Shown here one piece after another: positions 1 to 64,000 of a DNA stretch of 64,000 bases. This DNA comes from Octopus vulgaris (Eukaryota). The notes beneath the pieces are model-generated. The model worked only from the letters and a program-made list of their open reading frames with translations. It did not search any database and was not told the DNA's origin. Position numbers and translations under genes: made by a program. Positions within the stretch are counted from its first letter, which is position 1, and each line of letters begins with the position of its first letter. The stretch spans positions 148,986,001 to 149,050,000 of the forward strand of contig OX597815.1 in NCBI GenBank assembly GCA_951406725.2. The letters are read 5' to 3'.

Positions 1-124
1 CACACTGCCCTGTGGCACTGCCTTGAATGCTTAGACGAATTAATTGACTCCCAGTACTAATTTTACAAGCCTGGTACTTATTCTGGGGGTCCCTTTTGCT
101 GAACCTCTAAGTTACGGGGTTTCA

Positions 125-171
<47 letters not shown>

Positions 172-265
172 CACACACACACACACACACACATATGACG
201 TGGTTCTTTTTAGTTTCCATCTGCTACATCGACTTACAAGTCTTTGGTCAGCTCGAGGATATAGC
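1..265 (-). mobile_element. Decayed tRNA-derived SINE with internal (CA)n
   Basis: Reverse complement matches the SINE at 44600-44990 (ctggtacttattct...ttgctgaacctctaagttacgg; gtttccatctgc...caagtctttggtc). Confidence 0.7.
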
Positions 266-685
266 AGTACGAGATAGAACCGTGAAATCCTAAAGCAATA
301 GGATTTAATTTAATTTTAGATAATGATTATTTAATTGTCGTAGAAATTGTAGCATGATAAATAAGAATTAGACAAATTAAGTCAGAAAATAAAGTTGTCA
401 TTAAAAATAATAATTAAAACTGTTTGAAAAATACTAGTAACATGAGAAATGTATAAAAAAACATGAAAATGTAGATTCCGATGGGAGCATTCTTTACAAG
501 ACAGCAAAGAAACGAAATTGTTATTTAGGTCATATTGTTTGCTGAATGCAACATAAAAGAAATAAAAATTCAGTAGCAAAATTTTGTTATTTAACGGTGC
601 AGTTTAGCAGTTGTTAATCAAGCAATGGGACTTAATCTATCGAATTTTTTATGCTGAACTGCTAATTTAAAGAGACATAAATACA

Positions 686-757
686 GAAAAACCGGTTGCT
701 AAGCGTGTTGATAGCGAAGAAACACAGACACAAAGAAAAACACACAAACACACATAC

Positions 758-810
<53 letters not shown>

Positions 811-1807
811 CAGCTCAGAGAAGAAGAAGAAATGAAACGAAACCAAACGAATCGAATCGAATCGACGCGAAGGCGCTCAGTCATACAATAGTGTAATAAA
901 TTAAATATATGCATACATACAAACATATATGTACGTACCTACATCTACATGTATATATACATGCATATATAAATATATATACTTGTGTACAGGACACCAT
1001 AAATAGACGTATAACTCAACAAGAAACGAAAACGTAAAAACAGCATGGAACGGACCATTCTTTTAACAACGAAAAAACTGAGTACAAGACAACTACACAA
1101 GGAAAAATCCCCTTCATCAGCCGTCCCTAGTTCAACTCCAGCGTGTTTCGAAGGTAAGGACAGAACACGTCTCGCCGAAATAGGCCTTCTTGCGAAAGAA
1201 TTAAATAAAATTCCTTTGCAGAGGGGTAAAAACAAGGAAAAAAAGTGACAAAAACAGGACGTAAAAACAATACAATTAAAAACAAATACAAAATAAAAAT
1301 ACAATTACAAGAAATACAGTACAAGAAGTAATAGAAACACGACAGGAAAACAAATAATGATGGCCTATAAGACTAGACGAGCAAAACATTTTTTCAGGAG
1401 CGCAGGAAGAAACATGCTTACTTGAATAATGCCGCCAGCGAAAGGAAATTTGTAGACCCGGCTGTGAGAGAGATGAGGAGTGAGAGAGAGAGCGATAGAG
1501 AGGAAGGAAGCAAAAGAGGGTGAAAGAAAGAGAGAAGAAGAAGTTATGGAGTTTCGCGTCATAATTATTTATAAAAACCAGCTTAGAGAAGAAGAAGAAA
1601 CGAAACGAAACCAAACGAATCGAATCGACGCGAAGGCACCCAGTCATACAATAGTGTAATAAATAAAATATATGCATACATACAAACTTATATGTATGTA
1701 CCTACATTTACATGTATATATACATGCATATATAAATATATATACGTGTGTACAGGACACCAAATAGGCGTAGAACTCAACGAGAAACGTAAACGTAAAA
1801 ACAGCAT
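686..1807. mobile_element. Partial tandem direct repeat, probable Penelope-like pseudo-LTR module
   Basis: 806-1046 is repeated at 1574-1807 (aaaaccagct.agagaagaagaagaaa.gaaacgaaaccaaacgaatcgaatcgacgcgaaggc...), period about 765 bp, bounded by (TA)n. Confidence 0.55.
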
Positions 1808-2787
1808 ATATATATATATATATGAGGAATTACAACCGTGTTTCGTGTCTGCTATCACAACAGCTCTTTTATAGGATCCAGTTGGCTCAAGACATCATCA
1901 GGAGGAACCACGTCCGGTTTTGGCCCCTACTCCTCTATCATTTTGACGTGGCGCCCCCTCTCTTTCGGAGGTGTCTTCAGCTCTGGTGTTGGGTGCATGT
2001 CTTCTTTCTTCTTTTTTCTGTTCCCTGGCCTCATCGATGTATCGTCAGCGAGTGTCAGCCGGTGACACATATAACATATATATATATATATATATCTATA
2101 TATATTACGTTTAATGAAAACATTCTCCAAAATTAATTGTTCGAAAGAAAAGCGGAGAGAGTACATTTTGTATTCTAAATATAACTCAAAGAGGCGAGAA
2201 AAGAAAGAGGAAATAACAAAGAAGGAGGAGGTGAAAAAAAGGAAGAAAAGGAAAAAGGGGAAAAAAAAAGAAAAAGAAGAAAGACAGGAGAAAATAAAAG
2301 ACGGGAAAAAAGAGAGAGAAAAGAAAAAAAACGTCAGTGATGACCATACCACATATTTTATTTTTTCTTGTAGAGGTCACCATTCTTAAACCCAATTCAA
2401 TACGATGGTAAATGACTAAATATATAAATGAATGGTGAATTGGAGGGTGTCACACTCTCTATCTATCTACGTATCTATCTATCTGACTAACTCTCTCTCT
2501 CTCTATCTATGTATATATCTATCTGTCTAACTCTCTCTCTCTATCTATGTATCTATCTATGCCTAACTCTCTATCTATCTATCTCTAGCAATCAATTAAT
2601 CAATCTCTATCTCTTTCTCTCTCCTCTCTCTCTTTGTATATATATATATATGAATATATATATATATATGTGTGTGTGTGTGCATGTGTGTGTATGTGTG
2701 TGTGTATGTATATATATATATATGTGTGTATATATATATATGTATATTTATATATATATATATATATATGTATATGTATATATATAG

Positions 2788-2937
2788 TTCTATATATGAG
2801 AGATGAGCAATTATGTACATTGTTTACATTATTTACATTTGACGGATATATTTGTCCTCATCTGGTTTGTTGTTAGCACAGCGTTTTGGCTGATATACAC
2901 TCAAGCGTTCTTCAGGTGTCCTGGGGAAATTATTATT

Positions 2938-2995
<58 letters not shown>

Positions 2996-3109
2996 GTATC
3001 GAAAACACCTTAGGAATGAGAACCCAGGTTCGAAATCTCCCCAGGACAGCTGAAGAAGTGTGGAGAGTATATCAGCCAAAACTTTGTGTTAACAACAAAC
3101 AAGATTGTA

Positions 3110-3112
<3 letters not shown>
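2788..3112. mobile_element. Inverted pair of a short hammerhead-bearing repeat around (AAT)n
   Basis: About 2866-2929 is inverted at about 3033-3103. The same family occurs at 43078-43224 and 44115-44195. Each arm carries a decayed CTGAAGA...AAAAC core. Confidence 0.65.
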
Positions 3113-3184
<72 letters not shown>

Positions 3185-3187
3185 TAC

Positions 3188-3249
<62 letters not shown>

Positions 3250-3963
3250 CTGGGGAGAGCCATTCTCTTTTAGTGCTTTATTATTCAACTCACCGGTAAA
3301 GTTTCCATTCTTTTAGTTATTTATTTTCCTAGAATTTCGTTGCGTCTTGCAACCTTTTCAATAGTCGTTGACACTATCCCTTATCCGAGCTGCGTTATTT
3401 TTCTTTGTTTGTGCCCATGTGTATGGGTCAGTGTATGTGCGGATACATATGTATGTATGCATCCACATGTGTGTATGCATGCATGTGTGTATGCATATGT
3501 ATATGTATATGTATGTATGCATCCATCTGTGTGTATGTATGTGTGTGTATGCATATGCATATGGGTATGTATATGTGTACGTTTGTGCGTATAGGTTCTG
3601 CATATTCATGTTAACATATTCGTGTCTGTGTGCGTGTGTTTTTCATCTGTATGTGTGTACTTCTAACTCCTTGAGTGTGCATGTCTAAGTGTGACTTTGT
3701 ATGTATTTTTGACTATGTATAGATGTGTTACTCCATATATTTCCTTGTGTGAAGGAGATGTTGTTTTGTGCTGGATGGAGGTGCTGGACTCCCCCTTTGA
3801 AACATATAAGAAAACATATATTGTGTCGTATAGCTAGCTGGAAACAAATGTTTTCTGAGGCTAAACAACTGCAACAGTCATCCCTTTCAGAACAGCCACA
3901 TAATGTTGGCAAATAGTATTTACATCCATCCATCCATACATACATCCATCCATCCATACATAC

Positions 3964-4059
<96 letters not shown>

Positions 4060-4349
4060 CATTAAATTAAAATTGAGGGAATGGAGCAGGTAAAATATAG
4101 GATCGAGGCTACATATGTTTCATTGCAGAACATAAGTAATGGATACACTGATTTTATGTTTTTTGTTAAATTGAAGTTTCCGTTTAAAGTGAATGTTCCT
4201 AAACACCTTTTTGTTTTGGTTAAGGCAGAATCTTAAATTGGTCGTTATTTAGTTCCTATTGTTATGATCTAAAATTTCTTCCGGTGAAATTTACGAATTA
4301 CAATAGCATGCATTTAAAAATAAAAGCGTCACACACATATACTTAGAAA

Positions 4350-6294
<1,945 letters not shown>

Positions 6295-9200
6295 TATATG
6301 TATATATGCACATATACATAAACACGCACTCACACACACATACATGTACAGACCCGCATTTGTGTGTTTGATATATCTTGTCTTATGTCAATACTTAGAA
6401 ATTTAGCCCTCCGAGATATTTACCGATTACGAACTTGGCGAAACCTTGTCAGTTTAGTATCAATTTACATGCACCTTAGTATCAACTTACTTCTACATCC
6501 GAATCATCCATTTGATGCTTTATTTTACGAATATAAGATATTTGAATAGAAGGAGATATGTGACTGAAGTATAACAGTAAATCAAAATTTAAAGTGCATG
6601 TTATATTTATGAGGTTTAATTTTCTTCTAATCAAGAAGAGATGTGTACAGCTTTTTATATCCCTTGAGGTGAGTGTTTGTCGATAAGACAAAGCCTTCAT
6701 TCTAAACGACCTACTAATGGTGAAAATTGCTAAATGTAGTGTTGTAATATCAGAACAAGAAATAATTAATTAACCACAGCTATATAAGTCTAATAACTAC
6801 CAATTTGAAAGATTTAAATAGGAACACACATTATATAAGAATCGTGAGAGCAGATTTTCCTGTAAAGCAGTGATTAAAAGACCCCTTATAAGTATACATT
6901 GAAATACAACTTCCTCTGGAAACACGAAAATGTAGAAACTTAAAAATAATTCGAACACAGAAACAACACATTTAGATGGCTCTTTGTCTGTCATTATAAT
7001 CTTGCCGTTTTATAATATCGTCAACATGATTTATTGGTTTCTAATTTCCTATCATCAACTCCACAATTTCCTACATAATGCAAGTTCATTGAGTATCATG
7101 AAATTGAGCGTCTAATTCCGAAAAATATATTAGCCAAATCATTTCATATAAACTCTAATTAATTTATTTTCTTATCTTAAAATGATCTGCATCAGTACAT
7201 TTAAATCTACTCCATAGACCATATTAAATTTTAAAATTTAATTTTCGAGTATTAAACAAGGATTTTAAAATAATTTTCGTAATGTAATCAATTTCCTGTT
7301 GACATTATCCACCTAAATCACAGCGTAATTTCAACCACTATCGGTGTAACAGCACCGTTTAAATACACAAACAGCTTTTCACTTGATTTTTTGTGGTCTT
7401 AATCGCTTTTCCTTATTTTTGTATTAACCAAACAAACAAAACCTAAATAAAAATTTCGTTTCGTTTCTCCATTTCAGTCGTTATTTCCGTCTGAATCCGT
7501 AATCTCTTGTTTCTTTTTCGTTTCTTCTTCCTAAAATTACTAATATTTTCTCTTTTCGTTTTAATTATCATTTTTAAAAGTCTGATTTATTTCTAACTAA
7601 ATATGTATAAATTCTTTTTTATCTTACAACAATTTCCACTGCGAGTAAATCATAATTACTTAAAATCAGTTTTCATCCTTTTGTTTTAATATTTTTTTTA
7701 CGAGACTTAATCCTTTAGTCCATTTTAGTTTATCGATCTAAGATTTTTTTAATACTAATTTTAATTTGCTTCTGTAAAATGCATCTTTTAAAACCAGTGA
7801 TATTTGCTACAAATTTATTCGACTTTTTCTCTACTTTTGCTAAAGATAATTCAAACGAAAAACTTGAAAAACCTGAAAATTTGGAAATTATAAGGAGATA
7901 CCGAAAGATAATCAACTCTTTTAAAATTATACTTTAATAGGTTTATGCCAGTCCGTATCTATTCCTTTATATGCTCAAATATTAAAAGATTATTCCAATA
8001 TATTCTATGAAATTCTGATAGTAAGTACGTTATTTTTGTAATCCGAACAGGTAAATAATATTAAATTCAAAAAAGTAGTTTATAAGCCCTTCAGAATTTT
8101 TATTTCAATAATTATGAAATTAATTGGAAATTTAAGAGTATGATAACCATGTTAATATTATACAACGTAATAGACTAACGTCGGTTTCACCTGTCTTTAA
8201 GTATGAAACTTACTCTGCCCCTGGGTAATATTTCTATAAAAATCGCATTCATCTGCCTTATAAAATATCTCCAGTGATATAACCCTTGATGGGTAAGATA
8301 TCTGCGATTTTGAAATTGATCTTTAGTTGGATTTCATTTGAATTTGTAAAGACCTGTGCAATGAATAAATTATTTTATGGTTAGTAACATATTATATTAA
8401 TATGAGCAAAACACTTGGTTCTCTATCTTAACTTTCTCGACATTTCAGCCAATCAATGCACTTGTATCACTGCTTCCTATTTATATCTGATACCGTCCAA
8501 TTATTTACTGCTCACTCTGTCGCAATGAAGAACTGGAAAATCGAAACTAATCATTCTGTTTCCTGTTTTTACTAAATTTTCTTCTTCGCATCTCAATCAA
8601 AATCGTTTCTGTTAGTGAACTACTAACACATATGTCATCGCACTTCTTTCTCTTTTAATCTAACGAATAATTTTACGTTTGTATATCATATAATTAGATG
8701 AATATTGCATTAACACCGGAATTATTTTCTTCTTTTCCTATTTTATAAATTAAAACATTAGAAAACCAAGAGCAGCATATTGATTGCAATTTATAGCTTC
8801 CGAAGTACGCCGTAATTACTGAGGTCAGAACTAGAATTTTTACCAGGTTTTTTTGTTAATTAAATAAATGAATACCTTAATATTTTATCATTTATTTGCT
8901 GAGACTGAAGCAAACTGCAATCTTTATCATAAAGTTCTACATACATATATACATACATACTTATATACACACACATGGTAATTGCGCCAACTTCACAGAC
9001 GATAGCCATCTCCTTGTGTTTCCTCGTTGTCAATGGCATTTTGGTCTTTCTGTTTGTGAACTTTCAGATGATTATTCAGTCTCGCTGCTATGTAATTTCA
9101 GATGATTACGTCTGCATATGATGCTACTTCACCATTGCCATAAATCTTTCCGTAGATGGAATGACAAATCAGAAAAAAATGTCGTTATAAAGAAACATTT

Positions 9201-9519
9201 ATACACCCACGGATTATGGTGATAAACTTTTGCACAACACGAGTACGACTCTCAGAATATCTGTAATTATTACCTAGAAAAAGGGTGAAGGAAGGTGACC
9301 AGTAAGCGCGCGCAACCGAAGGTTTAACATCAGTGCTCCCCACCTGGAAGAAAACAGTGTCAACTGTTTTCTTCTAGGTTTGTATTTGCATGTTATTAAT
9401 AATGCATAGTTGACACGCTGTCAAGCGCTGTTGCTCCGAGAGTAAGAGCACAAAAATCAGTGACAAACTACAACCCTAACAAATTTATCTATCTTCTTAC
9501 CCTCTAACAAGATTTATTT

Positions 9520-9607
9520 ATGCAGCTGAGGATTGCTCTGCATTTAAATTGATGTAGTGATTGCATTGTTCAATTAAATGGAGACTCTTGAAACGGTTGT
9601 ATTGCAT
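9520..9607 (+). ncRNA. Type I hammerhead ribozyme motif
   Basis: ATGCAG-CTGAGGA-[stem II, weak at base]-GAA-AC GGTT GT-A-TTGCAT; GUA cleavage triplet. Confidence 0.6.
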
Positions 9608-9654
9608 CACCTCTGCATATCCTGTTGCTTATTTTGATTATATATATACATATA

Positions 9655-9890
9655 TACTTATGTTCCTTTATTCTTTAACTTGTTTCAGTTATTTCATTGC
9701 GGCTATGGTGGAGCACCTCCTTAATGGGACATATCGTCAAAGAAATCACCCCCAGGACTTATTCTTTGTAAGCCCATTACTTATTCTGCTGATCACTTTT
9801 GCTGAACTGCTAGTTTAGAGGGACGTAAACACACCAGCATCTGTTGTCGAGCAACGGTGTGGAGAACAAACATAGACACAAAGACACACT
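9655..9890 (-). mobile_element. SINE 3' half
   Basis: ttaacttgtttcagttattt...gcggctatggtggagcacc...ttgctgaactgcta...gacgtaaacacacca; same family as 44600-44990. Confidence 0.75.
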
Positions 9891-9961
9891 CACATATATA
9901 TATATATATATATATATTCTATAGTTTCAAGCCAGATCTGCCGCCATGCTGATGCATCACC

Positions 9962-10016
<55 letters not shown>

Positions 10017-10022
<6 letters not shown>

Positions 10023-10303
10023 CTAATGTAGGATAAAATTTTTTTCGGGAAGAAAATTTCATCAATGGCCAGCATATCAAAAAATACCTTTAAAGGTTAA
10101 ATTTATAAATAATGTACAAGATAAGGGCAAAAAAAAAAATTCTAACGTCAAATATGCCGGAACAAAAATTGTCAATAACCATTATAATTTACGTATCTCG
10201 AAAACAAACCGATAGAAATGTAACCTTTAAAGGTTTTTTTTTTATATACTGGCTATTGATGAAATTTTTTTCCCGAAAAAAATGTTATCCTACATTAGTT
10301 ATA
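10017..10303. mobile_element. MITE-like element with about 85-bp terminal inverted repeats
   Basis: aactaatgtaggataaaatttttttcggga...cctttaaaggtta is inverted as taacctttaaagg...tcccgaaaaaaatgttatcctacattagtt; TA flanks. Confidence 0.75.
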
Positions 10304-10730
10304 AATTGAATAGTGTTCAGTTCCGGATTATATCATTCTGTGAAAGTTTCTAGTTCGAATCACACGTGTCTCGCGATGTGCCGAAGATTTTCTATTTTGG
10401 ATATATTTGGGGTACTTAGGTCTGCTAAGGACTTAGTGCTTGCTTTTTCCATGTGTATGACTAAGTATTTCACTTATATCTCGCGTATTTGCCGCTGAAG
10501 AGGAGAAAATTCTTATGAATTAACTCCGAAAAACGAACAGTAAGCATAGATATTGTGTTTAGAGCCAGCTAGAGATGAAGATCTCTTGGGGCTATAAAGC
10601 TACAGTAACATCCCCTCCCCAATGTGGTTAGCCATGATAAGATGGCTTCTATACTTTACAATATATATAAATATATATATATAAACGGCGGTGCGTCAGC
10701 ATGGCCGCAGATCTGACCTGAAACTGCACA

Positions 10731-10802
<72 letters not shown>

Positions 10803-10831
10803 AAAATGTGTTTCATATATGAGTACATATA

Positions 10832-11636
10832 CAGGTTGCGGTAAAGAAATTGTCGTCTAAATCGAGCAAACATAAAAATAAGTCTCACATCTCATTTTAA
10901 CAGATATATGTACCGAAAATACATAAAAGTTATATTAAAATATCTTGAAATAGGAAATAATAAATTTATTCAATAAAATCATCATTGGGTTTAACCACGA
11001 CTGCAAGAAAACTTCAGAATCTCCTGTAACACTTCCTGACTCTCTCCTTATTAAAGTTGGTGAATACTTCTATAACCCTTGCCTTTAGTTCATCTTTGGT
11101 GTTACAAGGAATTTTGTTGGTCTCTCGCTTAACTGCACCCCACACAATGGGGTTTCAGTTAGGTGGTCAGATGTTAATGATGTTGTGGTCGCAGAAATTG
11201 TCTGACAACCATGACCTGGTTCTCCTGCGTGTGTGTCCTGGTGCACAGTCCTGTTGCTACGCAAATGTTTTCCAACAGCCACGCTCTTGACCCAGGGCAC
11301 CACTACCTCCTCCACGCAGACGATCAGACTGAAATTTCCGAGCTGCCGTGCTTTTGTAATCACCATTAGACCCACTCAACTTTTGCCGAATTATTTGCAC
11401 TCTCCTCAGATTGACATCAAAAAGCTCTCAAGTGTAGTTAATTGAGCTTCCGGCGCGAATGAATAGAAGTGCAACATGTCGTTTCAAAATTTCAGGCAGA
11501 ATGAATTGCGTAAAAATGCTTTTTTTTCTCACAATTGACTCTACTATACTGTGTTGTCGACAACTTCAAAAGGAGCCTGCGCATGTGTGCAATTGAAAAT
11601 AAAAGAAAATGTCGGCAGTTTACAGGATGCACCCTG
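10832..11636 (-). mobile_element. Internally deleted Tc1/mariner (maT/DD37D-like) element
   Basis: TA|cagg...cctg|TA ends. Minus-strand remnants EEVVVPWVK, QQDCAPGHT, VWGAVKRETNKIPCNTKDELKARV...DFIE*. Confidence 0.7.
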
Positions 11637-11655
11637 TATATATATATATATATAT

Positions 11656-11752
<97 letters not shown>

Positions 11753-12807
11753 TTCTTACAACGCACTTAGATATTTGTAATTAAGTAGAAATAAATATAT
11801 ATCGGACGTCCGTGATTTATATTTATACTAATCGCATCATTACTTATTTTTATATGTAAATATTTTATCTTAAGGTCTTTGTATCAGGAATATTATATAT
11901 AATATGACACTAAAAATAGTACACAACAATCATAGAACAAGAAACCAAAATATATAAAACTATGTTATGAAGATAATAAAATGACTTGTCTTCCATATAA
12001 TGTTTATATCATGGATGTTTATGCGATAGTAGAGTCAATCTTCTGTAAATCGTATATCTACTAACCATAATTTTGCTTTTTTTATTCTCAGGAGATTATA
12101 TAGGCACAAAATATATATTGGTGAACCCAAAATAATTGCATAAAATAATGCGGTAAAACCAGTATTGTGGTAAGTACGTAATTTTTAGGATTTTCATATT
12201 TAATCTGAAAAACGTAGGCAAATTAAAATAGCATATTCAGCATAAAGCTAACGTTTGTTTATTTCTCATAGAATACATAACATTGGACTATTTTGTAAAT
12301 TGAGACGTACGTAGTTTTCTGAAAAAGCTGTTAATTCATATTGCATGATTAGGCTTATAAATTCCATTATGATTTTGATCCTGTCATCCGGATGGCCACA
12401 ACTAAAGAACAATACCATGAAAATCAGCAAAAATATTCCGATATTCTTTCATTTGTATAGAAGCATTCAATAAACCCGTGTATTACATGAGCTTCAGTTC
12501 TCCATGTGTTTCTTTCTCTTTAAAAGTATTAATGTCCAAAATCAAATATTAACGTGTTCGAACCAAGAATGCGATAACTAATTCGTTACAATTTTGCGCA
12601 TTTGCAGACAGTTTGGCTATATTCATTGAAATACATTTAATGATTAAAGAAATAAGAAAAATCAGTCACGTATCTATATTTCAATAATGAATCCATCAAG
12701 CATTATATAAATCCTAAATTCCTCATATAAAAGATTATTTTTATGAGCTAAACACACAGTAAAATATTGTACCTCTCATTAGATCTATCACACTATATCT
12801 CCAAGAT

Positions 12808-13925
12808 ATGAGGGTGTACGAAGACCCCCACCTCGGAATTTTGCAATATTATTTTTTCAACTTACTTCAACATGTTTACACTTTCATCGCTTTTAAAGTA
12901 TTCTCCATTTGAAGCAATGCATCGGTCCAGACGATATTTTCAACCCTCGAAGCAGTCTCTTACGACATGATGCCTTTGAACTCACCCCACGTGTCTTTCT
13001 TCACCTCTTCCACATTTGCAAAACGTTTTCCTTTAAGTACTTTTTCATTCGGTGGAGCAAAAACAAAAACTCGTAAGGAGCACGATCGGATGAAGAGGGA
13101 GTATGGGTATGCGATGTCAGACCATTTTAGTAAAAAACTGTTTCATACCCAAGACAGGGTGTGCAGGCGCATTGTCGCAATGAAATCACCACTCCATTTT
13201 ACCACATAAAACGACATCGTTTGACTTTGGACTTTACTTGACGCGCTTCTTGGGGGCGTATTGGCATTAAATGCTTCTATTGACTTAATTGCTGCTTCGT
13301 TTCCGGGTCTTAGCCGTAGCACCAGATTTCAATACCAGTGATAACCTTTGGAAAAAGGTCCGAATGAACTTCTGTTCTTTCAGTTTACGGTATAGATACA
13401 TTCGTGACTACTTTTGATCTTCTATGGTCAAGCGAGGCACAAATTTGGCTGCAACTCTTTTCATTCACCATTCCTCGCTCAAAATTCGTTGGCAGAAGCT
13501 CCAGGAAACACCAGTCATATCAACAATTTAGTATATTGTTCGGCGACGGTCCTCTAAGCTCAGTTCATGAATTTTTATGATGTTTTCATTCGTTCGGGAG
13601 GTCGACGGTCGCCCTTAACATGGTTGGACTTCAAGCGACAACTGACCATTCATAAACCGTGAAAACCACTAGTGTACTCGTAAGCTGTTTTCCCGCATAA
13701 TATAAAATTTCACAAAAGCATGCTATTCCATCGTTTGAGTCATCACAAAAATCGACGAAAAAGAGATAAGCAGTGCTAAACAATGAGGCACCACGTGGTA
13801 GTTTTACTGCAACCGATGACTCCCATCGGCAGACTGATACCTGAGCATCACATCAAGTGGCTTCTAGCGGCGGAGGTCTGAACTACTCCTGGCTTTTCCC
13901 AGAGAATATTTCCGGTTACTTAGTG
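12808..13925 (-). mobile_element. Highly decayed mariner transposon
   Basis: Minus strand near 13270-13345 reads VITGIEIWCYG*DPETKQQLSQ*K, the mariner TGDETW..YDPETK motif. Boundaries approximate. Confidence 0.7.
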
Positions 13926-14900
13926 TCGGCAAACCTTGGCTGAATGTTTAATAAATACACATCAAATCACACCTACGAAACGAATCAGAATAGACATTTA
14001 ACACCAGCGAAAATATCTGACCCTACACATATGCAGATTTCGTTACTTATTCATATTTGGCTGCATTTTCTGACAGCTGCACACAAATAATACAGTGACT
14101 GAAAAAGGTTATTCAGGAACTTCTATATGTTAGAGGAATAAAACATAAAGACAATTTTTAAATTGAGAGAAGTGACACTGAATCAAGATAATCATTTGCT
14201 CTCTTTCTCTATGTTTCCCCCCCTCTCTCTCTCATTATCAACAAATTTCTTCCAATTTTACGCTTGTGCAAATACAAGAACAAGTATATATTCTACAAAA
14301 TGTTAGCAATTTCTACATTTTTTGAAATAATCTGGTATGATATCAATTCACCTTTATGAAAACTAAGGAATATATTGATCATATCTCTTTGATATGCTTT
14401 TTTCAGAAATACAACATATCTTTTTACAATCTTTCAAGAGAAAGTTTCAATCCATCAATGGCTTTATTACGATAAATATTACATTTTTGATTTCCCATTA
14501 TCCTGCAGCGATTCTGCTGTTCTGATTTATCAGTTTAATCTTTCATTAGATCCGCAAAGCAAAGGAACGTGTTTCTTTTTATTTGAAATTAGTATATTAC
14601 ATCAATCCTATGATACTCCTTATCTTTAGGTTTCATCTTTGCTTTCGGTTTCGGATTCTTTTTACTTAGAAGTCTTAAATTTATTTTTTACTTAGAATAG
14701 AAACACAGGGAAACTTTATTGAAATTTTGCTCGCAAGTTTTCTATCTTTACGGGAATTTTAGCACATGATCGAATAAAGTTCTATGAGCAATTTAACGTT
14801 TCGATTTAACTACCAAATATTGTTTAAAACAGTCTATAAGTTAATTATTTAATTTTAACTCGATTTCAGGCATACATACATACATGCAAACACACACACA

Positions 14901-14954
<54 letters not shown>

Positions 14955-14960
<6 letters not shown>

Positions 14961-15197
14961 TTAGAGATAAAACCACTATTAGGCAAATCAAACAATGAAA
15001 AACATAAGCCAATACATAAAATTAATTAATTTATATTATTTTAAATATATATCAAAAGTATTAAAAGTTTATCTTTTATTAAACTTTTAATACTTTTGAT
15101 ATATATTTAAAATAATATAAATTAATTAATTTTATGTATTGGCTTATGTTTCTCATTGTTTGATTTGCCTAATAGTGGTTTTATCTCTAATTTAATA
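14955..15197. repeat. AT-rich inverted repeat (about 115-bp arms, short spacer), probable fold-back end of a Penelope-like element
   Basis: attaaattagagataaaaccactattaggc...aaaagttt / aaactttt...gcctaatagtggttttatctctaatttaat. Confidence 0.85.
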
Positions 15198-15431
15198 TAT
15201 GATATAATATATTTATACTATATAATTGGATTTAATCCCAAATCTGATTTTTCCCTGTAAGTTTGGATTTATTCCCTAATATTTTATTATATATATATAT
15301 ATGTACATCGTGTAAATTATTTAGTGTGAATAATATATAGTCTATTAACTATTTTTGTGCTAGGCCACTGGTAATAATAATTTCTATAATTTTACACTAA
15401 TATTATTTATTATGTTTATACACACACACAC

Positions 15432-15505
<74 letters not shown>

Positions 15506-16191
15506 CTCCTACACACACTTTCTCTATACTTCACTAGTCTCTGTCTTTCTCACTTTGCACCTCACTGACCCTGCCTTTCTGTTGTCAAGCCAATCCTTGG
15601 CACGCTCTCTTTCTTCTCCCCTCTTTAATTCCTTCTTTTTCTCTCTTCTCCCTCTTTTTGGTGCCTTTGTCCTTCTTTTTCTCTCTCTCTCTCTCTTTGA
15701 TTCCTTTGCCTCTTTTTCTCTCTCTCTCTCTTTGATTCCTTTGCCTCTTTTTCTCTCTCTTCTCCTCTCACGTGACCGCCGGACAACTAGCCTTTCGGCT
15801 TCTGAGCACCGCCACGACAACATTGACTACTTCGTCTGCCGTAAGGCATTATTTTCCAAATAGGCCAGCCAAGCTAAGTTGAACTGTCTAAAGTCGAAAG
15901 ACAACCATTGTTTTTCTCCTCTTATTATTATTATTATTGTTTTTTGTATTTATATTCGTGTGGCATCTTCCATTTTTCTGTCCTTGTTTCGTATACATTC
16001 GATCCTTTTTCCAAGAAATCTAATGCTCGTAGCTTAGTTTTTCCTTGGGGCTGGCCGGATCGGAGCGATCTCAAGATTAATCAGCCGAAATTGCTGAAGA
16101 CTGAAGATTAGAGACTTCGAATGACGCGTCCGTTTCTTGTGTCGTCTATTTGAATGTTTTGCGTTCTTGTATATATATTTTTATACATACA

Positions 16192-16625
16192 TGATATACA
16201 TCTGGAAAATCCTGGAGGGTCTTGTCCCAAACTTTGGCATTCAAAGTTACTCCAACCGCAGAACGGGGCGCCGCTGCGTGGTGCCAAGGATTCCAACATC
16301 ACCATCAAAATACAGGTCCAGATACAGCAACAGCTTGGGTTTCAGAGGACCACAGCTCTTTAACATCCTTCCTAAATGCCTGAGAGACTTACATGGTGTG
16401 GATGTGGGTTTCTTTAAAACTAAACTGGATCTCTTCTTGTTGGGAGTCCCAGATGAACCTACCTCACGACAGGAGACACGGATGCGGGCAGCAGCATCGA
16501 TCTCCCTTGTTGATCAAGTGCCACGTATCAGAGGTGGATTCACAAACTAGTGTAGCTCATTCAGCGGTGGTGCCCCAGCATGGCCGCGGCCTTCGGGCTA
16601 AATCATTTTTAAGGATTTAAGGATT
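16192..16625 (+). mobile_element. 5'-truncated CR1/L2-group LINE 3' end
   Basis: IYIWKILEGLVPN...SLGFRGPQLFNILP...FKTKLDLFL..VPDEP; near-identical to 17480-17918; tail ttttaaggatttaagga. Confidence 0.85.
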
Positions 16626-16635
16626 ATACATATAC

Positions 16636-16718
<83 letters not shown>

Positions 16719-16720
16719 TA

Positions 16721-16880
16721 CGACTGGTTTCTTTCAGCTTCTGCCTACCAAATCCATTCACAAGGCATTGATCGGCCCGGTGCTATAGCAGAAGACACTT
16801 GCCCAAGATGCCACGCAGTGGACTGAACCCGGAACCAAGTAGTTTGTTAGCAAGCTACTTACCACCCAGCCACTCCTGCG

Positions 16881-16883
<3 letters not shown>
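16721..16883 (-). mobile_element. SINE 5' half (tRNA-like head)
   Basis: Reverse complement aggcgcaggagtggctgggtggtaagtagcttgc...ccgggttcagtcc with A/B-box-like motifs. Confidence 0.85.
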
Positions 16884-16931
<48 letters not shown>

Positions 16932-17037
16932 GTATGTATGTGTATGTATTAAACTGGTGGTGCTATTAAGTTAGGCATGCCCTGGACCAATCTTTGGTTG
17001 AAACATATCTAAGATTAAGTTTATATATATATATATG

Positions 17038-17918
17038 CAGGTAAGTTCCAGGCCCTGCGCTACTGGCATACAAAGGTAAACGACATGCAGACTGCATACA
17101 CTTTCCCAGGAAGAATTGCAATCCCTGAGTCAAAATCAGTGCGTGACCTGGGCATTGACATGAGCAATGATGCATATTTCCAAGTGCATATTGCTAATCT
17201 GGTGATAAAATACAGACGGCTAGCTGGATGGATTCTCCGAACTTGCAGAACAAGAGAGAAGGAGACACTGATGGTCCTATGGAAAACATTCGTCCTCAGC
17301 CGCTTGGACTACTGCTCCCAGCTATGGTCACCACACAATATAAAACTAACAGCAGAACTCAAAGCAATTCAGAGAAGCTACACAAAGAAAATCGTCTCAA
17401 TGCAAAATATCAGCTACTGGGAAAGACTGAAGGTATTAAACCTCTTCTCCCTAGAGCGGAGGCGGGAGAGATATGCGGTGATATACATCTGGAAAATCCT
17501 GGGGTCTCTTGTCCGAAACTTTGGCATTCAAAGTTACCCCAACCGCAGAACGGGGCACCACTGCATGGTGCCAGAGATTCCTACATCACCATCAAAATAC
17601 AGGTCCAGATACTGCAACAGCTTGGGTTTCAGAGAACCACAGCTCTTTAACATCCTCCCTAAATGCCTGAGAGACTTACATGGTGTGGATGTGGGTTTCT
17701 TTAAAACTAAACTGGATCTCTTCTTGTCGGGAGTCCCAGATGAATCTACCTCACGACAGGAGACGCAGATGCGGGCAGCAGCGTCGAACTCCCTTGTTGA
17801 TCAAGTGCCACGTATCAGAGTTGGATTCACATATTAGTTTAGCTCATTCAGCGGTGGTGCCCCAGCAATGGCCGCGGCCTTCGGGCTAAAACATTTTAAA
17901 GGCTTTTTAAAGATTTTA
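17038..17918 (+). mobile_element. 5'-truncated CR1/L2-group LINE (RT C-terminus and 3' UTR)
   Basis: ORF 17085-17837: VRDLGI, FVLSRLDYCSQLWSPH, SYWERLKVLNLFSLERRRER. Confidence 0.9.
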
Positions 17919-18130
17919 TATATATAAGTAGGTGAATGAATTATCCTATGTTTATCTTCAGCACGGAAAATTCGTTTAACCGAAACCTGGGTAGCAAATT
18001 CACGTCACAAAACACAGTTGAAGCGACCTGTCATGGGTAGAAAATCCGGGTTCATGTGTAGAAATTAGTGTGTTGTATATGAATAAATGAAAGAATGAAG
18101 TCGAACGAAGATGTTAACAAAATTCGTTTA

Positions 18131-18212
18131 CTCTTGACACATGTATCGAAGACAGCATGCTTTCATTCCAAAGGAATAAAGGGTGCATTGTGCAATCTTC
18201 TCATCAGGAAAG
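18131..18212 (-). ncRNA. Decayed hammerhead in the PLE 3' region
   Basis: CTTTC-CTGATGA-GAAGA...TCTTC-GAT(for GAA)-ACATGTGT-C-AAGAG. Confidence 0.55.
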
Positions 18213-18663
18213 AAAGAGAGCCTCTCTCGACAACAAGACAAACAAAAATTTCGATGATTGCCTACAAGGTAAACAGAGTGATAATGAGTGTTTTTTTTAA
18301 AAAACCGTTAGAAGGATTGACGTCAAAAATAGATAGTAGGTAGGGAACAGTATGTTTGCTGTATGTATGGAAATGGGTGGATGTGTGCGTGTGTTAATGA
18401 GTGCGTGTGTTTGTGTGTGTGTATGTGTGTGTGTATAACTGCATTTGTGTCTGTGTGTGTGATTGTGTGTGTGTGAGAGAGAGAGAGATAGATGTCAAAT
18501 ATAGATAGTAGGAAGAGAAGGTATCAAGGAATAATAAGTAGGGAACAAGTGGAGAGGGAAGGGCACGTTGATTGAAAGAATGTTCGAAGGCTTGGGAAAG
18601 AATTTCTATATAGCAGTGGGGTGGACGTAAATCTAATTGTTCAAACCACAGTGACTATCGTTA

Positions 18664-19692
18664 TCATTTATATGAGTCGAAAGTGTGTTTCTGCCAGTGT
18701 TTACATTTGTACGATTTTTCTTTGAGTGTGTTTACTAGGGGAACCTTAGCGAAAAGAATATGGAAGAGTTCAGAGTCACAAATGTTACAAAATCTCCTGT
18801 CCTTATCAAAAGGAAAGAATACAGACTGTATGAACCAATCTAACTTGAAAATTATATTGTTGTCTTTAAGACGCCAAACTAAGTTACTTAGCCCTGTGCT
18901 ATGTCGTTTTTTACTATCCCTGAATGTTGAGTAGTGGTCTGAAATTCTCTTGGATAACTGGGAAGTGGACGCTCCTATATAAAAGAAGACATCGGTACCG
19001 GAGGAAATTCTACACTGGTAAATAGAATTCTTAATCTTAGAATTACTAGACAAAAATTTAATTCTGTTGGGGTTGTCCTCCGAGATCGAGACGAAGTTTT
19101 TATTGTTATGATTGTTGTTTCTATTATTATTAGCGCTAACAACTACACTATTTCTATTATTATTAGTATTATTAATGGTATTACAACCAGTAATTCCACC
19201 GACAATAATACCGTTATTGTTGTTACCATCAAAACTACCATTGTTATTAACACGACTAATACTATTATTAATATTATCATTGTTAACACTTTCGCTGCTA
19301 CTAATGCTGTTACTATTAATACTATTCCTATTATTATGATTGTATGATGGGTTGGAATTAGCAAGATTAGTGTTGGAACTCCCGGGTGAAGAATCGTTGT
19401 TTAGCAGTTTGGTATTGTGAGAAGATATAATTTGTGAAAGTTTCCTAGTGTTAGAGAAAGCTATTCTGACCTTGTGGGAATTGATAATAGAATGATATCT
19501 AGAATTTCTGGGAAAGTTCCTAGCAACGGCTTCACGGAACTGTAAGGGAAGGTTCGATTTAATTTGTTTTCCGAAAGGTATTACAAACCAGACACAGTTT
19601 TTTGTGGTCTTTGAATTGTTCTTAGTGTTGTTTGTGATAGTAAGGGGAAAATTTATGGGTTGGAAATTTGGGGTTGCATGATGCTTACCTCC
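18664..19692 (-). pseudogene. PLE thumb/linker + GIY-YIG endonuclease open frame
   Basis: Manual translation gives one stop-free frame: VWFVIPFGKQIKSN...ISSHNTKLL, an Asn-rich tract, then SIYQC...YIG...CKHWQKHTFDSYK*. Confidence 0.85.
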
Positions 19693-19838
19693 CTAGTCCG
19701 TAAAGAATTTATTTTATGTACAGGGTTGCTGGCACTATTAGAATTGAAATCATTATTCCTATTACGAGTAACTTTACTATCTGGAGAAGCAGATGTTGGT
19801 TTAGAATGAGCTGGGTCGATGTATGACATTTTCTCCTT

Positions 19839-20983
19839 TTAACCGGCCCTTGACAAGGCGGCGTTATAGATGTCTGCCTTTTGGTTAAAGATGTCGACAT
19901 TAGAAGATAATTTGGACAGTCTCAGAGATATGTTTTTAACTAAATTATCGGTAATTGGCTTGGCATGATTACTGAAAATGCTGATATACTTAAGATTAGT
20001 GGAAAGTGTATGATAAGGGAAGTATGAGTTATTCTGCAGATTGAGGGTAATGTCCAAGAAGTTGGCTTTAGTTAATTCATCGTCAAAAACTATGCGCAAG
20101 CCCATTCTACTAAAAAACCTAACTAATCTGTTCTTAACCATCTGTATTTAGTGGTTCAAAACGTTTTGGAAGTAAAGCAGACAATCGTCGCGATAAAGAC
20201 CTCCACAGATGTCCGGGAATTGGTCGGCCATTTCGTAAAGAATATAAATTCCGAACAAATGGGCTATCTGGGCGCTGTCTGTACGTCCCATTAGTACATC
20301 AAACGCATTAGGGGTATCTCTACGGACCCACAACTTGCTATCGAACTGGATGAAAGATTTCCTAGCAGTCAATATCACACTAATTTCCTCCATGGAGAGG
20401 CCTGCCTTATTGTGTGCGTGCCATAGGGCCTTATTAAGTATAATAGGGTTGATCGAAGAATAGAAACTAGATATATCGAATTGGATAAATTTAGTGTTGG
20501 CCTTATCAGTAATAGAAGTAAACCAATCTACGACTTGAACAGAATTGGACCATAAGCTAAGTTTTAATTTATTAATTAATATAGGGATATACTTATGTAA
20601 TATGTATTTACTAAGGGTACCGATGTCTGAACTGGAAGGGCATATAAGCTGCAATGCTGGGTTAGTATGAAAGTTCTGTTTGTGGTCCTTTAAGATGAAT
20701 CTGGGTTGTCTAGGGTTCAACGGTTCCGTCTTCATCTGTAATCCGTAAGTCTCCATAATCTGCTTAGTTTCTAAGTTGGCCTGCCTGAGAGTATTCCTAC
20801 TGGTGATCCTGAAATTCTTATGTATCTCCTTTTTGAGCAGTTCTAAATAATGGCTCCTGGTAAGCTTATATATGTTGCCGGTTTTATCCGATTGGACCAG
20901 GATAGAATCTAAGCTGTTTATATCTCTAGAGACGTTATCGAGGTATCTGAGGTGCTTATTCCTGAGGGGTGATTTATGAAATG
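19839..20983 (-). pseudogene. PLE reverse transcriptase, disrupted
   Basis: ORFs 20148-21044 and 19839-20141 carry consecutive RT motifs including YRDD. The N-terminus of the listed ORF is microsatellite. Confidence 0.9.
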
Positions 20984-20987
20984 TATG

Positions 20988-21021
<34 letters not shown>

Positions 21022-21084
21022 AGTGTGTTTGTGTGTAGATGCATATGTGTGTATGCCTGTATATATGTATGTGGGTATATATTT

Positions 21085-21745
21085 CAATACGGAGCAAATA
21101 ATTTAGGAGAAAATATTTGCAAATACATTATTGACTGTTATCTAGTGTAGCAAGTAAAAACGATAACAGAATCAATAATATAAACGATTGCAGCCCAATC
21201 CTAATCAATTGCATTAAATAGCAGAAGGATTAAAATTAATCGAAGGATATAATGAGTATGTCTACTTGCTGGAAATAACAGTCACAACACTTATTAAAAT
21301 CGCCAAAAGGACATTGATAATAACTACAGTAATCAGCCGTCTCCTAGCAAACGGGCGAAGAAAATCTTTCAAATTACATTCAATTATTTGGACTCGCGCG
21401 GACTAGTTTCTCGATTGGCATTACATTAGATAAAGGCAGTTAATAGTAACATTGCAAATATTTTCTCCTGATTTATTTATTCTGTGTTAAAATTAATTTC
21501 CACAGGTGACTGCCTTGATTTGGGAGAAAACCAATCAGTCTGCAGGGCAAACTTCAACGCGTGCTGAGGAAGTTGAGGCCAGTCCAGAAACTGGTCCACG
21601 CGAGTCCAAATACTTAGCCCGCTTGCTTGTAGACGGTTGATTTCTGTAGTTATTACCAGTGTTCTTTCGGCGATTTAAATAAGAATTTTGACTGTTATTT
21701 CCAACAAATAAACATACATTGTATGTCCTTTGATTAAATTTAATA
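21085..21745. repeat. Interleaved diverged inverted repeats
   Basis: 21085-21140 is inverted at 21420-21487; 21228-21420 is inverted at 21578-21745. Confidence 0.7.
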
Positions 21746-21785
21746 TGTAGATGTATATGTATATTCAAAAATATATATATACATA

Positions 21786-21856
<71 letters not shown>

Positions 21857-21979
21857 GTACATATATAAGTATGTGTATATATATATGTATAAGTATATAT
21901 GTATACATACACATGTATATATATACGTATGCATATGTACATACATATGTATATATGTATATATATATATACATATATA

Positions 21980-22038
<59 letters not shown>

Positions 22039-22106
22039 ACCTATATGTATATAAATTCAGATGAATATGGTACTTAATTTGAAGCACTAGAATTTAGTAT
22101 GATGAT

Positions 22107-22229
22107 TAAAATCAAAATAAGCAACAAGGGTATCCATACGTAATGTAGTACGATCGCTTCACGCGATCGTCGCATGAAACAATCGTACTGCATTACCTCT
22201 GGCAATCCTTGTTGCTTATTTTGATTTTA
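22107..22229. repeat. About 120-bp fold-back palindrome of the 3' end of a hammerhead-bearing family
   Basis: taaaatcaaaataagcaacaagg...gtaatgtagtacgat / atcgtactgcattac...ccttgttgcttattttgatttta; homologous to 9590-9640. Confidence 0.8.
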
Positions 22230-22258
22230 TATTATATATATATGTATATATATGTATG

Positions 22259-22338
<80 letters not shown>

Positions 22339-22402
22339 CAAATATATATGTATATATATAAATATATACATATATATATATAGATACATATATATATATA
22401 TG

Positions 22403-22492
<90 letters not shown>

Positions 22493-22518
22493 GATATATG
22501 TAGATATATGTGGGTATG

Positions 22519-22574
<56 letters not shown>

Positions 22575-22576
<2 letters not shown>

Positions 22577-22765
22577 AACCAAACAAGAAAGCACAAAATC
22601 ACAACAACGTGAGGACGTGGAACAAATATAGTATTATTGAACGCTCAGGAAAGAAGGAAAGAAGGAGGGTATAACGTTTCGAGCGGAACTCTTCGTCGGA
22701 AACATAGGAGAAGGAAAAATCCAAAGAATGGAAGACAGAGGAAAAGAAATCGCCAACGGTACACA
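22575..22765 (-). mobile_element. Short PLE-derived repeat with hammerhead-like core (22669-22703)
   Basis: Same family as 33190-33392 and 42300-42465, in (TA)n. Minus strand GTTT-CCGACGA-A-GAGT TCC GCTC-GAA-ACGT-T-ATAC. Confidence 0.65.
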
Positions 22766-24316
22766 CATATATATATATATGTATAAATGTGTTTATATAT
22801 GTAGATATTTATATGTACTTATACGTAAGAATTCAATATTTCTATGCCATTGTTAACATTCATGTTTTGAACATCAGAAATCTGTTTAGTAATATTTACA
22901 CAGATGAGAAATGTGACATTATTATATCTTTTCTCTAATATTAATTTAGTCATTTCTTCTATTTGGTAAAGTGGAGAGCCTTATAGTAGAACTTATTCTA
23001 TAAAGAACTATCTCAATAAAATATTGTTTAATACCTAAAGATCAATAAATGATAGCAGTTTGTTGTGCGTAACAGTTGCAATTTATGGGAGTTGCTTGTT
23101 TTTCAAAGTGTTACATGCATATTTTTCTTAAATTTAAAGACACAATTTCTACCTTCTGAAATAAACAACTTGTGCCTACTTTAGTCAATTGAAATATACG
23201 TTTCATTCATAAACAGATTTTATTTGCTTCTTGATATCATTAGTCATTTACACCCTACATCATAGAATAAACTTTCAGAAGAATATAAATCGATTTTATG
23301 CTTTTTAAGGAATAATTACTTGCCATCAACTGACACATTTATAGTCATAATTGTAAAGATGTTAACATTATACGCCATATTTTAATGTTACAGTATTTCT
23401 TTCCAAGCGTTCAAGATCTTAATTTATGTGTTTAATTTGATGAATATATTTTGCTAGTGATCATGTTTCGTCTTATGAAATGAGGTCCCTTGGAAATAAG
23501 CTCTAACTATTTCCTTATACCGACTGCAATACAGCCGTAAGTACTTCTATAATATGTCAAAGTTTACGCATCTATAGTTTATGAGTAATTCTGAAGGACA
23601 TGATCTTTATTTCTCGATCAAAATTATGTATCTTTCAAACTGTTACTTCTTTAGTCTATGCACACATTTCAAGACCTACCTAATATAATTTGTTGTGCTC
23701 AAATGTCGTAATATATTACAGGTTGTTTTCTAACTGTTTTCCATTTTACGGTTTAATTGTTCGGCTAAAATCTGCGCTAAAATAAACAGTTTGAGACCTA
23801 GAATACTTTGATGACGATATTTATAATTTCTACTAACTCTAAACAGCATGAATTTACAATGAGTGAAAAAAATTACGAGGTTACGCAATGATTCTGCTAA
23901 CATTATTAAAATGTATCTATAAACATGAAATAATCATAACTAGGCATGTAATTGCCATCATCTGGGTAAACACACGCATACATGCCTATGCATATATGAG
24001 GGTGCGCGCGCTCGTGTGTTGATGGACATATGCATAATTACGCATGGTATATTTAAGCAAATCGTAAAAGTCTTGGACAATGTTTCTAAAACAAGGTTAA
24101 TTATACAATTTTTTCTAATCAGAAACAGTAGATACACATCCAGATTCTTATACTTTCAGCTGAAAACCTCGTAAGGAAAATTGTACTAATGTAAATTGCA
24201 GTATTACAACCTTATATGTTAAAATCTTTTGCTTTTGTGCAGTTTTGGTCTAGTTTTAATTTACTTCCTCATATCTGTGTGTGTCTGTATTTATATGTGT
24301 GAGTGTGTCTTTGCAC

Positions 24317-24366
<50 letters not shown>

Positions 24367-25291
24367 TGTTTAAAATTGTACAAAAGTAAAAGCATTACAA
24401 AGATAGGTGAGAGAATGTCAAACCAGGTGTATTACGCTGAGGAAAAAAGGAAGCATTATTTTACGTCTCCAGCCTATGCTCTTCTACTGAAAGGACTGAG
24501 GAGAAAAACAAATGGATTGATGAAACAAATCGATAAAAAAATATGTGTCTGAATTAACGGTTGCACATTTTGAACATATAAGTACAAACACAACGTCTGT
24601 ACAGGTTTAGTGGATTATGCTTTTCATGTGACAGGAAGATGCTAAATGCACTTACATTACAAACTGCAGCAATCACATATGAACAAATGTTAAAGCTCAA
24701 TTGTGTTTCTAGATATTCTATCATACGACCATAAAGTTGCATGGAAAATTTCATTTGTTCCCTATAGCAAATATAAAAATGAATAATTATGTTTATAGGG
24801 GATCAATATATTCTACTGTCGCAAAGAGAGGTCCCTCAATTGTTTTATTCCATTTCTTCCATTTGATAAAGTGGAGAGCATTGTAGCAGAATTTATTTTA
24901 TAAAGAACTATCTCAATAAAATATTGGTTAATACCTCAAGATCAATAAAGATCAATATCCTAGAAAAATTTGAGGGAAACAAAATGCAATGCCACCTGTC
25001 ATCTTTTTGTAGTTGATAAAATAAATACCAGTTCATCACTGGGGGTCGATGAAATCGACCTGGGCCCATACCCCGAACTTGCCGGCCTTGTGTCAAACAT
25101 AGATATCACTATTTTATATTTTATTTATATTGTATATCTGAATGATAGCTGCATAAAATGTTGTGATAGAGGTGCATAAATAAAATGTACATAACCAAAA
25201 GAAGCAATAGCTATAGCATTCTATGGGTTCTTTGTACTAATCATTCACGTTTCCTTTCTAGTGATATTATATTTCATATAAAAAATAAATA

Positions 25292-25348
<57 letters not shown>

Positions 25349-27034
25349 ATTTAAATGTTCTAAAATGTATTCTGATGGTTGATGTTTCATTTTAAATTAG
25401 TTTCATCATCCGTTTCACTTCATTCATTTCCATATAATTTCATTAATATTCTGTCTAAATTTATTAAATTTTTGTCGAATTATAAAGCAGTTAACCAATG
25501 GCTGAATATCATATATTAGTTTGTTTATTCATATAATCACTGGTTCCCTTAATCAATGAAATGCATCACAAATATAATGCTCAATATGAAATGCATTACT
25601 TGAAATTTCCAATAAAATATTGATTTCTATATTAGATGACATTTTATTAAATGACAGGACATACTCGGAAATCGTTTTATGGCTTCAATTAAAAGTACGA
25701 TAAGCGGCACCTGGAAATGTTGTAGGATCCAATAGGGACTCAAATGATTAAGAGCCTTTTTGACCGGTGAATATCTAGAGACTCAGGCAACAAACCATCT
25801 GTCTAAAAGCTAAATATCATGTCATAGCGGCTTCAGAAACTTAATTATTAACCTTTACACACTGCATCTTCTCAAGAGTTGTTTTCATCTGCCACTGTCC
25901 TATTTCTACAAGGGATAAAACTCATATGGCATCATGATGCATCTACAGTGTGCTAAAAGACGTTGAGTGTTATTTATAAATTTCCTGTTCGAAAATCATA
26001 AATAATTGTCGCGACTGTCATTAGATGTAATAGGCAGTCAATATACCGTACAGAAAGTGTTTAGATAATTTCTTGCAGAACAGTCAAACCACTGTGTAGA
26101 TGGGATCGTCGCTATGAATAAAAGTTATATTTCCTTATGTTATAGAAAATGGTGTCTTTTAGACCTGATTATATTAACTTGCTAAGACAACTAATATTAT
26201 ATGGATAAAATGAAATCTATCATAATTTCTTAAATTTGCATCAATCTCCTTTACGTATGTATGTATGTATGTATGTAAGTATGTATGTATGTATGTATAT
26301 TTGTATGTATGTATCACGCATAATTTCGAAAATGGGTTGACTGTCATTCTTGTCTCATTATTTCCGTTCATTTTGTTTCGTATACCCTTTCATGCCTTGT
26401 TGTTACTCTTAGCCAACTGTATTTTTCAAAACTTTATTTTTAAACACTTGCTACATCTTTTGATATTCTATTTAAAATTTCTCTATGATTGTAGCCGACA
26501 TGAATATTGTTGGTGGGGTGATTCACCAATCACATTATATATTATATATTATAAAGAGAATTCGAACAAGAGATGTGGGATGAGTTCAGGCTCAGTAGTA
26601 AACAATGAACGACGAGCTCTACACAAATTATGAGAAATAACAATAGAAACGACGATAAAAATAATGCGTATACACACACATGCATACGCGCAACACACCT
26701 ACACATACACAATATAAATGAGGTTGAGTTAAGATGAATAATTCACCAATAGCATATGTTTGAACTACAAGGATAAAACGCAAAATAGGAAATACCACGA
26801 GGCATGATTATTTAATTTATTTAAATTATCTTCATCTCAATCAAGTGTATAAAAAGTAAGGAATAACAATGAAGGCAAGGGGAGATAATCTCAAGTTTCA
26901 AGAATTTTCCAAAGTGCACAAGGCGTTAAAGATAAAACAGGATTATTGTCTGGAGATAAGAGGATTCTCAATGGCATGTGTTTCTGGTTCAATGGGCGTT
27001 ATATGTATGCATGTATATCTGGATGGATGGATGG

Positions 27035-27113
<79 letters not shown>

Positions 27114-27116
<3 letters not shown>

Positions 27117-28717
27117 TGGCGGCCAACATGTTGAGAACGGCATTGTTTTCGTCAGAAAAGTAGATATAATTTTTTATCAAAGTTGTTCTATATTCTATAA
27201 TTTTCACAAACAATAAATACGATATTATTTGTTATTGCTTGACATTTTGGTGTAATTTGAGAGGATAATACAAAATTTATGGATGATTTAGTGATTTACT
27301 GCAAAACCCATGGCGGCCAAAATGATCAGAACGGTTGTTTTTTACTCCGTGTTTTAGTATATTTAACCGGCGAACTCTAATGTTTTGAATTTGTTTACGT
27401 GACGGTTCGTTTACTAAACATTAGTAATAATATTTGCAGTGTACTTTGTTAATATAATGCCACTTACTCCGTTACCAATTCGTCAGCAGATTATTAAGCT
27501 TCGAAGGAAGGATGATTTAAGTATTGGGTCTATTGCAAAGATTGTTAACAAGTCAAAAAGTGTTGTACACGGTATTCTTAAGGTCTACAATGATTGTGGT
27601 TCGTGTGAAGCAAGAAAGTTTACAGGTAGGCCAAGAGAGAAGATCGTGCTATGGTAAAGTTGGTTAAAAAGGACAGATTTAAAACTGCTGCTGCTGTTTC
27701 TCGGAAAATGAGCATTGTATTGAAGAAAACTTTATCTCGAAAAACTGTGTCTCGTCGTTTAGTTGAACATGACCTACAAGCAAGAGCACCAGCAGTGAAG
27801 CCACTGATAAGCTCTAAGTATAAAAAGTGTCGTCTTAACTTTGCAACCGAACATGTATTGTGGTTTCAAGAAAAATGGCAAACGGTGCATTTCAGTGATG
27901 AATCTAAGTTTATGTTATGTGGCTCAGATGGGAAAAGGTACGTTCGTAGAAAAGTAGGTGAAAAATTGTCGCCTAAATGCCTTAAGACTAGTGTTAAATT
28001 CGGTGGAGAAAGTATCATGGTTTGGGGGATGATATCTGGAGATGGTGTGGGCCCTTTGGTGCGATTACATGGAAAGGTAAATGCAGGAATTTATAAACAA
28101 CTTGTAAAAGATCATGTCTTGCCTGTGCTGAGAAATTCAACTAAGCGACCACCCATATTCATCCAGAACAATGCCCCATGTCACAAGGCTAAGGTGGTCA
28201 TGAACTTCGTCAAGGCTGAAAAGGTTATTGTTATGGATTGGCCTGCTCAAAGCCCAGATCTCAATCCTATTGAAAATGTATGGAATATTCTAGGAGAACG
28301 TTCGAAAGCCAGAAATCCTAAAACAACTGAGCAATTATGGAATGCCCTTCAGGAAGAATGGAATAAGATCACCTAGCAAGAAATTGAAAATTTAATTTCC
28401 TCATGCAGTCGAAGATGTCAGAGTGTGATTGAAGCTAAAGGACTTCACACTAAATATTAAATAATTCCAGTATTCTCTGTCATTTTTGATTATTTTATTT
28501 TTTCAACCGTTTTGAACATTTTGGCCGCCATGGGTTTTGAAGTAAATCACTAAATCATTCATAAAATCTGTATTATCCTTTCAAATTACACCAAAATCTC
28601 AGACAATAACGAATGATATTGTATTTATTGTCTGTGAAATATAAAACTACTTTGATAAAAACCTATAGTTACTTTTCTGACGAAAACATTGCCGTTCTGA
28701 ACATTTTGGCCGCAACT

Positions 28718-28718
<1 letters not shown>
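27114..28718 (+). mobile_element. Tc1 element with long IR/DR termini
   Basis: About 220-bp TIRs (27114-27336 / 28504-28718), each with outer and inner ggcggccaa.atg..cagaacgg direct repeats; inserted in (TA)n. Confidence 0.95.
27457..28460 (+). pseudogene. Tc1 transposase pseudogene
   Basis: MPLTPLPIRQQII...TGRPR, frameshift near 27640, FSDESKF, IQNNAPCH (second catalytic D appears as N), SPDLNPIENVW, TAG at 28374-28376, then ...EAKGLHTKY*. Confidence 0.93.
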
Positions 28719-28760
<42 letters not shown>

Positions 28761-28939
28761 TTTATAAGTATGATTATAATTATAATTAAGTTTCAGCAAA
28801 AATTTACTCCACCACATACCGAAATTTAGAAATAGCAGTTAAAACTACTATTTTTTTCACTACCATGAGAAAATCTCTTAGACAGCAATAATCAACAACT
28901 CACGCAGGTAAAGAGAAAAAATAAGGAATCCACTGATTA

Positions 28940-29022
28940 ACTGTATACGCGTTCCGGAGTTAGGGAGATGTGAAAAATGTAAAATCATAATTCTACCCTC
29001 ACATTCGCCTCTACAGTACAGT
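28940..29022 (-). ncRNA. Decayed hammerhead motif
   Basis: ACTGTA-CTGTAGA-GG...CC-GGA-ACGCGT-A-TACAGT: stems I and III intact, two core substitutions. Confidence 0.5.
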
Positions 29023-30009
29023 AATTTAAGATTTTAAATTTGAGAGCACTGAAAAAATTAAACATACTTATCTGACCAGGCGACATCAGACAATGTATAT
29101 CCAACGACCAGTACTTCCGAATTCAAACATACGAATGAGATCTCGTATTCCTCCCCATTCACCCACGTGTGCTAGCGAGTAAAATTCTATAGAATACTGC
29201 AGGTTACTATCAGGGAGAGATGATATAATACATATATATGCACATATTTGTATATATATATATATATATTCATATAAACACATATGCATATATATATATA
29301 TAAACACACACACACACACAAAGAGCGAAAGAGGATGGGTGTGCAAATTGCGATATTATAAAACCAGTGTGGCTAGAGTTTACACTGCAACAAATTTCAT
29401 CACAGTTAAATTATAATTATAGAGTGTAAGCCATATTTCTTGATATTACTCTCGGTGGTACAAGTATATTTTCAAAGATGCCAGGTATATTTGCGGGTAA
29501 AAACCTTTATATTACTACATACTTCTTACTTATACATTCTTTCAATAACGCTCCAATAACCACCAAAAACGTTTCGGTAGACTTTTCGCTTTTATTGAGT
29601 AAACTGCATCGACCTACAAAGGGTAAATGTATTATCAACGCAACTACCCGAACAGTAACTACATGATAAGTACATAATTTACGTTATTTAAATATATGTA
29701 TTGCAATCTTCGCGATGTGATTTGGTGTCACTAAGAAATATATGTATATGCTACTCTCGTCGAGCAAACGATACAGTTTCTGTAAGTTTGCTTAAAATGA
29801 CAGAAGCATTCCTCAACTACGTCCTCCAAGAGAGATATGACACATTAAATAATATTTCCATAGACTCACCAAAGAAACTGAATAGTTGCTTATGTTGCTT
29901 ACTCAGTGATGATTCGTGGCTAAAAACCACTTCAGATGGTAGCATATTCATTGTAACTACGTTGAAATCCGTGAAATATTGAGAGTAAAACAAATTTTGA
30001 TTGTTGTTT

Positions 30010-30210
30010 GAAAGCAGCGAACAGCGCAATCTTTAGCGCGAAGGACAAAATGCGTTCTTTCGGCTTTGCGTTCTGAGTTCAAAAATCGTGAATGTCGGTT
30101 TTTTTCATTCATCCTTTCGGGATCGATAAAATAAGTACTTGTTGAGCCTTGGAGTTGATGTAGTGGTGAAGTACCCTTCAACACAATTTTCAGATAACGT
30201 ACTTAAAGTA
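30010..30210 (+). mobile_element. Decayed CORE-like SINE
   Basis: cgttctgagttcaaa (B box)...ttcatcctttcgggatcgataaaataagtac; reverse copies at 45010-45410. Confidence 0.65.
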
Positions 30211-31072
30211 GAAAGATTTATTATTACTGCTGTTTTCCTATCCGCTCATTCTGCTGCATTTTTGTATGGAATGAGAAAAAATATATTAGCAGGAACAGTT
30301 ATCAGAACTTGTCTATTTCGATTATAATCTCAGGAAAATGAAATGTTTTATTATGAAAGCTTTTTTTTTCTTTATGTTAGCCATTTGATGAGATTCACTG
30401 GCCATTAAAATTCTCTAGGTAATTGTTACAAAGCTGGTTTCATTTGAAAATGAATATTACTTCAAAAGGATGGTATTTTCAAAAGAAGAAAAAAAAAAGA
30501 AAGAAAATATACCAATCTAGCAATTTGGACAATGTTTAATATTGTAATAAATAAATAGATATTCCCTATTAGACAAAGCCACGAGATTTTCTGCTTCTAT
30601 TGACAAACCTTTAGAGGAAAGCTTAAAAGATATATGAAACTTTGATATCATATCATTCCGAAACCCATTAGTTTAATATTAGTAAATGAAGATGTACTGT
30701 CTTTTCCTCCAGGGAATTAATGTGATGTCTACATCACTATTGTCTAGAAATTAATCACTCACTATCTCTTCATTTATACATATTATATTTCAACTGAATA
30801 CTCAATTAAATAAATGTGTTAGCAGCAATAGCGTTTAGTTTTTGTGCACTAGATGGGTTTGTATAAAATACAGCAGACCTTTTCCAAGCGGGCACATGCT
30901 TTTATTGTTATGAGATTTTAGAGCTTTGTGATAGTTTAAATTCTATGAGGCTGATTTGGAGAGTACTCACACATGCGTAAATGTACACACATAAGAACCA
31001 CGTTGCGCGGAAACAATTGTAGTGATAAATAACTCTCCAACCGAACTCCTTGATGACTTCAAATTCTACAGT

Positions 31073-31203
<131 letters not shown>

Positions 31204-31664
31204 TGTGAGTATATGACTGTAAATGTAATATGTGACAATTATTCGGTAACCATGGTAAAATTCCGAGTTTCAGATTCCGAGGTGTAAGACAACGCCGCCA
31301 TCTCTTCAGTTATCCGGCCATCAGAGTATTATCAGAGCTACCGAATAATTGTCACATAACAGATAAATTCCTCTATTTACATAATATCGAGTTCTCTTTC
31401 TTTCTTTTGTTGTCTTACCATCTTTATCAATATATATATAATAGGTATATATATATATATAATACGTATATATATAATATACATATATACGCTTATATAT
31501 ATAGTATATATAATATAGTCCGCTGCCCTAACCACCGTGCCTTTGTGGCTCCCCACATACATGCATACATGCATATATGCAACATTATGCATATATAAAG
31601 CAAGACATACAAATCTGCACATATACACACATACAACCATGCATATCTACATACATACAAACAA

Positions 31665-31880
31665 AAATACCTTGTTGATGTAGAAATTCCAATGCATCTA
31701 GGTTAGAAACCGGCTCTGTCTCTATTGGCAATAAATCTTGAAATAAAACAGTACAATGACATACATAATACACACATACATACAAAAACATCCCGTTGTT
31801 GATTTTGATTACTAATGAAGGAGCCTTGAATCTAGGTTAGAAACTGGCTCTTTCTCTATTGGCGAGAAATCAGGAAATGA
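31665..31880. repeat. Two tandem copies of an about 85-bp dispersed repeat fragment
   Basis: tctaggttagaaac.ggctct.tctctattggc occurs near 31697 and 31831. Confidence 0.7.
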
Positions 31881-32337
31881 CACACACACACACACACGCA
31901 GACACACAAACATATACGCACGTAAATACATATCTACATACGCACATGTACATAAGTACGTATACATGAATGCTGCTCTGTATTATTTCTAAGTTTCGAA
32001 TTTATTGTATTTTCCACTGCTTCCTTCATTCTTTTTACATTTCGCATTTCTTTTTAGAATGTGTTACTTTGACTAACACGTTCCAAAATGGATATTTAAT
32101 GGACTGTTATTAACAGAAGATTCGCGCTCCTCGGTAAAATATTTTCCCACTCCCTATAACCTTAGAGGTGATGAAATGAAATACTTGGGAATGATAGATA
32201 CCTGATTCCTGTGGCACAATGTGATGTCTTGCAAATAAATTGTTAGTTTACTACGATGTAGTTTAGCCTTTTTGGCTAAATATATATGACAGCATCATGC
32301 AAATGAAAGCGGAAATATTTTTTTTAATTTGTTTCCA

Positions 32338-32545
<208 letters not shown>

Positions 32546-33189
32546 GTATGTATATATATGTATATATATATATATGCATGTATGTATGTATTTTAATATC
32601 TAGAAAATTATATAGAGACATATTTTCTTGCGTGTTTGAAGCTCATGTGAATAATTCAACACAAACAAAATTTGTCGTGTCCAAATATGATAAATTATTA
32701 CTAACCTGCTAAAACAGATGAATGAAACACAGGGATGATGGGAAACTTAAAACAAAAAAATATATTAAGGAGATATATTCGAACATTTGTTTTGAATGAC
32801 AAATGGTTCCAATTATGAATTTGGAAATAAATTAGATACAAAAGTATAAAGTGTTCCAAACATAGAATAACATGTGTTATATTCGTTAGAAATATATTTG
32901 CGTGTCATATCAGATATGACCAAACGGTAAAACGAACGCCTGTGTTTGTGAGTAATTGCGTGGTATAACGAGCTTCGGCAGTTTCTCATATGAAATCTGT
33001 ATCTGTAATAAGATATAGAGTGTAGGGTGGAATATTTAAATATTTGTATATATATATATATATGCATTTCATAAATACGTGTGTGTGAGTGCCTTTGTTC
33101 TTGTGCGTGTGATTTTTCGTGCATGAATGTATATCTGTATCTGATATCTATATATCTATATATATATATATATATATATATAATAAATT

Positions 33190-33392
33190 TAATCCAAACA
33201 AGAAAACAAAAAAAACACAACAACGCAAGGCCGTGGAACAAATAAAGTATTATTGGACGCTCAGGAAAGAAGGGAAGAAGGAGGGTTTAACGTTTCGAGT
33301 GGAGCTCTGCGTCGGAAACGTAGGAGAAGGAAAGATCCGGAGAAGAGAAGACAGAGGAAAAAAAATCGACAGTGGTAAAGACGAGGTCACAT
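33190..33392 (-). mobile_element. Short PLE-derived repeat with hammerhead-like core (33285-33319)
   Basis: Minus strand GTTT-CCGACGC-A-GAGC TCC ACTC-GAA-ACGT-T-AAAC; homologous to 22575-22765. Confidence 0.65.
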
Positions 33393-33393
33393 A

Positions 33394-33439
<46 letters not shown>

Positions 33440-33442
<3 letters not shown>

Positions 33443-33863
33443 GTGATCCCCTTCGGTCATGAATGACCATGGGATTGCACCTAGAAATTTACTCGCCGAG
33501 GCACAAGTCTGAGCATGTTTGTTTATGGAAGACCAGCAGTCGCCCACGCATACCAAACTCCCCTCTGCACCCCACCGATGTTATCCAAGGGAAAGGCAAA
33601 GGTCGATATATCTTAGCACCAGTGACGTTGCAGCTCATTTTCTAACGTGCAAGTGGCAGAGCACTCCAAAGACACGTATACTCTTAACGTAGTTCTGGGG
33701 GAGATTCAGCGTGACACATAATGTAACAAGGCCGGACCTTTGAAATGCAGGTAGAACAGAAACAGGAAGAAAGAGTGGGAGAAAATTGTGGTGAAAGAGT
33801 ATAGCAGTGTTCCCCCAGCCGCGAGAGCCTCGTGGGACATTTGGTGTTTTCGCTAAATAAACA

Positions 33864-33866
<3 letters not shown>
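33440..33866. mobile_element. GC-richer retroposon remnant(s), SINE/RTE-related
   Basis: Discrete block between two TA tracts. Family assignment is from resemblance only. Confidence 0.35.
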
Positions 33867-33928
<62 letters not shown>

Positions 33929-34019
33929 GATGTATGTATGTATGTATTTATAGAGAGTGAGATGAAGAGAGAAACAAGCTGACTGAGATAGGGAGAGAGG
34001 GAGAAAAGAATATATATAT

Positions 34020-34229
34020 ATATTCTTTTATTCCTTTACGTGTTTCAGTCATTTGACTGCGGCCATGCTGGAGCACCATCTTTTGTTTAACAGTTCGACG
34101 CCATGCCTTATTCCTTGAAAGCTTAGAAACATATCCTATGCGTATCATTTGCCGAACTGCTAAGTTATGGAGACGTAACATTGGTTGAGAAGCGATTTGG
34201 GAAGAGGGACAAACACAGATACAGATAAC

Positions 34230-34275
<46 letters not shown>

Positions 34276-34420
34276 TACATATATATATATATACATATAT
34301 AACAAATCCACTCACAAGTCTTTGGTCCGTTTGAGGCTATAGTAGAAGACACTAGCCCCAGTTGCCAAGCAGTGGGACTGAACCGAAAATCATGTGGTTG
34401 GGAAACCAGCTTCTTACCTG
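34020..34420 (-). mobile_element. SINE with internal microsatellite
   Basis: gtttcagtcatttgactgcggccatgctggagcacc ... aaatccactcacaag...gcagtgggactgaacc. Confidence 0.85.
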
Positions 34421-34662
34421 AGAGACACTCATATATATATGAATGAGAGAGAGAGAGAGGAGAGCAGAGGAGAGGGACAGACAGACAGAATAATGAAAGT
34501 AGTCAGAGTGTTGGGTTATTCTATATACATTTTTATTTATATTTTCTTCTTACTTGGCAAAACCCACAAAATATTTTAATATATAAAAAGACCAAGAAAC
34601 CTATCGTTAAGTAATGATTGATAAATCCGATAACGGGCAAAGGCGCTAAACTGTAAATAATA

Positions 34663-34698
<36 letters not shown>

Positions 34699-34699
<1 letters not shown>

Positions 34700-35195
34700 G
34701 AATATGAACAAGAAGGGTAGTAATATTATTTACTACCAGGTGCCCAGCACAAAAGACGAATTAGTCATAAGACAAAACTATTATTCATATAGAAAAATAT
34801 TATTCATGTAGTTATACAATTAAGGGCTCCTAAATTAAGATGCCGAGTGCTGGGAACACAAAAAGGGGATGAACTTATCGGGAGTGAAAAACAAAAACGT
34901 TTACCGATAACTTTAACTCGAACCGCGGTTTCTGCTTCTTTCTAGCAAAACACAAGATATGTTTGCTAAGGCTAGCTTCATCAGCGAGTCGCCTTAATTT
35001 AATCGAGGTCTGCAGCGATGTGAGACCATGTGTTGATCTCGAACTACTAGCAGATCTTAACTTTTCAAATCTCTGCGCAGACGCAAAATTTATACGGCAG
35101 TATAGGGCATGCCGGGAAAAATTTTACGAATAAATTCATCATGTAATATGCGAATATGAACAAGAAGGGTAGTAATATTATTTACTACCAGGTGC
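34699..35195 (-). mobile_element. 452-bp hammerhead-bearing monomer with 45-bp terminal redundancy
   Basis: 34699-34743 equals 35151-35195 (cgaatatgaacaagaagggtagtaatattatttactaccaggtgc). Confidence 0.8.
34915..34990 (-). ncRNA. Type I minimal hammerhead ribozyme
   Basis: GACTCG-CTGATGA-A GCT...TAGCAAAC..GTTTTGCTA...AGC A-GAA-ACCGCGGT-T-CGAGTT; palindromic stem III. Confidence 0.82.
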
Positions 35196-35331
35196 GAGAG
35201 TTAATGTTAAGTGGCTAACTCTAGTGCTAGAAATAGCTCCTTATTCTGATATAGCCACCGAAGTTGTTTCCACAGAAGAAATAACATTACCTTCAACGTA
35301 AGGGAAGCGAAATACAACGAAAAGATACATT

Positions 35332-35409
35332 AATACTGAACAATTGTTTCTTTATCAACATAATATGCAATTATAATCACATATTTGTCTATAATTCCTC
35401 AGCAGTATT
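35332..35409 (-). ncRNA. Type I minimal hammerhead ribozyme
   Basis: AATACTG-CTGAGGA-long stem II-GAA-ACAATTGT-T-CAGTATT. Confidence 0.82.
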
Positions 35410-35720
35410 TGTCCTCGATACAATCTATCAGACCCAGACGAGCGATAAATACCCATGCGGTCTGATCGATTGCATACATAGTTGTGGTTTAGCTTCCCGT
35501 CAAAGGCATTCTAAGACTCCGTGGAAACCAATACCGCATACAATATTTGCTGCAGCATATTAATATATAAATTCATAAATGAGGGTGAAAAATTAGATAT
35601 TGATTTAATAATACCGTCAATTTAACACCAAGTGGCCTAGCACATAGAAACCAGGGAGACAGTACAAATTTATACGTACATATAAGAGAGTTTTGGGTCT
35701 GATAGATTGTAATGAAGACA

Positions 35721-35798
35721 AATACTGCTGATGAATTATAGACAAATATGTGAGTATAATTGCATATTATGTTGATAAAGAAACAATTGTTCAGTATT
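35721..35798 (+). ncRNA. Type I minimal hammerhead ribozyme
   Basis: AATACTG-CTGATGA-stem II-GAA-ACAATTGT-T-CAGTATT. Confidence 0.85.
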
Positions 35799-36214
35799 AA
35801 TCTATCTTTTCTTTGTATTTCGCTTCCTCAATGTGTGTTGAAGGTAATGTTATTTCTTCTGTGGAAACAACTTCGGTGGCTATAGCAGAATAAGGAGCTA
35901 TTTCTAGTACTAGAGTTAGCCACCTAACGTTAACTCTCTTACATTTACGTATAAATTTGTACTGTCTCCCTGGGTTCTATGTGCTAAGCCACTTGGTGTT
36001 AAACTGACCGTATTATTTAATTAATATCTAATTGTTCACCCTCATTTATGAATTTATAAATTAATATGCTGCAGCAAATATTGTATGCGGTATTGGTTTC
36101 CACGGAGTCTTAGCATGCTTTTGACGGGAATCTAAACCACAACTATGTTTGCAATCGATCAGACCGCATGGGTATTCATCGCCCGTGTGGGTCTGATAGA
36201 TTGTATCGAGGACA

Positions 36215-36292
36215 AATACTGCTGATGAATTATAGACAAATATGTGATTATAATTGCATATTATGTTGATAAAGAAACAATTGTTCAGTATT
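36215..36292 (+). ncRNA. Type I minimal hammerhead ribozyme
   Basis: Same motif, 494 bp downstream of the previous copy. Confidence 0.85.
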
Positions 36293-36541
36293 AATGTATC
36301 TTTTCGTTGTATTTCGCTTCCCTTACGTTGAAGGTAATGTTATTTCTTCTGTGGAAACAACTTCGGTGGCTATATCAGAATAAGGAGCTATTTCTAGCAC
36401 TAGAGTTAGCCACTTAACGTTAACTCTCTTATATTTACGTATAAATTTGTACTGTCTCTCTGGTTTCTATGTGCTAGGCCACTTGGTGTTAAACTGACCG
36501 TATATATAAATTAATATCTAATTTTTTACCCTCATTTATGA

Positions 36542-36634
<93 letters not shown>

Positions 36635-36637
<3 letters not shown>

Positions 36638-37019
36638 TATTATAAAAGGCAGATGTTATCTGCCTCCCTTTGGGAGTTATACAAATCTACAATATAGGAT
36701 TTCTTCAATTACAATTTACCTTGCATTTTTAAGAGTACAATGCATCGCGTCATGCCAGATCCAGTTTTTAAAATTTAAACTCCAGTTAAGCAAAATTTAC
36801 AGAAAACTCACATTCTGGTGTGTGTGTCAAATGCTTTTCTTAGTCTGGTTTACAGCACACGCAAACGCACACACACAGTGGGCAACGAATAAAATGAAAG
36901 TAATTGACTTACTGTAGTGAGTGATTCTTTCACTCTGCCTCCCACTTCCTCTTTCCACACAGACACGCAAATATATAAATAAAATTGTAAGCTAACGTGC
37001 GTGTGTGTGAGTGTGTGTG

Positions 37020-37068
<49 letters not shown>

Positions 37069-37110
37069 GCGTGAGTGTGTGACAGGAAAGTTATTTTACG
37101 ACGAATATAA
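36635..37110 (+). mobile_element. Possible Helitron 5' portion
   Basis: A|TCttattataaaa start resembles the 5' end at 38386; no 3' hairpin-CTAG found. Confidence 0.4.
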
Positions 37111-37119
37111 CACCTATAT

Positions 37120-37612
37120 CCAAGTAGCAGAAAGATAAGACAGTAAGGTGTGATTTGAGGGAGATTTGGCTGCTATTTCTACCATGTCTAGCTGCCATGT
37201 AGGGGTCTCCCTCATAGGCTCATACATACATATATACATAGATAAGACAGTAAGGTGTGATTTGGGGGAAATTTGGCTGCTATTTCTACCAGGTCTAGCT
37301 GCCATGTAGGGGTCTCCCTCATAGGCTCATACATACATATATACATAGATGAGACAGTAAGGTGTGATTTGGGGGAAATTTGGCTGCTATTTCTACCAGG
37401 TCTAGCTGCCATGTAGGGGTCTCCCTCATAGGCTCATACATACATATATACATAGATAAGACAGTAAGGTGTGATTTGGGGAAAATTTGGCTGCTATTTC
37501 TACCAGGTCTAGCTACCATGTAGAGGTCCTCCTCATTGGCTCATATATATATACATACATAAGACAGTAAGGTGTGATTTGAGGGAGATTTGGCTGCTGT
37601 TTCTACCAGGTC
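37120..37612. repeat. 107-bp minisatellite, about 4.6 copies
   Basis: gataagacagtaaggtgtgatttg.ggga.atttggctgctatttctacca.gtctagctgccatgtaggggtctccctcataggctc at 107-bp spacing. Confidence 0.95.
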
Positions 37613-37659
37613 TGTTAGGCCTTCTCATGCCTTGAACATAAGACCAAAGCAGAGAAAGT

Positions 37660-37875
37660 ATTCTTTTATTCTTCTGCTTTTTCCAGCCATTGGTCTGTGG
37701 CCATGCTGGGGCAATGCCTTGAAGAATTGTAGTTTAATGAATCAACTCGTTTTATTTTTGTAAGCATTGTACTTATTCTATCTGTTTCTTTTGTCAAACC
37801 ACTAGGTGACAGGGATGTAAACAAACCAACATTCGTTGTCAAGCAGTGGTGGAGGACAATCACAAGCACAGACAC
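37660..37875 (-). mobile_element. SINE 3' half
   Basis: tgtggccatgctggggca...tacttattcta...gatgtaaacaaacca. Confidence 0.7.
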
Positions 37876-37960
37876 GCACACACACACACATACATGCATA
37901 CACATATACACACATACATACATACATACATATATATATATATATGTGTGTATATATATA

Positions 37961-38219
37961 TTGCAGCGTGGAAGGTGTTTGTAAGCCATTTAAGAAACAC
38001 ACAAAAACCGTTACATTCACTTCAACATTTAAATTTAATTTGCCAAAATATTTTCGTCGCTTTGAGACCGCGACCTGTTCACTGACAAAAATATCGTGCT
38101 AACAGGTCGCGGTCTCAAAGCGATGAAAATATTTTGACAAATTAAATTTAAATGTTGAAGTGAATCTAACGGTTTTTGTGTGTTTCTTAAATGGCTTATA
38201 AACACCTTCAACGCTGCAA
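37961..38219. repeat. Inverted repeat, about 118-bp arms with about 22-bp spacer; PLE-type fold-back
   Basis: ttgcagcgtggaaggtgttt...gaccgcgacctgtt / aacaggtcgcggtc...aaacaccttcaacgctgcaa. Confidence 0.92.
38039..38089 (-). ncRNA. Hammerhead ribozyme candidate with G3:C8 variant core
   Basis: TTTGTCA-GTGAACA-G GTCGC GGTCTCAAA GCGAC-GAA-AATATT-T-TGGCAAA. Confidence 0.65.
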
Positions 38220-38385
38220 CTGTTTTCGTTCCAGCACACGATCTCAGATCAAGTCACTTGCTATGCAAGTACATCTCTGTAACTATATATATATATATTT
38301 ATATATATATATATATGTATATTGGTAAAAACAGTAAGATAACAAAAGAAAGAAAGAGACCTCAATATTATGTAAATAGAGGAAA

Positions 38386-38779
38386 TCTTTATATATAAAA
38401 GTGAGGTTGTGTGTCTGTCTCCTACAATTTAGATTCCTAACTACTCCCACATTTTGCGGTGCAGTTTAACCAAAACCGGGTATCTTATAGTCGTGATTCA
38501 TATCGAGACCGTCTGGGTATTAGCGCGCGTCTACGATGAGTCTACGATTTTAAAAAAAAATTACCATCAATTTTTCCCATTTTTAATCCATTTTTGACAT
38601 ATATAAGGGAAGTAACTCTCTAAAATTTATTATTAAATCTCAGAACGTAAAAAGCTACAGTAACACCCCTCCCCCTTTGTGGTTAGCCATATTGTGATGG
38701 CTATTATACTTTACATCTCTAAAAATGCTTATATAATTATTTCCCTTACAAACCCGAGCAACGCTGGGCGATACTGCTA

Positions 38780-38780
<1 letters not shown>
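38386..38780 (+). mobile_element. Non-autonomous Helitron
   Basis: A|TC start, subterminal hairpin cccgagcaacgctggg (38753-38768), CTAG|T end, no TSD. Internal sequence is shared with about 10595-10660. Confidence 0.85.
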
Positions 38781-38828
<48 letters not shown>

Positions 38829-38945
38829 CATATATCATCATCATCCAAATGTTCGACTACCTTACTATTCTAAATATACAATATCTGTACGTCACTTCAA
38901 AAACTCTTTCTCACTCTCTATCTCTCTATATATCTCTATGTATAA

Positions 38946-39055
<110 letters not shown>

Positions 39056-41097
39056 CATACATACAGACAGAGACAGACAATCAGAAAAAGATGCACTATG
39101 AATATGTATGGATTTATATATATCTCTTTCTCTCTCAAGACATATGGCTGAGCGTCTGTGTGTCTGCCCGTATGTGTGTGACAGACCAGTACATTACTTC
39201 TGCTTTTGAATATTTAATGCCCAAATGAGGTTATTTTGAAAGATTTTAACTTTATTTAGGGACACTTCCAAATATGTTCTTTTAACATTGAAAAGTGCTT
39301 AACCGATGTTTCTATCATATTCAAAATCCGTATAAAATTTCATAGTATTTCTGTGGGGTTTTTTTCTGAAGTTTTATTTAAATTTGTTTGGAAGCATTAT
39401 CTATGTTTCAGTTTAATGTTTATGCCAGAGTGAATAACATCATTGGAATATATTATTTAAAATTATTTTACAAGAAAATAATTTTATGGGGAACAGCTGT
39501 GACATTAGCCAAAGTTCTTGACTGGCGCTATATTTTTCCCGCTAGCGATATAGGAATTCAGAACGCAAAGAACCGGAACAAATTCTACAAAGCCTTTTTA
39601 CCCACGCTCCAACAATTCACCTAAGATTACCACCTTCATCATTGCAATATAGGAGGAAATGTCAAATCCTTAAAGAGGCAAATTGTCAAAATGTTTAAAA
39701 CCTCCCATTGCATTCCATAAGGCTGTGCTCAAATCATTTGAAGTGAGGTTTGCTTTCCAACACTTCGGTGTCGATAAGTAATTTCAGTCTTGGAGTTGTG
39801 AATAGAGCTTCAAACGAGATAACATGTAGGAACAAGTCCTTTTTTTTTTGTCGCCTAATAACAATAACTTCTAAAACAATACCAGAACAGCATCATTCTT
39901 TGTATTATTCACTGACCAAATATAATAACAGGTAATATATCCGAAGTATATCTCAAATAATTGAAATAACATCTGTCAGTCAAATACAGTTATTTTTTCA
40001 GCTAATATTGTTTCCTAATTTAGGCTCAACACCAAGAATTTCAGACGATGAGGTTTAGTCAATAACTTAGAATATATTACTGGATAGATGAAAGACCAAT
40101 TCCAACAGATAGAGCTGGAGAAAATAGCAAACCATGATATTCCACAGGCTAAGAATTGAACCAATCTTCCACCGAATGTTTTCGTTTTTTTCTCTTATTA
40201 ATATCAATGCTGTATTAAACATGTTCTGCCTAACTAAACTGTTATTCCTGTGAAATGCAACCCTGAACGATTAATCACAGTTTTCTGTTTTGTTTAACTT
40301 TAAATTAGGTATTGCATCACTGAGTGATAAATAGAGAACATCATAGATCAGAACAGAAAGATATTACAAGACAAGACAATGTATAAGCATCGGTAGCAAC
40401 CTAGATGAAGAAACTTTGAAAATGGAATGTGTTAGGTGTGAAGTTTCTGTAATCAGTTTAGCAAAAATATCAACTGGAAAATGTAAGAACTAATGAAATA
40501 TATTTCTTATCGCGCTGTCTACGTTGGTTTCTATCTCACCTGGTGTATTTAAAGTGTATATGCAATGCTACTACTTCTGAAGACGTTCTTCAATTTCAAA
40601 TGTTTGTCACATTTTGTATAATGTTAATTTTACTGACAAAATTAGGTAAGTCAAAATTCCTTGGCAGACAGCTCGTCTACGTGATCTTGCCGAAGTCAAA
40701 AATGTCTGAAAGCTTTGCAAGGGTAATTTGTAAATGAAATAAAACGAAATAAGATGTGATTCATTTGATATAGAACGAAAATGACTGAATGGAACAAGAA
40801 ATACAATGGAAATAATGACACCAGCACTCAACAATTTATCAGGACACACTTTTCAATTAATATCTATTTGTTTCAACAGATATTGTATGAGAAGCGCCGA
40901 GAATTGTCTGCGGCTCACTTCACAGTTCATAGAATCATATATACACCCTTCTGCACATATACATACATAATACATACACACACACACACATATATATATA
41001 TAGATAGATATACATATAGGATATATATATATATATATATATATATTTGTGTGTGTGTTTGTGTTATATGATATACATATGTGTATGGATATATGTT

Positions 41098-41155
<58 letters not shown>

Positions 41156-41880
41156 CATATAAGCATATACATATATGTATATTATATATAATACACGCAC
41201 TCACACACACACACAACAGTTGATACAATTCCATTATGCACATCACTCCATAATTGAAGACACCCGACTCATATCACTTTAGAGTTTCAATTAAGACGAT
41301 TTATGAGACTCTGTAACATAATTACTGTTGTCGTTTTGAATCGCGGAGGGCGTGTTGGAATGATCGTCTGCCTGTTTGAAGATGGAAGCCTCCCACTTCG
41401 CCCCAGTAACAGCCATTGCGTTTTATTGTGTTGTAAAAATTTCACATCTGTATTGCGTACTAATACTGTGTTTCAGATATTTTGAACACTTTTTTCCCTT
41501 AAAGTAACATTCTGAGGGCTTAATGTATGATAATTCTCACCACGAGATTACCTACCGCTTGTCAGATTAGTTTATGCTATCATTGCAATTTTCAATAAAT
41601 ATATTGGAACATCTTTCTAATCTGAGTGGCATTACAAATTAATGATTCTGACCCAGTATTTGAACGAGATATCATTGTAATAAGCCTCAAAGATATAAAT
41701 TGCAGTAATATTAAAAATATTTTAGAAAAAAATCTTACATTCCTCACATATCATGAAAAGGGGGTTGAGATTGCTATTTTTGAAATTTCCTTTTTATGAA
41801 GTTGGTTATACGATATGATTATGTACATATGAGTGCGCGCACACACAAGCATAAAAATATAATAATTAGCTATGCATGTG

Positions 41881-41983
<103 letters not shown>

Positions 41984-64000: not shown

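Follow-up and report, generated by a model that had tools for sequence, protein, structure and literature searches.

A pseudo-LTR hammerhead motif with a G3:C8 core as the family state of a Penelope-like retroelement in Octopus vulgaris

In the available text of Cervera and de la Pena (2014; PMC4209133), the minimal hammerheads of metazoan Penelope-like retroelements are type I motifs in pseudo-LTRs (pLTRs), with an extra nucleotide 9/10.1, a G10.1-C11.1 pair and a palindromic helix III. They occur as many solo copies and opposite-strand pairs, have low activity and follow the consensus CUGANGAH, the sole 3-8 variant in that text being U3-A8 in Schistosoma (about 1,300 hits). Natural U3:A8 cores also appear in Perreault et al., 2011 (PMC3088659). 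In the hammerhead of the Anolis Poseidon element PAc, which is protein-assisted, single changes at these positions abolish cleavage and the engineered double change C3G/G8C partly restores it (Frangieh et al., 2024; PMC11167929), a partial rescue that is found in PMC8495972 as well; catalytic mutants in that work leave insertion in vitro unaffected. A G3-C8 mutant is reported as less active with C17 than with G17 (PMC3884650; data not shown there). The hallmarks of Penelope-like insertions are partial tandems of the pLTR, an inverted 5'-truncated copy, a one-sided tail and microsatellite targets (PMC8557442), and the non-LTR retrozyme is built of short head-to-tail tandem units with a hammerhead in each (bioRxiv 2026.07.22.740005).

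The stretch of DNA analysed here, 64 kb long (the window), carries a motif of this architecture on its minus strand (Table 1). The initial annotation had placed stem I, stem II, GAA and the palindrome AATATT around a GTGAACA core, with TGACAAA in the right arm of the locus. Each of these parts was borne out, reading on the minus strand from 38089 to 38039, and the motif is real, although that description had omitted the strand, the extra G between A9 and G10.1, the UUU triplet and the 119-bp inverted repeat around the motif. The literal core CUGANGA is absent, with GUGAACA in its place, while U4, G5, A6 and A9, G12, A13 and A14, and the A15.1-U16.1 pair are all present around stems I and II. 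The motif also shares the extra nucleotide 9/10.1 and G10.1-C11.1 with Penelope minimal hammerheads. UUU is known as a weak cleavage triplet.

Table 1. Features of the hammerhead locus and of the element that carries it
Feature	Position	Strand	Remarks
Type I minimal hammerhead motif	38039..38089	-	stem I, core, extra G, stem II, GAA, helix III palindrome, U17
Stem I, 7 bp	38089-38083 (5' strand) / 38045-38039 (3' strand)	-	one U.G wobble; 3' strand UGGCAAA
Core GUGAACA	38076..38082	-	G3 = 38082, C8 = 38077
Extra G	38075	-	between A9 and G10.1
Stem II GUCGC/GCGAC, 5 bp	38074-38070 / 38060-38056	-	
GAA	38055-38053	-	
Palindrome AAUAUU	38052-38047	-	helix III
U17	38046	-	
Predicted cleavage after U17	38045..38046	-	triplet UUU; by hammerhead numbering
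Left arm, pLTR fragment of the Penelope-like family	37962..38099	-	whole hammerhead and ORF start (ATG at 37989); tail-less
Right arm, pLTR fragment	38101..38283	+	5'-truncated within the core (positions 3-5 missing, C8 kept)
First 31 codons of the retroelement ORF (MAYKHLQRCNCF...)	38191..38283	+	match to the N-terminus of near-full-length copy L239
Helitron-like non-autonomous carrier	36635..38780	+	2.1 kb; holds the inverted pLTR pair
Shorter Helitron-like unit	38386..38780	+	3' end of the carrier; stands alone elsewhere (L066, L083)
107-bp tandem repeat, 4.5 copies	37133..37613	.	carrier cargo

A relaxed descriptor matched this motif alone on both strands of the 64 kb. In 60 Markov resamples, the same descriptor gave 0.017 matches per 64 kb with any 3-8 pair and none with G3C8. 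Across the genome, the pattern TGTCA-G-TGAN-C-AGGTC had 8,481 matches, compared with two for the reversed control. The computed fold of the motif had z = -2.14, with 7 of 200 shuffles equally stable, and Rfam at the gathering score gave no match anywhere in the window. A metagenome scan returned two matches in bacterial-looking frames, which lacked the stems and were taken as chance.

Copies that extended upstream (577 matches) led to a frame with RT plus GIY-YIG. At all seven young loci fetched (L237-L243), a perfect GTGAACA motif was located about 1.0 kb 3' of this frame, which is longest in L237, where 1025 aa hold RT and then a C-terminal GIY-YIG. The GIY-YIG part matched Pfam with E 1.5e-5. 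Pfam gave no RT match on a 376-aa piece; RT was assigned from GGAIG and YVDD motifs visible in the sequence itself and from relatives that carry the name RT-domain protein, the best named one being annotated as an Octopus vulgaris RT-domain protein (54% identical). In L239, the motif lies 92 nt 5' of the ORF ATG, and the arms in the window carry the first codons of that ORF. Family copies show pLTR partial tandems, inverted 5'-truncated copies, one-sided tails and microsatellite targets such as (TA)n, and thus match the available account of the insertion hallmarks of Penelope-like elements (PMC8557442), here of the C-terminal endonuclease type. The motif is a minimal hammerhead in the pLTR of a Penelope-like retroelement.

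Another GIY-YIG frame, beside L096, was considered as the parent and rejected: it belongs to another family, and the full pLTR of the family studied here was near only 1 of 20 loci, the query locus itself. The genome also holds a third abundant GIY-YIG Penelope-like family (L148-L167; 6,507 candidates), with CTGATGATG 3' of its frame, and a further family of minimal hammerheads with the canonical core CTGACGA (L241:6773 and L250:3958, both on the minus strand).

The motif sits in the left arm of an inverted repeat of 119 bp and 96% identity, whose right arm has about 64 nt of extra 3' tail and ends at (TA)n. Helitrons have a 5' TC, a 3' hairpin plus CTRR and a target between A and T, and they form tandem copies. 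By these end rules, we take 36635-38780 to be Helitron-like, as it opens with TC, closes with a hairpin at 38753-38768 followed by CTAG, has its target inside (TA)n and also occurs in tandem copies. When the left arm was used as the query, 874 candidates came back, and the 40 that were scored were all identical over 141 bp; all 30 fetched matches had the same junction and about 2.1 kb of flank in common. The exact arm junction occurs in 607 copies, which indicates that the window copy is one old insertion that was amplified as cargo. Transcribed from the minus strand, the two arms together have a computed fold of -192 kcal/mol, a hairpin that would bury the motif, and the copy in the window is probably inert, a passenger rather than a working ribozyme.

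Among other features of these loci, the copy number of the 107-bp tandem repeat differs between carrier copies, and the window has about 307 copies of (AAT)n at 57419-58338. In L391, L403 and L405, the two arms of one inverted pair belong to different subfamilies, which implies template jumping from one RNA to a second. The idea that the two arms have different cores (inverted G3C8, direct C3G8) came from L044 and was abandoned: L038 and L046 are junction artefacts, and C8 is present in both arms of the window.

We then counted positions 3 and 8 genome-wide in the family-specific context of the window's lineage (family A). There were 6,800 copies with G3C8, 228 with G3G8, 21 with C3C8 and none with C3G8; a looser search found decayed family A copies with C3G8 (L035, L039, L044). 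Of 30 fetched among the 8,481 pattern matches, two had the carrier junction and the others had different junctions. As a sampling that ignored the core, 79 arms were picked by a motif downstream of the hammerhead, from 70 of the first 100 listed places out of 10,544. Position 3 was included in 54 of the 79 arms, with G3C8 in 49 of these 54 and C3G8 in none. G3:C8 is the family state. The double change of the earlier reading therefore stands, as a joint state of the family, on 6,800 copies against 21 and 0, although the two positions are imperfectly locked, the 228 G3G8 copies being about 11 times the neutral rate. The companion claim, that searches based on CUGANGA miss the motif, was confirmed for nearly all of the family; such a search gave 17 matches, and of six that were inspected, three belonged to the family and had a genuine C3G8 core.

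G3G8 makes up 3.35% of family copies, as compared with 0.31% (33/10,544) when the identical change is counted at a control site, which rules out a generic ACA-to-AGA hot spot. The control site changed from C to A or T in 315 of 10,544 places, and G3 changed to C in 0.31% of the family. G3G8 was found across old and young subfamilies, including the RT-bearing locus L232, and its confinement to one sub-lineage or clade was rejected (p-AU 0.028). Cores with this mismatch therefore evidently spread by retrotransposition. Some G3G8 copies have a sub-lineage or a duplicated flank in common, and part of the count is local amplification. A cluster of G3G8 copies is located in the first 5 Mb of G000:C16 (L387-L394), several of them with the GGTCTGAAA loop in common. 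In four sequencing runs (organisms B-E), none of the variants listed fell at position 3 or 8 at a 5% share.

The genome-wide pattern with C3G8 gave 343 matches, most of them belonging to family B, a sister of A (29 of the 30 that were fetched), which reads TGTCA-CTGAAGA-GGTC. A second sister, family D, was found through RT similarity rather than through the core pattern and carries CTGATGC-G-GTCACA at the homologous place, again with C3:G8. Proteins of D and A are 55% identical, and D frames reach 1312 aa. The spacer between hammerhead and ATG is at chance (35% identity between D and A, 33% when shuffled), while the core geometry is kept. Family D is very young, with its hammerhead at L253:2129-2179 on the plus strand and an ORF at L253:2263-6198; its frames are intact and include a long insert rich in Asn. 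Position 9 of the D core is C instead of A, suggesting that the core has relaxed in this clade. With C3:G8 at the corresponding position in both B and D, the swap represents a genuine covariation between lineages.

An older radiation, E, also has G3:C8. The pattern used to collect E left positions 3 and 8, the 3' strand of stem I and helix III free and fixed stem II and the other core positions, so the latter are no evidence. With 3 and 8 free, 37 matches had, by hand tally, GC in 19, CG in 7, AC in 4, GT in 3, GA in 2, CC in 1, TA in 1 and GG in 0; a script run on 30 fetched copies gave GC in 16 and CG in 5, and these five CG copies were B-type. A tree of 153 rows, from which 29 carrier duplicates, 18 unassigned rows and the stem I and core columns had been removed and which had few columns, separated 121 A and E rows from 32 B and D rows (100/99). 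In 26 hand-picked rows, the 3-8 pair was GC in 12, CG in 7, wobble in 3 and unpaired in 4. These rows showed nine double-sided changes at 3-8, a number that counts sequences, the 3-8 swap itself being a single event, and one swapped stem II pair (GC/AU).

By column majorities, E (21 copies) has GTGTCA/TGACAC with AATT, and A has TTGTCA/TGACAA with AATATT. One stem I pair is thus G-C in E and T-A in A, loop II differs, and N7 is A in family A and C or T in E, while the 3-8 pair and the fold persist. These changes between E and A, which followed the swap, are stronger evidence than the 26-row count. Positions 3 and 8 are Watson-Crick complementary and covary across lineages, with the G3G8 excess as a partial exception. 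Another repeat (L248:8564-9148, L255:8845) has a hammerhead-like U3:A8 core (TTGAAAA or TTGATAA) with a 4-bp stem II.

N17 is U in 92 of 102 copies of family A, 10 of 19 of E (8 unparsed in each) and 3 of 3 of D, and it is C in 26 of 29 rows of family B. The U17 of the G3 lineages fits the report, in the part available, that C17 hampers a G3-C8 mutant (PMC3884650). In the minimum-energy fold, G3 pairs with U17 and extends stem I. The helix III duplex has a computed energy of -0.2 kcal/mol for AAUAUU (A) and +2.2 kcal/mol for AATT (E), and co-folding yields strand-swapped stems in which the helix III dimer is not chosen.

The ends of the 79 arms also bear on cleavage. None of them had a 5' end exactly at the predicted cut, and 33 began 20-27 nt upstream of G3, which indicates that uncut RNA is the usual template. 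Eight arms began 5-9 nt past the predicted cut (Poisson p about 2e-4 before correction for the choice of window); this stretch is AT-rich, and microhomology could explain the cluster. The G3G8 excess and the uncut motif in most insertions speak against a strict need for the 3-8 pair. Family A has a sharp 5' boundary between AG and ATGCAGC, 20-27 nt upstream of G3 (e.g. L179, L291, L302), just after a branch-point/acceptor-like CTAAC...TTTCTCAG; the boundary is seen in family E too and may be a transcription start or a splice site.

The identity of the element, the fixation of the swap in A and E, the C3:G8 state of B and D and the carriage of the window copy, as part of an inverted pair, in a Helitron-like element are directly established. 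We lean, with modest confidence, to a pLTR hammerhead with G3:C8 that self-cleaves in the parent element, likely slowly and with the help of a dimer or a protein, the window copy being probably inert. Two motifs in a tandem transcript would pair through the palindrome to form helix III, G3 would pair with C8 and so place the 2'-OH of nucleotide 8, and U17 instead of C17 would avoid a Watson-Crick G3-C17 trap. Cleavage would trim the tandem precursor RNA of the parent element, short single-pLTR RNAs would stay uncut and be copied whole into thousands of solo and inverted insertions, and selection would be so weak that copies with a mismatch could spread for some time. The stronger proposal, that this is the first natural lineage-wide G3:C8 hammerhead, active, reached by two transversions through a tolerated G3.G8, kept safe by U17 and borne by a recently active element, has in our judgement slightly less than an even chance. 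The initial reading of a compensated variant thus gains from the joint G3/C8 state and from C3:G8 in the sisters, and loses from the 228 G3G8 copies and from a window copy that is probably no ribozyme.

Other explanations differ in how they fare against these data. The 119-bp inverted repeat and the silence of Rfam on the motif would suit a foldback DNA element (MITE) whose terminal inverted repeats look like a hammerhead by chance. The arm junctions are variable, however, the 3' tails are unequal and single arms occur; the sequence forms the 3' end of an element with RT/GIY-YIG and includes the start of its ORF, and sisters have canonical cores at the same place. The link of the motif to the RT/GIY-YIG frame refutes the look-alike, to which we give almost no credence. 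That the motif acts as a ribozyme at the window locus itself, in a host or Helitron transcript, is very improbable: the left-arm motif is intact save for one wobble and all 40 copies that were scored agree fully over 141 bp, but this identity reflects recent copying as cargo, the window has no partner motif on the same strand, and a minus-strand transcript reaches the complementary arm first and would close the -192 kcal/mol hairpin.

A more serious competitor, which we still consider unlikely, accepts the swap as real and holds that the ribozyme is dead or nearly so, G3 and C8 having been fixed by two-step drift and the fold maintained for a different function, be it the binding of protein, a promoter or splice-site context or an RT stop. 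The G3G8 excess in several subfamilies, the uncut motif in most insertions, the lengthening of stem I by G3.U17 in the fold and the C9 of family D all point this way, as do the zero RNA-seq reads ending at the cut site and the normally inserting mutants in the available text of PMC11167929. Under drift alone, however, there would be no reason to expect the two fixed changes to restore the one tertiary pair, G3:C8 to survive in both A and E while N7, loop II and the spacer changed, or the G3 lineages to avoid C17.

Should the G3:C8 hammerhead prove active, the rescue mutant that is standard in the laboratory would have a natural counterpart, one that became fixed in a lineage numbering thousands of copies. 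Descriptors built on CUGANGA and UUGANAA can miss about 8,500 motifs in this one genome. The families also form a ready natural allelic series (G3:C8, G3.G8, C3:G8 with C17 and C3:G8 with C9), which bears on the need for Penelope hammerheads in transposition and on the route by which an RNA catalyst gets across a mismatch valley.

Small dimeric Penelope-associated hammerhead variants with a reduced stem III and dimer cleavage were reportedly described, to judge by the title, by Lunse, Weinberg and Breaker in 2017, and their set may include G3:C8. In the literature covered on hammerhead 3-8 variants, to which Lunse 2017, Przybilski and Hammann 2007 and figures do not belong, a natural G3:C8 was not found, and it is absent from the available text of PMC10085705, PMC2837043, PMC6765202 and bioRxiv 2026.07.22.740005. 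Unlike the tandem units that the latter describes for the non-LTR retrozyme, the copies studied here are solo or inverted pairs, with no tandem array at the window locus. In comparison with the metazoan Penelope minimal hammerheads in the text of PMC4209133, the architecture and the pLTR location are the same, whereas G3-C8 in about 8,500 copies and a 7-bp stem I are particular to the present elements. The natural U3:A8 cores (PMC3088659, in the part available) likewise represent covariation at 3-8, but would need two transitions via a U.G wobble, whereas G3:C8 needs two transversions via a G.G or C.C mismatch. C3G/G8C of PAc, as far as the available text of PMC11167929 goes, is a laboratory mutant; here, a lineage that was active recently has the identical double change as its wild type.
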